From IMG/VR virus record IMGVR_UViG_3300037963_002983: 64,000 nucleotides of DNA. One strand, given 5' to 3'. The notes beneath the pieces are model-generated. The model searched no databases. It saw only the letters and a list, made by a program, of their open reading frames with translations, and had not been told where the DNA came from. Shown here in pieces: positions 1 through 64,000 of this stretch. The stretch is from an uncultured virus (IMG/VR IMGVR_UViG_3300037963_002983). Its lineage: Duplodnaviria > Heunggongvirae > Uroviricota > Caudoviricetes. Both the position numbers and the translations under genes were made by a program. The number at the start of each line of letters is the position of its first letter. Position 1 is the first letter of the stretch.

Positions 1-1495
1 TTGGAACTTCATGAGTATTTGTTCTCCATTTGCTTTATCAAATTGTAAGGTAAGAAGAGTAGAAGCAGTATCGCCAACTTCTGTTTGATTTAACAATTCT
101 TCAAACAACTTATCATCAGTTACCATAGCGGTAAAAGAAACTTCATATGTTCTTTGTGCCGGTATTGCCTCTTTGATTGATTTATTACCAACACCGATGA
201 ATCTTTTATCTTGTAAGTTATTATTGATTGTTAATGTTAGGTTTGTAACTTTTAAGAATTGTTGTCCAAAGATGCTAAATAATCCACTTGAGTAAAAGTT
301 CAGTATCTTTATCTGTTGTGCTAGTATTATTTGCTTGTTCAAAATTAAACAATTGTCTGTTATCGGATATTCCGCCTCTCGCTTCATAGTTTTCATCTTG
401 GTCTAAACTGTGAACTGCTCTTGAATTTAAATCAAGAGTCATTTTAACTTCTTCATTTTCGTTAGCGGTCATTGTAAGAGTATTTACTCTATTACCTCTA
501 GCAATTCTAACAAAGGTTGTATCTTCGGAATCACTTGCGGTATTAGTAGTTAGTGTGCTAGACTTAGCCATTGTTTGTTCTAGTGCAAAAGAAGGTAGTT
601 TTTCTCCGTTTGCTTCTTCAAACTTATATGTAATAGGATTTGCTAGATTTGTTGCAGACGATGTAGTTCTATCCAATAGTTCCATATTAGTATTCAAATC
701 AAAACCATGTAGTAAAGGAGGAACTAGTGTATTTGACCCTCTTGCAGTTTTATAGAAAATTGGGCCTTGTTCTAAAAATTCACTTGAAGTAATAGTTCCT
801 GTTTCAGCACCACCGTTTGTAGTATCAAGGTAAACATTTCTTCTATCGTCTTTTGTTGTGTTTGCGCCATGTCCAGTTAATTTATTAGCAGGGTTATTTG
901 CTTCAAAGGTGGCAGTAATTTCTGTGCATTTTCCTAGAGCATAATATAAGAATGCACCATGATTAGCCACTAATGCTAAATTGCCTCCACTAGCAGTTTC
1001 AATGCCTTTATATTGATGAGTAAAATTTCTTGAGCCACCCAAAGATAGGTTGAGTTGTTTCATTTCTACTTCAACATTAGGGAAAGTTCCTGTCTCTAAT
1101 AGACCTAGCCAGTTATCAGCGTTTAGTCTTTTAGTTGAACCCGAATATAAGCCAACACAAGGCGCACCATATCCTCTAATGTGAATAAAATCTCCATTGG
1201 CTAAAGTAATGTCGCTAGAAATAGCAGGGGTAATAACAATAGTATTAGCAGTATTACTTGTGATAGTATGTGTTGATTGGGGAACAGTAGTGCCGTTTGT
1301 AGCATCAGCGTCATAAAACTCAACAATACAACCAACATAGAGATTATTTACCATTAAGAAATGTGCTTCCCAATCGTTGTGCGCTTCCAATGATGTATAG
1401 TTGCTATTGCTATGATTAATCGGTATGTATAAATCTACTTCCGGCACTAATGTTAAACTTGCTTGGCTTCCTAAAAATATGTCTTCTGTTGTCAT
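1..1495 (-). CDS. Major tail tube protein; frameshifted near 295-298 and running off the window edge
   Basis: ORF 275-1495 stops early. The +1 frame (297 to 1) continues without stops as FYSSGLFSIFGQQFLKVTNLTLTINNNLQDKRFIG...RTYEVSF, a tail-tube-like pattern. It lies downstream of the adaptor and terminator genes. Confidence 0.6.
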
Positions 1496-1524
1496 GCTTA
1501 TCTCCCCTCTCCTTTACTTACTTA

Positions 1525-2034
1525 CTAGGGAATACTTAATGCGAATCGTTTTGCTTCTACTGTTAATTTATATCCGAATAACCTCTTTGCTCTATCGTTG
1601 CTCTCGCTTCTTGAACCTACAAACACTTGATTAAACTTAGAACCATCACTTGCAGTATATCCCTTACGACCTCGCTCAAGCGTATGACGGGCTATCAAGT
1701 ATAAAGCCTTTAGCCTATCTTTTCCAAAACTAGCATCTGTTCCGGCTCTTTCATCATGTATGGTTCTCATGTGCATTGTAAATGAATAGGTTTCATTTCT
1801 TACATCAAAATGAACTGTTGGGTATTCTATATTTTGAGAGTCTTCAAAGAATACTATAACATCTTTCGCCGTTAAATCATATCTAACTCCTCTGTTCTTA
1901 TCTAATGTTCTAACATCAACAAAGTTAGGAGTTCCTGCATGGTCGGCAGTTATTTTTCCTTCACTAATTAATGTTGTAACAGAAGAACTCCAATTAGTAG
2001 AGACTAAATCTATGAGTAAACTTACTTCATCCAC
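1525..2034 (-). CDS. Putative tail terminator/completion protein
   Basis: Size and position between the adaptor and tail tube genes; mixed alpha/beta pattern. Confidence 0.45.
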   Translation of the reverse strand: MDEVSLLIDLVSTNWSSSVTTLISEGKITADHAGTPNFVDVRTLDKNRGVRYDLTAKDVIVFFEDSQNIEYPTVHFDVRNETYSFTMHMRTIHDERAGTDASFGKDRLKALYLIARHTLERGRKGYTASDGSKFNQVFVGSRSESNDRAKRLFGYKLTVEAKRFALSIP

Positions 2035-2035
2035 A

Positions 2036-2242
2036 TTATCGCCTCAATGCTTTTTTAAAATCATCACTTATTTTTTGAGATATTGCCCTGCTAAAATTTT
2101 CTTGTGCGTTCTTTATCATTTCTTTATTGCTAAACGATACATCAATTCCTAATACTTCCGATAATTCCTGCATAGCCTTTTGTCTTTCCATTTCTATTTC
2201 TAAAAATTTTTTAAAAAGGCTAATCTCTTGCATAGAAATCAC
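2036..2242 (-). CDS. Hypothetical protein
   Basis: 68 aa ORF tightly packed in the operon. Confidence 0.55.
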   Translation of the reverse strand: MISMQEISLFKKFLEIEMERQKAMQELSEVLGIDVSFSNKEMIKNAQENFSRAISQKISDDFKKALRR

Positions 2243-3357
2243 TCAATTAAATAAACTAAATCACCCTTTCCTTTCAGTATGTCCATAGCCTCTTTTGTTA
2301 AAATGTCATACTTTTCTTTAGTTGAAATATTACCGCCTGTTTCAGCAATCATAATAGTTTGGTCGTCGTGTCTTAGTAATTCGGCGGCGACTAACATTGT
2401 AGTTGCTTTATGTATAGCCGAAGGAACTCTTGAAGAACCCGCAACATAAGTTATTATGATTGAGTTTTGAGTATGATATGGATAATCTCTTAGGAAAAAT
2501 ATTCTTCCATCATCTTTAATACTCCAAAAACTACCCAATCTTTTCATGTCTTGCATATCTGTAAATGCTTCCGAAGTTGATTGTGAATCTTGACCTGCTT
2601 TATCTGTAAGTGTTATTGTGCATCCCGAACCATCTTCTCCTGCTAACAAACTTGAAATATTAATCTTATATCCATTATCGGGGTCAATAGAAGCATAAAA
2701 GAAATCACTTATGCTTAAATTATTAGGTGAAGAAGTTCTTTCTTTTTCTCTATTAGCCCCTGTAAATTGAGCAGTATTCGCAGGAAACTCTTCATTAATT
2801 AAGTGGCAAATATCCCTTGCAGTTGTCTTTGCTCCAAATCTACTGTCGAATGTATTATGAGCCGACATAGTTCCTTCCCCTTGAAAAAACAACTCAAAGG
2901 TATCGCCACTATTAGGAAGTTGTAGAGTTATTTTTCTAAGATGTTGAAAACTATCGGGGTTTAGTGTGACGCTTGCTTGAGCCGAAGCCAACTCTTGATA
3001 ACTATTTCCTTGCCAAACTTTCAAGGATATTACTTTCTTTAATTTCATTGTGGCTAATTGTATAAATCCAACATAGCCGCCATAGTATGCTTGCATTGGG
3101 TGTCTAACAAATTCAAAATCATGGAACTCGTCTTTATGAATAATAGGTCTGTATGACCTCTTTACTTTATCATCAACTATACCTTCTATGTTTTTTATAA
3201 TTTTACCGACTTGGGCTTGACTAGGATAAGTAGAAGATGAAAATGCAGGGACTTGTAACATATCCGATACTGCATCTTTATCTGTATAATATCCTTTACC
3301 TGTTGAATAATCAACATCAATAGATGTATAGTCGCTTGGGGATGATGCTATTGCCAT
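2239..3357 (-). CDS. Head-tail adaptor (gp6/gp15-like) with insertion
   Basis: N-terminal YYTDKDAVSDML...EGIVD and C-terminal TYVAGSSRVPSAIHKATTMLVAAEL match the usual adaptor pattern. Confidence 0.65.
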   Translation of the reverse strand: MAIASSPSDYTSIDVDYSTGKGYYTDKDAVSDMLQVPAFSSSTYPSQAQVGKIIKNIEGIVDDKVKRSYRPIIHKDEFHDFEFVRHPMQAYYGGYVGFIQLATMKLKKVISLKVWQGNSYQELASAQASVTLNPDSFQHLRKITLQLPNSGDTFELFFQGEGTMSAHNTFDSRFGAKTTARDICHLINEEFPANTAQFTGANREKERTSSPNNLSISDFFYASIDPDNGYKINISSLLAGEDGSGCTITLTDKAGQDSQSTSEAFTDMQDMKRLGSFWSIKDDGRIFFLRDYPYHTQNSIIITYVAGSSRVPSAIHKATTMLVAAELLRHDDQTIMIAETGGNISTKEKYDILTKEAMDILKGKGDLVYLIE

Positions 3358-3358
3358 G

Positions 3359-5212
3359 TCATGCACTTCCTATGTTCTTTAATAAAGTTATATTTCTTTT
3401 AAGTTCGTTTATTATATTATTAGCAGCCGCTATAGTTTTATAATTAGTCTTAGTTTTATCTACAACAGTAGTAGTGGCACTACTATATTTTCTGTTAATT
3501 AATATCCTTTGCTTAAGCATTTCGGATTTACCATGTTTCTTATTGGAGCGTATAGCATAGGTTGGGCTGCCTTCTTCTTTTTTAGGTGGAATTTTCTCGA
3601 TTGTGACTTTAATATAATAGATGTGTTTTAAATCTGTAAGTTGATTAATAAAATAATCTATTACTTTGCTTTTATCTTCAAACATATCTCTTGCATGTTT
3701 TTCAATTTTTTTATCTGCTAGTCTTGTTCTTTCTAAGTCTATTTCTTCAGACAATGGATTTTTATCCTCAAAATCGTCTAATTCATCTTTAGCATATTCT
3801 GTTTTTGCTTTTTGTATTTCTTTCATTCTATCTGTGACAAAAGAAGTGTCTCCCTGCCTTACATCTACTCTATAATCAGTAGGTTTTATTAAACTAGAAA
3901 TGAAAGAATAAGGTTTTTTATTTCCTATCATTTCTATTAGTTTAAGAATATCGCTATGTCTTTCATATTGCGCCATCAAAGCATCTCTATCAAGTGCCTT
4001 ATTATCTATAAGCATGAATGAGTCCACTATTGCTTCTGTTATTGATTTAGTTTCACCACCAATGTTAATAGTATAATCTTCTCCTAAAGTTTCGCTTCCT
4101 TTGGAGTATTTTTTATACTCTTCTTTAAGTTCTCCCATTTCTAAATCTTCGCCTTCATATTTTTCTTGAATCTCACGCATCAAAAAAGTTCTATATTTAT
4201 CAATAATTGGTTTTAGTTTTTTGATAGGCTTAGTAAGGGCTTCATATTCTTTTACTAATCCGTCTTTATTTTTCTTTTCCCATTCAGCACCGAACTTAAT
4301 CATAAGTGCATCACTAACAGTCTTAAGTTCTTCACCTGTTTTTTCATTACCAAAAGGAACTTTTTGAAATTTATATGACCTATCTTCTCCTATCTTATAT
4401 TTGCCCGATTGTATTATTGGCTTTCCGTCTTTATCTCTTTCTATAATAGGAGAATACATATCTTGTGATTCTGCCAAATCTATTCTACCTTCGTTCCCCG
4501 CAAGAAGAGATTTACCCGCCTTATCTTGTTTTTTAGCAATTCCAATTTGCCTAAATCCTAGTTCTTTTAATTTTTTAAGTTTGACATTATCATCATCACT
4601 AAACAATCTTCGCCCATCAATAATATATTCTTTGGTATTAATAGGTTTTTTAGACATTTTTTTCTCTTTTTTTCCGGCAGTTTCTACTTCGTATTCTTCT
4701 CCGCCAACTTGAACCTGTATTTTATCTAAAAAATAATCCTTCGCTTCATTTTCTGTTAATCCTAACTCTAGTCCTCTCTCTGCTTTCTTAGAAACTTCTT
4801 CTTGTTCATATATTCTTGAGAGAACATTAGTATTCAAATCACTTAGTTTTTCATCAATAACTTCTTTTCCTTTATCTTCTTCGATGAAAGAAGTCGTTTT
4901 TTCATCTAATTCTAAATTAAATTCTTCTATTATTTTTTCTAATTTATTATTTTGTATGTAAGAGAGGGCTGAATTAAATATTTTTTTATATTCAGTTTTA
5001 GTAAATCCCTCTATTCCCTTACTGTTTTTTGCTACTTTTTTAGGATTATAAATTCTATTAAATCTACTAATAAGTTCCTGTTCTTTTCTAGTATATTTAT
5101 TAGGGTTTAAATAATCAAAGAATATAAATTCAGCCATCTTTTTTTTAGCGATAGGCTCAGTCCATGTAATAGTAGTAGGAGTATCTCCCAAAACTACTTC
5201 TATTTTTACCAA
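3359..5212 (-). CDS. Lys/Glu-rich hypothetical protein
   Basis: 617 aa ORF with GGTGA RBS; no recognisable motif. Confidence 0.6.
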   Translation of the reverse strand: MVKIEVVLGDTPTTITWTEPIAKKKMAEFIFFDYLNPNKYTRKEQELISRFNRIYNPKKVAKNSKGIEGFTKTEYKKIFNSALSYIQNNKLEKIIEEFNLELDEKTTSFIEEDKGKEVIDEKLSDLNTNVLSRIYEQEEVSKKAERGLELGLTENEAKDYFLDKIQVQVGGEEYEVETAGKKEKKMSKKPINTKEYIIDGRRLFSDDDNVKLKKLKELGFRQIGIAKKQDKAGKSLLAGNEGRIDLAESQDMYSPIIERDKDGKPIIQSGKYKIGEDRSYKFQKVPFGNEKTGEELKTVSDALMIKFGAEWEKKNKDGLVKEYEALTKPIKKLKPIIDKYRTFLMREIQEKYEGEDLEMGELKEEYKKYSKGSETLGEDYTINIGGETKSITEAIVDSFMLIDNKALDRDALMAQYERHSDILKLIEMIGNKKPYSFISSLIKPTDYRVDVRQGDTSFVTDRMKEIQKAKTEYAKDELDDFEDKNPLSEEIDLERTRLADKKIEKHARDMFEDKSKVIDYFINQLTDLKHIYYIKVTIEKIPPKKEEGSPTYAIRSNKKHGKSEMLKQRILINRKYSSATTTVVDKTKTNYKTIAAANNIINELKRNITLLKNIGSA

Positions 5213-5222
5213 AGAATCACCT

Positions 5223-5900
5223 TCACATTAACCATTTAGCCCACGCTGCGCCTTTTTGAATTGCGCTACCTAAGCCTAAACCGCTTGAAGGTGGCTCATA
5301 ACTCATTTGTCCTTGAGCATCTATCCAATATGGCCTACCATAATTATCAGTTCCCGATGGTGGAATAGGATAACCACTACCATTATTCATAGCCCCTTGT
5401 ACTTGTTGATATTGTTGAACATTACCCGTTAGTCCCGCTACTGCCATACCTGCTGATGCCTGTTGCATAGGCATTTGTCCTGCTCCTCCACTAAATCCTT
5501 GTGATTCTAAGTATTGTTGTTTAGCCAACTTTCTTTGATTAACTACTTCTGTATTAATCGCAGCGTCTAGTATTCTTTGTATATCTAACTCAATGTTTTC
5601 TTGAGTAATCTTTTCAAACTCTCTCATAGCATCATTATGAATCTTTAACATTCCTGTGGTAGAATCAGTTGTAAATTGTAATTTAGCCAACATCTTACTA
5701 ACTACTCTTTCTACAACATCTTCCATGAGTTTTTCCATCTGTGTCAAAAACATTTGACCGTGATATTGAAAGAACTCTTCAACATGATTATCTTGTAAAG
5801 AAAGCAAATTATTTACATTCTTAAATTGTTGGTCGCTTTGTTGTTGAACTGCCCCTAAAACTGTGCTATTGCTTGTTCCTAAAATTCCCATATTACTCAC
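5223..5900 (-). CDS. Gln-rich helical protein with a C-terminal amphipathic helix
   Basis: Ends GLGLGSAIQKGAAWAKWLM. Confidence 0.6.
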   Translation of the reverse strand: MSNMGILGTSNSTVLGAVQQQSDQQFKNVNNLLSLQDNHVEEFFQYHGQMFLTQMEKLMEDVVERVVSKMLAKLQFTTDSTTGMLKIHNDAMREFEKITQENIELDIQRILDAAINTEVVNQRKLAKQQYLESQGFSGGAGQMPMQQASAGMAVAGLTGNVQQYQQVQGAMNNGSGYPIPPSGTDNYGRPYWIDAQGQMSYEPPSSGLGLGSAIQKGAAWAKWLM

Positions 5901-6525
5901 CCTGCTCTCCTTTAATTAGATAATTAATCCTTTCTGTATTTAATTGTATTTCCGCCGTCAATCTAACTATTTCTGCCATTTGTGTTTCTGCATCCTTAGC
6001 CGGAGTTGGTGGCGTTATAGTCCACCCCATGCTAGTCAGCCTCATAACATCTTCTTTAGTTAATGTGTTTAATTGTTGTCTTTTTAACATAGAGGGCATT
6101 TTCGCTTTAGGAATAAATGCTTTAAAATCTAAGCCGTGTTCATCAGCCAATATTTGTTGTTGTAACATTTCCATTTGTTTATGAATCGCTGCATGTTTTT
6201 GACAATAAGTTCCTCTCAGTGGTCTTCCCTTCTCAACCTTATCTAATGGAATTGGTGGTCTTAAATAATCTCCACTTTCCCATACTTGATGAGTTCCACA
6301 TACTACGCATCTATCTTTAAAGTTAAACTTATAGCCGTATTTTAAGAAAAGAATCTTTTTCTTCTCCGGTAGTAATACTTTTCTTATTTCTTTCATTTGT
6401 TTCTTTGGTTTCAGCGCATCATACTTGTAATCCTCGATTGGCCCAACTGCTCTATATTGTTGCAGTTTGGGTAAAAAAGCATTCTTCGCTTGTTGCGTCT
6501 GTATTAAATTCGGTTGTTGATACAT
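5893..6525 (-). CDS. Zinc-finger hypothetical protein
   Basis: CVVC...CQKH. Confidence 0.6.
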   Translation of the reverse strand: MYQQPNLIQTQQAKNAFLPKLQQYRAVGPIEDYKYDALKPKKQMKEIRKVLLPEKKKILFLKYGYKFNFKDRCVVCGTHQVWESGDYLRPPIPLDKVEKGRPLRGTYCQKHAAIHKQMEMLQQQILADEHGLDFKAFIPKAKMPSMLKRQQLNTLTKEDVMRLTSMGWTITPPTPAKDAETQMAEIVRLTAEIQLNTERINYLIKGEQGE

Positions 6526-6527
6526 CT

Positions 6528-7103
6528 TTAATCATCCTCGTAAAGTTCTCTTTTTTCTCGCTTTATTCTCTCACTTTTTTTCCTGTGTCTTTCTTCTACT
6601 TCTTTAACTTTTTTAACTTTAACATTATTAACATTCCAAATACAACCCGAATCTATATCCCAACTATCGGGCCAACCAAGTTTATGCCAGTTATAATGAA
6701 CATTTCTAATTTCAATACCATCGTAGTCTTCTGTCACTGCGGGTTCTTCGGGTTTAGTAGGGTTTTTAACCCATCTTATTTCATTTCCCCATTCTTTTGT
6801 TTTAACTCCGTATTTATCATCAAAGTCTTGTAGTTGTTTTTCACCATTTATTTTTAAAATTTTAACATTAGACACATCTAATTCTAAGATATAATTATAT
6901 TTGTCTATCCAACCATAATCATATAAGGTTCTTGATAACCAACCCCCTGCACCTAATGTAAAAGAATACCACAACCCCGTTTGCCCCCCACTAATAGAGC
7001 GAGGCTTATTAGAAACAGGTTTTAATTCATATGTTCTTTTTTCTATTTTGTGATTCTTAGATAAAGCAAATCTTCTAACAGACTTTAGCAAATTAAACCA
7101 CAT
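6528..7103 (-). CDS. W-tagged hypothetical protein, possibly ADP-ribosyltransferase-like
   Basis: Starts MWFNLLKS; GLWYS...YDGIEI...WDIDSGCIWN motifs. Confidence 0.5.
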   Translation of the reverse strand: MWFNLLKSVRRFALSKNHKIEKRTYELKPVSNKPRSISGGQTGLWYSFTLGAGGWLSRTLYDYGWIDKYNYILELDVSNVKILKINGEKQLQDFDDKYGVKTKEWGNEIRWVKNPTKPEEPAVTEDYDGIEIRNVHYNWHKLGWPDSWDIDSGCIWNVNNVKVKKVKEVEERHRKKSERIKREKRELYEDD

Positions 7104-7107
7104 AATA

Positions 7108-7770
7108 TCAATAATCCTTTATCATAGTAGTTATTCCTTTATACACCATTTCGGGGTCGGACTTAGCCGATACTATATATTTGAAACAAGGTATTCCCTT
7201 GTCATTTAACTGCCTCATCCCATATGTAAAAGGTTCAAATATTTCATGTTTGTCTATGGGTCTTTCGCTTTTATACTTCTCTCCCCACATATCATATTTG
7301 TTAGCCCATATACCAACTGCCATAGGATAGTCTACTTCTTTTTTCTTTCTACCCGAAGGCCATCTATCAGCCACAATAGTATCTACTAAAAATTTCCACG
7401 CTAACTGATGGTCTAAATTAGAAGGAGAATCTAAATGTCTATGGTCTATCATAAAAATAATATATCTTACTCTACGCTTTTGCATATCTTTAACCCATTC
7501 TTTCCAATAAATTGCTTCTCCTCCTAAGTCAGCACTTTTAATTGTATGAGAATCTCCATCAATTTTTACATTCTTTCTAGTTGCTCTATGTAAGCCAACT
7601 GTTCTATCATTTATTGTAGGGACTTCCCCTCTTGTTCTAAGTTGGTGGCTTAATGTTGTTTTACCAACCATTGTAGAACCATAGACTCCAAAGTTAATTG
7701 CATGGACTCTTTTGTAAAATCCTATAATTGCTTCACCTACTAATATAGCAAAGCCTGTCATTATGGACAT
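7108..7770 (-). CDS. Small GTPase (Ras/Arf/Sar-like)
   Basis: G1 GSTMVGKTT, G2 RTVG, G3 DLGG, G4 NKYD, G5 SAK; hydrophobic N-terminal helix. Confidence 0.85.
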   Translation of the reverse strand: MSIMTGFAILVGEAIIGFYKRVHAINFGVYGSTMVGKTTLSHQLRTRGEVPTINDRTVGLHRATRKNVKIDGDSHTIKSADLGGEAIYWKEWVKDMQKRRVRYIIFMIDHRHLDSPSNLDHQLAWKFLVDTIVADRWPSGRKKKEVDYPMAVGIWANKYDMWGEKYKSERPIDKHEIFEPFTYGMRQLNDKGIPCFKYIVSAKSDPEMVYKGITTMIKDY

Positions 7771-7989
7771 TTAATGCCCCCAAATATCTTTAGCCCTCTC
7801 TATAATCCAACCCATTATATTAATGTCAAAGACTCCCATTATATTACCAACTAGAAAAGCGGATAGTGCGATACAAGAACCCCAAAAATACATTTTCATT
7901 TTAATAAAAAACATATCTGCTGAATGCGCCCTACTTTGATTATACACATAGTCGGACTCACTAAAGCCCATTATGTCTCCAAAGACCAA
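7771..7989 (-). CDS. Small membrane protein
   Basis: Hydrophobic stretch MYFWGSCIALSAFLVGNIMGVF. Confidence 0.6.
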   Translation of the reverse strand: MVFGDIMGFSESDYVYNQSRAHSADMFFIKMKMYFWGSCIALSAFLVGNIMGVFDINIMGWIIERAKDIWGH

Positions 7990-8000
7990 TTAATCACAAC

Positions 8001-8417
8001 CTATTGTTGTATAGTTGCTAGGAACTCATTACTGATAGTGTTGTCTTCAAAGGTAGCGGTAGGTTCTTCCGCTACTACATTGTTTCTCCAACTATCTCTT
8101 CTAGCCGTTCCAAATTGCCTCATGCTTTCTTGAAGTTTAGCCTTGATTTGTTCTTCTCTTTGTAGTCTTTGGAAGTGGTTTTCTATCTGTCTATCCAACA
8201 ATCTAATTTCTATCTTGTCATTGAGTGACAAGTCGAATAGTGCTTTCATAACCATTATTCCACCTACTGTAATAAGACCAAATAAAACAGAATGTGCTAA
8301 TGCTCCATATGGGAAGTTTAATCCATATGCGGAGTAAAAATATACATTTGCTCCGCTAACTGTTCCGACAAATAAAATTGTCATAATCAATCTTGTATCT
8401 TGACTTAGTGCTGCCAT
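8001..8417 (-). CDS. Two-TM membrane protein with coiled-coil tail
   Basis: Two hydrophobic segments followed by a charged heptad region. Confidence 0.65.
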   Translation of the reverse strand: MAALSQDTRLIMTILFVGTVSGANVYFYSAYGLNFPYGALAHSVLFGLITVGGIMVMKALFDLSLNDKIEIRLLDRQIENHFQRLQREEQIKAKLQESMRQFGTARRDSWRNNVVAEEPTATFEDNTISNEFLATIQQ

Positions 8418-8426
8418 AATAAAACC

Positions 8427-8732
8427 TCAATTGAACTCTACTGAAATGTTAGCAGTAGAACTTCCGGCTTCTGTTATTTCTAGGAAAATGCCGTTTCTAC
8501 ACAAAACACCGTGCATATCATATTCTAAATTATAGTGTCCATTAGTTGCTTGATGTATTCTAGCAATTTCTGTTCCACTATTATTAGTTCCATTGAATAC
8601 TTTAACTGTTACTGCGTCTCCACCCGATATTGAAATTGCCGAATGTATGCTAATTAACTTAGCCCCTTCATTACTCACAATCGCACTTGAGCCTAAAACC
8701 CCACTACTTCTACAACCGCCTATGCCCGTCAT
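8427..8732 (-). CDS. Small beta-rich virion protein (putative)
   Basis: Gly/Ser/Thr-rich composition; downstream of MCP. Confidence 0.5.
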   Translation of the reverse strand: MTGIGGCRSSGVLGSSAIVSNEGAKLISIHSAISISGGDAVTVKVFNGTNNSGTEIARIHQATNGHYNLEYDMHGVLCRNGIFLEITEAGSSTANISVEFN

Positions 8733-8784
8733 ACTATCACCTGTTCATTCAATGGAGATAGACTCCACCTATTTAATGTAGCGA

Positions 8785-9123
8785 TTACTCTTTCTTAGAT
8801 TTAGAAGGAGTTTTTGCCTTTGTTCTAGGCTTAGGCTTGGGTTTAGGTTTTACCTTTTTTGGTAAAAGTTCATCCGCTAATTCCTTAACAGTTGAAATAT
8901 CCTTGCCTGTTTCTTTACATCCCAATAGAACGATTTTTTCATCCAATGCTAATAATTCTTCTCGGTCTTCTTCATTAAACACAAAGAAATAGTTAGGGTC
9001 GGAAAGACGAAGAACCGCCCATTTTACTGAAACGGTTTCTTCATCTTTCCTTGTAATTTCTTTCTTTGGTGTAATGTTAAGTCTACCGATTTTAGAATCA
9101 TCAGTTAATCTAACTGTTACCAA
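8785..9123 (-). CDS. Hypothetical protein with KP-rich tail
   Basis: 112 aa ORF. Confidence 0.55.
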   Translation of the reverse strand: MVTVRLTDDSKIGRLNITPKKEITRKDEETVSVKWAVLRLSDPNYFFVFNEEDREELLALDEKIVLLGCKETGKDISTVKELADELLPKKVKPKPKPKPRTKAKTPSKSKKE

Positions 9124-9133
9124 TTAAATCCCC

Positions 9134-9487
9134 TCAAAGGTTGCCCCAAACTCTCAATCTAACAGAGCCACCGTTGCCATCATCGGAAACAGTAGCGTTT
9201 GTTCCATCGAGTGAAGTAAACATAAGAGCAAGTGAAGTGCTTGACTCATAAGCCCCTGTTGCTGAACACTCAATTTGTGGTTGTATTCCGTTAGCGTTAT
9301 CAAAACCTGTAATTGTTGCACAATGTATTGTAGATAATCCAAAGTCAGCCGCAGGTATAACTGAACCTGCCGCAACAATAGATGTTACATCAACTAGTGC
9401 ATCAACAACATATTCATCACCGCATACTTTAGGTCTAGTTACTCCCTTGTGGTCTGCTAGTAAAGTTACTGTAAATGCCAATGCCAT
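9134..9487 (-). CDS. Putative capsid decoration/minor capsid protein
   Basis: Beta-rich, downstream of MCP, GGTGA RBS. Confidence 0.5.
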   Translation of the reverse strand: MALAFTVTLLADHKGVTRPKVCGDEYVVDALVDVTSIVAAGSVIPAADFGLSTIHCATITGFDNANGIQPQIECSATGAYESSTSLALMFTSLDGTNATVSDDGNGGSVRLRVWGNL

Positions 9488-9496
9488 TTAAATCAC

Positions 9497-9760
9497 CTAC
9501 TGTCCAATAGCCATGAAATAAACTACATCACCGCTTACACAATGAATAGCAACATCACCGCTTGCTAGTGGTAAATCTGCATTAACTGTGGCTGCCGTCG
9601 CTTCTTCAGCACTTCCCTTGTGGGTAAATACAAGACTTTCAACTAGTGATAGTCCGGTTTCGATGTTTCCATCTGTGCTATCCGAAGTAGTTTGACCGCA
9701 AACTATCTTTCTGTTTCCTTCTAAATTCATTTCCAAATGTATTACTGTCGCAAATGCCAT
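9497..9760 (-). CDS. Putative capsid decoration/minor capsid protein
   Basis: Directly after MCP; ends VYFMAIGQ; strong RBS. Confidence 0.5.
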   Translation of the reverse strand: MAFATVIHLEMNLEGNRKIVCGQTTSDSTDGNIETGLSLVESLVFTHKGSAEEATAATVNADLPLASGDVAIHCVSGDVVYFMAIGQ

Positions 9761-9784
9761 ATTATATCCTCTCCTTTATTCTCC

Positions 9785-11122
9785 TTACTGTATGTTTGTT
9801 ATCTTTCCTTGACCCTTGAAGAAGGAACATCCGACTTCACCAATTGTTCGATACAAAGCCCTGTTACCTAGAGTTCCGACACCGAATGGGTTTCCATTAG
9901 CGATACCATCCTCAAAGTATTGTGTTGGCTTCATAACCGATAGCCACAAATGGTCTGTATCAAGGAATAGTAAATCACTTAGTTTTGTTGAAGCACTACC
10001 TGTTTGGCACATGTCCTTAACAGGGATTAGTGGAATATCATAGTATGTTGCTACTCTAAATCCAACTTCTTGTCCTTTAACTCCTCTAACACCGTTTACG
10101 GTAGGAACAACTTCTTTTCTATCCATAAATCTTTCTTGGCTTTGTAACAAGTCAGCAAGTGCTTGAATAGTATCGTAGCCTGTTAGAATAACCTTTGGAG
10201 AACCACCGGCTAGTCTTAGGTTTCTAATCATATCATTGAGTCTTGTTAGCGTTAGTGAACGAACATCACCGGAAGCATAACCACTGCCAAAGTCTATTTC
10301 TGCATCAAGGAAAGAGGCTGCGGTAAATCTTTCACTACCGTAAATCTTTCCTAAAGCGTTAGAAGCGGAAGTAGTATCAGTTGCGATAACTCCACCATCA
10401 ATTGCTAGAAGTTCTGCTCTTGAGGTAATAACCTTGTTTAAAGAAGTATAGTTGTGTCCGATATTTGGCATAGCGGATGATTCACCATAATGCTCTAGTG
10501 GCATAACCAACATTTTATTTTGAACTTCTGCGTGATGCTTCCCCATATCTTCTCTCATTTGCGCTCTAATGTCACCAATTCCATCATCGATTTGAGCCAT
10601 TTCCATAGCAAGTTCGCTAAAGTCAAATTGATGTGCAACGACTTTAGGACTCATGTTGAGTTGTGCATATGTTGGAGCAATTGGGCCTAGTCCGTCTTGT
10701 GCAGTAGAAAGTGCAGCGTTTTCAGGAACACCACCAATCATATCTGCTCTTGGACTATCCGAACCTAACTCTGCTAAGTTTTCTGTTCCGCTTGCATCAA
10801 CAGTAAACAAATTACCGCTTCCACCGGCAGGTCTTGACTTTAGAACTCTCCATCCACTAGAAGAATATGGTCTTTTTGAAATCATTGAAAGAGCATTAAC
10901 TTCTCTATTCAACATAGACCATACTTTCTGTCCGTAAACAATATTGTATAGTGCTGATACATCACTAACGGCACTACCGGAAAATGCCGGAGAACCATCG
11001 TGTCCTGTATGTATTCCACCTATTGCTCCGGCTTGCTTTAACAAAGCATTACCGGCAGGTAAATTGTTTATTCCATATGTGCTTGCTTCTAAATCTGCGA
11101 TTGTATTAATATATCCACTCAT
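9785..11122 (-). CDS. Major capsid protein (HK97 fold)
   Basis: 445 aa, follows the protease/scaffold gene; FDFSELAME...IRAQMREDMGKHHAE backbone helix and ATYYDIPLIP...LLFLDTDHL motifs; GGAGG RBS. Confidence 0.85.
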   Translation of the reverse strand: MSGYINTIADLEASTYGINNLPAGNALLKQAGAIGGIHTGHDGSPAFSGSAVSDVSALYNIVYGQKVWSMLNREVNALSMISKRPYSSSGWRVLKSRPAGGSGNLFTVDASGTENLAELGSDSPRADMIGGVPENAALSTAQDGLGPIAPTYAQLNMSPKVVAHQFDFSELAMEMAQIDDGIGDIRAQMREDMGKHHAEVQNKMLVMPLEHYGESSAMPNIGHNYTSLNKVITSRAELLAIDGGVIATDTTSASNALGKIYGSERFTAASFLDAEIDFGSGYASGDVRSLTLTRLNDMIRNLRLAGGSPKVILTGYDTIQALADLLQSQERFMDRKEVVPTVNGVRGVKGQEVGFRVATYYDIPLIPVKDMCQTGSASTKLSDLLFLDTDHLWLSVMKPTQYFEDGIANGNPFGVGTLGNRALYRTIGEVGCSFFKGQGKITNIQ

Positions 11123-11123
11123 C

Positions 11124-12377
11124 TTAAATTCCTCCTACCATTTTGTGAATGTCCGACCAATCCATGTCAGCCATCTCTTCCATACTTGGGAGTTTAATTG
11201 CGGATTCTTCTTGTGCCTTTAGAATAGTCTCTTTTTCAGCAGTCAAAGATTTCCTTAGTTGTGTAAATTCATTCTTAAGAGAAGCAATCTCGCTTTGTGC
11301 ATCATAGTTTTGCTTGGCGATAACATTCTCTCTTGTAGAAACTTCTCTAGCGAATCTTGCTTCAAAGGACTTCTTTAGGTTGTCGTAAGCAAGTGCTTCA
11401 AGTTGTTCTTGTCGGAAAGCCTCGTAAGCCTTTTCGATGTTAGCGTTTGACAAATCAAGAGTATCAAACTCTCCATTGTTAAATGCTTTAACAACCGGCA
11501 TATCGGAAGCAGTTGGCTTACCGTTATTAATAACGATACGGTCAGCAGGTTCGCCAATTTGGTTTCCTGCACCATCAAGAGTTCTTAAGTAAGCCTTTGC
11601 TTCTTCATCTTGATACTCGGCCATTTCCTCTTCATCCGCCATTTCTTCATCTTCCTTGTCCATATCCATGTCTTCTTCTTCATCCGCCATTTCATAGTTT
11701 CCTCTTTCCATGTCGTCGGTCATTTCCATGTGGTCTTTGCTATGGCCTTTTTCATCCATCTCTTCTTCTTTACGAAGCGTATTTACTTCTTCTAACAAAG
11801 TATCTAACTCTGCTAGTGCTTTTTCTAGTTTATTACTCATAGTTTTTTCACCTGTTTTATCTTGTTTCAAAATATCAAACCTCGCTTCGGGGTTAATTCC
11901 TTTTTCGCATATAGTAATTTCATGCAACTCTAACTTGCTGATTTCATTGTACTCTCCCAAGTTTTCATTACTTTTCTTTACTTTTTGGAGGGCTTGACCT
12001 CCTATGCTAAAAGACCTTAACGACCCTTTGCGAATATTACGACCTACTTCTTTGGCCTTTTCTATATCATCTCGTAGTTTAATTACCACAAAAAAACCTA
12101 CATCATCTACTTCGGATTTCCAAAGTCTTCCTGTTTTGTCTCTATAAGAATCTACTACTTCTCCTACTTGAACATTAGAGTGATTTGTCATTACATTCCT
12201 AAATTTAGAATCTTGCATAAATTTAGTGACTGCTTCATTAAGTGCCTTTAGTGTGATTAAGTCATTTTGCTTATCAACAATTTCAATACTAGCATATCCG
12301 CCAATCATCAAATCATCACTGCGACTTTTAATAATGGAGAATCCATCATTTCTAGTTGCTAAGACTGCCGACGACAT
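11124..12377 (-). CDS. Prohead protease fused to scaffold
   Basis: IGGYASIEIVDKQND, H in MTNHSN, S in SFSIGG, LHEITICEKGINP; acidic/coiled-coil C-terminal half; likely start MSSAV at 12377. Confidence 0.88.
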   Translation of the reverse strand: MSSAVLATRNDGFSIIKSRSDDLMIGGYASIEIVDKQNDLITLKALNEAVTKFMQDSKFRNVMTNHSNVQVGEVVDSYRDKTGRLWKSEVDDVGFFVVIKLRDDIEKAKEVGRNIRKGSLRSFSIGGQALQKVKKSNENLGEYNEISKLELHEITICEKGINPEARFDILKQDKTGEKTMSNKLEKALAELDTLLEEVNTLRKEEEMDEKGHSKDHMEMTDDMERGNYEMADEEEDMDMDKEDEEMADEEEMAEYQDEEAKAYLRTLDGAGNQIGEPADRIVINNGKPTASDMPVVKAFNNGEFDTLDLSNANIEKAYEAFRQEQLEALAYDNLKKSFEARFAREVSTRENVIAKQNYDAQSEIASLKNEFTQLRKSLTAEKETILKAQEESAIKLPSMEEMADMDWSDIHKMVGGI

Positions 12378-12436
12378 TACGCTCAAAGGAAAAAAATTTC
12401 CTTCTAATATATAATACACACGGTTATTTTAAACGA

Positions 12437-14986
12437 TTAGTCTTCTTTTGGTGGTAATTTAAGACTACTAAACTTATCTTCATAAATATTCCACAATCCT
12501 TTATCACTATCAGTATCAGCAGGTTTCTGTTCATAGCCTGTCCATGCCAACCACATTCTTTTTCCTTTAACTTCAAGCATTCTAACATGAAGTTTAGTTT
12601 CAAATTTATTACCATCTAAGAAATATTCATGGTAGCCTTCTTTTTGAACACCTAATTTAACATCTCCACTATCAATCAGTTTACGCTTTGAAATATTCTT
12701 AGCAACAATAGCAGGGAATTTACCTGCTTTTCCAAATAATTCAAAAATATCATCTTTAGAATCAAGTCTAATCATCCAATTAATGCTTTCATCACCTAAC
12801 TTCATTACTAAATTTAGATTATCATCTTCCCTAAGATATAATTTAAATTCTCCTGTTCTATACTTTTCCGGTGTTTTGTATTCTTTTTTTATGGTGTCTA
12901 GCATTATTTTATCATTTTCAGCAAAGAGTTTCTTTGTTTTAGCATCAAAAGATATACCATCTCTATTCTCAAACCAATCCTTTACCCTAGTTAATTTACT
13001 ATCTAATATATCTTGATAAATATCTTTATGATTCTTAACTAAAAAGTTGTGGACTTCTTTAGGAGTCTTTGCTCCTTTTTGTTTTAAGTAATTAAATATA
13101 GCAACTGTAAGTTTAGATTGTTTTGTTTTCATTATTTCTTCCGCTTGATTTTTCCATAGGTCTAAATCTATAAGGGCATTTTTAGCCATTAGATTATCTT
13201 GCTCAAAACCATAAATAGTAAAACCATCCATGTCTCCTTTGATTATAATATTAGCCTCGCCGTGTATGTGGTCTGTAATGACTATTCCTTTTTCTACTTC
13301 TTCGACATTATAGTTTAATGATTTATCAGTATCTTTTACTAGCATTTGTAAAGATACTAATTTGTCCGGTGTTTCGGATTCAGCAATTTCATTTATTTTT
13401 GCCGAATAAACAACAGGCTTTCCTTTAACTTCCTTTACCTTATCTATTGAAACTCTAACAATATCTCCAACATCGGCTGAAACTTGAGTATTAGTGGCAT
13501 TACCAACATTAAGATAATTTTTACCTTCTATCTTTTCATCTCCTTCTTCTACCGGCCCTGCTCCTAACTTGTAAGAATAGTTAGAACCGCTTTTCTTTTT
13601 ATCAAGAACAATCAAGTCTAATTCTACAAAAGGCTTCCATCTAATCCACTTTGGATTTTTCTTAGTTCCTAAGAAGTATGTTGAAGTCGCATCTTTAATC
13701 ATAACTCCTTCGGCAGTAGGCATTTCCATAATCTTCTTAGAATATTCTTCAACATCTTTTAGACTATCCGCTACTCTAGTATCTTTTTTAGATGGGAATG
13801 TTAATGCTTCACTAGAATGAATAGAATAATTGTTAAACATTATTTGCATTCTGTTTTGTAAAGTATCTTCCATTAGGTTTTCTTCATTATGCCTCATAAT
13901 ATCAAAGACATGTATTCTAGGAGTTCCTTCTTTTTTACCCGCTAAATATTCTACTGCGTCTTTTCTTTTCAATGAGTCTTCACCGTCAAATAAAACTAAA
14001 GAAGCATCTAGTATGCAATCTCCAAAATGTTTTTTCTTTAGTTCTTCAATCGCTTCTTTACATTTGCTAGATATATCTTTGCCTGTATAATCATAAACTT
14101 TTATGTTTTTATCTATCTTATGGAGTTGTATTCTAAAACCATCATATTTTTCTTGAATGTAAAACTCTCCTGTAAATCCTTTGAGTTCATCCATGTCTTC
14201 TATTGTGAATATTCTATACATAGGTTTGTTGGGAATAATAAAATCGCTTTGTGCTTTTTCTTTTTCGGATTTCTTTTCTTTGAGAATAGTTTTCTTATCT
14301 TCACCTTTATCCTCTTTGGCCTTCGCTTCATCTAATTCAGTATCTATGTCTTCTAGTTCCGCCCAATCCTGTTTAGTATTCTTAGATAAGAATATTAATT
14401 CTAGCATATTCATAGCGGCTTTTACTTTTGTTTCTACTTTCTTGGAGTCTTTACCATCACCATAATGTTCTATGATGTAAAGTGCAACATCATCAACTTC
14501 TAAATCCAATCCTGTTAGACCGTCTGTAATATCATCGGGCTTCATATCTTTGATTGAATATGCTTCCTTTGGTAGTGCCTTATCATCTTCTCTAATAGCG
14601 TAGTGAACAAACTTAATCATAAGTTCCGGTGATTCTAATAATGCTTCTAACACATTACCTTTGAACTTTTTAGCGAAGGGGTCGCTAACTTCATCGGAAG
14701 AATATCTCAGTGCTTTGATTGCCTCATACAACTTTTCAGCATTGTTAGTGCTAACATCGGAAACATCATTTGATTCTAATAAGTCTTCATCAATATAATC
14801 CTTAAGTTCATTTGAAAGAGCATCGGTCATTTCATATGCTTCTTTGATTTTATTTACTGCGTTTCTCCATTTAGAACCGTATTCCTTTGGGTCGGTTCTT
14901 GCTGAAAGATAAGCGACTCTCGTTCTTTCAAAGAGTCTTAGAATATCTGTGGATATTGACTTATCCTTCTCAATAAGGAGAGGCAT
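12437..14986 (-). CDS. Multidomain ATP-dependent DNA ligase-like protein in the head module
   Basis: EKYDG, VFDIM, EGVMIK and KWIRWK motifs plus an OB domain; the C-terminal region resembles a degenerate LigD phosphoesterase. Confidence 0.75.
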   Translation of the reverse strand: MPLLIEKDKSISTDILRLFERTRVAYLSARTDPKEYGSKWRNAVNKIKEAYEMTDALSNELKDYIDEDLLESNDVSDVSTNNAEKLYEAIKALRYSSDEVSDPFAKKFKGNVLEALLESPELMIKFVHYAIREDDKALPKEAYSIKDMKPDDITDGLTGLDLEVDDVALYIIEHYGDGKDSKKVETKVKAAMNMLELIFLSKNTKQDWAELEDIDTELDEAKAKEDKGEDKKTILKEKKSEKEKAQSDFIIPNKPMYRIFTIEDMDELKGFTGEFYIQEKYDGFRIQLHKIDKNIKVYDYTGKDISSKCKEAIEELKKKHFGDCILDASLVLFDGEDSLKRKDAVEYLAGKKEGTPRIHVFDIMRHNEENLMEDTLQNRMQIMFNNYSIHSSEALTFPSKKDTRVADSLKDVEEYSKKIMEMPTAEGVMIKDATSTYFLGTKKNPKWIRWKPFVELDLIVLDKKKSGSNYSYKLGAGPVEEGDEKIEGKNYLNVGNATNTQVSADVGDIVRVSIDKVKEVKGKPVVYSAKINEIAESETPDKLVSLQMLVKDTDKSLNYNVEEVEKGIVITDHIHGEANIIIKGDMDGFTIYGFEQDNLMAKNALIDLDLWKNQAEEIMKTKQSKLTVAIFNYLKQKGAKTPKEVHNFLVKNHKDIYQDILDSKLTRVKDWFENRDGISFDAKTKKLFAENDKIMLDTIKKEYKTPEKYRTGEFKLYLREDDNLNLVMKLGDESINWMIRLDSKDDIFELFGKAGKFPAIVAKNISKRKLIDSGDVKLGVQKEGYHEYFLDGNKFETKLHVRMLEVKGKRMWLAWTGYEQKPADTDSDKGLWNIYEDKFSSLKLPPKED

Positions 14987-14992
14987 AAAACA

Positions 14993-15547
14993 TCACTCAA
15001 AATTTCTAGTGTTGTCGCCTTTAGCACCCGCTAGCGATAAATATTTACTATCTGTTCTATCAATATTGTCGGTAAATTTGCTGCCTTTTCCATATTTTGC
15101 TGCATCTAAAAGTTTTTCATCTATTTTATCTATTTCTTCTTGTGCATTTTTAATCATTCTTTTCAAAGTATCAACATCATTTTTAGATTCTGCATCTTTT
15201 AATGCACGATTAATATTTCTTAAACTTTGCTCCACTAACATTCTAACTAACGAATCTTGATGTGTACCACCCATAGATTTTCTAGGTGGCCCTTGAAATT
15301 TTGCTTTCTTTAGACTCTCACCTGCTAAACCATACCCTTCTTTCTTTTGAGTTTGATTAGTAATCTTAGAAGCATCTTGCACCTTTGGCCTCTTAACCTT
15401 CTCAACTTCGGGGTCTGTATCTATTTCCAATACTTGAGTTGGCTCAATGTTCTTTCTTTTCTTTGCGCTCAATTCTTCTTTAGCCTTTCTCGCTTTTTCA
15501 ATAGCAAGGCTAACTATTCTTTCTTCTTTACTTACTCTTTCCGGCAT
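14993..15547 (-). CDS. Basic hypothetical protein
   Basis: 184 aa ORF, translationally coupled. Confidence 0.55.
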   Translation of the reverse strand: MPERVSKEERIVSLAIEKARKAKEELSAKKRKNIEPTQVLEIDTDPEVEKVKRPKVQDASKITNQTQKKEGYGLAGESLKKAKFQGPPRKSMGGTHQDSLVRMLVEQSLRNINRALKDAESKNDVDTLKRMIKNAQEEIDKIDEKLLDAAKYGKGSKFTDNIDRTDSKYLSLAGAKGDNTRNFE

Positions 15548-15795
15548 TATTGTCCACCTACCTTTTCTACCATCTTATGAATATCTTTCCAATCCATATT
15601 TCCAACATCTTTCAATGGTGAACCTCCGATAGTTCCATGATTCATCTTAGGAGTTGGACTATCTACAACAACAAAACCGGACTTCATTAGTAAGTTATCG
15701 TCATTGTAAACTGCTTTTTCTAAACTTTCTATCTTAGCACTAAGGGCTTTGATAATCTCAAGTAGTTCTTCATTAATTGTATTTTCTTCGCTCAT
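15547..15795 (-). CDS. Small scaffold-like protein
   Basis: C-terminal MDWKDIHKMV matches the protease/scaffold C-terminal MDWSDIHKMV. Confidence 0.6.
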   Translation of the reverse strand: MSEENTINEELLEIIKALSAKIESLEKAVYNDDNLLMKSGFVVVDSPTPKMNHGTIGGSPLKDVGNMDWKDIHKMVEKVGGQ

Positions 15796-16151
15796 CTCTT
15801 TTCCTCCTTTGGTGGATATACTAAATCTCTTAACTGTCTGTAAAGCAACTCATAGTCCTTTCGGAGTTCCGTAGCCGAAGCGACTATATCTATATTCCGT
15901 TCATCCATAGACTTCATTTTCTTTGTAAGTTTCTTATCGGACTTAACCAACTCTACATCTTTTAATGCACTAATTAATTCGCCTAACTTAGTAAAGTCTT
16001 GTCCAAAAAATTCAGTTGGTTGGGCTGATTGTAATACTTTCTTTAGACGCTTAGTTTGTTTCTTATCTAATGTGTCTAATATATTCTTCTTTACTTTTTC
16101 TTCTTTCTTTATGGTAAATTCTTTACCTTCCTCGTAGTAATCCCATGTCAT
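15792..16151 (-). CDS. Hypothetical coiled-coil protein
   Basis: 119 aa ORF with ATGA overlap. Confidence 0.6.
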   Translation of the reverse strand: MTWDYYEEGKEFTIKKEEKVKKNILDTLDKKQTKRLKKVLQSAQPTEFFGQDFTKLGELISALKDVELVKSDKKLTKKMKSMDERNIDIVASATELRKDYELLYRQLRDLVYPPKEEKR

Positions 16152-19100
16152 TTTTCTTCCTCTCCTTGTTTTTTAGGTATAGTTGGTATTGGTCTTGCCT
16201 CTCTATCCGCCCTTTCTTCTGTCTTAGGTGTAAAAGATTCCGATAGTTTTTCGATGTTTCTGTCATGTATGTCTTTAAGTTTTTGTAAGTTTTTAATATA
16301 TGTATCGTAAACATCCGTAAAGTCCATTATTCTAGATAATTCTTTACCTAAAACTTCATCTGCTAGAATTTTTTCAAAGTCTCTTCCTTCTTTATCTGAT
16401 TTTATACCTATTTTAATGTTAAATTCGCTCAAGTCCACTAATTTATTTTTAGTTTTGAATGTTTTTAACAAATCTTCAAATTCATCTTCCAACTGTTCTA
16501 TCATAGCCGTTGAGATTTTATATTGTTCTTGGCGTGTTTTGGGCTTTCCATCTTTTAGATACTGTTCTCTTTCTTTAGGGTCTGTTGGAACTAAAGATTC
16601 TATTTCCTTTTTGTTACTTTTAAAATGTTGAAGGAAAGCCTTCTCAATAGGTTTTATTAAGTCTTCATCGGAAATATCCGTTTCCATTAATTCTTCTATG
16701 CTATCAACCTTTTTTTGATTTGCTAGTGGTGTAAATGCTCCCATAACTATTCTTTCTCCATCTTGGGGAGAGATAGGTATTGGCGAAATATGTCTAAATA
16801 TTTTAGTAGTGAAAATTTTCTTTTGTTTTCTATCCGCTTCAATGCGTTCTTTACTAGTTTTGATTGGTTTTTTTTCCGCTAATAATTCTTCAAGTTTAGG
16901 AGAACTATAATCGGGATTTTCTTTTCTAGCCTCGGTCTGTTTTTCTCTTTCGGTTTTAATCTTATCATCTATTTCTTTTAGTTTAGCACTCAACTCATCT
17001 AATTCTTTTTGTTTTTCATCAGTTAAAGAGTCTACTTTAGGTTCATCTTCTTTGCTATCTAAGAATCTATTCATTCTTTGAATAACTGCAATAGAATAAT
17101 CCCTTGCTATTTCTTCTAAATTAAAAGCATCTGTTTCTAACGCTTTTTGTTTTTGTGTTATGTATGTTGATTGTAGTTTTTTAACCTCTTCGACAAAATC
17201 ATCTATTGCCTTAAAGAACTGCTTTCCTTCTTGTCTATTATCGAGTATAGAGAATAAAGCATCTAATTGTTCTTTTACTTTATTTCTTGGTTTATTTAAA
17301 TCTAAAAGTTCTTCTGCGGTCTTATCGCTTCTTTCGGATTCTTTTTCATATCCGCCTTCTTCATATTTTTTTGCTTTCTTTTCCATATAAGCCAATTGCA
17401 TATCCCAATATAACCTTACAAATTCAACGGGGTTCTCTTTATAGGCTTCAATGTCTTCAAGCCCTACAAAAGATTCCCCTAATGGGTTAATTTTTTCATT
17501 TATAAACTGCTTTCCTGTGATTAAAGGAACATTAAATACATTGTAGTATTTTTCACTAGTGACTCCTTCTACTTTCATTTTATCATCTTTAATATCAAGA
17601 GTATCATTTTCAGCATTCAGTCTTTTGTCATTCATAACAAGATTTGAATCCTCTCTAGTATCAGCACTTCTAGACATTCTATGTAAAAACTTCATTACCG
17701 CATTAGATAATTTATTTTCATCTCTAATCAAATCCCTCACAATAAAAGCAGGTATTGGTTTTAGTAGTGCTTTCTGTTTTCTTCTCTTCTCAACAAAGCC
17801 TTCTAGTGCTTTTAGTGCATTAGACAATTCCTTTCTTGCTTCCGAAGTTTCTTTGTCTTGTTCTAAAATACTTCCTCCTGTCATCTTAGAGTAGGCCCTT
17901 TGTAGTGCATTATATATTCTTTCATTGGATATAATTTCTCTAATTTCATTAACTGATTTTTCTATTGAAGCATATGTTTTATCGTTTGGAGAAAGCGGAT
18001 TCTCTCTTTTTCTCAAGAAAAATTTTCTTTGTACTATAACTACATCGTAAAATTTCCAAGCATCTTTTCCTAACTTATCTCCTACAACTTCCGCTTTGTT
18101 CAATTGATTTCTTAATTTCTTTTCTCGCTCTATCTTTTCTCGTTGAATCTTTAATCTTATTTGTGTTTCTTCCTCCTTACTTCTTTTAGTATATCCTGTA
18201 AGCATATTTGTTAGTTTTTCTATTTTTTTAGTTAGTTCCTCTTCTAACTTTTGGTATTCTCGCATTGACCCTTTGAATCCTTTTAATTTACCTCTAATAG
18301 ATTTTATTTCTTCTGTTAGTTTTTCCATCCTAGTATCTTTCTGTTTGTCACCTTTAGATTTTTTAGGTTTCTTTTCTATAGCATATCCCTTAACTACTGA
18401 AAGTAAATCTCTTATCAATTTAGAGCCGTATTTTTTATTATCAAATACCTTTTTTGCTTCTAATAATAATTTACTATCACTAGTTGTCGGTTGCCTAACA
18501 ATTTGCTTCATGTTTTTTAGGCTTCTATTTAGAGAAGAATAGGCAGCGTTTGTAGACCTAGTGCCTTTTTCTTTCTCAGTGGTTAATAAATCTTTAAACA
18601 TCTTTTGGTTTTTACTCGACAATAATTTTTTTAGTTTCTTAATTTTTCTATAGTTAAGAGATTCCCCACCTACTTTATCTTGTAGCAAACTTAAGTAGTT
18701 AAATACTCTTCTATATGCTTCTGTTTTCAAAGCCTTTCCATCACCCAAAGGTATTTTCTTTCCTTTAACACTGTCTTTGATACCTTTTGATTTTGCATCA
18801 GTCTCTAAGAAGCGTTGTAGTTTTTCATCACTATATTTTCCTTTAATGTAAGCAGTTAGTGTTTTATCTTCTAATGGCATAGTGCTTAGTTTGTCTAAAT
18901 ACTCTTTGACTTCTTTTTCTTCAAGTAGTTCTTTAAAGTCTCTTAGGAACTTAGCATCTTTATTTTTATCAACTCTTAATACTTGTAAAGGACTAACATT
19001 TTCAGTTCTCCTAGCAATACTTTGAAAATACTTAGTTTCTGTTCCTTCTTTGTCGCCTTTTTTCTCCTTTACACCTACTTTGCTCTCTAATTCCACTACT

Positions 19101-20218
19101 CTATCTTTTAGTTTCTTCAATTGCTCATCTGTAAGTTTATATTGCACCATCCATATAGGATTTCCTTTTTTGTCTTTAGGTAATTTTTCATCTATTGATT
19201 TATGTTGGTTTTTAATGAATTTTTTAGTTGCTTCTACATCTTTTTTGTATTTCTCATATAACTCATTTAACTTTGTGGTAATTTCTTTTTGGGGAATATC
19301 TTCATTCCTAGTTACATTAACATCCTTTTCATATTTTTCAAAAAGTCTTTTGAATTTACCATTCGCCCTTTTTACCCTAGTTTGGTAGGCTTCTATCATC
19401 TTTCCTTCCTTTGTATTTTTAGGATGCGCTCTAAGCATTCCTCTTTGTTCTTCTCTCATTAGAATAGAAAGGGCAACCTCAAATCTATCTAATGCGCTTC
19501 TTAGTAATACTACTTGCCTAGATGCGTTGGAGTCTTTTAAATTCATTTTTAGTGGCTCTAAAGGAAACAACAAGTTTTTTCTTGCATCTTCAATTGCTTT
19601 TTTATAATTGGATTTATCGAAACTATCTACTAAGTTCTTTGTGCTTTCTAATTCTGCTCTATCTTTTCGATATTGGTTTTTCCTAAGTTGTAATTTCCTA
19701 TCAGCCGTATATTCTTTCCAAACTAATTTTATTTCATCAATAGTCCATTTCCAACCATAGATTTCTAAAGGCTCTCCTCTAGCAATAAAATCCTTGTATT
19801 GTTTTTCCCTAATATCATAGGATATTTTTTCTTTTTGTTCTCTAGTCAATTCGCCCTTTTTCTCGGCTTGTTGAATTGCCTCTTTTACTTTATCTCCAAA
19901 ATCTTCACTAAAACTACTAACTAATCGGGCTTTAGTTTTATCTCCATCTTTATTTTTTAGTTTTTGTCTCTCGTCTGCGCTTTCTTTTTCTTTTGTTTGT
20001 TCTAATGCTTCTCTTTCAGCAAGTTCAAACATGCCTTCACTATCTAGTATTTCATCTCCTAGTTTATCATCTGCTCTTGTTTTATCGTCAAGGTAAAATT
20101 CATCATCTTCACCATCTGCTTTTCTTATTGTATGTTGATTTTCTACTTCTTCAATCAAACACTTCAACAAAAAATGAAGGTCGTCTTCTTTATTGTGTAA
20201 GATGGCCTTCATAAACAT
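16148..20218 (-). CDS. Large Lys/Glu-rich helical protein (possible internal head protein)
   Basis: 1356 aa, located between the portal and protease genes. Confidence 0.6.
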   Translation of the reverse strand: MFMKAILHNKEDDLHFLLKCLIEEVENQHTIRKADGEDDEFYLDDKTRADDKLGDEILDSEGMFELAEREALEQTKEKESADERQKLKNKDGDKTKARLVSSFSEDFGDKVKEAIQQAEKKGELTREQKEKISYDIREKQYKDFIARGEPLEIYGWKWTIDEIKLVWKEYTADRKLQLRKNQYRKDRAELESTKNLVDSFDKSNYKKAIEDARKNLLFPLEPLKMNLKDSNASRQVVLLRSALDRFEVALSILMREEQRGMLRAHPKNTKEGKMIEAYQTRVKRANGKFKRLFEKYEKDVNVTRNEDIPQKEITTKLNELYEKYKKDVEATKKFIKNQHKSIDEKLPKDKKGNPIWMVQYKLTDEQLKKLKDRVVELESKVGVKEKKGDKEGTETKYFQSIARRTENVSPLQVLRVDKNKDAKFLRDFKELLEEKEVKEYLDKLSTMPLEDKTLTAYIKGKYSDEKLQRFLETDAKSKGIKDSVKGKKIPLGDGKALKTEAYRRVFNYLSLLQDKVGGESLNYRKIKKLKKLLSSKNQKMFKDLLTTEKEKGTRSTNAAYSSLNRSLKNMKQIVRQPTTSDSKLLLEAKKVFDNKKYGSKLIRDLLSVVKGYAIEKKPKKSKGDKQKDTRMEKLTEEIKSIRGKLKGFKGSMREYQKLEEELTKKIEKLTNMLTGYTKRSKEEETQIRLKIQREKIEREKKLRNQLNKAEVVGDKLGKDAWKFYDVVIVQRKFFLRKRENPLSPNDKTYASIEKSVNEIREIISNERIYNALQRAYSKMTGGSILEQDKETSEARKELSNALKALEGFVEKRRKQKALLKPIPAFIVRDLIRDENKLSNAVMKFLHRMSRSADTREDSNLVMNDKRLNAENDTLDIKDDKMKVEGVTSEKYYNVFNVPLITGKQFINEKINPLGESFVGLEDIEAYKENPVEFVRLYWDMQLAYMEKKAKKYEEGGYEKESERSDKTAEELLDLNKPRNKVKEQLDALFSILDNRQEGKQFFKAIDDFVEEVKKLQSTYITQKQKALETDAFNLEEIARDYSIAVIQRMNRFLDSKEDEPKVDSLTDEKQKELDELSAKLKEIDDKIKTEREKQTEARKENPDYSSPKLEELLAEKKPIKTSKERIEADRKQKKIFTTKIFRHISPIPISPQDGERIVMGAFTPLANQKKVDSIEELMETDISDEDLIKPIEKAFLQHFKSNKKEIESLVPTDPKEREQYLKDGKPKTRQEQYKISTAMIEQLEDEFEDLLKTFKTKNKLVDLSEFNIKIGIKSDKEGRDFEKILADEVLGKELSRIMDFTDVYDTYIKNLQKLKDIHDRNIEKLSESFTPKTEERADREARPIPTIPKKQGEEEK

Positions 20219-20227
20219 ATTATCGCC

Positions 20228-20788
20228 TCAAAATGGAATATTCTCTTTTTTACCTCTCCTTTTTTGTGGGGGTAAAATAACATCGGGAACATCATTAGAT
20301 GCTCTTGTTGCTTTATGAGTTGTGTCCGGTGGCAATCCACCAACGGAAAAATCTCTATTTTTTGTTGTTCTTCTAGTTTCATTAGCATTTTGTGTTCTAA
20401 CTTTTGCTAATTCTTTCTTTAGTCTTCTTTCTCTTTGTTTTAAATCTTCTTTCATAATAATACCTTTTTTAAGTTGTGATTTTTTTATTATCTTTGCTTC
20501 TTTTGCGGCGATTTCAATTAATTTATCTATGCCAATTGATTCTGCGGTTTCAATTAAACTTCTATTTTCTTTGGGTTTTTTATGTGCTTCTGTGACTTCT
20601 TTAATAAACTTAGGGTTTTCCTTAACTTTTTCTATTAGTTTTCTTTTACTTATCTCTAGTTCTACTTTTCGCCCCAACCTTCTACCATACATTTCTATTA
20701 AAGCACCAACTGCAAATGTTGCTAAACCACCCGCTAATTTAACCATATCGGGGTTGTCAAATATTTTTTCTATTTTATCTTCTGTCAT
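20228..20788 (-). CDS. Hypothetical protein
   Basis: 186 aa, coupled to the portal stop codon. Confidence 0.55.
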   Translation of the reverse strand: MTEDKIEKIFDNPDMVKLAGGLATFAVGALIEMYGRRLGRKVELEISKRKLIEKVKENPKFIKEVTEAHKKPKENRSLIETAESIGIDKLIEIAAKEAKIIKKSQLKKGIIMKEDLKQRERRLKKELAKVRTQNANETRRTTKNRDFSVGGLPPDTTHKATRASNDVPDVILPPQKRRGKKENIPF

Positions 20789-22431
20789 TAACCTGTCCTC
20801 CTCTCACTTCTTCTATCTACATTTTGATTTCCTGCATCTTCGGGTAATCCACTCATTCTTTTATCCGGCCCTCTACTCATAGAAGGTTTATTTCTAGTAG
20901 CGGGTGGATTTTCTTGTGGCTTACTACCGCCACTTTCTGCAAACATTCTTGTTTGTTCATCTAAGTCTCTTTGGTCTAAATTAGAACCTGCTAGTGGGTC
21001 TTTTTCTACGGGTTTTCCATCTTCTCCCATTTGTTGTTCCGGTTTTGGTTCGGGCTTCTTGTAGGTAAAATTACCATCTTCATCCATGTCTACTTCAAAA
21101 CCTAAGTTCTTTATTGAGGCTGCGATATTAACTTCAATCTCTTTCTTTCTTAATCCTGCAATCTCGTCTTCTTCTTCACTTGGAGGTAACTTTAACTTCC
21201 AATCTGTAATGCCAAATTGTCTAACAAGATAAGGAAATACATACTCATTGTAAACATTCTGTGCCATTTGAACGGCCCTATTGGTGACTAATATTTGCAT
21301 ACCTTCATTATTTAATCCACCACTTGTAGTATTATCAGCCATGAAGACTTTACTTACTCCATAGAATGCTGATATTCTATCTCTTAAATCATCTTTAACA
21401 GAAATATAATCCATTTCTTTTAGGCTATCCATGAACTTAATCCATTCAACTGCGCCTTTTCCACCTTCTGCTTCTATTCCCATTACCGGAATAAAATGAG
21501 GGTCTGCTTCCATCTTTTCTTTTACTCCTCTCCAAAAGGCTCTCATTGAATCCATGTTTCTAGTTTGAACTGCTAATAATCCTCTTGGCATTCTACTCTT
21601 AGTGTAGGCTGAATTGACATAGTTTTCCATAGCAATTAAAGTCATAATATGATTGTAAAGTGTAATTACAGGAGAAAAACCGTAGAGTCTTGAAGGACTA
21701 TACTTACTAAAATGTAATACTTCTCCTTCTAAGAAATATTGTTCATCTCCTTTTGCTCTATTTACATAATGAATTGGCATAAGAGGAGAACCGCATGTTT
21801 CGCAATTATCGTGTGGTTCTGTTGAAATAACATCTCTATGATGAACACAAGTAAATCCTTTGTTTCCTTTTACTCCGTCTTCATCAGCATAAATAAACAT
21901 AGTTACAGGGTCGCCTCGATATATTTCTTTAATACGGTGCATTCTAATTTTACCATTTCCGTCTAAGAAATATTCTTTTACCATTACAATGTAAGCATCA
22001 TCCATAATATTCAAATCATCTTCCAATTCTTTTAGAACATCAATAAACAATTGCTCGGAGGAATTTACATATCCTTCTAAAAACTTTTCAGCATACTGTA
22101 ACTGTTTTATATCGGGATTTCTTAAATCAGTAGAACCACACCTAGAACATTCTTGAACAGGTCTAGTATGTTCTTTTCCACAAGATTTACAAGAAGCCTC
22201 AAATGCTTTTTCCCAAGTATATCCTCTTCTGTAAACTTCTTGTTTAAGTTGAGTTATGCAAGTTCTAACTATAACTGATTGTTGAACCATAGAGTAGATG
22301 ATGGGAGCAGTCATCATATAGTTGTTTTGCCTTTCTTGAATACCCATATTGTAGATATTTCTATCGGCAGGTTTTGGTGTAGTGCGCCTAAAAAGATTTG
22401 TGAAAGAGAACCGCCTTCGTTTTTCTGCCAT
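20788..22431 (-). CDS. Portal protein with zinc-ribbon insertions
   Basis: EVLHF...LYGFSPV, MPRGLL, RISAFYGVS motifs; CKSC/CSRC and CVHH/CETC inserts. Confidence 0.85.
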   Translation of the reverse strand: MAEKRRRFSFTNLFRRTTPKPADRNIYNMGIQERQNNYMMTAPIIYSMVQQSVIVRTCITQLKQEVYRRGYTWEKAFEASCKSCGKEHTRPVQECSRCGSTDLRNPDIKQLQYAEKFLEGYVNSSEQLFIDVLKELEDDLNIMDDAYIVMVKEYFLDGNGKIRMHRIKEIYRGDPVTMFIYADEDGVKGNKGFTCVHHRDVISTEPHDNCETCGSPLMPIHYVNRAKGDEQYFLEGEVLHFSKYSPSRLYGFSPVITLYNHIMTLIAMENYVNSAYTKSRMPRGLLAVQTRNMDSMRAFWRGVKEKMEADPHFIPVMGIEAEGGKGAVEWIKFMDSLKEMDYISVKDDLRDRISAFYGVSKVFMADNTTSGGLNNEGMQILVTNRAVQMAQNVYNEYVFPYLVRQFGITDWKLKLPPSEEEDEIAGLRKKEIEVNIAASIKNLGFEVDMDEDGNFTYKKPEPKPEQQMGEDGKPVEKDPLAGSNLDQRDLDEQTRMFAESGGSKPQENPPATRNKPSMSRGPDKRMSGLPEDAGNQNVDRRSERRTG

Positions 22432-22468
22432 GACAACTACCCCCGTTTCCTTTGCAGTATTCTATCTA

Positions 22469-22684
22469 TTATAGAATCTTCGCAAATGTTTTCCTCAATA
22501 CACTTCTCCAAGTTCCCTTTCTGTATGGTTTTCTTTCATACTCGCTAGGGTCTTTATTGGCGTATAATGCCTTCATGTACTTTTTTGCTTTTGACTTTGA
22601 CATACCATATTTATTTTTTCTTTTTTTAGTATCTGTATTGACTACATAGTAGCCATCTTCTCCAACTCTCAAATCGTAAGGCAT
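22469..22684 (-). CDS. Small basic protein with a C-terminal W tag
   Basis: AKKYMKALYAN phage-type motif; ends TWRSVLRKTFAKIL. Confidence 0.55.
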   Translation of the reverse strand: MPYDLRVGEDGYYVVNTDTKKRKNKYGMSKSKAKKYMKALYANKDPSEYERKPYRKGTWRSVLRKTFAKIL

Positions 22685-22685
22685 A

Positions 22686-23231
22686 CTACCACTTTACTTT
22701 ATTAGCCCAATACGCTGCGCTAGTTCTACCTCTTTTGATATTTTTTCTATGACGACTCTTGAATGATTTTCTTTTTGCCTTCATTCTTTTGCTTTCACCT
22801 TTTTTTGGTTTACCTGCTACACTTGCTCCTTGTTCTCCGAAGCGAATAGTCTTGACTTTATCTCCGTCTTTAACAACTACAACATGTGATTTCTTAGGGT
22901 GTTTAGGAGTTCTCTTAGGTTTTCCAAAGCCACTAACACCGGCTCTCTTTAAAGCAGGGTGTTTCTTTCTTTTAACTATATCAAACCAATGTGCCTTCTG
23001 CATTACTGTTCCTGTGCTTCTCATAGGAGGAAGGGCGGAAATCCCTCTTGAAGCAATTGCTCTTTTTGCTCGGTTAAGGTCTTCTTGAGTTATGGGTCTA
23101 TTATTGAATTTATAAATTGTTTTAATTTCTTGCTTAAGTCTTTTTCCGTATTGTTGTAGGGCTTGGTTATACGCAAATTTGACATTATCATCTTGAAATT
23201 TAATACCAAACTTTTCAATATCTTGCGTCAT
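22686..23231 (-). CDS. Basic protein with internal W tag and a marine-phage-type C-terminal domain
   Basis: HWFDIVK followed by KTIRFG...SFKSRH...SAAYWANKVKW (DUF5754-like, from memory). Confidence 0.6.
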   Translation of the reverse strand: MTQDIEKFGIKFQDDNVKFAYNQALQQYGKRLKQEIKTIYKFNNRPITQEDLNRAKRAIASRGISALPPMRSTGTVMQKAHWFDIVKRKKHPALKRAGVSGFGKPKRTPKHPKKSHVVVVKDGDKVKTIRFGEQGASVAGKPKKGESKRMKAKRKSFKSRHRKNIKRGRTSAAYWANKVKW

Positions 23232-23629
23232 TGTTTACCCCTCATTTGATTTTCTTTAGATGTTTTATCATCATCAATCGGGCCACCTTTAGCCCAAGTA
23301 TAGCAAGTTCTTGCTGAATGACATTTAAAATCGTGCATCCAACAGTAACCTAAACGCCCATCTTCATCAGTAGTTAATGGCATGCAATCATCCATTCTAG
23401 GTGATATATCGAATGCAATACAATTACTACAATTAGATTTCTTTGCTACTTCGGGAGTAGTCTTCCATCTTTTAGCATACTCTTCCCAATACTTTTTATC
23501 ATTAAGATTAAGTGGCCCATATCTAATATTAGGGTTTTTAACTGCGTTATCTCTATTCTTGGTATTAACCATTAGGTCTTGTGTAGCCAAAGGACACGCA
23601 AGTTGCTTAAGAATAATATGCCAAGTCAT
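23228..23629 (-). CDS. W-tagged Cys-rich metal-binding protein
   Basis: MTWHIILK; CSNC...GYCWMHDFKC...RTC. Confidence 0.6.
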   Translation of the reverse strand: MTWHIILKQLACPLATQDLMVNTKNRDNAVKNPNIRYGPLNLNDKKYWEEYAKRWKTTPEVAKKSNCSNCIAFDISPRMDDCMPLTTDEDGRLGYCWMHDFKCHSARTCYTWAKGGPIDDDKTSKENQMRGKQ

Positions 23630-23633
23630 AGTA

Positions 23634-23990
23634 TCATCTCGGTCTATGGGTGTAAATGTCTCCATCTTTGTGCATGAATATAACTTTCTTTCTTTTCATA
23701 GCATTAAGAACTCTCTTTAATTCTTTAGGAGGACATATTGCTTTTAGATTTTTCATACCTAATGCTCCTCCTTCTTTTTTAATTTCAGCAAGTATTTCTT
23801 TTTCTATTTGAGCATCAGTTTTCATGGCTTTCTTTTCATCTCTAAGCATAGCAAAATCTTTTCCTGTTATTTTACCATCTTTATCCTTATCAATTCTTTT
23901 TTGGTTTCCATAAAGCATTTTTTCATCTTCTTTATGAGTTCCACAATGGGCTTTTTCTTCTTCTGTTTTTAATATATCTTTCCAATTCAT
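23634..23990 (-). CDS. W-tagged EF-hand-like protein
   Basis: MNWKDILK; DKDKDGKITGKDF. Confidence 0.6.
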   Translation of the reverse strand: MNWKDILKTEEEKAHCGTHKEDEKMLYGNQKRIDKDKDGKITGKDFAMLRDEKKAMKTDAQIEKEILAEIKKEGGALGMKNLKAICPPKELKRVLNAMKRKKVIFMHKDGDIYTHRPR

Positions 23991-24337
23991 CTTGTAAATC
24001 CCCTTCCCCTACTTTTTGTTTTTTGCTTACTCGCTTGCTTTCTTTGTTTAGCGTAAGTATGTGCCGTTTTTAGCCTTTTCTTTGTTTTAGGGTCTTTAGC
24101 ATTTTTAACGGCGGCTCTTAATCTTTGTTCCACTAAGTTAATTATTTGTGATTGTCTTTTATGAGATTTAGATTTAAACGCACTACTGCTAAATGTTTCT
24201 TTAACATCTTTAACGGTTCTAAATTTTACAGGAACAGTATCTTTTGGATTTTCATCTGTATATAATCTTCTTGCTGAACCTTTAGGTTTTTTACCCGTTC
24301 CTTTTTTCGGGTCAGCCTTCAAGATATTTTGCCACAT
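23987..24337 (-). CDS. W-tagged basic protein
   Basis: MWQNILKA; GTGKKPKGSARRLYTDENP. Confidence 0.6.
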   Translation of the reverse strand: MWQNILKADPKKGTGKKPKGSARRLYTDENPKDTVPVKFRTVKDVKETFSSSAFKSKSHKRQSQIINLVEQRLRAAVKNAKDPKTKKRLKTAHTYAKQRKQASKQKTKSRGRGFTR

Positions 24338-24342
24338 TGTAA

Positions 24343-24627
24343 TCACTTTTGACTAAACTTCTTTCCTGTCGGCACATGTTGAACGCCTTTTTTACGGCCT
24401 TTTCTTTTCTTAGCGTCTTGATACCTTAGTGTTTTTTTATCTGTTCTTTGATAGGTCGCTCTAGGCATATATCTTCCTTTAGTTTTTGATTTAGGTTTCT
24501 TTCCTTTTGCTTTCGCTCTATGTTGTTCGGCACTTCCCCAATCTTCCTGTGTCCATTGGGTCAAATCCTGTTGCCTTTTTGACTTGGCTTTTAGGATATT
24601 CCACCATTTAATTACGATAACCGCCAC
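24343..24627 (-). CDS. W-tagged basic protein (DUF5872-like second half)
   Basis: KWWNILKA; LTQWTQEDW...RYMP; start uncertain, possibly ATT at 24612. Confidence 0.5.
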   Translation of the reverse strand: MAVIVIKWWNILKAKSKRQQDLTQWTQEDWGSAEQHRAKAKGKKPKSKTKGRYMPRATYQRTDKKTLRYQDAKKRKGRKKGVQHVPTGKKFSQK

Positions 24628-24814
24628 CTGCCCGTTTGTAGGCTTGGGCTAACATCTGTGCTTTTCTAGCCGACCATTGACCTTTAGCCCCGCCTTTATT
24701 TCCTCTTTTTATTCTATTGAAGATTTTTCTACGCATAGTAGGTTGAGTATAATTACCTGCTTGATTTACAGTAGATTTTTTCTTTTTCTTTTTCAATACT
24801 TCTTCCCATTTCAT
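24608..24814 (-). CDS. W-tagged basic protein (DUF5872-like first half)
   Basis: MKWEEVLK; GQWSARKAQMLAQAYKRAGGGY. Confidence 0.6.
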   Translation of the reverse strand: MKWEEVLKKKKKKSTVNQAGNYTQPTMRRKIFNRIKRGNKGGAKGQWSARKAQMLAQAYKRAGGGYRN

Positions 24815-24820
24815 AATTCA

Positions 24821-25075
24821 TCACTCTCTAATATGTCTAGGTAATTCTTTTCTCATCCTATCTAATTCTTTTTCTGTTTCATTTATTATGTCTTTTTGAA
24901 TATTTTTAATAAGTTCTCTTGCCTGTTCTAACGGAAAGCCTGTTTCTTTATTCATTTTGATGGCTTGTTCCTCAATATCATCATATAAGTTATCTAGTAA
25001 TTTTTCTAGTCTTTCTATAAGATTTAACATTTCACCATAAGATTGTTCATCTTTTAAAATAGATTTCCACTTCAT
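24821..25075 (-). CDS. W-tagged coiled-coil protein
   Basis: MKWKSILK. Confidence 0.55.
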   Translation of the reverse strand: MKWKSILKDEQSYGEMLNLIERLEKLLDNLYDDIEEQAIKMNKETGFPLEQARELIKNIQKDIINETEKELDRMRKELPRHIRE

Positions 25076-25215
25076 TTCTTATCCCTCGCTTTTTCCCAAC
25101 AACTATCACAATACCCATAGGGGTGAACTTCTTTTGCAGTATAGCATCTTCCACAATATCTAATTTCTAATTTTCTTTTTTCAACTATCCATTCTTCTAT
25201 TTCTTGTTTATTCAT
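25072..25215 (-). CDS. 47 aa zinc-finger protein (not in the ORF track)
   Basis: MNKQEIEEW...YCGRCY...YCDSCW; ATGA overlaps at both ends. Confidence 0.55.
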   Translation of the reverse strand: MNKQEIEEWIVEKRKLEIRYCGRCYTAKEVHPYGYCDSCWEKARDKK

Positions 25216-26567
25216 ACTAGTATTCCCCCTATATTTTCCATACTATCCATTAAAGACATTTTGCAGTTATCTTTGTATTTCTGTATGTTGTCAAGATATA
25301 TTCCTTCTTTTAACCAATCGAAGCCTACATGGTCTTTGTGATTCTCCCACTTCATTAACTTAAATATCTCATCACATCTTCCTTTATACCAATCCTCTTT
25401 CTTGTATGATTTCTTCATTCGTATAAGTTCCATAAGTAATTTAGCATTACCTTTCTTCAGTCTAAAGTGCGGTAGGCACTTTTCTAATAGGCCGTAAACA
25501 TCATCTTGAGAATAAAAATTTAATCTTTGAACAGGTCTAGTTTGTTGTGGAGATTTTTGATTTAGATGTAATTTGCCAAAGCCTATACTTTTGTGCATCT
25601 CTTCCATAAATGCCCTTCCTCTTTCTCCCGTAGCAATTAACCCTACTCTTGGATTGTGGTTTCTATCCATTGTAATATATCCATCGGAGTCTATGAACGC
25701 TGCCGTATAAGCCCAAATATTTTTCTTGAGCATTGTTGGTAATTTGTAATATGAACCATTAACATTAGCAACATCAAGTTTCTTTACCATTTTAGAAATC
25801 ATATTTGTTGTAGTGCTTTTGTGTAGATTGTTCGGCATTCTATCATGTATTTGTTTAGCACCGATAGAAGGACTCTTAATAATTTCACTTTCAATAAAAG
25901 ACATAATCCTTTCTTTTTTGCTTTTAGTTATGGATTGGTCGGTAATATTTTTTATTTGTTTCTTATAATCTCTTTTAGCAAGACGACATTCTTTTTCAAT
26001 TTGAGCATATTCTTTTGAGTATGCCATACCATCTTTCTTTAAATCCCCTTCCCAATACTTACAGATAGAGTCAATAATATCTCTTCTACCATTAACGCTA
26101 TCAATTTTATTTATTTTTCTTAAGTCTTTTTCATTAAAACCCATTTTTAATACTGCGGGTTTATAGGGTCTTAACCAATAAATAGAATCTATGCACTTAT
26201 TGATATGGTCGGAGTAGCCATCAATAATAGTATCAATTGCCTTAGCCATTTTAATTCTTTGCTCTCCTTTTAGTTTTCTTCTAGCCTTTCTCATCTTTTT
26301 AACTAAATCGGGAATGTTTTCTCCATCTATTGAATAATCGTTGGGAAAAGAACTTAGTTGTTTTCTAGCATCACTCGCATTAATGTTTAAATTCTTAGAA
26401 AGTAAATTTACTGCTTCGTAATCAGACATAATATAATCATCAACAGAAGCCAATTTAGTTCCTAATGCTTCCTCAATCTCGTCTTTAGTTTCATCTTGTT
26501 CTTCCTGCAATTCTGCAAGGCGATTCATTTGTTGCGAGCCTTCTCTATATTCTTCGGCAGTTGGCAT
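25212..26567 (-). CDS. LAGLIDADG endonuclease-domain protein with long N-terminal extension
   Basis: WAYTAAFIDSDGYI, IGFGKL, LPHFRLKK. Confidence 0.75.
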   Translation of the reverse strand: MPTAEEYREGSQQMNRLAELQEEQDETKDEIEEALGTKLASVDDYIMSDYEAVNLLSKNLNINASDARKQLSSFPNDYSIDGENIPDLVKKMRKARRKLKGEQRIKMAKAIDTIIDGYSDHINKCIDSIYWLRPYKPAVLKMGFNEKDLRKINKIDSVNGRRDIIDSICKYWEGDLKKDGMAYSKEYAQIEKECRLAKRDYKKQIKNITDQSITKSKKERIMSFIESEIIKSPSIGAKQIHDRMPNNLHKSTTTNMISKMVKKLDVANVNGSYYKLPTMLKKNIWAYTAAFIDSDGYITMDRNHNPRVGLIATGERGRAFMEEMHKSIGFGKLHLNQKSPQQTRPVQRLNFYSQDDVYGLLEKCLPHFRLKKGNAKLLMELIRMKKSYKKEDWYKGRCDEIFKLMKWENHKDHVGFDWLKEGIYLDNIQKYKDNCKMSLMDSMENIGGILV

Positions 26568-26578
26568 TTTACATCACC

Positions 26579-28009
26579 TTAAAAATTAATTCCCATGACT
26601 CCTTGAGAGCGTTTATACTTATTGACCTTTGGCGGGTCAAATATCCCCATGTCGTCTAAGAGTATGAATGTTTCACTCATTGTATGAGTGGCAGCGTTTG
26701 CTAATGCTAAACTCATAACCATGTCGTCATGCGCTCCTATTCCCTCAAACTTTCCTTTGTCTGTTATAGCAAACATAGATAGTTCTTCTATAAGAGTAGA
26801 AGTTACTCGACGACTTTCTTCATTAGCATAAGGTAAAATTATCTTTCCATTTTCAAAATTCATTTGTAGACTTAGGATAATCTCCTCTTTCTTTTTTCTA
26901 GTTGTATTAAAGTCATGCACATTTAAGTCTGTAACATTTCTAATCTCTTGTGTAAATGATTTAGCAAATGTATTTGTTTCAAATAATATCGCTTCGGGCT
27001 GAAATACTTTACCAATTAACTTTACTTTCTGTATGTTTTCTCTAAATTCTACATTCTTAGAACGGTCAATAAATACGATAGTTTTGTTATCGTTTTCATC
27101 TACCTCTAATACAGTGATTACATTGTAGTCACCATCAGTAGAAATAGCAGGGTCAATACCAACATAATATTTGTAGCCCTCTCTACGCATAGGTTTCAAA
27201 ACATGGTCTTTACTCTTAGCCGCTTCTAAATATTCGGGATTAAACAAAGAAGTTCCCGTTGATATAGGAACGCACATATATTCTCTTGTAAACATTAGTG
27301 AACCTACTTCCGCCTTTCTTGCCATAAGAGCATCATAATCCCACCTGTTAGGCCATAGTGGTTCATTGAGAGCATTAAGACAAGGATATGTTCTAAGAGT
27401 ATATGCGGGGTTTTCAGCAAGTTGTTGGTATATATCTGTATAACTAAATGGAGTTCCAATAACTCTTAGAGAAGCGGTGTGGTGAAGTGTTGGTATCATG
27501 TCACCATAAAACCAATCAGTGACTTTTTGAATACCAGTCATACTAAACTCTTTCAAAGGGTCGTCAATAATAATCTCTTGAGGGTGAAGACCTCTAATCT
27601 GTGAACCAACAGAACGCTCCAAAATTTGATTACCGTTGGTAAGTGTAATATTTCCAATAGCCCAACCCTTAGCAGGTTTAAATTTCTTAAGCATGGGGTG
27701 ATTGAATAACTTGTCAATATCTCTCATGTGAACTAATGTCTGTTTTTGGTTAGAAGAAATGTATAGCATTTGATATGGAGGCTCTCTAAAAACTAAATTC
27801 CATACAACCCAACTGTGCATAAATACTGATTTACCGTGACCTCTTGAACAAATAATAACAGTTCTTTGGGTATCATTCATTAAATCATACCATTCCTTTT
27901 GGTGGTTAGCAAACTCCCAACCTAAAACATTTTGAAAGAAATATGGGAATGAGTTTTTAGATAACTCCATATCCATTTGATGTTCAAAATTAAAATCGTC
28001 AAGGTTCAT
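26579..28009 (-). CDS. terL: Terminase large subunit
   Basis: Walker A SRGHGKS, Walker B IIIDD, IGTP coupling motif, nuclease GIDPA...HDDMVMS. Confidence 0.92.
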   Translation of the reverse strand: MNLDDFNFEHQMDMELSKNSFPYFFQNVLGWEFANHQKEWYDLMNDTQRTVIICSRGHGKSVFMHSWVVWNLVFREPPYQMLYISSNQKQTLVHMRDIDKLFNHPMLKKFKPAKGWAIGNITLTNGNQILERSVGSQIRGLHPQEIIIDDPLKEFSMTGIQKVTDWFYGDMIPTLHHTASLRVIGTPFSYTDIYQQLAENPAYTLRTYPCLNALNEPLWPNRWDYDALMARKAEVGSLMFTREYMCVPISTGTSLFNPEYLEAAKSKDHVLKPMRREGYKYYVGIDPAISTDGDYNVITVLEVDENDNKTIVFIDRSKNVEFRENIQKVKLIGKVFQPEAILFETNTFAKSFTQEIRNVTDLNVHDFNTTRKKKEEIILSLQMNFENGKIILPYANEESRRVTSTLIEELSMFAITDKGKFEGIGAHDDMVMSLALANAATHTMSETFILLDDMGIFDPPKVNKYKRSQGVMGINF

Positions 28010-28317
28010 TTTGCCGCCTCTTTTATTTTAGCCAATGCCCTCTTTAGTTTCATATCTTGTGTTTTATTATCTAAAGCAGTTGCCGCTTCTTGTATGCGTT
28101 GATTACTATAATAGAAAAAAAGAACATCTCTTTGTATTTTCTTTGGGGTCAGTTTACTATTAATTATCTTTAATATTAAATTTTTAAAAAGTTTTTCAAA
28201 GGATTCTGCCGCTTGTTCATGTTTATCTTTTATATTAAATAAAGATAATTTTGGTGATTTATATTGAGAGGCTTCTCCATAACGCCAATCAAATTTTTTA
28301 ACTTCATCAAACCACAT
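28006..28317 (-). CDS. W-tagged hypothetical protein
   Basis: MWFDEVKK. Confidence 0.55.
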   Translation of the reverse strand: MWFDEVKKFDWRYGEASQYKSPKLSLFNIKDKHEQAAESFEKLFKNLILKIINSKLTPKKIQRDVLFFYYSNQRIQEAATALDNKTQDMKLKRALAKIKEAAK

Positions 28318-28320
28318 TAA

Positions 28321-28965
28321 TTACCGCCTCCTTCTATTTTTTTGTCTATTTTTATTTTTTCTTCTTGTAGGGGGAGGCGAAAGCGTAAATCCTCTTGGTT
28401 TTTCTTTTGGCTTTGGTTTCTCTTTTGGTTCTTCCTTTTCTGGTTCTTTTTCAAGAATAGCCTGTCCTTTAGGGTGATTAGGTTTAATACCTTTATAAAA
28501 ACAATCTACTTTTTTTCTTCCTGTGTATTCTCTTTTTAATTGAGATAAAGTACGCGAATCAAAATAATTTGTAAAAACAATTAATTTCGTTATCAATTCT
28601 TGGTTTTGATTTCTCATATTACGATTAAATTTTTTTGTTGTTCCTGCTATTCTTCTTTCTTTTGTAGTATAAATATCTACTAAAATAACTTCATAATTAT
28701 TTACATCTTCTTTTCTATAAAACCAATATCTTCCTTGAGCGAGGTCTTTGACGCAATCAACCCATTTTTCAATTTCATCAGTATTTCTATTAGAAGTTCC
28801 ATGATTTCCATGAACTCCTTTTAAATAATGACCCCTTACGATAACTCTAACTGTTCCATAATCATATGCCTTTGGTGGATAATCAACATGGGACATATCA
28901 TGTTCGGGCATCGCATAATCAAAATAATGGCTTGGAGGCATGACCTTTAGAATATCAAACCACAT
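28321..28965 (-). CDS. W-tagged hypothetical protein
   Basis: MWFDILKV; basic tail. Confidence 0.55.
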   Translation of the reverse strand: MWFDILKVMPPSHYFDYAMPEHDMSHVDYPPKAYDYGTVRVIVRGHYLKGVHGNHGTSNRNTDEIEKWVDCVKDLAQGRYWFYRKEDVNNYEVILVDIYTTKERRIAGTTKKFNRNMRNQNQELITKLIVFTNYFDSRTLSQLKREYTGRKKVDCFYKGIKPNHPKGQAILEKEPEKEEPKEKPKPKEKPRGFTLSPPPTRRKNKNRQKNRRRR

Positions 28966-28974
28966 TAACTCCAC

Positions 28975-29283
28975 CTACTGATATAGTTCTCCCTTTTTTC
29001 TTTGAATAATCTTATCTAATTCTTCTTTGAGTTCCTTTCCATTTTTATATTTAGTTTCTATTATCTCAACAATTTTCCTAAATAGTTTCATAATGTCTTT
29101 ATGTTCAGCACCTTTTCCTTTGTAAGCAATCATTTGAATTATATCTGTTATAGCAAACCAATTCCTTCCTGTTCCTCTATCTAATTTACCTTGCATTTCA
29201 TATATTGAATTTATAAAAACTTGAATCCACTCTTCCATTTCATTAAGAGGAGTAAAGTCATTTTTTATAATATCAAACCACAT
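28975..29283 (-). CDS. W-tagged hypothetical protein
   Basis: MWFDIIKN. Confidence 0.55.
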   Translation of the reverse strand: MWFDIIKNDFTPLNEMEEWIQVFINSIYEMQGKLDRGTGRNWFAITDIIQMIAYKGKGAEHKDIMKLFRKIVEIIETKYKNGKELKEELDKIIQRKKGELYQ

Positions 29284-30110
29284 TAACGCCTATCCTCCAA
29301 CTCATATCTTTCATTACTGCTTCTAGCCATTTCATCAGCAATACCTTTTAGATATTGATTTCTTTTTTCGGGATTCTTTACACCCCTTTTCAAATAACCA
29401 TTTACCATTCTTCTATTGATAGAGTCTAAGTTAGAGTACCTAACATATTTTTTTCTATCTTTAGGAAATTTATCTTCCTTGATACCAATAATCAACTGTT
29501 TCCATTTATAATTACTCATAGGTTTTTCGCCCTTCGCTATACCGCTTGGCGAGAAAAAGCCATTTATAATAGTTGGTTCTTTAACTACTCCCCACCATTC
29601 ACTTTCAAGAACTAAGAATTTTTGCACTTGGTCGTTATAATTAGTTCCTTCAAGTTCCTCTTGTATTTCTTTAGGAAGGGATTCTACTTTCATATCCTTA
29701 AACCCTGCATTTCTATAAAGTTCGGCTGCTCTTGGATTTGTTAAATTAATATACAATGTCTTGCTTCCTTTTTCCTTAAGTAGTTTATCTAACAATATAT
29801 CTGCAAGTCCTTCATACCCGTCGCTTTTTCTATATCCTTTTCTAATGTGTATTCCTGCACCCAATAGTGCCTTCTTATATGTAGAAAAACCAATTACTGC
29901 AATAGGTTTATTTTTGTAATATGCCATAAACATAGTAGCAGGGCTAGTTGCCCAAATAGAATCTTTGGATAGATTACGCCCATATCTAATACTTCTTTTT
30001 TGAAACTCGGTATAGCCATCATCAAGAAACTTTTTACTAGCCTCATCCTCGCTCATTTTTTCAAATGTAATGTCTTTAGCCTCAAGTTTAGTAGGCGTAT
30101 TTTCTGCCAT
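29283..30110 (-). CDS. GNAT acetyltransferase, internal W tag, then an extra domain
   Basis: IHIRKGYRK...GLADILL, NPRAAELYRNAGF; EWWGVVK. Confidence 0.7.
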   Translation of the reverse strand: MAENTPTKLEAKDITFEKMSEDEASKKFLDDGYTEFQKRSIRYGRNLSKDSIWATSPATMFMAYYKNKPIAVIGFSTYKKALLGAGIHIRKGYRKSDGYEGLADILLDKLLKEKGSKTLYINLTNPRAAELYRNAGFKDMKVESLPKEIQEELEGTNYNDQVQKFLVLESEWWGVVKEPTIINGFFSPSGIAKGEKPMSNYKWKQLIIGIKEDKFPKDRKKYVRYSNLDSINRRMVNGYLKRGVKNPEKRNQYLKGIADEMARSSNERYELEDRR

Positions 30111-30114
30111 GTTA

Positions 30115-32727
30115 TCACCTAAAGTTTGCCTTGATTAAATATACATGTTCGCTATTAATGCCGTGTGCCTTACTAATGTTATCAAAAGAATCTATCTCAT
30201 TTACTATGCTAACTAGTTCTCCTGCGCTCATATCTAAATTATATTCCTGTTGCATTTTGATTAACATACCTTCTACATGGTCGAAGTTATTTTCATCTCT
30301 AGTAGCATAATGTATTTCTTTTCCTTTCAATATCCTAAGAGAGTCGTGCGCTTCCAATAAACGATAATACAATTCGGACTTTTTCATAGGAGTAAGTTTC
30401 TTAGCCTGTGATAAAAATTCATCAATAATAATGCTTACTTTTTCTTTATCGGTCTTATCTTTTTCACTATCAATTATCCTTTGTTTGTTTTGTTCCAAAG
30501 CATCTACTAAAACAAAAATGGGAGTTATTTCAGTAGCATTATCAATGCCTGTTTTTTCATAGGCTTCTTTTGTATTTTGACCTTCAAATTCCTCAAGAAT
30601 AGTCTTATTAGTTATTTTATTAATTGCGCCAAAAATAGAAGCAATATCTCTATCAATAATTTCCTCCATGCCTTTTTCACTCGCATATATTTCATCAAGG
30701 GATTCTTTGAAATCTCTTGCTAGTTTTACAATGGTTTGTTTCTTATCAATTTTAAAAACTTCTCCTGTATTGAGGGCTTTTAAGAAAGGTATGAGTTGTT
30801 CTAAATTTTTTCTTTTGACAAAACCTGTTTGGGATTTCCTAATCATTTTGCTCATTACCTTATATGGTAAAAACCCGCCCCCTTTTATTTTTCCTTGTCC
30901 CCCTTCAAAGTCAATAATAGAACTAATTATTCTTAGGTGTCCATTTACACTAAAGGGTAATTTTCTACCCACATTCACACTAGGTAAATTCATAGGTGCT
31001 ACAAAAAGTTCTCCTATCATTTCACCAACCGCTACTAATTGTTTCATAACTTTAGTTAGTTCCCTTTTCTTTCCTTCCTTGCCCTTTTGACCGTAAATAT
31101 ATCTTCTTAACCCTAAGCCTGTTTTGGGGTCGGTTTCCATTCCATATTCCGCATCAGTACCTTTTGCCGTTTTTGGTTCTTTACCAAATTGTTCTATATT
31201 CATAAAGACAGAAAATGTTGTTCTAGTTTCTTCTAATAAATCAGCAAATACTCTAAAGAAATCATTTAGAGTTTCTCTCACTTCATCTGCTTTAGAAGAA
31301 TAGTTTGTGTCTTTTCCTTTATACGCTTCCTCTAATTCTTTTTCTTTAAACATAAAAATAGGCAGGTGCATAATTTTTTGGTCGTGACTAGTTATTGCTT
31401 CGTGGGTATCTAATAACCTTTCAAGAAGTTCTTCTCCTGTTTTTCCTTGAAGTAATTTAACTTTCTTTCCATCTCTCATATCTTCAAACATTTCTCTAAG
31501 AGTGTCTTTGAAATCTTCATCGTTAAATACTTCTGCAATTCCTTCTAAGTCTCTTTTCAAATAAAGTATTGTTAGAGGGTCTAAGTTTATTTTATTTCCT
31601 AAATCTTTAACTTTGGCCATTTCATTACTAGTGGCTAAATTTTCTCCTATCGAGCCTCCTCTAATTCTTTTACCTTCACCAGTAACAGTGTCAGTTCCTT
31701 TTATATCAATTCCGCTTTCATCTGTTTTTGTTGCAGTTAATTGTCTTTCAGCCAAAAATTTGTTAATTGCTTTTTGCGCCCTACCCTCAACATCTCCAAC
31801 ATCAATTTCTTTTTGTGGAATTTTCACAACATAGTTTAGATTTTTTAGATTTTCTGTAACGCCTATAAAATTTTCAAGGTCTTGTTGAAAATTTTCATCG
31901 GGTGCTTTTCTAATTTTTTTGAGTTCTTCTACTAATTTTTCTACTTTTTTTATGAATCCGTTTTCGCTTTCATCTTCAAACTTATCATATATTTCTTTCC
32001 AATAATCATAGATAGCCCCTCTCTTGTTTAAATCATCCATTGAAGTCTTATCGAAAATATTAGTTAAATCCAAATTAATATATTCTATTGTTTCATCTTC
32101 TTCTTCGGCATACTTTTCTTCTATTGCGGAAATTAACTTATTGACATTCTTTTTGTAGATGCGAGCATTAGAACTTGTCATTGAATTTAATAGTGCGGGA
32201 GTGCCTTCATACATTCTAAAAGGTCTTTTATTAGTAGAAGTAAACGGTACAATTGAATCCTTATCAACATCAAATTTCTTTCTCTTAAATGAAGATAATG
32301 TAATAGAATCGCCCGTATTAGAAAGTTTTACTGCTTGTTGCCCCTTAGCCCCTAAATTAATTTTCATTTTTTCCAGTATTTGTTCTAGATGGGCTTCATC
32401 TTTTTGCACCGCACTATCAGCCACTGTAGCAACTGGCTTTGTTTTAGTAAAGTGTTCATAGATAGAATCTAAGATAGTGTTTTTAGCATTTTTTCTTTCA
32501 ATGCCACTTAACTCTTTTAAATCCACTAACGCTCTATCTTTTATAGCCCGTTTATAATCGGCACTTTTCTTAAATCTACTTAATGTCTGTTCCTTTACTT
32601 TGCTTTGGTCTGTTTCTCCTGTTATCCTAACAAGTCCATCGGTTTGGTATAAGGAATAAGACTCTTGAAAGGCATCTCTTACTTCTCTAAAAAAAGCATC
32701 TTCATTTTTAATATATTGATTCGCCAT
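30115..32727 (-). CDS. Large hypothetical protein (possibly virion-associated)
   Basis: 870 aa ORF. Confidence 0.6.
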   Translation of the reverse strand: MANQYIKNEDAFFREVRDAFQESYSLYQTDGLVRITGETDQSKVKEQTLSRFKKSADYKRAIKDRALVDLKELSGIERKNAKNTILDSIYEHFTKTKPVATVADSAVQKDEAHLEQILEKMKINLGAKGQQAVKLSNTGDSITLSSFKRKKFDVDKDSIVPFTSTNKRPFRMYEGTPALLNSMTSSNARIYKKNVNKLISAIEEKYAEEEDETIEYINLDLTNIFDKTSMDDLNKRGAIYDYWKEIYDKFEDESENGFIKKVEKLVEELKKIRKAPDENFQQDLENFIGVTENLKNLNYVVKIPQKEIDVGDVEGRAQKAINKFLAERQLTATKTDESGIDIKGTDTVTGEGKRIRGGSIGENLATSNEMAKVKDLGNKINLDPLTILYLKRDLEGIAEVFNDEDFKDTLREMFEDMRDGKKVKLLQGKTGEELLERLLDTHEAITSHDQKIMHLPIFMFKEKELEEAYKGKDTNYSSKADEVRETLNDFFRVFADLLEETRTTFSVFMNIEQFGKEPKTAKGTDAEYGMETDPKTGLGLRRYIYGQKGKEGKKRELTKVMKQLVAVGEMIGELFVAPMNLPSVNVGRKLPFSVNGHLRIISSIIDFEGGQGKIKGGGFLPYKVMSKMIRKSQTGFVKRKNLEQLIPFLKALNTGEVFKIDKKQTIVKLARDFKESLDEIYASEKGMEEIIDRDIASIFGAINKITNKTILEEFEGQNTKEAYEKTGIDNATEITPIFVLVDALEQNKQRIIDSEKDKTDKEKVSIIIDEFLSQAKKLTPMKKSELYYRLLEAHDSLRILKGKEIHYATRDENNFDHVEGMLIKMQQEYNLDMSAGELVSIVNEIDSFDNISKAHGINSEHVYLIKANFR

Positions 32728-32728
32728 A

Positions 32729-34903
32729 TTATTCCCCCTTTATCTCTAATAGTTGTTTATCGGTTAATCTGTTGAGAAGACTCTTAGGTATGGATTTAGG
32801 ATTTTGTGCTTTTTCGTCTAACATCTTTTTTAATTTATCCTTAAAAGCAGTTCTTATTTTTATAAGGTTTTTCTCAACTTCACTAGCAATCTCACTTATT
32901 AGGGATTTGTCTTTTGTTGATAAACTTTTCTTTGAAAATTGTTTTTTGCCCTCAAGTAATTCTTCTAGTTTATTTTTCAAACCTTCATCGTCTAAATATA
33001 AATGTGCTATTGAGAATAAGTAGGCAAAGCCTTCTCTAGTAGTTAATCTTCTACCAAAATAATTTGTTAAATCTCCACCAGTAGGTATCAATTCATCCTT
33101 AATGTCTTTAGTTTTCTTCTTCGATAATAGATATTCAAAGAATGCTTTTTCGGATGGTTTAGAAAAAGTAACTTCTGTTTCAATTTCACCTGCTATTATT
33201 TCTTCATTATCGGATAATTCGTCTTCATCAAAAACATCGTTTTCATCAAAAGCATATTTTAGCATAGCATTAACAAAGGAAATTATTTTCTTATTACTAG
33301 TGCGGAGTTTATCTTTATCTGCCATGCGAACAAGACCGGCATTTAATTTTTGTTCGGGAGTATCGTATTCTTCCTGTGGATATATGTTTAATTTTCCACC
33401 ATCCATAAAAGGAGCATAAAGTTTTGGGTAAGTAAGTAAATTTTCCGAATCGAATATATCTTCAATATCTTCGGTATCATATTGTTCGACTCCACTCACT
33501 TTATCGGATTCATCTATCCTGCCTTTGTATGCAGTTGCCGTTTTTTCAGTAATTCTTTCTACCGCTACTGAAAAAGCATCACCACTACTACTACTAAATA
33601 GATTCTTTAATGTTGGGTGATAATAAAGTCTTTTATGGCCACTAGTAGCCTCATACAGTTGTAATTTTTGACTATCTTTGCTCGGTGGCCCTAATTTAAA
33701 ACTAAAATAATCCTTTAAATTTGAAACTTTAGCCTTTCTTGAGCCTTCTACTAACTCAAAATACTTCTCTATTGTGTTTTCGTTTATGTCTGCTGACTCA
33801 AAGGAAAGTTCTTCTCCAACATCAAAATTTATAGTTTCAATAACTTTTTTGTCTTTTTTATCTAGTATTTCTCTAAGAAGTGGCATATCTTCAAAATATA
33901 CTATCTTTAATTTGTATTTTTTTGCTATATCATCGTCTTTGAATCTTAATTCCTCTTGAAGAACTGTTCTTTCTTCTTTGCTTGCGCTTCTTGGGGTGCG
34001 TTTACCATCAGCAAAGTCTAGTTTCTTAGGCCATGTTCTTCTAACTTCTTTTTTTGTTGTTGTATGTGTATAAATGTACTTAGACATGCCTTTAATCCAC
34101 GGTTTTTTATGTGCTTCAAGGTCAAATCCCTCAATTGGAACAAGTTTTTCATAAGTACTAAAAGATTCGTTGCTAGAAGTTAAATATTGATTATTATCGG
34201 AAGTTTTGGTAAAACCTGCAATATTTTTAGGTAATTTTACTCCAAATGTACCTATTCCTATGATTAATTTCATAATATTAAACTGCATTTTCTTGGGGTT
34301 GTCAAAATCTTTAAGAGTAGAAACTGCTTGAGGGCCTTTTTTCTTATCTTCTTTAATATCCCCTGTATTTTCTTTAAAAATAGCGATAATTTTTCTTAAA
34401 TTTTTAGAACCTATGTCTTTTTTAACCCTATCTATCTTATTTTTCTTACTCATACTGTAATTATTATATTTTTTCATCAAAATTTTGTAAAATTCATCTA
34501 AATTTGGGTTTTTACTGTTGATAAATTTAGCCACTTGGCCTTCAAAATCTAATTTTGGCCTTCCCTTCTTCTGTCTTCCTATGTCAAACTCCAAAACTTT
34601 ACTAAATCTCTCAAATATTTTTTCTTTAGCCTGTTTTCTTTCGTTTCTTGGCACATCTGCGACATGTTTTTCATATGCTTCGGGAAAATTACTGCTAAAT
34701 AAACCCAAAAATGAATCTAAATCGTCATAATTAATACTACCTGTGTCTAAATTAGCGAATTTTGAAAATATTTGCTCTTTTGTTTCGGGAATGAAATCTG
34801 CTTTTCTTCCTGTTGCGCTTTCTTTTGTTAGCATATTACGATATGTATCGTCTTGCATTAAGAAATCCCAAAATAAATCTACAGTGGGAGCATAAGTAGG
34901 CAT
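32729..34903 (-). CDS. Large hypothetical protein
   Basis: 724 aa ORF. Confidence 0.6.
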   Translation of the reverse strand: MPTYAPTVDLFWDFLMQDDTYRNMLTKESATGRKADFIPETKEQIFSKFANLDTGSINYDDLDSFLGLFSSNFPEAYEKHVADVPRNERKQAKEKIFERFSKVLEFDIGRQKKGRPKLDFEGQVAKFINSKNPNLDEFYKILMKKYNNYSMSKKNKIDRVKKDIGSKNLRKIIAIFKENTGDIKEDKKKGPQAVSTLKDFDNPKKMQFNIMKLIIGIGTFGVKLPKNIAGFTKTSDNNQYLTSSNESFSTYEKLVPIEGFDLEAHKKPWIKGMSKYIYTHTTTKKEVRRTWPKKLDFADGKRTPRSASKEERTVLQEELRFKDDDIAKKYKLKIVYFEDMPLLREILDKKDKKVIETINFDVGEELSFESADINENTIEKYFELVEGSRKAKVSNLKDYFSFKLGPPSKDSQKLQLYEATSGHKRLYYHPTLKNLFSSSSGDAFSVAVERITEKTATAYKGRIDESDKVSGVEQYDTEDIEDIFDSENLLTYPKLYAPFMDGGKLNIYPQEEYDTPEQKLNAGLVRMADKDKLRTSNKKIISFVNAMLKYAFDENDVFDEDELSDNEEIIAGEIETEVTFSKPSEKAFFEYLLSKKKTKDIKDELIPTGGDLTNYFGRRLTTREGFAYLFSIAHLYLDDEGLKNKLEELLEGKKQFSKKSLSTKDKSLISEIASEVEKNLIKIRTAFKDKLKKMLDEKAQNPKSIPKSLLNRLTDKQLLEIKGE

Positions 34904-34917
34904 AGCAATCTACTCCT

Positions 34918-35190
34918 TCATATTTCGCCAAGTATTCTTTTTAGTTCAAAAGCAAATTTTTCATCATCTATAGAAAACTCTTTTTGTTTATCCATCCTAT
35001 AGAGTTGATTTTTAATCCACGCTCTAACAAACTCATCATCAGTCATAGGCTTACTGCCCATTCTATCATAGGTGTCTTTAGCCCCTTCAAGAAACTCCAC
35101 TCCATCACCGAATCTATCATCTATTACTTTAACCAATAGTGCATATTTTTCCGAAGGGAAATCCCTTTTTACTATATCTTTCCAACTCAT
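34918..35190 (-). CDS. W-tagged hypothetical protein
   Basis: MSWKDIVK. Confidence 0.6.
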   Translation of the reverse strand: MSWKDIVKRDFPSEKYALLVKVIDDRFGDGVEFLEGAKDTYDRMGSKPMTDDEFVRAWIKNQLYRMDKQKEFSIDDEKFAFELKRILGEI

Positions 35191-35534
35191 TGTAATTTCT
35201 CCAATTTTCTAATGTAATCTTCTACCCGTTTTATAACTCCGTCAGTATTAACACCATGAGAAACCATAAACATCTCATCTACAAGTCCTTCGTGAAAATA
35301 CGGCCCACTTTTATGTCCTTTAGCATCTTCTAGCAATTCTTTAGCCATTTCCATTTCAAAATCTAAAAGTCCATCAAAATCATTATATCCCAATTCTTCA
35401 AGGTCAAGCCCCCCTTGTCTTATATCATCAACTAATTCCGCATCATCGGGGTCATTAGACAGACTATAATATTCTACCATTATTTCATAAAGTTTTTCAA
35501 GTTTATCTTCTTTTAATATATCCTTCCAACTCAT
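35187..35534 (-). CDS. W-tagged acidic protein
   Basis: MSWKDILK; D/E-rich. Confidence 0.6.
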   Translation of the reverse strand: MSWKDILKEDKLEKLYEIMVEYYSLSNDPDDAELVDDIRQGGLDLEELGYNDFDGLLDFEMEMAKELLEDAKGHKSGPYFHEGLVDEMFMVSHGVNTDGVIKRVEDYIRKLEKLQ

Positions 35535-35546
35535 TGTAATTTCTCC

Positions 35547-35825
35547 TTAAATTCTATTTGTTCTATCCATTTGTTGTTGTCGTTGTTCGTTTAAATTTTT
35601 TGCTTTTGTTAAATTATCCATAGAAATTTTTAATAAGTCCATCATTTTTCTATTAACATCCATTGTTGATTTTAGAGGTTGTGCGGAAGGTATTGTTCCT
35701 CCTTGTCTTACTAACCTTTCAAGATTTTCATTTTCTTTTTGTAATTGACTTGCGATATTTCTTCTTAATTGAATAGATTTTTCAAAATCAAATAATTCCT
35801 GCTTAACTATATCTTCCCAACTCAT
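35547..35825 (-). CDS. W-tagged coiled-coil protein
   Basis: MSWEDIVK after a GGAG RBS. Confidence 0.6.
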   Translation of the reverse strand: MSWEDIVKQELFDFEKSIQLRRNIASQLQKENENLERLVRQGGTIPSAQPLKSTMDVNRKMMDLLKISMDNLTKAKNLNEQRQQQMDRTNRI

Positions 35826-35841
35826 TGTAATTTCTCCTGCA

Positions 35842-36078
35842 TTAACGGTCTGCTCTATATTGCGGGTCAAATAACAGTTCTTCCAATGTTCTTAAAGCCT
35901 CAAAGGGTTCATTACCCGTAAGTTCATTTTTCATTATTTCATATAATTCATTTGCGGCCATTTGAAGTCTTTTACTAACTTCATCTTGTTTCTTTTTGTA
36001 TTCTTTATCATAACCAACAAAAATATCCGATAGTTTATTAGGTCTTTTTCTTTTTATAATTTCTTCTTTCCAACTCAT
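35842..36078 (-). CDS. W-tagged hypothetical protein
   Basis: MSWKEEIIK. Confidence 0.55.
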   Translation of the reverse strand: MSWKEEIIKRKRPNKLSDIFVGYDKEYKKKQDEVSKRLQMAANELYEIMKNELTGNEPFEALRTLEELLFDPQYRADR

Positions 36079-36095
36079 TGTAATTTCTCCTGCAT

Positions 36096-36740
36096 CTAAA
36101 AGTATTTCTCCAACATAAACTTTATGTGATTTATTGCTTCTTTATTATTTGCTTGTTCTTGAGTATCGGCCAATAGTTGTTTTGTTTTAGAATCATTATT
36201 CTCTAATTTTTCTATTATATCTAATGCTAAAGCCTTAACTCTATTACTAGGAACTTCTTTGAAATCTAATTTATCGTGGTCTTTTGTTCGGTAAATAGCA
36301 GAAGCAGGTAATCCTTCTTTTTTGGGTTTTCTTCTAATATCTAATCCCATTATTCCGCTATCATAATCTAAATTCACCATTTCTTTTTTTGGTAATAGTT
36401 GAATTAATCTTGGCTTTCCTTTATCCTTAAATCGCAACTCATGGTCGGATTCATGCCACCCTAAAAAAGCATAAATGGTTGATTGATGGATATTAGGAGA
36501 AAAATACTTGCTAACATATTCTTCTAATTCTTCATCATATTCTTGCTCTATGTTTTTTATTTCATCACCTTGAAATCCATGATATAATTTAGAGTAAGTT
36601 ATATTAGGAAATGGCCTACTATGTGGTATATTTTTTCTATTTAATTCTTCAATCAATTCTTTACCTTTAGGGCTTCTATCATATTCATATTGTTCCCCGC
36701 CTACTCTATATGGGGATTTAAGAATAGATTGCCAACTCAT
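36096..36740 (-). CDS. W-tagged ADP-ribosyltransferase-like protein
   Basis: MSWQSILK; LYHG...YFSPNIHQSTIYA resembles ART strand motifs. Confidence 0.45.
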   Translation of the reverse strand: MSWQSILKSPYRVGGEQYEYDRSPKGKELIEELNRKNIPHSRPFPNITYSKLYHGFQGDEIKNIEQEYDEELEEYVSKYFSPNIHQSTIYAFLGWHESDHELRFKDKGKPRLIQLLPKKEMVNLDYDSGIMGLDIRRKPKKEGLPASAIYRTKDHDKLDFKEVPSNRVKALALDIIEKLENNDSKTKQLLADTQEQANNKEAINHIKFMLEKYF

Positions 36741-37393
36741 TGTAACTTCTCCTGCATTCTTTTCTTAATGTCTAGCCAAATTTGAGGATTGTTTTCAGCA
36801 AGCACTTCTTGGACAACTTGCATCTGTGCAAATATAACTGTGTCCTGTCTCTTATGTATAAGTTTGCCCTTAAACTCCATGAGATATTTTAATGACTCTC
36901 TAACTTCTTTCGCAAGTTTAGTTAGACTATCTATCTCTCTAGGCTCTAAATCAATATCATTAAACAAATCATTCAACTTACTATCGAGCCTTTGTATGTT
37001 AGCACTTAGTAAATCAATCTCATTAACTTCTTTCTTTGCTATAATAACGGCTGCGGATTCTTGAACAAGTGGTGCTAAGTGATGTTTCATATGTCTTTGA
37101 ATTTGCTCTTTTGTTGTTCCTAGTGCTTCGGCAATAGCCTCACTTGTAATGTCACCATTCGACAAACTTTCTTCATAGTGTTTTCTCATTGGGTCGGTGC
37201 ATAATACACACTTAGGATTACTACTATTTACATAATCTCCCATGTGGTTTCTCTGATGTTGCGCTGCCGTTCCACTTCTCCAATTATGGGTTCTATCTAA
37301 ATCATCACAACTTACTGAACCTTGTTCAAGAGCCTCTTCTAATTCCTCTCTATCTTCATGTTGGCAAAAACCACAACGCTTTCTTGTTACCAC
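36737..37393 (-). CDS. Zn/HTH DNA-binding protein, candidate terminase small subunit
   Basis: Two CxxC...HxxxH HTH-like repeats followed by a coiled coil. Confidence 0.45.
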   Translation of the reverse strand: MVTRKRCGFCQHEDREELEEALEQGSVSCDDLDRTHNWRSGTAAQHQRNHMGDYVNSSNPKCVLCTDPMRKHYEESLSNGDITSEAIAEALGTTKEQIQRHMKHHLAPLVQESAAVIIAKKEVNEIDLLSANIQRLDSKLNDLFNDIDLEPREIDSLTKLAKEVRESLKYLMEFKGKLIHKRQDTVIFAQMQVVQEVLAENNPQIWLDIKKRMQEKLQ

Positions 37394-37402
37394 ACTATCG
37401 CC

Positions 37403-37642
37403 TCATTCAATATATTCGGGATTATCCACTTCTAATTTTCTTGATATAATTTTTTCCATATACCTGTGTAGCATTTCTAAATGCTCTATTATTGGCTTGT
37501 CCGACTTATCTTGTTTATTTTCAATAGCACTTATCGCCATATTCAATCTCTCGGCCATTCCTCTAATAATATCAATCATATCATCTGCATTAACTGTATT
37601 AGTTTTTTTATCTACTAGGTTTTTTAATATGCCTTTCCACAT
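37403..37642 (-). CDS. W-tagged hypothetical protein
   Basis: MWKGILKN. Confidence 0.55.
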   Translation of the reverse strand: MWKGILKNLVDKKTNTVNADDMIDIIRGMAERLNMAISAIENKQDKSDKPIIEHLEMLHRYMEKIISRKLEVDNPEYIE

Positions 37643-37646
37643 TTTA

Positions 37647-38822
37647 TCAACCCCATAAATATTCATGCCAAGATTTCTTTACATTATCTTCCGTTTCTTG
37701 AGGAACTTTTAGTCCTTTAACATTTAGATAATCTCCCCATCTTAATTTCTTTGACTTTCCTTTACCAACTACTGCAACAATCAATGAAGCCATCGCTTGC
37801 CTTTGAAAAGGCTTCAAGGTAAAGTATTTTATTTCTCCGGCGGGAACTTCTTCTAATCCCCCTATTCTAGCCAACAATTCTTTTTCTGTTGTAGCATATT
37901 TAACTCCTTTAGTTCTACCGGATATAGTGAATCTCATGCCTTGAAAACTCGCAGCCATTTTATTTAGATTAGGTCTTCCACCCTTACTAAACAAATCCTT
38001 TCTGTTTAGCAAACTAAATACATGTTTTCTAATTGAAGTAAAGTTGCTTAGTAGTGAAGGTCGCCTAACCAAAACATCAATGTTTTCTACTCCTTTATTT
38101 AATTCAGCAATAGCAATATCAATTACATCTTTAAGCCCAATCTTTACTAAGTTTCCTCTACCAAACAATGCTTGAGCCAAAGGAGGATTTGCAGTATTCT
38201 TAGATTTGCTATACCATGTTTCGGGTGCTTGTTTTGCATCGGGGTATTTTGTCTTAAACCATTTATTTGCATAGTGTCCATAATAAACTTCTTTGCTTTC
38301 TTCACCACTTCCCAAGTTATTTCCTTTGTTGTCAAATTTCTTAGGAGACTTAAATGTAATATTTCTAGGATTCAGCGTACTGTTAGGTTCAGCATACTTA
38401 TCTATTTTTTTCTTGAATGCTTCCAAGTCTTCTCTATGTTCTTCTGTTAAAAAACCAACATCGGGAAAATCTTTCATAAATTGCTGAATGTCTTTTAACA
38501 AAGTAAATGTTCCTGTTCCTCCCTTATTAGGAGAATTATCTCTTCTGTAAGAACTTGTAACATGTTGTTCTAGTTGAGCATAGAGATTATCGGGGTGTGG
38601 CTTTCCACTCTTAGTATCAATTTGACCCTTCTTCTTGCCTTCTCTTTCTCTTCGTATTTTTCTGCCTTCGCTTAACAAACGCTTGCTTGAAATGCTTTGG
38701 CATTTTTTCTTCCACTTATTATATTCATCTATGAATTTATATGTGCCATTAATGGTAATGTCATTTCCTTTCAAACTAATTACTGCTTTCTTTGCTATTT
38801 TTATCCCTCCTCTTTTTACCAT
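37647..38822 (-). CDS. Basic hypothetical protein
   Basis: 391 aa; ends KKSWHEYLWG; start uncertain. Confidence 0.55.
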   Translation of the reverse strand: MVKRGGIKIAKKAVISLKGNDITINGTYKFIDEYNKWKKKCQSISSKRLLSEGRKIRREREGKKKGQIDTKSGKPHPDNLYAQLEQHVTSSYRRDNSPNKGGTGTFTLLKDIQQFMKDFPDVGFLTEEHREDLEAFKKKIDKYAEPNSTLNPRNITFKSPKKFDNKGNNLGSGEESKEVYYGHYANKWFKTKYPDAKQAPETWYSKSKNTANPPLAQALFGRGNLVKIGLKDVIDIAIAELNKGVENIDVLVRRPSLLSNFTSIRKHVFSLLNRKDLFSKGGRPNLNKMAASFQGMRFTISGRTKGVKYATTEKELLARIGGLEEVPAGEIKYFTLKPFQRQAMASLIVAVVGKGKSKKLRWGDYLNVKGLKVPQETEDNVKKSWHEYLWG

Positions 38823-39192
38823 ATCTTATGTTGAATAGTTCGGGGTTAGTTCCATGACCGCCAAATGAAACTCCTCCTGCTTCTTTTTCAAAAGTATCTT
38901 TTTCAAGTAAAGACCTCTTTCTTTTTTCCCCTGCTTCGCCTAATTTAATCGCTTCTTTGGTAGAAAGTTTTACTTCTTGGTCTGTTATGTCTTTTTCTTG
39001 TCTTGATTTAGTATGATGTGGTTGAAATGGTGGCATTCTCCTATTAATTTTCCCTGTCCGATATAGTTTTTTTTCATCAACGGGAACATAATAATTATCA
39101 TCACCCTTCGACCCGTTGAATTTATACAATACACCATTTAATTCTACAAAAGGCGGTGCTTTCATATTCTTTAATATGCTTTTCCAATTCAT
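38776..39192 (-). CDS. W-tagged hypothetical protein
   Basis: MNWKSILK. Confidence 0.55.
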   Translation of the reverse strand: MNWKSILKNMKAPPFVELNGVLYKFNGSKGDDNYYVPVDEKKLYRTGKINRRMPPFQPHHTKSRQEKDITDQEVKLSTKEAIKLGEAGEKRKRSLLEKDTFEKEAGGVSFGGHGTNPELFNIRYGKKRRDKNSKESSN

Positions 39193-39193
39193 A

Positions 39194-39421
39194 TCAAGCC
39201 CTCGCTAAACTTCCAAGTATTCTCTTAATGCTATCCATAGTAGTCTTATGCGCTCTATGATATTCTCCGGCTAAGTTTTTAAACTCTTCACCATCAATCA
39301 TTTCTTCACCATGAAACTTTCTAACTATTTCATCTAATTCTTTTAAAATATCTCTTTGCTTGCCAAAGTTATCAATGGCATTTTGCGTAGTTTGACGCTT
39401 TAGAATAGTTTGCCATGTCAC
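39194..39421 (-). CDS. W-tagged hypothetical protein
   Basis: GTG start; TWQTILK. Confidence 0.55.
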   Translation of the reverse strand: MTWQTILKRQTTQNAIDNFGKQRDILKELDEIVRKFHGEEMIDGEEFKNLAGEYHRAHKTTMDSIKRILGSLARA

Positions 39422-39432
39422 AATTAACTCTC

Positions 39433-39735
39433 CTAATCAAGTTTGTTTTCTCTTTTTACTGTTTCTTCTATAATCTCTTCCAAAGTTTCTAGTTCGTCTA
39501 TCACTCTAATGAAATTTTTCATGAAACCTATTATATGTTTGCGTTCATATTCTAGCCTCTTTTGAAAATTTTGTTCTTTGGGAGAAGGATTTTTTACTTT
39601 ATCCCAAAACTCAATAGTTTCTCTAACCCTCCTTAACCTATAATCTAAAAACTTACGCAGTTCTTTAGCACTTGAAAATAATTCATCTATTTCTTTTTCC
39701 GATTTAAAATCTTTTAATATATCTCCCCAACTCAT
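39433..39735 (-). CDS. W-tagged hypothetical protein
   Basis: MSWGDILK. Confidence 0.55.
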   Translation of the reverse strand: MSWGDILKDFKSEKEIDELFSSAKELRKFLDYRLRRVRETIEFWDKVKNPSPKEQNFQKRLEYERKHIIGFMKNFIRVIDELETLEEIIEETVKRENKLD

Positions 39736-39839
39736 TTCTTATCACCTGTTATCAAATCTTTCTTTTGTTTGCTTTCTGCCTCATCTAATTCCTTTGATTT
39801 TGCATCAAACCAACTATCTAAGTAATTACACCTTGTCAT
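39732..39839 (-). CDS. 35 aa peptide (not in the ORF track)
   Basis: MTRCNYLDSWFDAKSKELDEAESKQKKDLITGDKK with AGGTGA RBS. Confidence 0.45.
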   Translation of the reverse strand: MTRCNYLDSWFDAKSKELDEAESKQKKDLITGDKK

Positions 39840-39840
39840 A

Positions 39841-40143
39841 TTATTCACCTTCAACAATTCTTTTTACATTGTTTAACATTGTATTCTTTACTATTTCATA
39901 CAGTCTTTTATCTTTAATAAAAAATGGAGTAATAATTATTGTGTATTTTTTTCCTAGCCATTCCGATGAGTAATATAAATTTGCCTCTCTAAGTAATTTA
40001 ATAATTTTTATCATATCATCACTTCTCGCAAATTCATCATCAATATACGCAGTATAAACTCGCTTATTGTTAGGGTCGCCAGTGCGCTCGCCTTCTTCTA
40101 TCTTAAACTCAATTTTTTGTTTAAGAATATCTTCCCATGTCAT
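39841..40143 (-). CDS. W-tagged hypothetical protein
   Basis: MTWEDILK. Confidence 0.55.
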   Translation of the reverse strand: MTWEDILKQKIEFKIEEGERTGDPNNKRVYTAYIDDEFARSDDMIKIIKLLREANLYYSSEWLGKKYTIIITPFFIKDKRLYEIVKNTMLNNVKRIVEGE

Positions 40144-40152
40144 ATTATTCAC

Positions 40153-40395
40153 CTATTCATATAATTCATATAATGCTTCTATATCAGTAAACTTCTCTAA
40201 TAGGTTAATAGCGGCTTTTGCTAAAGGTCTAGCATCTACATATTCCGTATGTTTCCCATGTCTATTTACAACCATTTTTCCTTCTTTCTCCTCGCTCATA
40301 ATATAAATTATACCATCAACATAATGTTTAACTTTATTTAGAACAGTGATGGGTTTTTCAGGTATGTTCTTTTTAATCTCATCTTTCCATGTCAT
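40153..40395 (-). CDS. W-tagged hypothetical protein
   Basis: MTWKDEIK. Confidence 0.55.
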   Translation of the reverse strand: MTWKDEIKKNIPEKPITVLNKVKHYVDGIIYIMSEEKEGKMVVNRHGKHTEYVDARPLAKAAINLLEKFTDIEALYELYE

Positions 40396-40404
40396 ATTAT
40401 TCAC

Positions 40405-40791
40405 CTAAATTTTAAAATCCTTTTCTCCAAATATTTTACTAATCATCTTACTCAAAGTAATACGGCTAGCACCCGCAGTAGCCCATTCTTCTCCATCTCT
40501 TGAGGCTTGGAGTAAAGTATATCTCAAAATATATTCTCTTTCATCCATACCTTTCAAATATTTGTCTTCTGTTCCATCCTCTTTCATTTCATGTAAATTT
40601 GCTTGAGCATCTTCATAATATTTCATAGCCTTACCATCGGTCATTCTATACAATATCTTTAAAAATATCTCCAATAATTCATCTTGGTCGTATTCATTAA
40701 TTAAGAAATAAAGAGAAGACCGGCCTCTCCTGTCAAAAGGCCCTCTAATTCCTCTTTTAGTTTTTTTAGCAATTATATCTTCCCATGTCAT
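40405..40791 (-). CDS. W-tagged hypothetical protein
   Basis: MTWEDIIAK. Confidence 0.55.
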   Translation of the reverse strand: MTWEDIIAKKTKRGIRGPFDRRGRSSLYFLINEYDQDELLEIFLKILYRMTDGKAMKYYEDAQANLHEMKEDGTEDKYLKGMDEREYILRYTLLQASRDGEEWATAGASRITLSKMISKIFGEKDFKI

Positions 40792-40833
40792 ATTATTCAC
40801 CTTTTATTTTAAACGACTTTTTCAAAAATTTTT

Positions 40834-41100
40834 CTAGGAATTTTTTTCTTTCTTTCTTTTAGCCTCTTGTTCTAAATCATATGCCCCACTTGACATATAG
40901 GCTTCTCTCATACCATCGGGTGTATTTGCTCTATCTCTTGCTATCCTTTCATCCATAGCCTTAAATCGAGCCTTATCGTCTTTAGCCCTTTCCTCATATT
41001 CTCTTTTTTCTCGGTCAAATACAAGTTTTTGATACTCCTTTTCTTGTTCGGGAGTCATATACTTTACTTTGTCTTTTTTAACAATATCTTTCCAATTCAT
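40834..41100 (-). CDS. W-tagged hypothetical protein
   Basis: MNWKDIVK. Confidence 0.55.
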   Translation of the reverse strand: MNWKDIVKKDKVKYMTPEQEKEYQKLVFDREKREYEERAKDDKARFKAMDERIARDRANTPDGMREAYMSSGAYDLEQEAKRKKEKNS

Positions 41101-41128
41101 TTAATCATCTCCTTTTTCAAAAATTTTT

Positions 41129-41380
41129 CTAGGATTTGTCATAGCCTTGCCTCGCCTCTTTTATGAAGGCTAATCCATTTTCCATATTCCTAGAAACAGA
41201 CTTCTTTATGTAGTCTATTTCCTTAAGAAGAGTATCTTTATCTGCTTCTTGTTTAATCTCATCTTCAAGCCTCATCACTTGTGTGGATAATCTACCCATG
41301 TCAAATTTAAAGAACTCTAATATTTTGAAATACCTTTGGTCGGATATTTTTTCTTTTTTAATCGTATTTTCCCAATTCAT
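41129..41380 (-). CDS. W-tagged hypothetical protein
   Basis: MNWENTIK. Confidence 0.55.
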   Translation of the reverse strand: MNWENTIKKEKISDQRYFKILEFFKFDMGRLSTQVMRLEDEIKQEADKDTLLKEIDYIKKSVSRNMENGLAFIKEARQGYDKS

Positions 41381-41480
41381 TCAATTTCAACTCTTTTTTC
41401 AAAAAATGTGGCGGAATTTTTGTGGCACTAGCGAAAAAAAATTTTTGTTTATTTATGTATTTCCACAATAAAACCTTAAC

Positions 41481-41711
41481 TTAGAATAGTTTATCTTGTT
41501 TAGTATTACCATAGTTCTTAAATCTTTCATCTTTATCAGTTGTTGATTTAACATCTTGTATATACTTAATTAGTTTTCTTAACTCTGTTTGAGCATGGCG
41601 TAATTCATCATTTTGCTTATCAGTAAACGCTTTAGACTCTTTAGTATATTGTAATACTTGTTTTATTGTTTGAACTACGGAATCTAATCTGTTTCGTAAT
41701 TCAGCACTAAT
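41481..41711 (-). CDS. 76 aa helical protein with an apparent ATT start (not in the ORF track)
   Basis: AGGAGG RBS 7 nt upstream of ATT; open frame SAELRNRLDSVVQ...QDKLF. Confidence 0.45.
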   Translation of the reverse strand: MSAELRNRLDSVVQTIKQVLQYTKESKAFTDKQNDELRHAQTELRKLIKYIQDVKSTTDKDERFKNYGNTKQDKLF

Positions 41712-41953
41712 GCAACTTCCTCCTTGACATATCGTAATGTATTAAGGGTAATAAACATAGCAGTTTTATGGGCTAACATGTTAATATCAATGGTTAATTG
41801 GCCAATTTTAACTAAAAGTGGTTAATTAACCTATTTTAACAAAGAAAAAAATTTTGGAACAAAGCCATATGGTTGTAGAACGGCCTAAATTGTAATACCA
41901 TATGGTGTATCTTTTTGGAAACCCGACTATATACTAAATACTGTTATAATAAC

Positions 41954-42223
41954 ATGTCGATAAATTGGACAGAAGCAGTAAAGGAATATAAGGAACAGTA
42001 TGATGATGAAGACGGAATATATGAATATGTTGAGAGTTTACTCCCTGTATATTATGGTGATATATACCAAACTTATCATGATGTAATAGGAACACCGTTA
42101 AAGACCATGATTGAACCTCATCATGTAGGGCTTGAATTTTGGAAAATCATGGCCGAGCATATTTTTGAGGCGTTTTTAGGGCGATTTTATGAGGCTTGGA
42201 ATGAAGCAGAAGAGGAGGAATAA
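41954..42223 (+). CDS. Small acidic early protein (probably leaderless)
   Basis: ATG 26 bp after the TATA start; D/E-rich. Confidence 0.6.
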   Translation: MSINWTEAVKEYKEQYDDEDGIYEYVESLLPVYYGDIYQTYHDVIGTPLKTMIEPHHVGLEFWKIMAEHIFEAFLGRFYEAWNEAEEEE

Positions 42224-42225
42224 AC

Positions 42226-42408
42226 ATGCTAACAAGATATAACGAGGAAGTTTATTCTGTTTTAATGAATAATCATCTTCATGCAATATGTCATACTCGT
42301 AAAGGTGCTGAAAGATTAGTTAAAGCGATGGAAAATAAACCTATTCACAAAAATGTAGAGTTTAGGATAGTTTGCATGAATATTATAGAATATGGAGAGG
42401 AGGAATAA
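42226..42408 (+). CDS. Hypothetical protein
   Basis: GGAGG RBS. Confidence 0.55.
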   Translation: MLTRYNEEVYSVLMNNHLHAICHTRKGAERLVKAMENKPIHKNVEFRIVCMNIIEYGEEE

Positions 42409-42423
42409 CTCAATAACGGTCAA

Positions 42424-42468
42424 AAAAACGGCCTCATTCTTAGGAGTGGGGTCGTTTTTCCCTTTTTT
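42424..42468 (+). terminator. Hairpin with C-TTAG-G loop plus T tract
   Basis: AAAAACGGCCTCATTC-TTAG-GAGTGGGGTCGTTTTT. Confidence 0.6.
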
Positions 42469-42587
42469 AGGGTTGCATCTATAACGCTTCGCTTGATTCA
42501 AAAAGAACTATCGATGCAACCATATGGTGTTACTTTGTTGAACCCGACTATATACTAAATTACAATATAATAATAAGAGGTAATAAC

Positions 42588-42872
42588 ATGAACCGAATAA
42601 TAAATATGATAGAAAAGAAAGAAAGATTGAGAGAAAATGTTGAAAGAATTATTCAACACGCTCCTCCGATGCGTAATTATGGCAACTCGCCAAAATTATG
42701 CAAAGTAGGCGACTTGATTTATTCATATGACACATGCGTGGCCGTTTTTATATGGGATGAAGAAGACACAAAATGGCAAATTGCAGTCCCGAAGTATCAT
42801 AGCACAACCACAACCCGACACATCAACAGAATAGCAAATGACTTCAACACGGAAGTAATTAAATTATATTGA
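42588..42872 (+). CDS. Hypothetical phage-type protein
   Basis: YSYDTCVA...STTTTRHIN motif. Confidence 0.6.
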   Translation: MNRIINMIEKKERLRENVERIIQHAPPMRNYGNSPKLCKVGDLIYSYDTCVAVFIWDEEDTKWQIAVPKYHSTTTTRHINRIANDFNTEVIKLY

Positions 42873-42881
42873 GGCGATAAC

Positions 42882-43022
42882 ATGGACTTAGAAGAAAGAA
42901 TAGAAGAAGAAAAAACATATTTAAGAATACTAAAATATCTAAAGGAACAACCAAGCAATAGAAACGCTGATTCAGCCATAAAACAAATTGAGAAGGCTCT
43001 TCTAAAATTGGACTTTTATTAA
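42882..43022 (+). CDS. 46 aa helical peptide
   Basis: MDLEERIEEEK... preceded by GAGGCGA. Confidence 0.45.
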   Translation: MDLEERIEEEKTYLRILKYLKEQPSNRNADSAIKQIEKALLKLDFY

Positions 43023-43035
43023 AGATGATGATTAA

Positions 43036-43080
43036 AAAAACCCCCCTTTTCTTAGGAATTGGGGGGTTTTTCTCTTTTTT
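43036..43080 (+). terminator. Hairpin with C-TTAG-G loop plus T tract
   Basis: AAAAACCCCCC...GGGGGGTTTTT. Confidence 0.6.
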
Positions 43081-43231
43081 AGGGTTGTGTCTCGTAGTAA
43101 TAACAGTCAAAAAGAATTACGGACACAACCATATGGTTTACTTTGAAAACCCAATTCATATACTATATTGCCCCTTAGTATTGCTTCATGGGGTATTGTA
43201 TGGTTAGCATACAATCTAGGAGATGAAAAAT

Positions 43232-43735
43232 ATGGAATATAATAAATTAGTAGAAAAAACAAACAACATTATAACTTGGTTAGATGTAAACGATGTTGGT
43301 TCAATGGACACAGTTCTAAGGGGCTTAATCACATCAGCACAAGTCGAAGGTCAAACTGAAAAACAATACGAGCAATTTTGGGCTAGTATTCGCTCCCTAT
43401 GCGGTACTCTCCCAAACTCTCCTATTCGCAAAGGTACTCAACAAATATTGCCAGCACAAGTACAGGCCGTTGCGGATTCTGTTGTGAATCGGGTAATAAA
43501 TGCTTTTGTGGGTATTGGTGATAGTGAACTTATGGTTGATACTCTTATGCCAATGCGTAATACATCCGGTGAAAAGTTCGCTGATATTCAAGCATTAGCA
43601 GAATACTTCGGTGGTAGAGTTAGAAGACTTTTGACTGACTCTTACAAAGCAGGTAATTGGAACGGGGAATTGACTAAAGATAATATCACAGGTCTTACCC
43701 TTCCGGTCAAGGAAGCAAAGGAGGCTTCCAAGTAA
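43232..43735 (+). CDS. Paralog family member 1
   Basis: QFWASIR, LPAQVQ, YKAGNWNG; similar to the ORFs at 44662 and 46973. Confidence 0.7.
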   Translation: MEYNKLVEKTNNIITWLDVNDVGSMDTVLRGLITSAQVEGQTEKQYEQFWASIRSLCGTLPNSPIRKGTQQILPAQVQAVADSVVNRVINAFVGIGDSELMVDTLMPMRNTSGEKFADIQALAEYFGGRVRRLLTDSYKAGNWNGELTKDNITGLTLPVKEAKEASK

Positions 43736-43967
43736 GTCTAATCGGTGCAATACCCCATGTCGCACCTATCCTATTCATTGGGAGCATAGCGGAACTCATT
43801 TTTAAAACTAAATATGAAATCTAAGAGTTAAAACCGCTATGCTCCCGAAGTTTTTTTTAGGGTTGCTTCTACTAGTATAAATACGCCAAAGATTAGTGAA
43901 GCAACCATATGGTGTTACTTTTGCTTAACCCAATTATATACTATACTACACCTTAGTAATACATCAA

Positions 43968-44508
43968 GAGGTAAGGTGTCTAAGCAAAAACCCCGTCTAC
44001 AAATGTAGACTAGTTTCAAGAATTGACTTGAAGTAAAGGGGGCAGAAAAGTCAAGGCGATGGACTGTAAAAAATCACCCGACACTACCTCACCTATTCAT
44101 GGAGTATCATATTGAAAAAAGCCAACCTAAGCGAGATGCTGGGAACTTCGGGGAAGCGAAGTAGCAAGGCAAGCCAACAGTGCATAACTGACTTTCTAAA
44201 GAAATACTCCACCTATTCATGAGGGTATTATGCATGAGAGAAAGGTGGAGACCTAATACTTGGTGACTTATCAGTAATGGTAAAATCATCGGACTTGTAA
44301 ATACCCTCTCCTATTCCAATGGTTATTAGTGGCCATAACACTATTGAGAAACGAAGGCGAAAAGTCAAGATTGAACACATAAGACGGTAGGAAATAGTAA
44401 GAGATTGTAAGTCATACCAATACTAGTTGGGACTAGTATGACCTCTCATCAAACATGCTAAGTATCACGCAGTCACTTGTCTTGACGAAGTAGCCGGAGT
44501 TTCTCAAT
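43968..44508 (+). ncRNA. Putative array of structured, end-paired non-coding RNAs
   Basis: Promoter upstream, T tract downstream, no plus-strand ORF in the track; closing stems separated by ACCTATTCAT linkers. Confidence 0.6.
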
Positions 44509-44661
44509 TTTTTTTAAGGTTGCTTCTTCCAACCTACGGTAACAAAAGAATGGGGAAGCAACCATATGGTGTGGCTTTGTCGAACCCGATTATATACTAT
44601 ACTACCCCCTAGTATTGCTTCAATGGGTTGGAGTAGTGGTAAAACACAGGAGGAAATTATT

Positions 44662-45120
44662 ATGGAATTACAAAAGACAATTAATAGAATGAAAAGCATG
44701 CAAGCAACTATGAAAGCACAAAAGGTCAAGAATCCGGCATTGTCGGGTCTTCTAGATGAAGGAGTGCAAGCAACTGATGAAACATCGGCAAATCAATTTT
44801 GGGCTAGTATTAGAGCATTAGTTAAGGCTATGAGTTTAGACAACTTGATACCTTCTCGCTCTACTCTACCGGAAGGAGTTCAAGCAAGCATTCAAACTGC
44901 ATGTGCTGATGTTGAAGAAGCATCAATCGCTTTCTTCAATCACGGCATGGTTAGTCAAGTTATCTTTAGACATGGTAAATCCGGCGGTGGCACTTTTGCT
45001 ACTGCTGAAGACTATGCTAAGGTAATGTCTCAAATGACTGCCGGAAAACTACGACAACACTACAACAATAAAACTTGGGATGGTTCACTTCCCGTAGCCA
45101 TAACGGAGGCTCTACAATAA
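44662..45120 (+). CDS. Paralog family member 2
   Basis: GGAGG RBS; QFWASIR, RHGKSGGG, YNNKTWDG. Confidence 0.7.
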   Translation: MELQKTINRMKSMQATMKAQKVKNPALSGLLDEGVQATDETSANQFWASIRALVKAMSLDNLIPSRSTLPEGVQASIQTACADVEEASIAFFNHGMVSQVIFRHGKSGGGTFATAEDYAKVMSQMTAGKLRQHYNNKTWDGSLPVAITEALQ

Positions 45121-45382
45121 ATCCGTTGAAGCCACAAAACAACCCATTGTCGCACCTACTATTCAACTAATTAGTCGCAGGGGTGAAGAAACTCTTACAG
45201 GGCAGAGAATAAGTCCTACTTAAGAGAAATGAAAAAATTCACTCACCCCTGCGGTCTATGCAGTTTTTTTTAAGGTTGTTTCTACTAGCCTACGGCGACA
45301 AAAGATTAGTGAAACAACCATATGGTTCACTTTGAGAACTCGATTAATATACTATACACCCTCATTATATTGGTGATAAACT

Positions 45383-46132
45383 ATGGCAATAGAATATAAT
45401 AGAACTATGAAAATAAGATATGAGCATGATGAAAGACTCAATCAAAAAGAAGAAGCGAAGTTGGCTCAACAACTACAAAAGAAAGGTTTGACAATGATGA
45501 CAACCTATTGGGGCGAATTTCCCGAATACGGCTATAATACCATAACTACGAAAACAACAAGACACGGTATATACATTGATGATGAACTAATCTTTACTGT
45601 TAAATACATTTCAACTGCAAATGAAATAGTTGAAGGTTTGTCAAATAAATTTGATAATGTAAGCACTGATAGAATAGTAAGTGAAACCACTAAGAAAGAT
45701 TGGGTAAATCCAAAGGGTGATTATCTAGTCCCTGCTTTTGATGATTCATCCTACCTTTCTTACCCACCAACAGAAGATAGTCTATTTGACTTTAAAGAAG
45801 TTGAAAGAGATAATAAAATAACTTTGGACAATGGAGTTCAAATTAGAATAGAACTTGAGAATAACTATGATGGTATGGAATTGATTTTCAAAACAATTTG
45901 GAATTGTGAAACAGTCCAAAGAAAGGAAACAATTGAAGAATACATGGTGGCTTTCCCACTTGAAATACTTGGTAAAGTCCAAAGTGTAGTTGAAAGAGTC
46001 TTGAAGACAAAACAATTCGGTTATGATGTTGATAGTGTTGATATTGATTGTAATTTCAAAGCAATCACTCTCAATGAAAGTAAATGCACACCCGATATTG
46101 TAAAAATGACAAGGGAGGCTAGAAACCAATGA
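45383..46132 (+). CDS. Hypothetical protein
   Basis: 249 aa; GGTGA RBS behind promoter 6. Confidence 0.65.
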   Translation: MAIEYNRTMKIRYEHDERLNQKEEAKLAQQLQKKGLTMMTTYWGEFPEYGYNTITTKTTRHGIYIDDELIFTVKYISTANEIVEGLSNKFDNVSTDRIVSETTKKDWVNPKGDYLVPAFDDSSYLSYPPTEDSLFDFKEVERDNKITLDNGVQIRIELENNYDGMELIFKTIWNCETVQRKETIEEYMVAFPLEILGKVQSVVERVLKTKQFGYDVDSVDIDCNFKAITLNESKCTPDIVKMTREARNQ

Positions 46133-46277
46133 AGTTAAGAAAATTGAATAGATGTGAAATTTGTAGTAGAAGAATAAGCGATAAACACACTCACTGCTAC
46201 CATTGTAGAAGTAGCCCAAATTGTCAAAAAGACAAACACGAATAAGATTCAACAAAGTTCTGTTGAATATTGCTAAC

Positions 46278-46332
46278 GGGGCATAAGGGATAAAATACCA
46301 AAATGGAAATCCCTTATGCCCCAATTTTATTT
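46278..46332 (+). terminator. 14 bp hairpin plus T tract
   Basis: GGGGCATAAGGGAT...ATCCCTTATGCCCC. Confidence 0.6.
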
Positions 46333-46538
46333 AGGGTTATACTTTCAGCCTAAAGGCGACAAAGAATGAGAGTATAACCAAACTAATTTATAACCATAAG
46401 CCCTCATTTGTACCTAACTTGTCATAACCAAAAAACAACTACCTCTTTAACACACTCCTTCAATTGAATGTATAGAGTATTGAAAATATTTATTGGAATA
46501 TTAGTATTGTATAGTATATAGTATAGAAGTTCGGAAAG

Positions 46539-46836
46539 TGGACAGGCAAGGAGGCAGGGGTGTCCACTAAAATGTCCACTTTTTATTGTGTAGTTTCTTG
46601 ATAGTAATTAATTTATTATTAATATTATTAATAATAATATATATTATGGACATTATGGACATTATGGACACTATATCTATCTTACCCCCTCCCCCTACTT
46701 CTAATAACTATTAAGATTCTTTATAGTTATTTTTATTCCATATATCCTAGAGGGGTGTCCAATATGTCCATAATGTCCAACTTCCTCGCAGTCCATCGTT
46801 TTGGGGGTGTCCATTGAGTGTCCATTGGAGTGTCCA
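46539..46836. repeat. TGTCCA/TGGACA iteron cluster around an AT-rich palindrome; probable replication origin
   Basis: 12 hexamer copies; AT-only inverted repeat at 46613-46637. Confidence 0.65.
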
Positions 46837-46972
46837 TAAAATTCAGTAAGGGAAAATTGCTCATATTGAAATTAACGGTAATAGTTTCTTTATCGTTTAT
46901 TTTAAACATAGTAAAGTCTCTAGGATAACTATGAAGGCTCATTTTATATGTAAATTCAATATAAAGAAAATA

Positions 46973-47443
46973 ATGGAAGAAGATAAGTGGCAACATATCA
47001 AATTAGATGTAGAAGAATATTTAGAGTCGGGGGCTGAATTGTCCGAAGGCATTGTTCAAGTAATTAGACTAAACCTAACAATTGGTGAAACTCAACCAAA
47101 CGAAAGAAAGGGTATTGTTAAGGCGATAAAGGCTATGTTAGCAGGTAAAGAAGGAACGCCTTTCCACAAAGGAAACAAGAGCGACCTACCGGCAAAGGTA
47201 AGAGTAGTCGTAGAGCAATTAGGTAAAACAATGTATAATGCTTCTATAACATACATGGGGTATCATGCAGTTATGCAATACATTACCCCAAGACACAAGA
47301 AATCCGGTGGAGGTTTTTACAAGAGTGATAAGGAGTTCGCATTGGCTAATAAAAAGAGGCTAATGACGAGGCTCAAAAAAGAGTATCGAGATGGGCATTG
47401 GGATGGGACAGTAGATGGACTAATGCCTCTTGAAGAGGAGTAA
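46973..47443 (+). CDS. Paralog family member 3
   Basis: LPAKVR, PRHKKSGGG, YRDGHWDG. Confidence 0.65.
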   Translation: MEEDKWQHIKLDVEEYLESGAELSEGIVQVIRLNLTIGETQPNERKGIVKAIKAMLAGKEGTPFHKGNKSDLPAKVRVVVEQLGKTMYNASITYMGYHAVMQYITPRHKKSGGGFYKSDKEFALANKKRLMTRLKKEYRDGHWDGTVDGLMPLEEE

Positions 47444-47729
47444 ATTCACTACTTCCGTTAAGAGAAGGCCGAGCGCAAATTTTCGCCGCCCTTTATATAG
47501 TATTCCGCCCCTTTGGTTTGAGGTCGAATCCGACCCTCGCCCCCCACATTTAACGGTGATAGTTTCACTATCTACTGTTAAGTGTTTCATATGGTTGGCT
47601 AAACTAAAAAGCAAAGGTGCGACAAAGAAGTATATCATTTTGATATTACCATGTTTGGGGGGAACATGAGATTGCTTAAGTTTAGTCAGCCACCCACACT
47701 CCACCCCTAAATAAAAATGGTGAATAAAA

Positions 47730-49163
47730 ATGATAAAAGGAACAGAAGAACAAGAAGAAATATGGAATGAAATAGTGAACACAAACAATGATGTAATAGT
47801 CAATGCCGGTGCAGGAACAGGTAAGACTTTCACAATTGTAGAAGGTGCTAATAGAGTAAATGCTAGTAGAATGGGATTCTTAGCATTCAACAAATCTATC
47901 GCAACTGAACTTGCTGAAAGACTACCCGAACATGTAGAAGCAAAGACATTTCACGCATTAGGTATGAAAGCCGTTAGAGATGCAGTTGGTAGAACTAAAG
48001 TAAACAATTGGAAAGTAAAGAATATTATTGATGGTATTCTTGGCCGAGATTACTTTGCTCAACCACTTGTCAAACTAATTAGTTTAGTCAAAGGTTCAAT
48101 GATTGATTGCACAGATAACAAAGAAATCTATAAGTTAATTGATGAATATAATATTGAGTTCAAAACACCTAGAGAAGAAGTCATGGGTGTTGATTTAGTA
48201 TGTCAAATACTTGATGAGTGCAAGAAACAAACTAATGAGATTGACTTTGATGATATGATTTGGCTACCACTAGTCAATGACTATCCTCTACCACAATTCG
48301 ATATTTTGTTTGTAGATGAAGCACAGGACTTTAATGAAATGCAAAGACAACTAGTTTTGGCTTGTACCCAATTAGGTAGATGTATTATTGTTGGAGACAA
48401 AAATCAAGCAATTTATGGCTTTAGAGGAGCAGATAGCGGAAGCATGTCTATCTTTGAAAATCAACTCAAGGCGAGAGGTAGCACTGTAAACTCTTTTGGA
48501 TTAACTCTAACATGGCGTTGTCCTAAATCAGTAGTTGCCGAAGCAAATAGATATGTCAAAGAATTTAATTGTTTAGAAACTGCGGAAGATGGACAAGTTC
48601 ATGTAAACGCATATCTAAACCCACAAAAGGGCGATATGGTTTTGTGTAGATATAATGCACCACTAGTTAGTGCATTCTATGATTTAATTACACAGGGTAA
48701 ATCAGCATATATTCTAGGTAGAGATATGCACAAAGGTTTAGTAAATTATGTTAAGAAAATCACAAAGCATAACAACATGTCAAGTGAAGAATTTATGAAT
48801 CTATTAACAGTTGATTTTAAAGTTAATCATGCTAAGTTAATAGATGCTGATAAGCAAAATCAAGCAAACACACTTAGCGATAAGTTTGAGTGTGTAAAGA
48901 TATTTGCATCAAAGGCTGATACTGTTGGTGGAATAATTGCTGAAATTGAAAGACTGTTTAACAGTAAGACAAAAGGCGATATTCAATTATCAACAGTTCA
49001 CAAGGCTAAAGGTCTTGAGGCTGATAATGTATTTATCCTAGCAACTGAAAGAATGCCACATCCTAAAGCAACTAATATGCAAGAGGAAAGAAACATTTGT
49101 TATGTTGCTATAACAAGGGCTAAGAAAAACCTATATTATTGTGGGCCACGCCCTAAGAACTGA
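47730..49163 (+). CDS. uvrD: SF1 (UvrD/Rep-like) helicase
   Basis: AGAGTGKT, VDEAQD, VGDKNQAIYGFRGA, STVHKAKGLE, YVAITRAK. Confidence 0.92.
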   Translation: MIKGTEEQEEIWNEIVNTNNDVIVNAGAGTGKTFTIVEGANRVNASRMGFLAFNKSIATELAERLPEHVEAKTFHALGMKAVRDAVGRTKVNNWKVKNIIDGILGRDYFAQPLVKLISLVKGSMIDCTDNKEIYKLIDEYNIEFKTPREEVMGVDLVCQILDECKKQTNEIDFDDMIWLPLVNDYPLPQFDILFVDEAQDFNEMQRQLVLACTQLGRCIIVGDKNQAIYGFRGADSGSMSIFENQLKARGSTVNSFGLTLTWRCPKSVVAEANRYVKEFNCLETAEDGQVHVNAYLNPQKGDMVLCRYNAPLVSAFYDLITQGKSAYILGRDMHKGLVNYVKKITKHNNMSSEEFMNLLTVDFKVNHAKLIDADKQNQANTLSDKFECVKIFASKADTVGGIIAEIERLFNSKTKGDIQLSTVHKAKGLEADNVFILATERMPHPKATNMQEERNICYVAITRAKKNLYYCGPRPKN

Positions 49164-49284
49164 ATGGCTGATAGATTAAGCGTCGAGTTCTATTACATGC
49201 TACCTTTAATACAGATAGCGTGTTTTGGACTCTTCGCTTTGTTTGTCACAACAATAATGAAAATATATGAATGGAGGAATAAAA

Positions 49285-50619
49285 ATGGAAAGAGAAGAAG
49301 AGTTGAGTAGCGAAAGTTACATGAATGGTGATGGAACTATTAAGTTCAAAAGAAGTCTAGGTAATGGGCATTGGGATAAAAAACTAAAGGATAATCTAGT
49401 AGCATTATCTAATGCTGATAACTACGATGAAGCAAAACATGAATGGATTGCTACCGGAAAAGTTTGGCATAGAACACATACTAATCAAGCAAGGCCAACT
49501 TGGGTTAATGAACACGCAGGTAAATGTCTATGTGGACATAGAGTAGTTTATCATTTTCACATCAAGAATACTGAGAATGGTAATGAGGATTGTGTAGGTA
49601 GTGAACACATTGGTTCTTATCTTATTCTTAGAGAAATTAAGGAAAGAACAGGACTGAAAAATTCGGAGATTACTGATGAAATGATTCAAGAATGGATTAA
49701 TACAAGAACACAATCTATGATTGCTACCGCTTGGTGGCATGAGAACGGTGAACACTTTACACAGATGTTTGATAAAATCAAAGAGGCTGACTTAAGAATT
49801 AACAGTAAGCGTAAAAATATGTATTGGTGTCATACTACTAAGAAATACAAATATAGCCTTCAAATTTTGAAGAAAGGCTTTGGAAAATTTGGTGATGATG
49901 ATTATCAAATGTCTTCTATTGTTTGGAGATGGAATCATCCCGAAAATAGCAGGAGGCAAATAGATAGTAGAGGTTATCCTAATGATAAATTATGGGCTGA
50001 TTTAGTTTTGTTTAGTGTTATGTATGATATGAAATATAAGGCTCAACTAGAAGCGGAAGATGCTATGCTTGAAGAAAGAACACAAAGACAACTTGAGAGA
50101 TTTGAACAACAAAGAATACAACGAGAACGAAGAGAAGCAGAACGCATCGAAAGACAAAGACAATATGAGATTAGACGACAACAACAACAAGAAGAGTTTG
50201 AAGCCAATGAAAAGATTCGCAAGGCTAAACTAAGGATTACTGATAGAGATAAGTTCGCTGATGAGAAGAAACAATTAGATGATTTTTCACAATTTAATAA
50301 TCAAGAGATTGAAGAGTTCAAAAACATGTGCGATTACTATGGTATTCCTGCATATGATGGTTCTTTCCCGATAAGTGTTTGGGAATCTACTTTCTTGTTA
50401 GATATTAGAACAAGATTATCAAGAGGCAGGGAGTTATCTAGTAGTCAACTACAAACACTCAAGAAAATATGTGTTAGTGAAAAGGCCACTGAAAAACAGA
50501 TTGACTATCTTTGGAGTCTAGGTTATGAAGACGATACTACCACTCTAAGTAAGAGAATGGCAAGTGCTTTAATTACTGCCAAGAAACAATATGATGTATT
50601 TGAGATAGTGAGGGATTAA
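49285..50619 (+). CDS. Zn-binding coiled-coil hypothetical protein
   Basis: CLCGH...VGSEHI; R/E/Q-rich coil. Confidence 0.6.
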   Translation: MEREEELSSESYMNGDGTIKFKRSLGNGHWDKKLKDNLVALSNADNYDEAKHEWIATGKVWHRTHTNQARPTWVNEHAGKCLCGHRVVYHFHIKNTENGNEDCVGSEHIGSYLILREIKERTGLKNSEITDEMIQEWINTRTQSMIATAWWHENGEHFTQMFDKIKEADLRINSKRKNMYWCHTTKKYKYSLQILKKGFGKFGDDDYQMSSIVWRWNHPENSRRQIDSRGYPNDKLWADLVLFSVMYDMKYKAQLEAEDAMLEERTQRQLERFEQQRIQRERREAERIERQRQYEIRRQQQQEEFEANEKIRKAKLRITDRDKFADEKKQLDDFSQFNNQEIEEFKNMCDYYGIPAYDGSFPISVWESTFLLDIRTRLSRGRELSSSQLQTLKKICVSEKATEKQIDYLWSLGYEDDTTTLSKRMASALITAKKQYDVFEIVRD

Positions 50620-50799
50620 ATGACACAAAAGAAGAAAAGACAAACTCGCAGTAAGCCAAAAGAAGACTTAAACAAGGATGGGGAATATCTTGTTGGGCTG
50701 ATAAAAGAATTTGATAAGTTTCTTGATGAGAATAAACATCTAAGAGCAAGAAAATTCATAGAAGCCTACAAGAAATTCTTCAAGGGTCAATTATGATTC

Positions 50800-51039
50800 T
50801 TGGTGATTAAGTTGTTCAATTGGATAAAGCGGTTCTTTGTAAAAGAACACAAAGAAAAAGTTCCTAAATGCTATAAGTGTGGCCTAATGGCTTCAATCAT
50901 GGTATTCATGGAAATAAAAACATTAGAACTAGAAGATATAGACGACAATATTCTAGTCCAACTTTGTAGTCATTGTCATACAGAACTACATGAACTGTAT
51001 GACAAGGACTACATACCCCCAATAATAAAAGAGGAATAA
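50800..51039 (+). CDS. Small zinc-finger protein
   Basis: CYKC...CSHCH. Confidence 0.5.
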   Translation: MVIKLFNWIKRFFVKEHKEKVPKCYKCGLMASIMVFMEIKTLELEDIDDNILVQLCSHCHTELHELYDKDYIPPIIKEE

Positions 51040-51041
51040 AA

Positions 51042-51263
51042 ATGGAAACAGAAGAAATATGGAAATTATTAGAACAAGGATTCGGCGGTGTGCTTGAATC
51101 TACGAATAAGGAAGAAAGAGATTATTACCTAGCAAAAAGTATAGAAGGATTAGACATTGGTTTAGGTCATTTCAAAGAAAATTGTAATGCTTCAAACTTT
51201 AATGGTATGGTTTTGGCTATGTTGTCTTTACAGTATTGGACACAAAAGAAGGTGATTGAATGA
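51042..51263 (+). CDS. Hypothetical protein
   Basis: GAGG RBS. Confidence 0.5.
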   Translation: METEEIWKLLEQGFGGVLESTNKEERDYYLAKSIEGLDIGLGHFKENCNASNFNGMVLAMLSLQYWTQKKVIE

Positions 51264-51886
51264 ATATATTCGCATTATCAAAAGACCCTAAAGAATCAGC
51301 AAGACAAATGCTAGATAAGCACATAGTTAAAATGCCAACTGAAAGTTGCCAAATGTTACATACTAATGCGTTATTTAATGAGTTTGTTGATAGATACGGA
51401 TATGAACCAAGTCTAAAAAGACTCAAGGAATATCATCAAGAGATTGAATCAACTTTGATGAAACCTGCTATGCTTAATCATCCTAGCACTATTTGGGCTA
51501 GACAAAGTATTCACAATACCATGTGGCTATTTGAACATGCTATAACATTATGTGTAGAATATACTTACAGATATGGTAAAGTTCATGGAACGCATGCTAG
51601 AATACTATCTACTCCAATAGACTATGATGGTGATTCTAAACTAGCAACGCCCGTTGATGTTGCTATGGCTGATATATATAGAATAGGTAATGAGTATGGT
51701 GGACATTGTTGGGAATTTGTAATAGATTCTTACAGGCATTATTACCTTGAAGGCAAGTGGAAGTTTGCTGAGTGGCGTAAAGATAGGATGCCTAATTGGT
51801 GGCCTAAAGACCACTTCAAGAACAAAAGAAATAAAGAGATTATGGCATTCAATGAAAGATTTGGTGCTAGTATAGAATTAATGTGA
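51260..51886 (+). CDS. Pyrimidine dimer DNA glycosylase (DenV)-like protein
   Basis: MNIFAL..DP..SA...LDKHIVKM..E..QML, NHPSTIWAR, EYTYRYGKVH. Confidence 0.75.
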   Translation: MNIFALSKDPKESARQMLDKHIVKMPTESCQMLHTNALFNEFVDRYGYEPSLKRLKEYHQEIESTLMKPAMLNHPSTIWARQSIHNTMWLFEHAITLCVEYTYRYGKVHGTHARILSTPIDYDGDSKLATPVDVAMADIYRIGNEYGGHCWEFVIDSYRHYYLEGKWKFAEWRKDRMPNWWPKDHFKNKRNKEIMAFNERFGASIELM

Positions 51887-52062
51887 GGAATAAAAATGGA
51901 ATATAATATATGGAATTTACCCGATGAGATGTGGGCCTTGTATGAGGTTTTTTGTTCAATAGATTGGAATAAACCCGAAGAACAAACCCCTAAAGAAAAA
52001 ACACTGCTTAATGCGATAATAGCAAAACAAAAGAAAATAATACAATTGATGGATGAATAAAA

Positions 52063-52359
52063 ATGGAATGTAATGAATGTAATGGAACAGGATGGATAAA
52101 AACTTGGAATCATAGCCACGATGTTATGATGAGAGAACAATGCTATGTTTGCATGGCCAATGAAAAACATATGCAGGACTTGATACTAGAGGTAAGTAAA
52201 ATGCTCTCTAGTATAAGTAAACAAAGATTAGCGAAAGCATTCGCCACAAAACTTATTGATTTAACCGATAGGTTTTGTGCAAGTGACTTTTCTAATGTAG
52301 AAATGGCAATAAAAAATAAAGATGTGGAGACTATCTTCATGTCAATGGAAGTGATATAA
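52063..52359 (+). CDS. CxxCxGxG zinc-finger protein
   Basis: CNECNGTG...CYVC. Confidence 0.55.
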   Translation: MECNECNGTGWIKTWNHSHDVMMREQCYVCMANEKHMQDLILEVSKMLSSISKQRLAKAFATKLIDLTDRFCASDFSNVEMAIKNKDVETIFMSMEVI

Positions 52360-52628
52360 TGAAAAGACAAGTAGAATTTAATGTAGTAAGCGATTTGGAA
52401 TTACCACCGATGGTAATTTCAATGAATGAAGATGATGAACCAAAGGTTATGTTGAACACTCAACATAAAATATGGTTGTCTTTAAATAGACGATTATTAG
52501 TAGGAATCTTTGATGCCCTGCCGGAAAAATTGGATATGATTTTAGACGGATATTTGAGGGAACAAAGGTTATTTGAAATTGATGATAATGACATGCAAAA
52601 GCAAATTAATGGTGATATTGATGGATAA
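52359..52628 (+). CDS. Hypothetical protein
   Basis: Translationally coupled ORF. Confidence 0.55.
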   Translation: MKRQVEFNVVSDLELPPMVISMNEDDEPKVMLNTQHKIWLSLNRRLLVGIFDALPEKLDMILDGYLREQRLFEIDDNDMQKQINGDIDG

Positions 52629-52725
52629 GTTAATTATTAATTCAACACCAAGCATTCACTCTTGTAGTGAAAACAGGCTCGCTTTAAATAGTGATTAAAC
52701 AAAGAAGAAAATAGGAGAAATAGAT

Positions 52726-52929
52726 ATGATAAAATTGATAGTACAAAATGAAACAGGACACACCGAATTACAACTTGCTAGTTCGGAAGTAATTGAACAA
52801 ATAGACACACACCCTACACATTGGGTTTTTGTTGATGATGTAATGGTTAGCCGTGAAACCATCAATGAAATCAATTGGGATGAAGTATCGGAAGTGCAAT
52901 TGACCCCTGCCATTGTAGGTGGACAATAA
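52726..52929 (+). CDS. Ubiquitin-like (beta-grasp, ThiS/MoaD/SAMP-like) protein
   Basis: 67 aa; WVFVDD...EVQLTPAIVGG-Q. Confidence 0.75.
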   Translation: MIKLIVQNETGHTELQLASSEVIEQIDTHPTHWVFVDDVMVSRETINEINWDEVSEVQLTPAIVGGQ

Positions 52930-52963
52930 GCATAGATAGTTTATCTTCTTTGATTGTGGATAA

Positions 52964-52993
52964 GGAGGGAAGAGGCTTAGGCTTCTTCCCTCC
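52964..52993 (+). terminator. GC-rich hairpin with C-TTAG-G loop
   Basis: GGAGGGAAGAGGC-TTAG-GCTTCTTCCCTCC. Confidence 0.55.
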
Positions 52994-53017
52994 ATTTAAT
53001 AAGAGAGAGACATAACC

Positions 53018-53377
53018 ATGCACACCATGAAGTTGGAAGACTTCGCTAAGTGTGCTTACTCGTTTATGTTAGATATTGATACAATATCTAATATCAATAG
53101 AGAGTTTAACCTAAAAAGATTTTTTGTAATCTTAGGAGGGTATGGTAGTGAGAGTAGAAAGAAATATCTATTGAATCAAGAATTAGATAATTTTTTGTGG
53201 GATAACCCCGAAGCAATAGATATTGGCTTTACTAATTGGAAAAGTATAAACTTACCAATTAGATTAGAAGCATTTCTTTATCACGACGATAACTGCGAAA
53301 CTCAATGTAAAATATGCAAATTTAATAAAAATTGGAGAGAGATATATGAAAGAAAAAGACCCGAACTATGTCAGTAG
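53018..53377 (+). CDS. Hypothetical protein with H/C motif
   Basis: HDDNC...CKIC. Confidence 0.5.
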   Translation: MHTMKLEDFAKCAYSFMLDIDTISNINREFNLKRFFVILGGYGSESRKKYLLNQELDNFLWDNPEAIDIGFTNWKSINLPIRLEAFLYHDDNCETQCKICKFNKNWREIYERKRPELCQ

Positions 53378-53513
53378 TCATAGAGCGTATAAGAAAAGAA
53401 TTGCTACTAGATGCCGTATATGCGGTGGACAACTATTGTTGCCCGAAGAAATAAAAATGGAAAGACACGCCGAATGCGGTCTTAAACCAAAATCAAAAAT
53501 ATATATGATGTGA
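53346..53513 (+). CDS. 55 aa zinc-finger protein (not in the ORF track)
   Basis: RCRICGGQL...HAEC; GGAG RBS. Confidence 0.5.
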   Translation: MKEKDPNYVSSHRAYKKRIATRCRICGGQLLLPEEIKMERHAECGLKPKSKIYMM

Positions 53514-53517
53514 TAAT

Positions 53518-54663
53518 ATGAGAGAAATAAGAATGAGAATAAGTAAGCCTCAAGACGGAGGGATTGATTATGCGACTATTATTAGCAGTGATTTGTTTGA
53601 AAGAGCAGGTCATGTTATGCAAACAATTTACCCCGATAGAGGCGCAAAAGACCCACTTCATCACTCAATAAAGTTATGGTTCAAACAAATGCTAACTAAG
53701 CCTAAAACAACTAGATGGGGACATACTAATAGTAAGCCCAATCAATTGAGGGAAGGTGATTTTGAAGGAGTATTCTACATAAAACAATGCCCTATATCTT
53801 TGATTAGAAAGGGCAGTAAGTATAGAATAAATGGTAAAGCGGAAAGTATCGCTACCATTAGTAATGTGCTTGCTAGAGTATTGTTTAAATCCTGCTTTAC
53901 TGATGATAACGGAGAATTGATGAAAACTTTATTTTCAGCACTAAGCCTATCCGAAGACATAAAATATGTCTTGGAAAATAGAGTTCCTTATCATTTCTTT
54001 AATGACTTTGCTAAGGAAGAAGTAAGATTAAATGTTGCTCAAATAGGAGATAAAGAATTTGCCTTAGAGATTGGTGACGGTGTTTGGGGTAATATGTCAA
54101 TGAAAGATTTACAGTCCTTTTGTGGCTATTATATACATGGTAGACAAAATAGTAAATTTAAGAGAATGGGCCTAAAAAGACTCTATCAAACTATTATTGG
54201 TGAAGAACCTTTAGTTTCGGACATTAAGAGAATGAAAGCATTCTTGATGCAAAATAGAACACAAGACTTGGTGGAGAATAGGGCTAAGCAATTATTAACA
54301 GATATGGCTAACAAACATCCTACTAGAATAAAAATGGTATGGGATGATGGAGAACCACAGACTATGTATGTTGTTGGTAATGAATATGATTGGAAGTTAC
54401 AGAATAGCCAATTCAAAAGTAACATACAAATGGTATCTACTTTTGTATATCAACCTAAAGGAGACGGTAAGAAATGGGGTTGGGTAGGCCCAATTTGTAT
54501 AGATAATATGGCTAGAGGTTCTTCTCTAGGCGACCAATTCGCAACAAGAGCATTAGCAGTTATGAATGATAATTTAACGGTAGCAAGAGTAAATACGATT
54601 AAAGGCTACCTAAAAACAAAACCAAATAAAAAACAAAGAGTTGATATTGATGAAATGTCTTGA
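53518..54663 (+). CDS. Hypothetical protein, possibly with a C-terminal E2-like domain
   Basis: GPICID resembles the E2 active-site GxIC motif; lies between the Ubl and E1 genes. Confidence 0.4.
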   Translation: MREIRMRISKPQDGGIDYATIISSDLFERAGHVMQTIYPDRGAKDPLHHSIKLWFKQMLTKPKTTRWGHTNSKPNQLREGDFEGVFYIKQCPISLIRKGSKYRINGKAESIATISNVLARVLFKSCFTDDNGELMKTLFSALSLSEDIKYVLENRVPYHFFNDFAKEEVRLNVAQIGDKEFALEIGDGVWGNMSMKDLQSFCGYYIHGRQNSKFKRMGLKRLYQTIIGEEPLVSDIKRMKAFLMQNRTQDLVENRAKQLLTDMANKHPTRIKMVWDDGEPQTMYVVGNEYDWKLQNSQFKSNIQMVSTFVYQPKGDGKKWGWVGPICIDNMARGSSLGDQFATRALAVMNDNLTVARVNTIKGYLKTKPNKKQRVDIDEMS

Positions 54664-55483
54664 ATGTAATGGAAATAAATTTACAATGAATGAAAGAATG
54701 GGAGAACTAACTTGTAATGATTGTGGCCTAGTAGCCATAACCGAGTTGTTTGAGCAGAGCGTAAGTTCTTTCGATAGAAAGGGAGACTTAATTCACTCGC
54801 CGGACAAAGTATTAGGTTCAGCCCCTACTAGTTTAGTTCCTAGTTGGGCCAAATCTAATAATGTTCATTTGGAAAATGGGCTTAGAATGTGTAATATGTT
54901 GTTATCAACATTGATGCCAAAACACCCATTGAAAGATAGAGTCGAAGAGTGCTATATTCAACTATACAGAAAGAATGTTTTGACTACTCTAGGTATTGAA
55001 GAAAAAGCAACTGCGGTTGTTTATTATGTTCTAAAAGAAAACAGAACTCCTATTCCACTCAAGGAATTAAGGAGAGAATTTTCTTGTAATACTAGAACTT
55101 TGAACAGGGCAATAAAAAGAATTAACAAACACTATAATGCTCCTAGAAAGGATGGAGCAGACCCAACTTACATGTTGAAAAGAATAACTTCTAAAATAAC
55201 ACTTGATTTGGAGTTTGCTTCAAAGTGTCAAGAAGTATTAGAAGTGTTTGAAACAATAACTAAAGATATGGATTGTGCTAAAGGCACAGTCTATTATGCT
55301 AGTATTTGTTGGATTACTAAGAATATGTTTTTGCATCCAATAAAACAAAAAGATATTGCGAGAAAGGCCAAAGTGTCTATCTCGTCGATAAAATTAACCA
55401 CAAAGAAACTGTTGGCTTTGATTGGTTATGAGAATTGTTCTCAAATAAAAGGAAAACAGATAAATGAAATAAGGAGAAATTGA
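54650..55483 (+). CDS. tfb: Transcription factor TFIIB/TFB homolog
   Basis: CLEC...GELTCNDCGLV zinc ribbon followed by two cyclin-like repeats with HTH. Confidence 0.8.
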   Translation: MKCLECNGNKFTMNERMGELTCNDCGLVAITELFEQSVSSFDRKGDLIHSPDKVLGSAPTSLVPSWAKSNNVHLENGLRMCNMLLSTLMPKHPLKDRVEECYIQLYRKNVLTTLGIEEKATAVVYYVLKENRTPIPLKELRREFSCNTRTLNRAIKRINKHYNAPRKDGADPTYMLKRITSKITLDLEFASKCQEVLEVFETITKDMDCAKGTVYYASICWITKNMFLHPIKQKDIARKAKVSISSIKLTTKKLLALIGYENCSQIKGKQINEIRRN

Positions 55484-55484
55484 A

Positions 55485-55694
55485 ATGAATGATGATGATA
55501 TAACAATATGGAATATAACCTTTGATGTAGACGGTAAACTCTATGTCTTGGATGAAATGAAAGTAGGAACAAATGTGCATGGAATAATTAAGTTAATGCA
55601 AGATAATGTAACTATGAATGATATTAAACCGATAGATAAGTTTGATATTAGAGCAATTTTAGGCCATGAAGGTTTTAGGGAAGTGGAAGAATGA
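55485..55694 (+). CDS. Hypothetical protein
   Basis: GGAG RBS. Confidence 0.5.
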   Translation: MNDDDITIWNITFDVDGKLYVLDEMKVGTNVHGIIKLMQDNVTMNDIKPIDKFDIRAILGHEGFREVEE

Positions 55695-55906
55695 ATAATG
55701 AAGAAAAGACAAGAAAATTTAAGTTAAATAATGAAATGCTTTTTCTACAACATTACAATGAAATGATGAGAGAAATTGATAATATGTATAAGATGGAATT
55801 GAAGAATAATTTAACTATGTTAAATAAAGAAGATTGGTTAGCCTCTTCTTTTCTATCAATGTATCTAGCGGTCAGTGCCTTTAGAAAACAGGAGGAAAAT
55901 GTATGA
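55691..55906 (+). CDS. Hypothetical protein
   Basis: ATGA overlap. Confidence 0.5.
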   Translation: MNNEEKTRKFKLNNEMLFLQHYNEMMREIDNMYKMELKNNLTMLNKEDWLASSFLSMYLAVSAFRKQEENV

Positions 55907-56457
55907 GAAAAATATTAGTAATTGGAGCAGGTGGAATAGGAAGTTATCTTATTTCATTCTTAGATAATTTAAACTTGTATGAAATACAAGTGAATGATGA
56001 TGATAAAGTAGAGACAAAGAATTTAACTTATCAAAACTTTAGTGAAGAAGAAGTTGGAAAAAATAAATCTATGGCTATGGGTAAACATAAGTGTGTTAGT
56101 ATTTCTAGCCCATATCCTATCTTAACACCACAACAACTTGAAGGTTTTGACTTAGTAGTTTGTTGTGTTGATAATTTAGGCACTAGAAGAATGCTTTACA
56201 ACTCAAATGTAAAGTGGTTGGATTTGAGGTCACAAGGTAGAAACGCCGCCTATGTGTCTTATCAAGCCGACCCATCAATGTATGATAGTTTATTGGCGGG
56301 TAAAGAAGGTTCTTTTAGTTGTCAAGGCGAGACTTGGGATGGTTCACAAGAAGGAATACATTTCATGCACATGGCTATTGCAGGTATGGGTGCTGAATGG
56401 ATTCAAAGATGGTTTAATGGTGAAAGTGTAAATTCTTTCGCCGTAGTAAATGTATGA
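55903..56457 (+). CDS. ThiF/E1-like adenylyltransferase
   Basis: VIGAGGIGS, DDDKVETKNL, DLVVCCVDN...R, candidate catalytic Cys in FSCQ. Confidence 0.85.
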   Translation: MRKILVIGAGGIGSYLISFLDNLNLYEIQVNDDDKVETKNLTYQNFSEEEVGKNKSMAMGKHKCVSISSPYPILTPQQLEGFDLVVCCVDNLGTRRMLYNSNVKWLDLRSQGRNAAYVSYQADPSMYDSLLAGKEGSFSCQGETWDGSQEGIHFMHMAIAGMGAEWIQRWFNGESVNSFAVVNV

Positions 56458-56467
56458 GGGATAAAAA

Positions 56468-56701
56468 ATGAAAGAAGGAAATATAAAAATATTAAGAAGA
56501 GTATTACAAACGAGCAGAGCATGTGTAAGGTATTCAAATATCCAACACTTTAGTTGGAAGAATACTGCATATGATAAGATTGAATTGAAAGTATATACCT
56601 CCGGTGGAGTTATTATTCAAGAAATCACTAAGGAAGAACTAGAGAAGTTTACTAAGATTTACTTCGATTATGTGGAGATGGTTGATAATGTCCGATGGTA
56701 A
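56468..56701 (+). CDS. Hypothetical protein
   Basis: 77 aa ORF. Confidence 0.5.
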   Translation: MKEGNIKILRRVLQTSRACVRYSNIQHFSWKNTAYDKIELKVYTSGGVIIQEITKEELEKFTKIYFDYVEMVDNVRW

Positions 56702-57230
56702 GTCAATAAGAGATTTTGAAAATATGGTTGAATATGAGTCAAGCATTGAAGATGCTAGAGAAAGAGCAGAACAACACATAAAAGAAACATGGGATTGTTC
56801 TGAGAATGGTAGGTTAATCGGCGCATTATTTGAGGCAATTTGGTATGCTTCAACTACAATACTACCTGCTTTAGAAGTGCAAGTTGTTATTGATGATAAT
56901 AATAATTGCCATGTTACTACGGGTTCTTCGGGCTATGTTGAGTTTGGTATGAAACCTCCTATTGGTATGAAATTACCTATCAAGTGTTGGATTCATACAC
57001 ACCCCTTCGGTAGTGCTTACTTTAGCGGTATTGATTGGAATACAGTTAATACATGGAAAAGCCAAATGCAAGAAGCCTATGTTTTAGGTGGAGTAGAACA
57101 TTATGGTTATTGGACAAATGAAAAGCCTAACTTATTAATGATTAGAAATGTAGATGTAAACGGTGAAGAATCGTTTAGGGTGCAAAACCAATATAATTTA
57201 GAATCTGAAATTAGGAGTGGAGAAGAATGA
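56688..57230 (+). CDS. JAB/MPN+ metalloisopeptidase
   Basis: E in LEVQ plus JAMM motif IHTHPFGSAYFSGID. Confidence 0.85.
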   Translation: MSDGKSIRDFENMVEYESSIEDARERAEQHIKETWDCSENGRLIGALFEAIWYASTTILPALEVQVVIDDNNNCHVTTGSSGYVEFGMKPPIGMKLPIKCWIHTHPFGSAYFSGIDWNTVNTWKSQMQEAYVLGGVEHYGYWTNEKPNLLMIRNVDVNGEESFRVQNQYNLESEIRSGEE

Positions 57231-57451
57231 AAGCAATTGGAAATTGGGTATTGGTAGAAATAGGAAAAGAAAAGACTAGTGGTGGAATTATATCTTCCGC
57301 TAACAACAAGGGCAAGGTTATTCATTGTTCTTGTGATAAGAACCTAAATGGTAGACTAGTATATTTTAGTAATAGGAATGAGTATAATTCAGTCGGTGAA
57401 TATATTGCAGTTCCTTATGAAAATATTATGGCAGTGGAGAAGATAAAATGA
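57227..57451 (+). CDS. groES: Co-chaperonin GroES-like
   Basis: AIGNWVLVE...KTSGGII...ENIMAV. Confidence 0.8.
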   Translation: MKAIGNWVLVEIGKEKTSGGIISSANNKGKVIHCSCDKNLNGRLVYFSNRNEYNSVGEYIAVPYENIMAVEKIK

Positions 57452-58959
57452 TAATTAATGGAAGTGAAGTAAAGGAAAAACTGTTGAAAGGCATAGACAT
57501 AGTTGCTAATACAGTAAAACCTACACTTGGCCCACAAGCCAAGACAGTTATATTACAAGGTAATCCACCTGTTGTAATTAATGATGGAGTTACAATTACA
57601 AAATATATTAGTGATGAAGACCCCTATGTTCAAATGGGAATACAACTAGTTCAAAACTTAGCAAGTAAAGCGCAAGAGGGTAGTGGTGATGGAACTACTA
57701 CCGCTTGTATTCTTGCTCAAGCATTGTGTCATAATATGTTAGATGCACCGGAAATGAATGTTCATCAATTTAATAATAGAATTGAATCATTGAAACTTCT
57801 CACAATTCAATTTCTAGATAAAGAAGCGCAAGAAGTTGATGATGGAGACATTACTAATATTGCCACAATAGCGGCCAATAATGATTCTCATTTGGGTTCT
57901 TTGATTGCCGAGGCCATTGATAAAGTTGGGCGTGATGGTATTATCACTGTTGAAGAATCTAAAACACATAATACTGAAATTGTAGTAAGAAAAGGATTAG
58001 AGATTGATGAAGGTTATATGAGTCATTTAATGGCTAATAGTGAAGATGGTAAATGCACATTTGATAGTCCACTGATTTTCTTATCTAACTTAGCGATAAG
58101 AAACTTTAGTGAAATATTACCTATGATGGAACATGCGGCAAGTAAGAATTTACCTCTAGTTATATTCTGTAAAGGAATGGAAGGTAATGCTATGAACAAT
58201 GTAGTTATGAATCTTTTACAAAAGACAATAGAAGTTGCAGTAATTACCGCACCTAACTTTGGTGATGCTCAATTAGATGAGTTGGCTGATATTGCAGGAG
58301 TTGTTGGTGGAACAGTCTATACAGATGAAAGCAAAGACGACCCTAAGAAAATACATTCACATACTTTTGGAAGTTGCGACACTATTACAATTACTAAAGA
58401 TAAAACAATCTTTGTTGGAGGTAATAGACCACTAACAGAAAACAGAATAACTACACTAAAAGGAACACTTGAAGATTCTCAAGACGAGTATGACAAACTT
58501 AGGCTTAAGAAAAGAATAGCAAGGCTTAGTGGTGGCGTTGCTACAATTAAAGTCGGTGCTTCATCATCTATTGAAATGAGAGAGAAGAAAGAAAGATTAG
58601 ACGATGCTCTTAATGCTACAAAAGCCGCACTAGAAGAAGGGATTATTGTTGGCGGTGGACTAACATTAGCAAAGGTCGCAAAGAAAGCAATAAAAGGAAC
58701 AAAACATTGTGGGTGGTTTGAGTTAGCCATGCAAGAACCAATGAAAGTCTTACAAAGAAACAGTGGAATAGATAACCCTTCTGTTTCTTTTGGCAAGAAA
58801 GATATGGGCTTTAATGCTTTAACAGGTAGCACTCAAAACTTAAGAAAAGCAGGAGTCTTTGACCCCGTTAAAGTAACTAAGAATAGTTTCTTAGCGGCTA
58901 TGTCTATCGCACAACTTTTCTATTCAACCGATGTAGCAGTATTATTGCCGGAGGAATAA
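57448..58959 (+). CDS. groEL: Group I chaperonin
   Basis: TLGP, NDGVTI, GDGTTT, APNFGD, DDALNATKAA, DPVKV. Confidence 0.93.
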   Translation: MIINGSEVKEKLLKGIDIVANTVKPTLGPQAKTVILQGNPPVVINDGVTITKYISDEDPYVQMGIQLVQNLASKAQEGSGDGTTTACILAQALCHNMLDAPEMNVHQFNNRIESLKLLTIQFLDKEAQEVDDGDITNIATIAANNDSHLGSLIAEAIDKVGRDGIITVEESKTHNTEIVVRKGLEIDEGYMSHLMANSEDGKCTFDSPLIFLSNLAIRNFSEILPMMEHAASKNLPLVIFCKGMEGNAMNNVVMNLLQKTIEVAVITAPNFGDAQLDELADIAGVVGGTVYTDESKDDPKKIHSHTFGSCDTITITKDKTIFVGGNRPLTENRITTLKGTLEDSQDEYDKLRLKKRIARLSGGVATIKVGASSSIEMREKKERLDDALNATKAALEEGIIVGGGLTLAKVAKKAIKGTKHCGWFELAMQEPMKVLQRNSGIDNPSVSFGKKDMGFNALTGSTQNLRKAGVFDPVKVTKNSFLAAMSIAQLFYSTDVAVLLPEE

Positions 58960-58961
58960 AT

Positions 58962-59159
58962 ATGGGATATAGAGAAATGAAAAACTTAGCGTGTTATGTT
59001 GCTACTAATATTTATGATTGGGATAAGCAAGATATAGAAGATATGGTAGAACAGGTAGGTTGTATAGAAACCGTAGTTGATTTCTTAAGAGAATATCAAA
59101 ACAGGTTTGGTGTCGGTATGAAGGTTAAAATTGAATGGGCTTTATTGTCGGAGGAATAA
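58962..59159 (+). CDS. Hypothetical protein
   Basis: GGAGG RBS. Confidence 0.5.
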   Translation: MGYREMKNLACYVATNIYDWDKQDIEDMVEQVGCIETVVDFLREYQNRFGVGMKVKIEWALLSEE

Positions 59160-59240
59160 GATTGAAATGTCCTAATTGTTGGAGAGATATGACTAAGTAT
59201 TATGCTAGAAGGTTCGGTATGTGTAAGGTATGTTTAGAAG

Positions 59241-59648
59241 GTGAAGAAAATGAAAAAAAGAGCAATAACAGTTAATTTACCTGCACCACATAAAGCACAG
59301 ATAAAATGCCCTATTTGTAAAGGGAATAAATGTATAGTTTGTAATATGACAGGTAATCTAAAGATAGATGTTGCACCAAAGATACCAATACAAAGAGCGC
59401 ACATTATCAAATATGTTATGGAGAACATGCAAGATGTTTCACAAGAACTAACTAGAATGTATGGCTTAGTACCGGAAGTAGGAACTAAAGAAGTAGTGAT
59501 GGTTAATGAAGGGCAGTATGAAATAGTGCAAGTATCATCTTTGGGCGGTGCTTGTTGGGTAGTAAACAGATTAGATTTGTTAGAAACACCACGATACTTT
59601 ACTTCTTTAAAGGAACTAAAGAAGTTCAAAGAGGGGTGGATGAGTTGA
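59241..59648 (+). CDS. DnaJ-type zinc-finger protein
   Basis: CPICKGNKCIVCNMTG. Confidence 0.55.
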   Translation: MKKMKKRAITVNLPAPHKAQIKCPICKGNKCIVCNMTGNLKIDVAPKIPIQRAHIIKYVMENMQDVSQELTRMYGLVPEVGTKEVVMVNEGQYEIVQVSSLGGACWVVNRLDLLETPRYFTSLKELKKFKEGWMS

Positions 59649-59842
59649 GTGATTTAGAAACAAAGGGAACAATAGCCCGAAACGCAACGGAAGAGATTTT
59701 AGTTAAGCGTGGAAATTATTGGAACATTGAAGTCTTTGATGTTCGATGGTATGTTAATGACAAACCATCAAGAAAAGGTATTCGCATGAATATTGAAGAG
59801 GCTAAATTATTATTAAAAATATTGGAGAGAGAATTAGAATGA
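59645..59842 (+). CDS. PC4-like ssDNA-binding protein
   Basis: FDVRWY...KPSRKGIRM; TTG start. Confidence 0.75.
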   Translation: MSDLETKGTIARNATEEILVKRGNYWNIEVFDVRWYVNDKPSRKGIRMNIEEAKLLLKILERELE

Positions 59843-59939
59843 ATGAAATTATACAAACAAGACACGGAGAGGCACTACCTTTCCTTTGCATAGAATATAG
59901 AGATGGAACACTAGAAGTAATATTGGAGTTGATTAATCA

Positions 59940-60227
59940 ATGAGTAAAATAATAACAGATGTACAAATAAAAAGATTGATGAAGATTACGAATCCTAAAA
60001 GAGAATGGTCGGAAGGTTGCATACAACGCCTTAGAGCAGATATTGTAACTTTGGCAGGTTTTTTACTTGAGGAAGTTGAAACAAGAATGGTAGGAAACAG
60101 CAGAGTTAAACCACAAGATATAGCAGACTCTTTGTATATTTTAGCAAATGCCATAAGACTATCAAAACACCCTGTAATAGAACATTATGTAGCGGAGCAT
60201 AAAGAAGTTCTTGGAGGCGAGGAATAA
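59940..60227 (+). CDS. Histone-fold protein (putative)
   Basis: QIKRLMK...WSEGC, long helix, then RVKPQDI. Confidence 0.55.
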   Translation: MSKIITDVQIKRLMKITNPKREWSEGCIQRLRADIVTLAGFLLEEVETRMVGNSRVKPQDIADSLYILANAIRLSKHPVIEHYVAEHKEVLGGEE

Positions 60228-60583
60228 TGCTTAGATATATTAGAACTTGGCAAAATGATAAGAAGTTTAAGGAGTGGGGCAAACAAATTAGAAAGAAGTT
60301 ATCTAATGAAAGATTAGAAGAACACTTCGATAAAGACTTTTCACAAATGAGCAACACTAATGAATTTACAAGGGCTTCTTTTGTTATGTATTGGGAAATA
60401 CAAACAGACACCAAGTTAGGAACAATAGCCCCTCCTTTAGTTCAAGGAACATTAATCTCTATGACTAACAGATTAATAGAACAAGGAAAGATGGATGAAG
60501 TTCAAGTAATGAACGCTATTATGATTAACTTCACTCGTATTATGGGTGTTATCAATAGTGGTGACGATGATGAAGAGGAATGA
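60227..60583 (+). CDS. Hypothetical protein
   Basis: Translationally coupled ORF. Confidence 0.55.
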   Translation: MLRYIRTWQNDKKFKEWGKQIRKKLSNERLEEHFDKDFSQMSNTNEFTRASFVMYWEIQTDTKLGTIAPPLVQGTLISMTNRLIEQGKMDEVQVMNAIMINFTRIMGVINSGDDDEEE

Positions 60584-60699
60584 TTGGGTTTATTTAGCGA
60601 ATGCTATGTGGGCTTACGCTGAAAAACATGAAGGTAGAGTTAGTGACCTTCTAAAAGAATTAATAACAAAAGTAAATAAAAATAAGGAGATGATTATAG

Positions 60700-62274
60700 A
60701 TGATAGATTGGAAGATGATGAGCCGACTGTTAGAATCCACAAAGGACAAAACACCAACTCAACAAGTAAAATTGATAGCAACAGAACTAGATAAGTTTGC
60801 TTCTAGTAAAAGTGTAGCAATACAAATTTTGGCTAGGGAATATCCTAGTAATAATATTGGTTTAGCAAAGGCTAAGTCTTGGCTAACTAAGATTTTTAAT
60901 TGCTTTGATGATGAAATAGAAGTATTATATGCAATAGATGGAGAATTAGGAGAAGCAGTATATTTACTAGACGCAGGAGCAGAAACTCAAAGAAACATAG
61001 GTATTGTTTCTGTTCTAAGAGTTTTAGAGAATGCTTGTGGTTCTGTAAATGATGCTTCTTTTCTTTTGGTGCAAGATGTTTTATTAAAAATGTCAGCACT
61101 AGAAAGAAAATGGTTTGTTAGATACTGGTTGGGTTCACCAACAAACGGTATTGATAGTGGAGTTGTTAAGAAAGTTTTAGCAAAACACTACGATAAGAAA
61201 ATTAGTGAAGTTAAGAAACATGCTAATTTCAACAGTTTAGGTAATCTTTGTGTATATTATGAAATGAAAGAAGAACCGCCCATGAAATTATCACATGGAA
61301 CTTTTGTAAAGCCAATGTTAGCAAAAGAAGTGCCTATGAATAAATGGCCTAAAGATAAAATTGTTGATTATAAGTATGATGGTAATAGATACCAAATACA
61401 CAAACAAGGAGATAATGTAATTATCTTTAATCGTAAGGGTTCTATTGTCACACCACAGTTTCAAGATGTTGTAGAGCAAGTTAGAGAATATGACTCTCTT
61501 GCAGAAACAGAAGTGAATTGTATTCTTGATGGTGAAATATATCCAATTAAAGATGATGGTTCACCTGCTGAACATAAACTAATGGGAACAAGAGTTCATT
61601 CTAAAGACCATGCGGAAGCAAGAGAGAAAGTTAAAGTCAAGTGGGTTATATTTGATTGTCTTAAGATTGGTGATGAAACTATAATGGATTATCCATATAG
61701 TCGTAGATTAGAGTGTTTAGAAGCAGACGGTAGCCCTTATGGTATAACTATGCCCGACCAAGCGCATAGAATGGAAGAGGGCGGTGATGTTCTAGCATTC
61801 TATAATAGAGCGATTAACGATGGTTTTGAGGGCATTATTGTCAAGGATATTAGTTTACCCTATGAAGCAGGAAAGAGAAGCGCAGGATGGGCTAAATACA
61901 AGCCTCCTCGCATTGAATTAGATGTGGCTATTACTACTGCTAAATATGGCGAAGGCTCAAGAGCAAATGTGTTTGGAACTTTTGGTATTTCTGTAAAGAG
62001 CGATAGTGGTTTCAAATCGGTAGGTTCTATTGGAACGGGTTTTAGTGATGCTGATTTAGTTTGGCTAACAAATGAACTAAGAAAGAATGTAGAAACTTAC
62101 GATAAAGGAACATATAACTTATTACCGAGAGTTGTTTTAGAAGTATCAGCAGACTTAGTTACTCAAGATGCAAAGGGCAACTATGGGTTAAGATTTCCTA
62201 GATGTAAAAGAATACGACATGACAAGTTTGTGGCTGATATTAATACAATAGAAGATGTGGAGGATTTAGTTTGA
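60700..62274 (+). CDS. lig: ATP-dependent DNA ligase (archaeal type)
   Basis: KPMLA, YKYDG, ILDGE, IFD, EGIIVK, WAKYK, LRFPR. Confidence 0.93.
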   Translation: MIDWKMMSRLLESTKDKTPTQQVKLIATELDKFASSKSVAIQILAREYPSNNIGLAKAKSWLTKIFNCFDDEIEVLYAIDGELGEAVYLLDAGAETQRNIGIVSVLRVLENACGSVNDASFLLVQDVLLKMSALERKWFVRYWLGSPTNGIDSGVVKKVLAKHYDKKISEVKKHANFNSLGNLCVYYEMKEEPPMKLSHGTFVKPMLAKEVPMNKWPKDKIVDYKYDGNRYQIHKQGDNVIIFNRKGSIVTPQFQDVVEQVREYDSLAETEVNCILDGEIYPIKDDGSPAEHKLMGTRVHSKDHAEAREKVKVKWVIFDCLKIGDETIMDYPYSRRLECLEADGSPYGITMPDQAHRMEEGGDVLAFYNRAINDGFEGIIVKDISLPYEAGKRSAGWAKYKPPRIELDVAITTAKYGEGSRANVFGTFGISVKSDSGFKSVGSIGTGFSDADLVWLTNELRKNVETYDKGTYNLLPRVVLEVSADLVTQDAKGNYGLRFPRCKRIRHDKFVADINTIEDVEDLV

Positions 62275-62714
62275 CGGAAGATTGGAATAAGTGGCTAAAA
62301 GATATGTTTGATGAAACAATTTATGAAACTGATGATTTGACTAGTCCTATAGAAGTCAAAGACTTGATAAATAAATATGGAAAGGCATCTATATTTACAT
62401 ATGCTCTTTATAGTGACATAACAGAGGGAGATATATTTGTTATAACTAAAGGACTATATGTTGCTTTACGATGTAATGATAGCATTGTTCTTCCAAAAGA
62501 TTTTGAAAGAAACATGCTTATTATTGAAGCAAAAGAAGATAAGGAAAAGGCTTCTTTGTTTGGAAGGGTAGAAAACACAAACCTAAACATTGTTTTGGGC
62601 GGATGTTTTCAAGAACACTACGAGTATATTCAACATCTTGTTCTTGAAGGTTTACAGTATATGCAAGTAGAATGTGAGTTCATTGGATTCTTTGAGGTTG
62701 AGTCCAATGTATAG
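62271..62714 (+). CDS. Hypothetical protein
   Basis: 147 aa ORF. Confidence 0.5.
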   Translation: MTEDWNKWLKDMFDETIYETDDLTSPIEVKDLINKYGKASIFTYALYSDITEGDIFVITKGLYVALRCNDSIVLPKDFERNMLIIEAKEDKEKASLFGRVENTNLNIVLGGCFQEHYEYIQHLVLEGLQYMQVECEFIGFFEVESNV

Positions 62715-63105
62715 TGAAGATATGCTAAAGGGTATATTTCTTGCTAAAGCAAAGGGACACATAGGGCTAACTAAGAATGATGGTATTTTGATAGGCTATC
62801 GAACTAAACTAACAATTAGTATTAGAGGTAGTCCTAAGTTCCTACAAGCAATACAAAGAACTCTTGTTCAGTATGATATAGAGTCTAAGTTTAAACCTCA
62901 GCAAAATAAAAGTAGACCAACACCGATATTAATTATATCGGGAATAAAAAATATTGCGTTGGTAGTTCACAAGTTATTGGTGGATTTACCCGATGCTAAC
63001 GACAGTCTTAGTGACTTTAAACGAGCAGTAAGAATAGTAGCCGAGGCAAGACACTTACAATTAGAAGGATTAGAAGAATTATTTAAAATAAAAGGGGTTA
63101 TGTAA
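62707..63105 (+). CDS. Degenerate LAGLIDADG-like protein
   Basis: LKGIFLAKAKG helix lacks the catalytic acid; C-terminal HLQLEGLEEL is typical of the family. Confidence 0.55.
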   Translation: MYSEDMLKGIFLAKAKGHIGLTKNDGILIGYRTKLTISIRGSPKFLQAIQRTLVQYDIESKFKPQQNKSRPTPILIISGIKNIALVVHKLLVDLPDANDSLSDFKRAVRIVAEARHLQLEGLEELFKIKGVM

Positions 63106-63950
63106 TGGGATTAACAAATATGAATAGAAATAGACCAATAATAATAACAGGAAAAACAGGAACAGGAAAAACAAGAAAGGCAAGAGAGATTCTTCCAGAT
63201 GCTTTGGTTATGTTTAGTGATGAATTAGAAATAGACTCAAATTCAATTAATGTTGAAAATGGACTTATTATCGAAGATATTCATTATAATAGCGATAAAG
63301 AACGCTTATTGAATATAATTAGACGGTATAGAGGTAAACTAGTAATGACCTCGCTTAATGAAAAAGACATTCCAAAGGAAGTGAAGCCTCTTTGCCAAAT
63401 AAAAAGAGCAGGAACTAAAAATCACTTGTTAGAATCAATCAAAGAACTAGCACCTAGAAGTGAAGAACCGTTTTCATCGAAAATGGACACCTTTAGTTTA
63501 GTGAATTACTTCTTGAAAGAAAGCGATAGGGAAGAAGTTTGTAGGGTTTTGAAGATTAACAAACCATCCGATACTCAAATATTGAATTGGCTTTGTGTAA
63601 ATTCAAATCCGAATAAGTTGTTATTCATTGATGGTAGAGTTAGAAGAAGATGGTCGCAAGATTACTTTTATGAAATGTTAGCATACGCCTATGATGGTAG
63701 GTTTTATGGTAGGTTGAATATGCCAACTAGAAAACAATATTCAAAGATACCTTCTTTGCTAAGGAGATTGGGTATTAAGAATGCTGATAAAAGGATATTC
63801 AAGCAATTAACTAATGATGAAGACTTTGTTAAGTTTGCTAAAAGCAAACTAAATAATAGCGAGTGTCGCCTAATGAATTTAGGAGAAAAGCGGGTGCGTA
63901 AAGCAAAGCCCGTTAAGAAAAAACAGGTTAGTTTGGGTGACTACTTATGA
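63105..63950 (+). CDS. Clamp-loader (RFC)-like AAA+ protein
   Basis: IITGKTGTGKT, LIIEDI, VMTSLN. Confidence 0.6.
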   Translation: MGLTNMNRNRPIIITGKTGTGKTRKAREILPDALVMFSDELEIDSNSINVENGLIIEDIHYNSDKERLLNIIRRYRGKLVMTSLNEKDIPKEVKPLCQIKRAGTKNHLLESIKELAPRSEEPFSSKMDTFSLVNYFLKESDREEVCRVLKINKPSDTQILNWLCVNSNPNKLLFIDGRVRRRWSQDYFYEMLAYAYDGRFYGRLNMPTRKQYSKIPSLLRRLGIKNADKRIFKQLTNDEDFVKFAKSKLNNSECRLMNLGEKRVRKAKPVKKKQVSLGDYL

Positions 63951-64000
63951 AGATTAGAAAAGGAAAAAAGAGAGTAGTCATGCGACTGATAAATATAGTC

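Follow-up and report, generated by a model that had tools for sequence, protein, structure and literature searches.

The six hairpins in the early-gene array of the window (the whole 64-kb stretch of DNA analyzed, from a magrovirus-like tailed virus of marine archaea) each form the middle stem-loop of a self-contained regulatory linker, ~140 nt long and repeated between small early genes. The element is real, conserved in structure and tied to terminator junctions, and it lies within a linker that moves as one block; tentatively, we read it as an insulator that folds on a single strand, which would make it the archaeal-virus equivalent of the stem-loop in PeSL (promoter-early stem-loop) cassettes of T4-type phages. 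The linker provides a concrete map of magrovirus early promoters, terminators, and a candidate operator, and is a marker for fast-changing accessory genes with a possible anti-defence role. In the ocean, magroviruses are abundant, and their hosts are uncultured Marine Group II archaea. In the magrovirus papers searched, the words promoter, hairpin, and palindrom- are absent, and no comparable element is described.

All six inverted repeats listed in a first-pass annotation were recovered (Table 1), and a covariance model search found no further copy in the window. When folded as RNA, the copies reach -13.7 to -18.2 kcal/mol (z-scores -3.45 to -6.45), and for each of them 0 of 200 shuffles folded as well as the real sequence. 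The architecture is nested and asymmetric (outer stem, extra T, inner stem, mini-hairpin), with arm-to-arm spacings of 19 to 71 nt and unpaired centres of 13-53 nt. The details noticed at first pass reappear in the folds: a bulged T at position 10 is unpaired and followed by 3-6 further pairs in copies 1, 2, 3, and 5, and mini-hairpins form in copies 5 (GCC-UAC-GGC), 4 (ACC-UAC-GGU), and 6 (GCC-UAAA-GGC). The conserved CAAA(A)GA is present by reading of the sequence. The pattern GGTTR..YAACCATATGG has 5 matches in the window, where 100 shuffles predict 0.00. Rfam gave 0 matches at the gathering threshold over the whole window, while 13 matches below it in 41700-46950 all lie on or overlap the terminator stem-loops.

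The compensatory changes claimed by the same annotation are real and strong. In a set of 23 copies (A1), drawn from four relatives as well as the window, 206 of 207 outer-stem cells are paired (71.7% in shuffles) and 55 double-sided changes are seen, compared with 19.1 in shuffles, a count reached by 0 of 500 of these; in slid controls, 32-46% of cells pair. A set of 26 distinct rows (A3), for which 16 of the 28 matches lay outside the training set, has 98.7% of 230 cells paired. G.U pairs in the outer stem number none in the 207 cells of A1 and 1 in the 230 cells of A3. There are 26 different arm sequences among 49 unique hairpins, two metagenome copies (L274 and L255) have the same interiors and are one compensated pair apart (C-G vs. 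T-A), and the mini-hairpin, with its TAC/TGC triloop, shows double-sided changes of its own (GCC/GGC, GTC/GAC, ATAC/GTAT, ATGC/GCAT), its stem passing from GCC/GGC in the window to GTC/GAC in the relative G002. Where an arm type is common to several genomes (e.g., GGTTGTGTC), the arms are identical and the apical loops differ, as judged by eye among the listed copies. Relatives with helicase identities as low as about 60% keep the element in position and phase, and their arms are unrelated in sequence. Since the arms change sequence yet stay paired, the fold is under selection: selection acts on pairing, and arm sequence is not its target. Mean RNA minimum free energies are similar on both strands (-16.3 on +, -15.8 on -; lower on + in 11 copies and on - in 8; p = 0.18), and, going into the stem, the first juxtaposition that is not Watson-Crick is G.T/T.G 14 times and A.C/C.A 10 times.

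Table 1 Features of the early-gene array, in window coordinates
Feature	Position	Strand	Details
P0, first promoter of the array, no terminator ahead	41864..41906	+	two CCATATGG palindromes (41864-41873, 41897-41906) forming an imperfect inverted repeat
P0 inverted repeat arms	41865-41880 / 41890-41905	+	81%
P0 TATA-like box and start	41926..41956	+	ATATAC 41929-41934; ATG 41954, 25 nt downstream, predicted leaderless
Terminator 1	42429..42468	+	imperfect stem-loop, loop TTCTTAGGA; T5 42455-42459, T6 42463-42468
Hairpin copy 1	42471..42521	+	GGTTGCATC / GATGCAACC; -13.7 kcal/mol, z -3.45, 55.9 bits
Linker 1 distal part	42519..42555	+	palindrome ACCATATGGT 42519-42528; weak second inverted repeat, CTTTG loop; ACCC
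Linker 1 TATA-like box	42550-42555	+	ATATAC; next ATG 42588
Terminator 2	43036..43080	+	CCCCCC/GGGGGG stem-loop between A and T tracts; T tracts 43067-43071, 43075-43080
Hairpin copy 2	43083..43130	+	GGTTGTGTC / GACACAACC; -18.2 kcal/mol, z -6.45, 72.8 bits
Linker 2 distal part	43128..43163	+	palindrome 43128-43137; inverted repeat GGTTT..AAACC; TATA-like box 43158-43163
TTGC initiator-like motif	~24 nt downstream of linker 2 TATA-like box (43158-43163)	+	
Terminator 3	43780..43858	+	perfect 13-bp stem 43780-43792 / 43834-43846; T8 43851-43858
Hairpin copy 3	43861..43906	+	GGTTGCTTC / GAAGCAACC; -16.8 kcal/mol, z -5.44, 66.6 bits
Linker 3 distal part	43904..43941	+	palindrome 43904-43913; TATA-like box 43936-43941; heads ORF-free unit of ~550 nt
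T8 tract closing ORF-free unit	44508..44515	+	preceded by long-range helix TGAGAAAC/GTTTCTCA of a conserved non-coding element
Hairpin copy 4	44518..44563	+	GGTTGCTTC / GAAGCAACC, lengthened by two T.G pairs and one C-G pair; -16.7 kcal/mol, z -3.61, 61.4 bits
Linker 4 distal part	44561..44597	+	palindrome 44561-44570; TATA-like box 44592-44597
Terminator 5	45176..45271	+	stem CGCAGGGGTGA / TCACCCCTGCG, large loop; T8 45264-45271
Hairpin copy 5	45274..45319	+	GGTTGTTTC / GAAACAACC; -14.7 kcal/mol, z -4.04, 67.3 bits
Linker 5 distal part	45317..45352	+	palindrome 45317-45326; TATA-like box 45347-45352; next ATG 45383
Terminator 6	46278..46333	+	perfect 14-bp stem 46278-46291 / 46309-46322; short T-rich run after
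Hairpin copy 6, array end	46335..46379	+	GGTTATACT / AGTATAACC; stem and mini-hairpin present, no ACCATATGGT behind; -17.6 kcal/mol, z -6.36, 21.1 bits (E = 0.064, model trained without copy 6)

Along the linker, a terminator stem-loop is followed by oligo-T, the hairpin, the invariant ACCATATGGT, a second, weaker inverted repeat, and the TATA box; the palindrome, written as CAACC-ATAT-GGTTG, is invariant, and the second, shorter repeat has a CTTTG loop. Terminator, hairpin, palindrome, and TATA-like box occur together in 5 linkers, every gene unit carries its own TATA-like box, and one hairpin stands after each unit, the last included, with none ahead of the first. Allowing at most one mismatch, ACCATATGGT is found in the window only at 41864, 41897, 42519, 43128, 43904, 44561, and 45317. 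The stems finish exactly at the CC of CCATATGG: stems of at least 7 bp anchored at this CC occur at 36 of 123 related sites, compared with 7.3 (maximum 11) in the shuffled control and 1 when the anchor was shifted 1 or 2 nt downstream. Watson-Crick stems of at least 9 bp were found at 24 of 74 sites with T5 10-80 nt upstream vs. 0 of 157 without, and they start at most 12 nt from a T tract of at least 6; the hairpin is thus tied to terminator junctions and to incoming transcription. The second inverted repeat (at least 5 bp) abuts BRE/TATA at 83 of 231 sites (6.9 in shuffles). Divergent promoters also carry inverted repeats that share the GGT/ACC base and CAAAG loop but are shorter, and in a close relative (L033, 83% helicase identity) the terminator-junction stems are just 5 bp long.

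Promoters do follow the hairpins, as had been annotated; they are of the archaeal BRE/TATA type and not bacterial. This assignment was made because of a peak in the ATG-to-TATA spacing (the first ATG lies 25-28 nt past the TATA-like hexamer, a conserved ATATAC box, at 59 of 158 sites) and because the gene content of the virus agrees with the published magrovirus set (archaeal hallmarks). Many of these promoters are predicted to drive leaderless genes. The array genes are small early accessory genes, with a content that varies among relatives; the early ORFs had no Pfam or NCBIfam match, and PHROG returned one weak match of unknown function.

Gene units are reshuffled between relatives, in which their number and order differ, while terminator, hairpin, and promoter travel together as one block. 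The linker of G002 is chimeric, resembling linker 1 of the window from the terminator through the TATA box and unit 4 only downstream, and at this junction, the one resolved base by base, the crossover falls past the TATA box but ahead of the transcript start. The proposal that the hairpin is a cassette recombination site at which swaps end is not supported by this crossover, which does not lie at the hairpin.

According to our preferred reading, the acting strand would be either RNA from polymerases leaking through the oligo-T or the DNA strand displaced by them, and the hairpin would serve as an insulator or attenuator, so that each unit stays autonomous in its transcription and the operator and TATA box of the next one are shielded. 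As the next unit is predicted to start downstream of it, the hairpin would be transcribed only by read-through, and we infer an action on read-through transcription with RNA as the acting molecule. The nested architecture with its covarying mini-hairpin argues for a single-strand fold, in line with the folded ssDNA or RNA element first suggested; of the unrecognised RNA motif also suggested, the absence of an Rfam family holds, while an independent RNA gene is not supported, given the position upstream of the next predicted start. The insulator reading is supported by long stems found only where oligo-T lies upstream, by palindrome-free copies that persist at the array end, and by a linker that reshuffles as one unit, as PeSL cassettes do. 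Several observations count against it. The near-absence of G.U pairs in the outer stem is unusual for an RNA helix, and neither the folding energies nor the first non-Watson-Crick juxtapositions show a strand asymmetry. In addition, the oligo-T stands ahead of the hairpin, a terminator stem-loop is already present at each junction, short versions are found at divergent promoters, places at which read-through is not expected, and L033 has only 5-bp stems at its terminator junctions. Archaeal termination, as reported, needs U-tracts and no hairpin (PMC8716108), which also weighs against an insulator; the role of the element could bear on the influence of hairpins in archaeal transcription, currently thought to end on U-tracts alone. 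An intrinsic terminator (hairpin plus U-tract) was rejected for the element, which has its T tract before it and ATATGG after it; the terminator role is filled by a separate stem-loop upstream of each T tract.

A serious rival, though on balance rather unlikely, is a role at the DNA level, in which arms, palindrome, and second inverted repeat would be the platform for a viral or host regulator of early promoters (for example, a repressor shutting off early genes), bound as duplex or extruded. The right arm runs into the invariant palindrome and ends in its left half, the palindrome half-sites recur as the conserved stem base GGTTG/CAACC, pairs are strictly Watson-Crick with no difference between the strands, the second repeat abuts BRE/TATA far more often than in shuffles, and short versions are found at divergent promoters, all of which would suit an operator. 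However, the arms differ between copies within one genome, amounting to 26 types, spacings of 19 to 71 nt would leave a duplex-binding protein without constant contacts, the nested mini-hairpin and extra T would be meaningless in duplex DNA, and some copies have neither palindrome nor promoter. Long unpaired centres make cruciform extrusion from duplex DNA unlikely, and those of 13-53 nt seen here disfavor the extruded form as well as the cruciform promoter switch of the first-pass annotation, the promoter itself being archaeal TATA/BRE. A further point for an operator is the proposal that, in other archaeal viruses, repressors bind inverted repeats that overlap the BRE of early promoters (PMC11065993). 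It is improbable that the hairpin has no function of its own, its perfect pairing being due to template-switch (quasi-palindrome) correction or to conversion between the arms, and the repeat hitchhiking with a useful terminator and promoter as linkers duplicate. Such an origin would agree with pairing that is Watson-Crick only, with no wobble intermediates or strand bias, and with lineages that have 5-bp stems only, but it is opposed by a position and phase that hold to helicase identities of about 60% despite unrelated arms, by nested helices that covary too, and by shared arm types that are identical across genomes while apical loops differ (by eye).

A structure-specific recombination site resembling the attC of integrons, with the folded hairpin as crossover point for cassette insertion and excision, appears very improbable. 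attC sites are imperfect hairpins at the 3' end of gene cassettes, with a conserved stem base (consensus inverse core RYYYAAC, core GTTRRRY), a variable paired centre, extrahelical bases, and variable length; the cassettes are promoterless, with their boundary in the core site at the hairpin base, and a tyrosine-recombinase integrase is encoded next to them. Likewise, the hairpin here follows every unit including the last, with none before the first, has a conserved base, a distal stem that is variable yet paired, an extra T, and a variable length, and the number and order of units vary between relatives. In contrast to attC, the stem base is GGTTG...CAACC, so that GTT sits on the 5' arm and the boxes differ from the consensus in sequence and orientation, a promoter heads every unit, the block of terminator, hairpin, and promoter moves jointly, and the G002 crossover is off the hairpin, near the transcript start. 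No integrase, recombinase, or transposase family matched among the 55 window ORFs scanned (31 smaller ORFs were left out). A further reading, to which we give a slim chance, starts from the twin-hairpin junction (CAAAG-loop hairpin, ATAT, CTTTG-loop hairpin, adjoining TATA box), which, folded on a single strand, might be recognized by a dedicated viral factor, either a recombinase/nuclease or a reader of nascent RNA hairpins. If true, a structure-specific recombinase or nuclease would move promoter-bearing cassettes, an archaeal-virus analogue of the integron, while an RNA reader would control read-through of early units, the first hairpin-dependent termination or antitermination device for archaeal RNA polymerase.

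The insulator reading draws on PeSLs, which have been shown to terminate transcription and for which mini-circles were shown (Arbiol et al. 2010, PMC2839356). Both systems have a repeated intergenic cassette of ~100 bp joining a strong early promoter and a stem-loop, in a variable region of small genes of unknown function with promoter and terminator per gene, and in both, gene units are reshuffled by recombination inside the conserved cassette (for PeSLs, crossovers between the -10 box and ATG; here, at the one junction resolved, between TATA box and transcript start). By that description, PeSLs differ in host domain, in their strong sigma-70-like -35/-10 promoter with AT-rich upstream sequence, compared with archaeal BRE/TATA and leaderless starts here, and in their stems, typically GGGG..CCCC with G-T pairs, compared with a strictly Watson-Crick outer stem. 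The archaeal-virus linker opens with a classic hairpin plus oligo-T and has the covarying hairpin as a second stem-loop after the T tract, and, relative to the PeSL account, it alone has a third inverted repeat and the 10-bp palindrome, which is invariant. The linker would thus work like a PeSL, and its archaeal promoter places it outside the PeSL family. The linker also suggests that modular promoter-plus-stem-loop cassettes, first described in T4-type phages, arose independently in archaeal viruses.

Among archaeal viruses, the Class I intergenic repeats of halovirus HF2 are sequence-conserved blocks of 56-58 bp (Russ et al. 2021, PMC8707807), likewise repeated in the early/middle region of a tailed virus with positions conserved among relatives; their promoter, with TATA at ~-26 and BRE just upstream, fits the leaderless-ATG spacing here when compared by description. 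The account of these repeats gives a 9-bp inverted repeat in one of them only and describes no covarying hairpin, palindrome, or linked terminator (PMC8707807). The consensus early-gene regulatory sequences of Sulfolobales viruses (Nat Commun 2024, PMC11065993) likewise place small single early genes under a strong BRE/TATA core that is nearly identical from gene to gene and has conserved flanks. In some of those viruses inverted repeats over the BRE are proposed repressor sites, and the early genes are proposed to be anti-defence. These are other viruses and hosts with elements defined by sequence, and the promoter account in that paper describes neither a hairpin variable in sequence and conserved in structure nor coupling to a terminator.

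Palindrome-less copies at array ends were found in the window (46335-46379) and at L031 8673, L032 777, and L083 8441; the end copies of the window and L031 have a homologous downstream flank and unrelated arms, with perfect pairing in both.

All six inverted repeats that the first-pass annotation had placed between each terminator T tract and the next promoter are present in the window, and the hairpin is a real, structure-selected stem-loop that forms part of a composite linker, running from terminator to promoter, in an archaeal virus. The pattern GGTTR..YAACCATATGG was matched five times in the window (0.00 expected). When folded as RNA, the six copies reached -13.7 to -18.2 kcal/mol (z-scores -3.45 to -6.45), and for each copy 0 of 200 shuffles matched the stability of the native fold; in the same folds the extra T, which had been pointed out, came past the ninth pair, with 3-6 pairs more behind it, and the proposed mini-hairpins were present. 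A covariance model trained on 23 copies and used for an unfiltered search of all 64 kb recovered the five copies linked to the palindrome, with scores of 55.9-72.8 bits, and gave 21.1 bits (E = 0.064) for the sixth, on which it had not been trained; no match was better than E = 0.09 beyond these six.

The compensatory changes claimed for the stems were borne out by an alignment of 23 hairpin copies from the window and four relatives (A1), in which 206 of 207 cells of the nine-pair outer stem were paired vs. 71.7% in shuffles. Both-sided changes were found at five pairs (55 cells vs. 19.1 in shuffles, reached by 0 of 500), no pair had changes on a single side only, and 32-46% of cells paired in slid controls. 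The inner mini-hairpin likewise changes on both sides (GCC/GGC in window copy 5 vs. GTC/GAC in the related record G002), and the first inner pair alternates between A-T and C-G among copies. In 1.39 Mb of relatives, the covariance model gave 28 matches at E <= 0.01 (12 training rows and 16 new), the new ones on contigs with helicases down to ~58-61% identity; the model-fitted alignment had 98.7% of 230 cells paired and one G.U. All copies pooled, 49 unique hairpins were counted; their arms were of 26 kinds, their stems were 7-13 bp long, and they spanned 19-71 nt. No Rfam family reached its gathering score, and H/ACA, K-turn, bulge-helix-bulge or CRISPR-repeat mimicry was rejected by eye, as the bulges and boxes that characterize these are missing.

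Relatives were gathered from IMG/VR and metagenomes via motif scans and a helicase-based search; the metagenome scan had many chance matches, from which stems of at least 7 bp directly following a T tract were kept. Across the group, the promoter is preceded by an inverted repeat (GGT..ACC base, CAAAG loop), ATAT, a second inverted repeat (GGT..ACC base, CTTTG loop), C, ~3 nt and the TATA box, in this order. Among 231 promoter-block sites from the window and related contigs, the second repeat had at least 5 Watson-Crick pairs at 83 (6.9 in shuffles) and at least 7 at 26 (0.37 in shuffles); in the window it is weak, with 3-5 pairs read from the sequence. From site to site, the palindrome differs by several nt in its distance to the loops and the TATA box. 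The position of the stem base beside ATAT, in contrast, is constant, and, with a single exception among 65 cases, the stem base lies 0-5 nt from the TATA box.

The hairpin is a longer variant of the upstream, CAAAG-loop repeat, and it is located where a co-directional gene ends immediately upstream. Stems of at least 9 bp occurred at 24 of the 74 sites with an upstream T5, the presence of which was defined without reference to any stem, and at 0 of the 157 sites without it (Fisher p = 7e-14, for sites that are phylogenetically non-independent). Within 12 nt after the 2221 T6-or-longer tracts in 79 helicase loci and the window, we counted 81 unique hairpins of at least 8 bp vs. 47 at equally many random positions. 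A GGT start was seen in 28 of the 81, and ATATGG came next in 23 of these 28 but not in the other five, which include the array-end copies in the related contigs L031 and L032 (arms GGTTTTGTGCA / TGCACAAAACC) and L083. Window copy 6, whose T run has fewer than six, corresponds to these array-end copies; it and the L031 copy have a homologous downstream flank and arms that are unrelated yet perfectly paired. The terminator stem-loops form a repeat family of their own, in the window as well as in contigs L012 and L001, with TTCTTAGGA as common loop and differing stems; having an A tract and a T tract on either side, they look bidirectional.

Each hairpin is followed by the block CCATATGGT..CTTTG..ACCC..(A/T)ATATAC. 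At 158 of the 231 sites it was possible to assign a TATA-like hexamer with an ATG after it, and at 59 of these the first ATG was 25-28 nt past the hexamer. Archaeal TATA boxes are spaced in this way from leaderless starts, and the blocks are predicted archaeal promoters. The first promoter of the array (P0) has its ATG at +25; in P2 and P4 there is a conserved TTGC ~24 nt downstream. A bacterial -35/-10 promoter was discarded by inspection, as the conserved TTG motif lies too near TATACT and the correctly spaced hexamer matches poorly. Hairpin promoters of the N4 type are served by a virion RNA polymerase; such a promoter is contradicted by the TATA-to-ATG spacing, and no polymerase domain was found.

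Genes are all on the minus strand left of ~41.7 kb and all on the plus strand right of it. The left arm encodes portal, prohead protease, SU10-like capsid protein and terminase, with an ATP-dependent DNA ligase embedded among these, and the right arm a UvrD-type helicase, a second ligase, a GroEL-type chaperonin and a TFIIB/TFB homologue. According to the available portions of PMC5434244, magroviruses, which are tailed and infect uncultured Marine Group II archaea, are characterized by two ligases, one of them inside the structural module, and a chaperonin in the replication module. The gene content of the window fits these traits, the ~95-kb size of its relatives also agrees with what is published for magroviruses, and we therefore consider it an archaeal virus and not a phage; the GroEL-type chaperonin and the two ligases fit published group B-like magroviruses. 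The product of 54641-55480 looks like a virus-encoded TFB homologue, which could redirect the host RNA polymerase. Megablast of the array region gave no match in GenBank phages, tblastn of the helicase matched only unrelated phages, all at < 60% identity, and the motif was absent from the nearest record (G001, a 36-kb fragment). No tRNAs were found in the window. GTDB genome contigs were also scanned for CAAAG..CCATATGG..CTTTG, and among the matches listed (at least 120 stretches, from unrelated bacteria) no link to host archaea was visible.

Features of the window outside the hairpin copies, with their positions and characteristics
Position	Strand	Feature	Characteristics
16151-20218	-	1356-aa ORF	between portal and ligase/protease genes; no Pfam or PHROG match
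41792-41838		strand-switch region	overlapping palindrome cluster (GGTTAATT..AATTAACC) just upstream of first palindrome
41864-45326		10-bp palindrome	confined to this range within the window
42429-42454, 43036-43071		terminator stem-loops	
43223-43732, 44662-45117, 46931-47440	+	three early proteins	distant paralogues (BLASTP E = 1e-7, 1e-11); common motifs QFWASIR, SGGG, W(N/D)G
43960-44516	+	unit behind third linker	no ORF of at least 40 aa on own strand; CCTATTC(C)A(A)TGG repeated three times
44300-44516		last ~210 nt of the same unit	76-90% identity in four relatives, contexts otherwise different; long-range helix TGAGAAAC/GTTTCTCA, then oligo-T
46530-46840		region directly past array	at least 8 direct and inverted (G)TGTCCA copies around very AT-rich 46610-46650
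46647-46671 / 46755-46779		25-nt inverted repeat	part of 46530-46840
54641-55480	+	280-aa protein	N-terminal TFIIB zinc ribbon (Pfam, E = 1.1e-6); NCBIfam TFIIB model at residues 89-256 (E = 1.2e-11, under curated cut-off); best solved structures Pyrococcus TFB core chains 1D3U_B, 1AIS_B (E = 0.033)
57448-58956	+	chaperonin	bacterial GroEL type (NCBIfam, 435 bits), not thermosome

In BLAST comparisons with close relatives, units of the array were present, absent or reordered. The suggestion that cassette swaps end at the hairpin did not hold in the G002 case, where a homologue of the window ORF at 44662 stands behind a different linker: A tract, terminator, hairpin, palindrome and TATA box resemble window linker 1, and only past the TATA box does the sequence resemble window unit 4, i.e., the crossover falls close to the start of the transcript and the whole linker behaves as one block. 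Ordinary homologous recombination in conserved parts would give this outcome. It parallels the crossovers of the promoter-early stem-loop (PeSL) cassettes of T4-type phages, which fall between the -10 box and the ATG in the available portions of PMC2839356. The PeSL cassette is the closest analogue; halovirus HF2, with its promoter-bearing intergenic repeats, and Sulfolobales viruses, with their consensus early regulatory sequences, come next. The element would be PeSL-like in its working yet outside the PeSL family, because its own predicted promoter is archaeal. The hairpin after the oligo-T, the invariant palindrome and the second repeat on the BRE are present in the window linker but absent from the PeSL descriptions in their available portions, and the main texts of three magrovirus papers make no mention of a promoter, hairpin or palindrome.

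Our tentative reading is that the hairpin, folded on one strand, could insulate against read-through or attenuate it. Folding of a single strand is favoured by the nested and asymmetric architecture, by centres left unpaired over 13-53 nt and by a span that varies, and the tie to incoming transcription points to RNA as the folding molecule, against which stand the near absence of G.U pairs, the equal stability of both strands (MFE difference not significant) and the mixed mismatch types. The 1x1 mismatches were G.T/T.G 8, A.C/C.A 2 and other 12 in the second inverted repeat, and 2, 6 and 16, respectively, in the upstream repeat, few events in both cases and with partly overlapping counts, as the same palindromic sites were read in both orientations. 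A DNA-level operator role for the hairpin is somewhat less likely but a serious rival, and neutral upkeep of a palindrome is improbable. An attC-like site, comparable to the cassette site of integrons, is about as improbable, with no match to recombinase families among the 55 window ORFs scanned.

The trio of early paralogues had no family match in Pfam, PHROG or NCBIfam, and a DNA-binding fold could not be assigned from sequence to any early protein as a regulator candidate. A 38-aa zinc-ribbon protein is encoded at 46129-46245. The segment 44300-44516, which has no Rfam match, is a candidate for a structured non-coding RNA, and 46530-46840, beside the replication genes, resembles an iteron-bearing replication origin. 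Divergent gene pairs in relatives have one CCATATGG centre with CAAAG/CTTTG flanks between two outward-facing TATA boxes (e.g., contigs L040 at ~3999, L065 at ~4678 and L083 at ~5383), which looks like a shared bidirectional control region.

Follow-up and report, generated by a model that had tools for sequence, protein, structure and literature searches.

Two paralogous viral genes encode mRNAs that each carry a long-range helix, in which the predicted 5' end is paired with a segment just past the stop codon. The analysed stretch of DNA (hereafter the window) comprises 64,000 nucleotides of an uncultured tailed virus (IMG/VR record IMGVR_UViG_3300037963_002983); all coordinates refer to it, and features lie on its plus strand unless stated otherwise. 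Comparison with related genes demonstrated that the helix exists, that selection acts on it as plus-strand RNA, and that it belongs to the paralog gene family. Its most probable role, to which a probability of roughly 0.5 was assigned, is to close the mRNA end to end without a covalent bond, as a 'panhandle' that affects lifetime and/or translation.

Closing helices of genes A and B

The ORFs of paralog A (43232-43735; 167 aa, acidic, all-alpha, without a known family) and paralog B (44662-45120; 152 aa) were both open and matched each other by BLASTP with an E-value of 9e-08, which confirmed their earlier description as paralogs. The two stems that had been proposed to enclose them were recovered exactly. 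Stem A (43187-43200 with 43746-43759) consisted of 14 pairs including one U.G, and was found in the repeat search as I3 (43182-43198/43748-43764, 17 nt, 88% complementary). Stem B (44621-44630 with 45140-45149) consisted of 10 pairs and was found as I13 (44616-44630/45140-45154).

In mRNA A, the 5' arm extended from 43183 to 43208, as indicated by repeat I3, the minimum free energy (MFE) and centroid folds, and RNAalifold. G43183-C43184 paired with G43762-C43763, U43185-U43186 formed a tandem mismatch, and the stem continued from C43187 on. The 3' arm (43737-43763) contained the core at 43746-43759 and ended with G-U-C-G-C at 43759-43763. The 5' arm of mRNA B (44617-44630; repeat I13 and fold) was composed of GC, UU and then CAAUGGGUUG, and its conserved 3' arm (45140-45153) of CAACCCAUUG followed by UCGC. 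The B 5' arm can also pair with a nearer segment, the proximal partner at 45120-45132, which overlaps the stop codon and gives 13 pairs, G.U among them; apart from the window, this partner was seen in the relative L001 alone, there with one mismatch.

Chance formation of the helices was assessed with 200 shuffles per gene of the flanking sequence, 100 nt on the upstream side and 90 nt on the downstream side. The score of the gene A helix (34) was reached by none of the 200 shuffles. The score for gene B (27) was reached by 4 of 200, and the scoring helix was that with the proximal partner 45120-45132, not that with the conserved distal arm. Taken alone, stem B exceeded chance by a borderline margin, so that the case rests on the comparative evidence. 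A third paralog (C type, 46973-47443) served as internal negative control: its best helix score (18) was reached by 97 of 200 shuffles, and it therefore has no closing helix.

Whole-mRNA MFE and centroid folds kept the terminal helix in both genes (z -4.5 and -5.2) and displayed it as a continuous helix with a symmetric 2x2 loop. RNAalifold analysis of three A orthologs gave 25 terminal pairs, none of them broken. In a window-wide scan for GCUUC...GNNGC closures, only genes A and B exceeded the shuffle level; the other 10 hits had 8-10 pairs and were mostly on the non-coding strand, and 0-4 hits were obtained per shuffle.

Conservation and covariation in relatives

The comparative set comprised 31 distinct family ORFs with enough flanking sequence, taken from the window and 11 IMG/VR contigs. 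The upstream motif TGCT(T/C)C was found in 18 of these genes, and the helix was present in all 18 with at least 8 contiguous pairs, at protein identities to gene A down to about 18-29%. Its design was constant: a 5'-GC, a tandem U.U/U.Y mismatch, and a C with 8-16 contiguous pairs (about 25 pairs in the A orthologs), the 3' partner ending with G-N-N-G-C in each of the 18 motif-bearing genes. The core 5' arm ended 30-53 nt ahead of the AUG, and the core 3' arm began 5-19 nt past the stop codon.

Over 17 distinct arm pairs, 93.2% of the cells were paired, versus a shuffle mean of 72.4% (sd 1.9, maximum 80.1%; 0 of 1000 shuffles reached the observed value), a statistic that is inflated because the alignment was fitted to the helix, its 3' anchor being picked for the most contiguous pairs, and because the sequences are related. 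With the partner register shifted by 1-3 nt, 41-53% of the cells were paired. Helix positions 1, 2, 3, 7, 8 and 9 each showed 3-4 standard pair types. The two outermost G-C pairs were invariant in the relatives, and covariation is thus uninformative about them. Individual compensatory events included an extra A in the 5' arm of L001 matched by an extra T in its 3' arm, and a T-to-G change in gene B of L002 offset by an A-to-C change. G.U pairs occurred within the stems and A.C pairs did not in any of the 17 arm pairs, which fits the plus strand acting as RNA. The flanking complementarity on which the preliminary description had staked its proposal was hence both conserved and covarying in homologous cassettes.

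Promoters and transcript ends

The promoter cassette of gene A (43075-43182) contained a T-run, a covarying inverted repeat GGTTG...CAACC, the palindrome CCATATGG and CTTTG, with a TATA-like box at about 43156-43166. The cassette of gene B (44508-44616) was recognised by its repeat families and TATA-like spacing. Both belong to the repeat families D1-D4, and CAACCATATGGT, allowing up to 1 mismatch, gave eight matches versus 0.17 expected. The promoter-dense region of genes A and B lies at the strand switch of the genome.

A TATA-like hexamer 25-27 nt upstream of the G in TGCTTC was detected by script in 8 of the 18 genes, the window genes included, and by eye likewise in four more (L004, L010, L018 and L005; the site given by the script is wrong in L010). 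Equal TATA spacing gave two neighbouring cassettes short leaders with Shine-Dalgarno sites (read by eye). The position 5' of the helix-starting G was unpaired in 11 of 17 cases. The helix starts where the promoter geometry predicts the start of transcription.

RNA evidence was taken from Logan contigs of relatives (85-99% identity) in runs X19 and X20. Among the 7 X19/X20 contig pieces listed, none covered the promoter cassettes; the DNA run covered 29 of 30 bins. A third RNA run, X21, from the sample of DNA run X10, gave no contig here, and RNA contigs were missing from parts of the stretch, neither of which counts as evidence of absence. RNA contigs of X20 began at about 43189 and at about 44615-44617, although contigs cannot show true starts or ends, and the exact transcript ends given here are accordingly to be read as predicted positions.

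Downstream domains and the non-coding transcript

The segments 43752-43768 and 45142-45158 were 88% identical (repeat D12). The same linker and a further RNA domain had been reported to follow both mRNAs. This held for the window, where CCTATTCA / CTATTCA follows both genes, but was confined to the lineage of the window. The linker sequences of L001 and L002 differed from it, and in seven more distant genes a short CCCC-loop-GGGG hairpin with a U-tract right after the helix replaced the 3' domain.

In mRNA A, the linker ACCUAUCCUAUUCAUU (43764-43779; repeats D5, D6 and D12) was lineage-specific and was followed by the 3' domain and a T8 tract (43780-43858). The domain itself (43780-43846) was closed by a perfect 13-bp stem, 43780-43792/43834-43846 (I12), as described before, and the T8 at 43851-43858 is a likely archaeal terminator. 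The corresponding part of mRNA B (45154-45271) consisted of a linker (45154-45175), a domain (45176-45253) and a T8 (45264-45271). Its stem 45176-45199/45230-45253 (I2) contained the 11-bp core noticed earlier. Folded alone, the two 3' domains had z-scores of -6.5 (A) and -4.7 (B), equalled by 0 of 200 shuffles.

Between the two genes, a non-coding transcript (43968-44507) was made up of four stem-closed modules at 43968-44090, 44100-44211, 44221-44308 and about 44318-44507, and was followed by a T8 at 44508-44515. The fourth module, the conserved 'unit D', showed compensatory changes in 12 of 39 pairs in an alignment of 5 genomes, and a 19-mer of it had exact matches in 4 IMG/VR contigs. The modules are split by unpaired (A)CCUAUUC(A/C) linkers, so that the idea of a stem-linker-stem grammar common to coding and non-coding units applies here, except that the linker sequence is lineage-specific. 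A search of the whole window against Rfam 15 gave zero matches at the gathering score. At E-values up to 10, the region 43000-45400 gave 12 matches, all far below the gathering score and none on the helix arms or unit D.

Encoded proteins and viral context

The paralogs belong to a conserved, unannotated family of 281 representative clusters (E up to 0.001) with several copies per genome. The three window paralogs had no match in Pfam or PHROGs, nor had 14 distant family representatives in Pfam. The best score in the ESM Atlas was 0.86, under the lead level of 0.9, and Foldseek found no match in the PDB at E up to 0.001 for the paralog model. The AlphaFold model (mean pLDDT 81) matched generic three-helix bundles only (VIA-align, Z up to 8.3, residues 1-69). 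The pI was below 6 in 15 of the 17 helix-bearing paralogs of alignment A2, the exceptions being B of the window (7.87) and of L002 (8.52).

The window is most likely part of a tailed archaeal virus of about 93 kb, a magrovirus of marine Poseidoniales, the latter being its probable host. Magroviruses abound in the ocean, and none is known to have been brought into culture. The major capsid protein matched archaeal tailed viruses only (11 of 11 records). Further gene products were a TFIIB-type zinc-ribbon and HTH protein (28.5 bits, cut-off 29), a GroEL (394 bits to phrog_5725, also matching Cpn60_TCP1) and an ATP-dependent ligase. Complete related contigs measured 91.7-94.9 kb, and the sequencing runs that held the virus or its relatives were all marine or aquatic. 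GroEL has been described in magrovirus groups B, B1 and C (PMC5434244, in the portion used here). As far as that portion defines the group, the virus shares its halovirus-like HK97 capsid protein, the chaperonin in the replication block, the size of about 90-100 kb and the marine origin. No match to GenBank phages was obtained by blastn. A reading as a bacterial phage with sigma-70 promoters and intrinsic terminators was dropped because the consensus scan was unremarkable (34 promoter-like sites versus 22.9 expected, 3 terminator-like sites versus 3.5 expected) and the gene content indicates an archaeal virus.

Closed-loop mRNA and alternative explanations

According to the closed-loop reading, an archaeal TATA-type promoter would give rise to a monocistronic mRNA for each of genes A and B. 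The first nucleotides of this mRNA (5'-GCUUC...) would pair with the ...G-N-N-G-C segment a few nucleotides past the stop codon, so that the reading frame would form a loop shut by a helix of 14-25 bp that begins at nucleotide +1 and includes the tandem U.U/U.Y mismatch conserved in the family. Downstream of the helix would come a stable hairpin or domain and then an oligo-U terminator. Closure would hide the 5' end and bring the stop codon near the start codon, and may thereby set the lifetime and/or translation of the two mRNAs. Judged from this anatomy, the mRNA would probably benefit by escaping end-dependent decay and/or by recycling its ribosomes. Several genes have the helix within 1-9 nt of the stop codon, where a terminating ribosome must melt it; the closed form and active translation are therefore not fully compatible. 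A more far-reaching proposal is that these are natural archaeal closed-loop mRNAs, which would either hand ribosomes back to a start about 30-50 nt off or carry a protective clamp operated by translation, and, in a bolder version, that the closed ends would be trimmed and ligated into covalent circular mRNAs; this is regarded as speculative and rather doubtful.

The preliminary description had suggested a common pathway of processing, stabilisation or circularisation. Stabilisation is the most plausible of these, whereas processing and circularisation found no support. Processing would mean that an endoribonuclease of the host or the virus recognises the helix and an N-C-C tail; it might be RNase P/RNase Z-like and treat the paired arms as an acceptor-stem-like minihelix, or be specific for double strands. 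The ORF module would be cut from the 3' domain, and the non-coding modules would be parted at the CCUAUUCA linkers. Such a tail recalls the 3' end of tRNA, and an acceptor-like helix followed by N-C-C was read by eye in 15 of the 18 genes. Every window module, coding or not, is stem-closed and then followed by a single-stranded linker, and paralog tails within one genome are more alike than the tails of orthologs. However, X20 RNA contigs crossed the 3' arm of gene B and covered 25 nt of the linker and domain beyond it, a further contig of this run spanned the linkers on both sides of module 3, and the 'CC' of the distant genes is the first arm of a terminator hairpin. No tRNA-like T-arm or cloverleaf was found (ARAGORN, 0 tRNA-like genes in the window; Rfam, no relevant match at E up to 10), and the linker motif was not enriched window-wide (6 versus 2.8 expected, with 7 of 100 shuffles reaching 6). 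Processing at the helix is thus considered unlikely. A protein operator was rated as distinctly improbable. The helix, with its invariant GC/GC clamp, tandem U.U and G-rich arm, would then be the binding site of the encoded paralog, acting as an autoregulator, or of another viral or host factor. Conserved non-Watson-Crick features in covarying helices are typical of protein recognition sites. The helix tracks the gene family through duplication and deep divergence, and is absent from other window cassettes of the same promoter type. This has to be set against the mostly acidic character of the helix-bearing paralogs, unusual for RNA-binding proteins, the structural matches of the model, confined to generic three-helix bundles, and the third paralog type, which is devoid of the helix.

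Covalent circularisation, with flanks cut and ends ligated by the splicing endonuclease together with RtcB or an Rnl3-type ligase, has very little probability, even though the host is archaeal and the helix sets the 5' end beside downstream sequence. In archaea, the inverted repeats around rRNAs carry bulge-helix-bulge motifs at which cleavage and circularisation take place, the motif being defined as a 4-bp helix between two 3-nt bulges on opposite strands (PMC7714728, as given in the part consulted). With Watson-Crick pairs only, this motif occurred in 0 of 18 genes with 3-bp flanking helices and in 2 of 18 with 2-bp flanks. Looser, G.U-permitting hits in 9 of 18 reflected slippage in G/C runs, and neither window gene had one there. 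All folds showed the continuous helix with the symmetric loop, and the transcript continues beyond the 3' arm. Back-joined RNA contigs were not seen among the X19/X20 Logan contigs, a weak test as these drop such forms. The two ligase-domain proteins in the window are both DNA ligase-like. The second of them (12437-14986, minus strand) was rejected as a candidate RNA ligase: the solved structures most related to it are those of DNA ligases, and it therefore lends no support to circularisation. Least probable, to the point of near exclusion, is a feature of the DNA, in which the arms would be inverted repeats of a mobile or recombining cassette, or a cruciform. Inverted repeats do bound a discrete gene unit, and several family copies occur per genome, but the conserved arm bases of the tandem U.U/U.Y are mutually non-complementary, and G.U is tolerated while A.C is not. 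Moreover, the 5' arm begins where transcription is predicted to start, the 3' arm lies inside the transcript, ahead of the terminator, and the arm sequences differ between paralogs of the same genome, unlike a shared recombinase site.

Post-transcriptional control in archaea and archaeal viruses is little known, and we know of neither caps nor poly(A)-based loops in archaea. If the more far-reaching proposal is true, the helix would be the first sequence-defined physical basis for the cooperation of archaeal 5' and 3' UTRs in translation. The helix is also a candidate route to mRNA protection or ribosome recycling in archaea. The closure is a concrete RNA design that lends itself to testing, spans the mRNA from nucleotide one to past the stop codon, and is kept over deep divergence; it sets the paralog family apart as peculiar to these viruses. 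Marine metatranscriptomes can be searched directly for its sequence signatures, namely the promoter cassette, the +1 motif, the closing helix and the unit D RNA. A term search of PMC5434244, PMC11706807 and PMC10160649 and a full-text literature search retrieved no description of magrovirus promoters, UTRs or non-coding RNAs.

Comparison with known systems

In the icaR mRNA of Staphylococcus aureus, the 3' UTR reportedly pairs with the Shine-Dalgarno region, blocks translation and invites RNase III. The window genes are similar in that, by the portion of the icaR report used (PMC3868564), 3'-UTR sequence binds the 5' UTR of the same mRNA, leaving the ORF as a loop. They differ in the target of the 3' arm, which is the extreme 5' stretch of about +1 to +18, and in the archaeal host. 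GGAG-type Shine-Dalgarno sites lay outside the core helix, and pairing of the ribosome-binding site as in icaR was not found in these genes.

Translation control in haloarchaea needs both UTRs, and a prokaryotic counterpart of mRNA 'circularisation' is discussed in the available part of the study by Brenneis and Soppa (2009; PMC2636863). The window shares with that system the archaeal background and the joint involvement of 5' and 3' UTR. Direct base pairing of the UTRs is not reported in that part of the study, whereas here the covarying helix provides a putative physical mechanism. The processing stems of archaeal 16S and 23S rRNA, as outlined in the part of PMC7714728 cited above, likewise enclose a whole functional RNA by long-range inverted repeats. 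In contrast to them, the window helices are without bulge-helix-bulge, the enclosed RNA is an mRNA, and neither cleavage nor circles were found in the contigs.

Stem-loops at the 5' terminus stabilise bacterial mRNAs, and segmented negative-strand RNA viruses carry panhandles. Both resemble the window helices in pairing from the extreme 5' nucleotide, in conserved termini and in a non-canonical interruption. Unlike the local hairpins of bacterial mRNAs, the partner in the window genes lies about 0.5 kb downstream, past the stop codon; unlike the viral panhandles, the closed molecule is the mRNA of a DNA virus and not a replicating RNA genome.

Closing helix of genes A and B

In gene A (ORF 43232-43735) and gene B (ORF 44662-45120), both on the plus strand, the predicted 5' start of the mRNA pairs with a stretch just past the stop codon to form a closing helix. 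The preliminary description had placed stems around both ORFs, and all of its coordinates for stems, linkers and domains were borne out on re-reading the sequence. Outside each stem lie a symmetric 2x2 loop (UU opposite UC) and then two G-C pairs, giving spans of G43183 to C43763 for gene A and G44617 to C45153 for gene B. The gene A helix also extends inward to about 25 pairs in folds and in RNAalifold. When the flanks were shuffled, stem A was reached by 0 of 200 shuffles, which is far above chance, and stem B by 4 of 200, which is borderline. The third paralog (46973-47443, plus strand) showed no helix, its best pairing being reached by 97 of 200 flank shuffles. The terminal helix was retained in the MFE and centroid folds of the full mRNAs of genes A and B (z -4.5 and -5.2). 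A second possible partner of the gene B 5' arm lies at 45120-45132, overlapping the stop codon, with 13 pairs and no internal loop. This pairing is retained with one mismatch in the related IMG/VR locus L001, is missing from locus L002, and may represent an alternative conformation of the gene B mRNA.

Comparative analysis of the gene family

Genes A and B encode members of one protein family (147-192 aa). When 1.84 billion representatives were searched with a profile of it, 281 clusters reached E <= 0.001. Related complete genomes carry three copies each, and one 184.7-kb contig carries eight. The comparative set, taken from the window and IMG/VR loci, consisted of 31 distinct ORFs of the family that had sufficient flanking sequence. 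The motif TGCT(T/C)C was found at most 100 nt upstream of 18 of them (window plus 11 contigs), two of which, L015 and L016, are nearly identical; it was absent from the other 13, including the third paralog of the window and its orthologs. In all 18 motif genes, the bases past the motif form at least 8 contiguous pairs (8-16) with a downstream segment ending in G-N-N-G-C. On the 184.7-kb contig (IMGVR_UViG_3300021958_000021, roughly double the normal genome length), three extra family paralogs, L035, L036 and L037, form different long-range 5'/3' helices, 11-16 bp long, that lack the GCUUC/GNNGC base.

For the covariation test, 17 distinct arm pairs were aligned from the helix base. The position before the G was unpaired in 11 of 17, and the G-C and C-G pairs of the base were invariant. 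Next come a U that faces U, C, A or G, a further U that faces U in 15 of 17, and an invariant C-G pair. Stem positions 1-3 and 7-9 each showed three or four standard pair types with almost no mismatches, and positions 4-6 were G-C with few exceptions. In total, 93.2% of cells were paired (mean 72.4% and maximum 80.1% in 1000 shuffles), a figure that is biased towards structure by the choice of the 3' anchor for maximal pairing and by the relatedness of the sequences. Register-shifted arms gave 41-53%. Three gene A orthologs, aligned plainly with MAFFT, gave 25 terminal pairs in RNAalifold, none broken, including a compensated one-base insertion in L001 and one pair occurring as G-C, G-U and A-U. 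In gene B of L002, a T-to-G change is compensated by A-to-C. The flanking stems thus covary in homologs, and as a structure the closing helix is well supported. A repeat acting at the DNA level is very improbable, since in-stem G.U pairs are present and A.C pairs absent among the 17 arm pairs, which argues that the helix acts in the plus strand as RNA.

Assignment of the virus

The window (GC about 34%) switches coding strand near 41.8 kb. Its minus-strand half encodes a large terminase, portal, prohead protease and HK97-type capsid protein; its plus-strand half a UvrD-type helicase, GroEL-type chaperonin, ATP-dependent DNA ligase and ThiF-like protein. In GenBank, the capsid protein matched archaeal tailed viruses only (11 of 11 records), namely Haloarcula viruses together with others assigned to Methanomassiliicoccales and Methanofastidiosa. 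Related IMG/VR contigs that are 99-100% complete by CheckV measure 91.7-94.9 kb, and all runs holding the stretch are marine or aquatic metagenomes. According to Philosof et al. 2017 (PMC5434244), magroviruses have halovirus-like structural genes, and the replication block of groups B, B1 and C includes a GroEL of bacterial type. On these grounds the window was treated as a magrovirus-like virus, with marine archaea as putative hosts.

Transcript boundaries

In the window genes and in several relatives, a script located a TATA-like hexamer that starts 25-27 nt ahead of the G of UGCUUC, and in four more genes it was read there by eye; this is the usual archaeal TATA-to-start distance. RNA data were Logan contigs of two metatranscriptomes, representing relatives at 85-99% identity, and contigs of this kind cannot prove an end. 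Contigs of the RNA run X20 start at about 43189 and 44615-44617. The promoter cassettes and upstream region were covered by 0 of the 7 listed RNA contig pieces; the DNA run X10 covered 29 of 30 bins. These contig data hint weakly at a transcription start at the helix base. T8 runs, the expected type of archaeal terminator, end the units at 43851-43858, 44508-44515 and 45264-45271.

Linkers, 3' domains and non-coding RNA

Both window genes continue as UCGCACCUA..CUAUUCA into a stem-closed domain of 67-78 nt. The common linker and large 3' domain noted in the preliminary description hold for these two genes and do not extend beyond the lineage. L001 and L002 have different linkers and similar Y-shaped domains (outer stem of 13-18 pairs, inner CUCAUA/UAUGAG-type stem, apical hairpin; z -4.2 to -5.3), L005 has a simple 11-12 bp hairpin at this position, and seven more distant genes have a CCCC-loop-GGGG hairpin and U-rich tract directly after the helix. 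Given the simple form in the distant genes, a closing helix followed by terminal hairpin and U-tract seems to be the ancestral design, and the large domain and CCUAUUCA linker seem to be elaborations of the window's lineage.

Coding and non-coding units of the window share this grammar, as had been proposed: transcript 43968-44507 folds as four stem-closed modules joined by unpaired linkers of 9-10 nt. The last, unit D (44318-44507; non-coding, about 190 nt), is conserved in five viral genomes with its first 60 nt nearly invariant. Compensatory changes affect 12 of its 39 predicted pairs, and the closing stem and internal helices covary. No Rfam match was found, even at E <= 10.

Function of the closing helix

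The anatomy of the helix favours non-covalent closure of the mRNA as a control of stability and/or translation, with a probability of about 0.5. Pairing runs from the predicted first transcribed nucleotide, keeps clear of the Shine-Dalgarno site and the AUG, which lie 30-53 nt downstream, resumes 5-19 nt past the stop codon (1-2 nt in the extended form) and is followed by a stable 3' structure. In bacteria, mRNAs classically escape 5'-end-dependent decay through a 5' end that is paired from the first base onward. Closure would put stop and start codons side by side, and translation and closure are probably coupled because part of the helix would need to be melted by each ribosome that terminates.

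From the shared grammar, the preliminary description had inferred common processing, stabilisation or circularisation. A processing signal is unlikely, though the strongest competitor of non-covalent closure. One X20 contig runs 25 nt beyond the gene B 3' arm into the linker and 3' domain, and another spans the linkers before and after non-coding module 3; unprocessed RNA is therefore present, about as deeply represented as the other pieces. The archaeal splicing endonuclease requires a bulge-helix-bulge motif, as defined in PMC7714728. With strict pairing, this motif occurred in 0 of 18 helix genes, and looser matches arose only via slipped G/C runs onto G.U pairs. Covalent circularisation is highly improbable; no RNA ligase is evident in the window, both ligase-domain proteins (12437-14986 and 60700-62274) resembling DNA ligases. 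A protein operator is less probable than processing; the encoded family proteins are mostly acidic and all-alpha, and they match no known family and no fold other than three-helix bundles.

The icaR 5'/3'-UTR pairing reportedly masks the ribosome-binding site, unlike the closing helix, which leaves it unmasked. Judging from the available sections of the sources, the closest described cases include icaR of S. aureus (PMC3868564), haloarchaeal translation, with a functional 5'/3'-UTR interplay for which pairing is not reported (PMC2636863), and archaeal rRNA processing stems, which have bulge-helix-bulge motifs absent from the helix here (PMC7714728). A full-text literature search found no description of such a structure, and neither promoters nor UTRs nor non-coding RNA came up in a term search within the available text of magrovirus papers, including PMC5434244.

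Promoter cassettes and other features

Repeated promoter cassettes lie at 42466-42560, 43083-43170, 43861-43950, 44518-44605 and 45274-45360, and also around 41864-41915. Each runs from a T-run through an inverted repeat (GGTTG-NNN-C...G-NNN-CAACC), the palindrome CCATATGG and CTTTG to a TATA-like box, and the variable middle of the inverted repeat covaries between arms from cassette to cassette. With at most one mismatch, CAACCATATGGT gave 8 matches against 0.17 expected, all within 41.8-45.4 kb. Such an element may serve a viral regulator as operator or form a structured read-through RNA. Read by eye, the same distance counted from the TATA-like box of the cassettes at 42517 and 45315 leaves short leaders that contain Shine-Dalgarno sites. 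A protein in the plus-strand half (54641-55483) with an HTH_11 domain and a TFIIB-type zinc ribbon (28.5 bits, cut-off 29) may be the viral transcription factor that acts on the cassettes.

An AT-rich gap at 46540-46840, in which (A/G)TGTCCA recurs many times on either strand and GGACATTAT is repeated in tandem, looks like replication-origin iterons or a factor-binding site array; the helix-less third paralog follows directly. Besides the regular ligase (60700-62274), there is an 849-aa protein of the structural module (12437-14986, minus strand) whose residues ~250-525 form a diverged ATP-dependent DNA-ligase nucleotidyltransferase domain. A 451-aa ORF (25212-26567, minus strand) with an HNH-endonuclease match (phrog_5046, E 5e-06) directly adjoins the large terminase gene. 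Beside the strand switch, five tandem small ORFs of 83-131 aa (39841-41380, minus strand) with the common N-terminal motif M-(T/N)-W-(E/K)-(D/N)-(I/T) form a further paralog array.

Follow-up and report, generated by a model that had tools for sequence, protein, structure and literature searches.

What does a virus make from a transcription unit that runs from a promoter-like block to a run of T and encodes no protein? The question is raised by positions 43968-44508 (plus strand) of the window, that is, of the whole stretch of 64,000 nucleotides analysed here, taken from the uncultured virus IMGVR_UViG_3300037963_002983. The initial annotation had described this region as a series of structured RNAs, each closed by pairing of its own ends and separated from the next by a short repeated word. 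We confirm that it is a protein-free unit, consisting of three end-closed RNA domains (D1, D2 and D3) and a terminal RNA (T), joined by (N)CC-U-AUUC linkers and filling the interval between the promoter-like block and the T-run.

Judging from its gene content, the virus is probably a Magrovirales-like tailed virus of marine group II archaea. Genomes of the Magrovirales/Aoguangviridae type are described as 90-100 kb long with two divergently transcribed gene clusters, and as coding for an HK97-type capsid protein related to that of haloarchaeal tailed viruses, a TFB, an SF1 helicase, an ATP-dependent ligase and GroEL (PMC10768690; PMC5434244, in excerpt). The window and its relatives display these features: (i) the related viral records are 91.7-94.9 kb long and 99-100% complete, (ii) a minus-strand morphogenesis block and a plus-strand replication block are present in the window, (iii) the best named matches of the capsid protein are HCTV-1 and HVTV-1 (25% identity), so that haloarchaeal viruses are the nearest and (iv) a TFB-like protein (TFIIB zinc ribbon and HTH), a UvrD-type helicase, an ATP-dependent ligase and Cpn60 (GroEL) are encoded. 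Promoters of BRE/TATA-like type fit this assignment as well; the comparison took in the window genes, PolB, primase and MCM lying outside. Magroviruses are globally abundant, and their hosts are among the most abundant archaea of the surface ocean (PMC5434244, in excerpt).

The domains and linkers proved to have the coordinates and sequences that the initial annotation had given them. D1 (43968-44090, 123 nt, an accessory cassette) is closed by GAGGTA..GTGTC with GACAC-TACCTC, D2 (44101-44210, 110 nt) by GGAGTAT with ATACTCC and D3 (44221-44308, 88 nt, also an accessory cassette) by GAGGGTATT with AATACCCTC; the last domain had been drawn as 44343-44508, closed by ATTGAGAAAC with GTTTCTCAAT. 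All four closing stems were recovered in the minimum-free-energy fold of 43960-44520. Linkers 1 (44091-44100) and 2 (44211-44220) are exact copies of ACCTATTCAT, and linker 3 (44309-44320) reads TCCTATTCCAAT, of which the part ATTCCAAT is invariant and constitutes the 5' edge of T. Two elements had been overlooked: a hairpin at 44319-44336, which belongs to T, and a fourth linker with a hairpin further upstream (43770-43846). This upstream linker copy (43770-43779, plus strand; CCTATTCATT), a member of the direct-repeat families labelled D3/D4 (repeat families, not the RNA domains), lies between the 3' UTR of the ORF at 43223-43735 and the 67-nt terminal hairpin D0 (43780-43846, plus strand). 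D0 has a 13-bp closing stem (GGGAGCATAGCGG/CCGCTATGCTCCC), is followed by a T-run at 43851-43858, closes the preceding transcription unit and is conserved in relatives.

Terminal stems of this kind are rare in the window. Among equal-length segments, an uninterrupted terminal stem at least as long as the one observed was found in 235 of 63,877 for D1 (6 closing pairs), 81 of 63,890 for D2 (7 pairs), 12 of 63,912 for D3 (9 pairs) and 5 of 63,834 for the last domain, while the stem of D0 was equalled in 3 of 63,933; the stems of D1, D2 and D3 all begin with G. The linker 9-mer CCTATTCAT is not enriched window-wide (31 matches with at most one mismatch versus 23 ± 5 expected), and its meaning lies solely in its clustering at domain borders. 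Tandem Repeats Finder returned no rows for the window; only the linker and the promoter blocks repeat.

The promoter-like block (43905-43941, plus strand) consists of the palindrome CCATATGG followed by AACCCAAT and TTATATAC, which are BRE/TATA-like; from the TATA spacing, transcription is predicted to start at about the first G of D1. The combination CCATATGG..TATAYW has 8 matches in the window versus 0.03 expected, 6 of them on the plus strand at 41898-45358. A sigma-70 promoter scan was uninformative (37 promoter-like sites versus 25.5 ± 5.5 in shuffled sequences). At the other end, eight T (44508-44515) directly follow T and are the likely transcription stop; a T-run follows T in most relatives too, and an intrinsic-terminator scan called no terminator at the T-runs, that at 44508-44515 included. 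Between 43735 and 44566 there is no plus-strand ORF of at least 60 amino acids, in line with the initial annotation, and the next ORF (44662-45120) is preceded by a promoter block of its own (44562-44603). An iteron-like repeat cluster is located 2 kb from the unit.

D2, D3 and the 5' portion of T are represented by contigs assembled from the RNA libraries of two studies; as assemblies, these show presence in RNA libraries only and cannot show RNA ends. Three of the four runs leave the promoter region, D1 and the distal half of T uncovered; X18 covers 44337-44493 at a likeness below 90%. Contigs start at 44095-44098 and at 44313, in or at linkers, which we judged uninformative because the linkers are strain branch points where assemblies break. 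Taken at face value, these starts would place a cut 5' of AUUC and not at G.

The best characterized element is T (44313-44508, plus strand), a conserved RNA of about 190 nt (196 in the window). It consists of a 5' hairpin, P0 (44319-44336), a closing helix, P1 (44343-44352 with 44499-44508), a short helix, P2 (GGC at 44356-44358 with GCC at 44493-44495), an internal loop in which GAAAA (44359-44363) faces GAAGUA (44487-44492) and which we read as sarcin-ricin-like (the naming of the motif is ours), and P3 (44364-44369 with 44481-44486). A long irregular stem is tipped by the apical loop AAUACUAGUU (44419-44428), which is invariant and contains the palindrome ACUAGU. The 37 distinct variants constitute a covarying, conserved family, with about 55 invariant bases at the 5' side and a conserved internal-loop core; model R1 scores 207.7 bits on the window copy and finds one copy per source, on the plus strand. 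In the pair table, the paired cells amount to 97.3%, and both sides are changed in 15 of 38 pairs (counts from an alignment fitted to the model, with one spurious reverse-strand row included), as against 30-50% of cells paired in slid-partner controls. About 100 cells are G-U or U-G and would be A-C mismatches on the opposite strand. These G-U-rich covariations, together with the UUCG-type loops of related modules (in related first modules, hairpins of the cUUCGg type have compensated stems) and the lack of conservation of small ORFs, bear out the earlier assignment of the structured RNAs to the plus strand. T is single-copy in all five related viral records examined and is the last element before the T-run in the arrays of the relatives. 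It has no match in Rfam: T is a newly recognised conserved RNA family, absent from that database.

Several ideas about the origin or action of T were tried and rejected. Its invariant 28-mer has no match in 185,579 species genomes, and model R1 has none in G002, G003 and 151 sampled genomes of their class (the class containing the marine group III record); these zeros, all from samples of incomplete genomes, speak against T as a host-RNA mimic or a provirus remnant, and since neither T nor the RNA motif manA (discussed below) has a homologue in the 151 sampled genomes, mimicry of a host RNA is without support. An antisense role of the apical loop was dropped, its complement occurring 13 times in the window versus 11.2 ± 3.3 by chance. 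A K-turn in the core was dismissed by eye, as the G-A positions do not fit. A likeness of the first 40 nt of T (AUUCCAAU..AUUGAGAAAC) to a CRISPR repeat was likewise discarded, as the segment pairs with the 3' end of T and there is no array. Pairing of the linkers with GAAUA-like words in the modules or in T appeared by eye to be unconserved and is geometrically unlikely.

A search of relatives for the same linkers with variable inserts, proposed in the initial annotation, was productive: cassettes are swapped, dropped and added exactly at the linkers. All the array orders found end in T, namely D1|D2|D3|T, D1b|D2|T, manA-like|D2|T, D2|T, BIG5|DX|D3|T, BIG5|DE|T, ORF|DX|T, ORF|D0|T and ORF|T. 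For D1, the window and its near-twin L037 are the only sources; in L060 a different domain, D1b, occupies its slot with the same outer stem (GAGGTA/TACCTC). D2 is a family of 8 distinct variants of 110-155 nt with conserved ends, a variable interior and an optional inserted hairpin. D3 recurs in L030, L032, L052 and L058 behind a different neighbour (DX), and is missing from L055, where one linker copy joins D2 to T. Behind a 170-amino-acid ORF there is D0 in the window, T in L021 and L063, and D0 directly ahead of T in L001. These sequence comparisons show that the domains are independent units and that the upstream ones are interchangeable, strain-specific cassettes. No match to the region was obtained by BLAST against 50,697 phage records, and the nearest virus record, the 36 kb fragment G001, is without it.

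The cassette ends follow a common pattern. An ATTC leader was found in 43 of the 51 distinct junction contexts and a U at -1 in 42; CCT stands directly before ATTC in 22 of them, and never so in the large first module BIG5. First modules that have no upstream cassette still display a ..CAT leader before the G (L053, L055). The pattern extends to neighbouring protein-coding cassettes: in 21 distinct ORF cassettes the 5' UTR pairs with the 3' UTR, compensatory changes included, and in most the pairing is followed by the tail ..GC(N)CC..ATTC, ATTC being missing from a minority of 3' tails. Such mRNAs share with the RNA domains an end grammar of terminal pairing followed by CC-U-AUUC.

The explanation that we favour, at a probability of about 0.45, is that this is an early protein-free unit whose precursor is cut at the linkers into trans-acting RNAs. 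The transcript, started at the BRE/TATA-like promoter and stopped at the oligo-T tract, would fold into four independent domains, each closed by its own ends (the accessory D1, D2 and D3 and the constant T), and the single-stranded (N)CC-U-AUUC(C)A(A)U joints would serve as punctuation. Cutting at these joints may yield stable RNAs of 90-190 nt, the likeliest agent being the host tRNA-end machinery: an RNase P-type enzyme could cut 5' of a G-started helix bearing a 3' N-CC, with subsequent 3' trimming and possibly CCA completion. Within this processing reading, we put RNase P itself as the cutter at about even odds. The freed RNAs would then act in trans, presumably by binding proteins or ligands, and aid host takeover, conceivably as the decoys, antitoxin mimics or anti-defence RNAs suggested in the initial annotation; T might self-associate by way of its palindromic loop.

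The likeness to a tRNA acceptor end, pointed out in the initial annotation, holds in part. All three internal junctions of the window have a G-started helix and then N-CC, whereas in the relatives CCT before ATTC is confined to fewer than half of the contexts, as given above. ARAGORN found no tRNA or tmRNA gene in the window or in 35 related loci, and there is neither a cloverleaf nor a T-arm. EndA, which had also been suggested, requires at the foot of the processing stem a 4-bp helix flanked by two bulges of 3 nt each, one on either strand; no such bulge-helix-bulge can be read in the closing stems. Those of D2 and D3 are uninterrupted, that of D1 is interrupted by one bulge of 2 nt, and the leader has the same sequence as the trailer and is not complementary to it. 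For RNase P, D1, D2 and D3 each have the 5' end at the base of a helix and G at +1, and the 3' tails at the three junctions are A-CC-U, A-CC-U and U-CC-U, with U in place of the A of R-CCA. The RCCA rule was established with the bacterial enzyme, and its weight may differ in the presumed archaeal host. The enzyme binds the 3' RCCA of its substrates and also processes 4.5S RNA, tmRNA, phage C4 RNA and polycistronic transcripts, according to the consulted part of PMC11143913. N-CC is not universal and the base after CC is U and not A, both of which count against the processing model. A cut at G is further disfavoured at T, where P0 pairs two bases upstream of GG, so that a cut right before GG would fall inside a helix. 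The linker was also considered as a mimic of the 16S rRNA 3' end and spacer (a Nob1-type site) and rejected: none of 21 16S ends (among 30 loci examined in the class of the marine group III record) is followed by ATTC, the continuations being AAGA, AAAA or ACGA. In an 18-mer search made for the same idea, the two archaeal loci read among the 80 matches were a protein-coding gene and not rRNA, and ARAGORN found no tRNA in host rRNA spacers for a comparison of flanks.

It is also conceivable, though we consider it unlikely, that the unit is one long multi-domain RNA that is never cut, the linkers being spacers conserved as recombination microhomology through which cassettes are shuffled between co-infecting strains. 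Gain and loss of cassettes exactly at linkers is seen in DNA (the D2-T joint of L055, also present in an RNA-library contig where T follows D2 with no D3 in between), and the repeated promoter blocks indicate a recombination-prone, modular early region. Recombination alone fails, however, to account for the ..CAT leader of first modules that have no cassette upstream and for the same 3' tail on protein-coding cassettes. Moreover, each domain is self-closed, which leaves nothing to hold the domains in a common fold, and their order and number vary freely, which would be unusual for a single functional RNA.

An action in cis appears less probable still. T and D0 would be 3'-end stops or protect against exonucleases, and the other domains would stabilise the same transcript or act on it as riboswitch-like sensors. 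T and D0-type hairpins are indeed always last before the T-run and are interchangeable behind the same 170-amino-acid ORF, and manA RNAs, likenesses of which occur in these arrays, are described as likely cis-regulatory 5' UTR elements (PMC2864571, in excerpt); in P-SSM2, manA RNA is directly ahead of purL. The unit of the window, however, has no ORF to protect or regulate, and it is not the 5' UTR of a controlled gene on the same transcript: as it ends in the T-run and the next ORF has its own promoter block, it is not a cis-regulatory leader. In addition, the size of T, its invariant 5' bases, its core and its apical loop exceed the needs of a stop or protection signal, and T is present once per genome versus many transcription units.

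The likeness to manA (RF01745) comes from two relatives, in which an array slot directly before D2 or T is occupied by a module that aligns over the full length of the Rfam model (positions 1-192) with 49.5 bits (E 3e-10; L025) and 46.4 bits (E 9e-9; L038), below the gathering score of 55.2 bits. We regard these modules as homologous-looking. Like the domains studied here, manA is a complex end-closed RNA, found almost solely in metagenomes and viruses of marine origin (Weinberg et al. 2010, PMC2864571, in excerpt); its Rfam consensus closes with GGGaG..CuCCC and then reads aCcuu, so that it shares the ending of G-started helix, N-CC and U. Unlike this unit, manA has been described as a candidate riboswitch of bacterial and cyanophage 5' UTRs (PMC2864571, in excerpt), whereas the manA-like modules belong to gene-free arrays in a virus whose host is probably archaeal, where no gene follows that they could regulate. 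Within the window, no domain matches manA (no match in 43700-44650 at E up to 10). None of the 151 sampled genomes contains manA, and BLAST of the module against the 50,697 phage records gave one 21-nt chance match. A search with all Rfam 15 families at gathering scores (among them the self-cleaving ribozymes, riboswitches, 6S, SRP, RNase P RNA and Y RNA) found nothing in the window or in 20 related loci, and at E up to 10 the window gave only chance matches to miRNA, snoRNA and sRNA families, far below their cut-offs.

A more far-reaching version of the punctuation idea is improbable in our estimation. Here, every early payload, coding or not, would be a 5'-3' panhandle followed by (N)CC-U-AUUC, and would be freed from a polycistronic precursor through recognition of its tRNA-like ends, in the way that tRNAs punctuate mitochondrial transcripts. 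T could then read the punctuation, either as a ribozyme or as the RNA component of a ribonucleoprotein specific to the virus, or could dimerise through its palindromic loop, and the manA of marine phages might belong, as a trans-acting RNA, to the same pool of cassettes.

Small peptides started at the ATG of the linker (ATTC-ATG-G, CCA-ATG-G) are very doubtful. It is true that the ATG overlaps the border between linker and domain in D2, D3, T and several relatives, and that it opens short ORFs of 21 (D2), 15 (D3) and 23 (T) amino acids. However, the initial annotation had named conserved small ORFs as what would overturn it, and none is conserved in the variants of D2 or T: the D2 ORF measures 6, 21, 41, 44 or 45 amino acids over 8 variants with differing tails, that of T stops after 11 amino acids in L010, L039 and L049 and after 20-35 elsewhere with unrelated tails, the first 14 codons of T change mostly non-synonymously, several of these changes (V/A, E/V and stop-creating) are at paired positions of P0 and P1, and the ATG, which lies within closing helices, has no Shine-Dalgarno-like site before it. 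Equally hard to credit is an action of the inverted repeats as DNA (cruciforms or protein-binding palindromes of an origin, packaging or recombination site), for which short palindromes (CCATATGG, TGGCCA, ACTAGT), a folding energy equal on both strands (z = -2.86 for plus versus -2.79 for minus) and the iteron-like cluster could be cited, but which is at odds with the many conserved G-U pairs that become A-C mismatches in the other strand or cruciform arm, the RNA-typical UUCG loops, the precise fit between promoter block and T-run, the RNA-library contigs and the sub-threshold, full-length match of one array module to an Rfam RNA family.

Cutting into trans-acting RNAs, our preferred reading, finds partial parallels in known systems. 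The T4 RNAs RNAC and RNAD have acceptor-like ends. With phage tRNA operons such as the RNase P-matured T4 tRNA cluster with RNAC and RNAD, the unit has in common that a single precursor carries several small structured RNAs, with spacers only a few bases long and 5' ends in a terminal helix, the function of RNAC and RNAD being still not known according to the consulted parts of PMC11143913 and PMC9697503; it differs from them in the lack of cloverleaves, the domain sizes of 88-196 nt, the conserved 10-12-nt spacer word, the U after CC and the probably archaeal host. For recognition by RNase P, a helix in which the two ends pair, together with RCC(A) as the 3' tail, is sufficient (PMC11143913, in excerpt), and the non-tRNA substrates of this enzyme (pre-4.5S RNA, tmRNA, the C4 antisense RNA of phages P1 and P7) resemble our domains in this respect, although N-CC is found at only about half of the junctions of this family. 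Type III antitoxin RNAs (ToxI and phage pseudo-ToxI), CRISPR arrays and the solitary-repeat anti-CRISPR RNAs of phages likewise arise from a polycistronic noncoding precursor with regular punctuation. Phage copies of ToxI- or CRISPR-like repeat arrays act as decoys. In contrast to these arrays of tandem near-identical units, the units here are mutually unrelated and only the 10-12-nt linker is repeated, and a Pfam scan of 59 ORFs revealed neither a toxin nor a cas gene next to the unit. PeSL modules of T4-like phages are small early units with a repeated stem-loop and promoter block, whose gene content is shuffled between relatives. The repeated promoter blocks ahead of small early units observed here are similar; unlike PeSL modules, the shuffled units include noncoding RNAs and there is a second, finer AUUC joint inside transcription units.

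The locus is thus a real feature with new RNA families, a variant form of polycistronic noncoding RNA arrays; within the literature searched, no paper combined 'magrovirus' with '(non)coding RNA'. It adds (i) T, a new, strongly conserved, single-copy viral RNA gene, (ii) at least three further new structured RNA domains in the window and several more in relatives and (iii) a shared end-and-linker grammar that also frames neighbouring mRNAs. For manA, an orphan motif regarded since 2010 as a cis-acting riboswitch candidate, the presence of a manA-like RNA in a gene-free array argues that action in trans is possible. If the processing model is true, this would be the first heterogeneous noncoding RNA cassette operon described in an archaeal virus, and it would provide a defined substrate for studies of RNA maturation in an uncultured host lineage.

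The noncoding unit at 43968-44508 (+) is made of RNA domains whose two ends pair to close them, namely D1 (43968-44090), D2 (44101-44210) and D3 (44221-44308), and of a last domain (44343-44508) with the closing stem ATTGAGAAAC/GTTTCTCAAT; the linkers are ACCTATTCAT at 44091 and 44211 and TCCTATTCCAAT at 44309 (all +). The initial annotation had described these domains, stems and linkers from sequence; the description was matched exactly on re-reading, and a minimum-free-energy fold of 43960-44520 restored all four closing stems. The hairpin that it left within its last linker (44319-44336) belongs to the terminal RNA, T (44313-44508, +), as a 5' hairpin (P0). Few of all the equal-length segments of the window have terminal stems at least as long as those seen here (fractions from 3.7e-3 for D1 to 7.8e-5 for the last domain). 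The linker word with up to one mismatch is not enriched window-wide (31 matches vs 23 +/- 5 expected); what counts is its position at domain borders. Neither a + strand ORF of at least 60 aa, nor tandem repeats, nor a match to an Rfam family was found in the unit. Bulge-helix-bulge (EndA-type) and K-turn motifs were considered and are absent, as is a CRISPR-like array.

The unit is bounded at one end by a repeated block and at the other by a run of eight T (44508-44515). In this block a stem (GGTTGCTTC..GAAGCAACC) is followed by the palindrome CCATATGG, then by AACCCRAY and TATATAC. The block occurs eight times in the window (0.03 expected). Six copies are on the + strand (41898-41935, 42520-42556, 43129-43169, 43905-43947, 44562-44603 and 45318-45358), each preceded by a hairpin plus T-run and each at the head of a short early unit. 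Because the virus fits Magrovirales/Aoguangviridae, the block reads as a putative archaeal BRE/TATA-type promoter with an upstream palindromic operator and the T-run as a predicted archaeal transcription stop; judging from spacing, transcription would start at about the first G of D1. The available text of two sources describes these viruses of marine group II archaea as having 90-100 kb genomes with two divergent clusters, carrying TFB, SF1 helicase, ligase and GroEL, and being related to haloarchaeal tailed viruses (PMC10768690; PMC5434244). Here, related contigs are 91.7-94.9 kb (99-100% complete), the - strand of the window bears a block of morphogenesis genes (capsid, protease, portal, terminase), and the + strand block encodes an SF1 helicase, a protein with TFIIB zinc ribbon and HTH, GroEL and an ATP-dependent ligase. 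The only named relatives of the capsid protein are from haloarchaeal tailed viruses (25% identity) and methanogen-associated viruses. The virus thus fits the published description, and its host is probably an archaeon. The zinc ribbon/HTH protein (280 aa, 54641-55483, +), a virus-encoded TFB-like factor, could be the reader of the repeated blocks. Elsewhere in the window, GTGTCCA/TGGACA words cluster in both orientations at 46535-46842, together with a 25-nt inverted repeat (46647-46671 with 46755-46779) adjoining an A+T-rich palindromic stretch (46611-46647), an iteron-like pattern that may mark a replication origin; and a 451-aa ORF between terminase and structural genes (25212-26567, -) has a C-terminal HNH endonuclease match (PHROG 5046, E 5e-6).

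Relatives were collected via a flanking protein and DNA patterns, and T was found at 60 loci, corresponding to 37 distinct sequences. All variants share, without change, about 55 bases on the 5' side and the loop AAUACUAGUU; the interior falls into four divergent sequence types, in all of which the helices are kept. Searches with a covariance model based on 16 sequences gave a single copy per source, on one strand and at 125-237 bits (207.7 in the window); one match of 22 bits lies on the opposite strand. In the alignment, which was fitted to the model and includes one spurious row so that the figures lean towards structure, 97.3% of cells pair and both-sided change is seen in 15 of 38 pairs; pairing falls to 30-50% when partners are slid by 1-3 columns, and none of 500 shuffles matched the covariation score. 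Independently, RNAalifold gave five compensated pairs for one sequence type. G-U pairs fill about 100 cells of the alignment, and the RNA is therefore assigned to the + strand. The last domain represents a conserved RNA gene, present once in each of the five viral records examined; its invariant word was not found in the species genomes scanned, nor did the model match any of 151 sampled genomes (of the class containing a marine group III record). T folds into a long irregular rod preceded by a small hairpin; the conserved core of the rod, in which a 3-bp helix separates GAA/GGA from GAA(A)/AGUA, is, in our reading, a sarcin-ricin-like internal loop. An 11-mer, GAAAAGTCAAG, is common to this core (44359-44369) and D1 (44045-44055); by our estimate, chance would give about 0.1 such matches in the 951-nt stretch around them. 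A copy of T's internal-loop motif may thus be present in D1. The apical loop contains the palindrome ACUAGU, through which two T molecules could pair; no antisense target of the loop was found in the window.

T is last in every array, and the modules preceding it vary among relatives. D1, D2 and D3 precede it in the window and in the related locus L037; elsewhere D2 follows module D1b or a manA-like module or stands alone, BIG5 is followed by DX and D3, by DX, by DE or by nothing, the manA-like module stands alone, or an ORF comes first, followed by DX, by the terminal hairpin D0, by D2, a D0-like element and DG, or by nothing. Among the eight variants of D2 the ends are conserved and an extra hairpin is inserted in some; D3 recurs behind a different neighbour. 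In 51 distinct junction contexts (three counted twice owing to two overlapping start definitions), ATTC lies 1-4 nt upstream of the domain's first base in 43, U is at -1 in 42 and CCT is immediately 5' of ATTC in 22. What stays constant in the arrays is the joints, and the upstream domains are exchangeable cassettes; a common linker with variable inserts, suggested initially as a check, is what relatives display. Imitation of the 3' end of 16S rRNA plus spacer by the C-rich ends and linker was also considered and rejected (30 loci examined, 21 of them 16S ends, none followed by ATTC). BIG5, the first module of many arrays (about 165 nt; L002 5480-5640, also L007, L026, L030, L041, L047 and L049), matches no Rfam family, contains a cUUCGg-type hairpin with a covarying stem (CACC/GGUG, CAAC/GUUG, CGGC/GCCG) and ends in ..GACGACCUCUUAAUCU without an N-CC tail.

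The same end grammar is found on mRNAs. Coding units next to the array have 5' and 3' UTRs that pair with each other, spanning the entire ORF (CATGGGGTATTG at 43187-43198 with CAATACCCCATG at 43748-43759; CAATGGGTTG at 44621-44630 with CAACCCATTG at 45140-45149), and the pairing recurs with compensatory changes in 21 distinct cassettes of relatives. The flanks are constant, UGCUUC(A/G) and UGU(U/C)GC(N)CC. In most of these cassettes ..GC(N)CC..ATTC comes next, ahead of a terminal hairpin or of T; ATTC is missing from a minority of 3' tails. Behind the ORF at 44662-45120, the linker variant CTATTCAAC is followed, within 45160-45270 (+), by a long hairpin whose inner arms read ACUCUUA..UAAGAG and by a T-run; the hairpin belongs to the D0-type family, like 43780-43846 and elements in L002 and L057.

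A + strand promoter-to-stop unit of independently folding RNA domains thus ends in a constant RNA. We propose, at a probability of roughly 0.45, that it yields processed, independent RNAs acting in trans: the transcript would be cut at the joints, and the released pieces would be stable because both their ends are buried in a helix. RNase P as the enzyme would be about half as probable. The G-started helix followed by N-CC, likened initially to a tRNA acceptor end, recalls RNase P substrates, as does U at -1, but N-CC occurs at only about half of the joints, the final A of RCCA is replaced by U, the domains have no T-arm, and no tRNA was found in the window. The available text of PMC11143913 has RNase P binding RCCA and also maturing 4.5S RNA, tmRNA, phage C4 RNA and polycistronic transcripts; the RCCA rule is bacterial, whereas the virus here is probably archaeal. 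Weak contig hints would place a cut before AUUC rather than at G, against RNase P.

In RNA libraries of two studies, contigs span D2, D3 and the 5' portion of T, which attests presence in RNA libraries rather than transcription (DNA carry-over being possible) and leaves RNA ends unreadable; contig starts at 44095-44098 and 44313 coincide with points of strain divergence, at which assemblies break. In one contig D2 is joined straight to T, an arrangement known as DNA in L055. A 270-nt module of L025 and L038 aligns along the full length of the Rfam manA model (192 positions; 49.5 and 46.4 bits, E 3e-10 and 9e-9, under the 55.2 cut-off), and the manA consensus closes with GGGaG/CuCCC then aCcuu, an ending shared with array domains. 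manA, from marine metagenomes and cyanophages, is called a probable cis-regulatory riboswitch candidate in the available text of PMC2864571 and PMC9964418. In Prochlorococcus phage P-SSM2 (NC_006883, 142837-143034) it lies behind its own sigma-70-like promoter, upstream of purL, whereas the manA-like RNA of relatives sits in a gene-free array. Phage S-CREM1 has wcaG, manA and abiF RNAs on one strand within about 800 nt (available part of PMC9964418), which suggests that marine phages of bacteria also have clusters of noncoding RNAs.

An uncut multi-domain RNA, with linkers serving as recombination joints, is a less likely alternative to such processing, and cis-acting 3'-end or sensor elements appear less likely still. 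Small peptides are very improbable: ATG overlaps many joints, but reading frames are not conserved (6 to 45 aa in D2; 11 to 35 aa in T, with unrelated tails), and T's first codons change mostly non-synonymously, several at paired positions of P0 and its closing helix, P1; the conserved small ORFs that might have explained the region are thus not seen. Folding energy is equal on both strands of the unit, and DNA-level elements are comparably improbable.

Neither T nor D1-D3 had a match in Rfam. No description of such arrays, and no paper joining 'magrovirus' with '(non)coding RNA', was found in the literature searched, which covered few subscription journals. Polycistronic arrays in which small structured RNAs are set apart by a punctuation mark have precedents in tRNA operons and in CRISPR and antitoxin arrays. 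New here are the heterogeneous cassettes, the end-and-linker grammar common to array and mRNAs, the constant terminal RNA and the setting in a probably archaeal virus, whose early, strain-variable cassettes could plausibly serve in host take-over or counter-defence.
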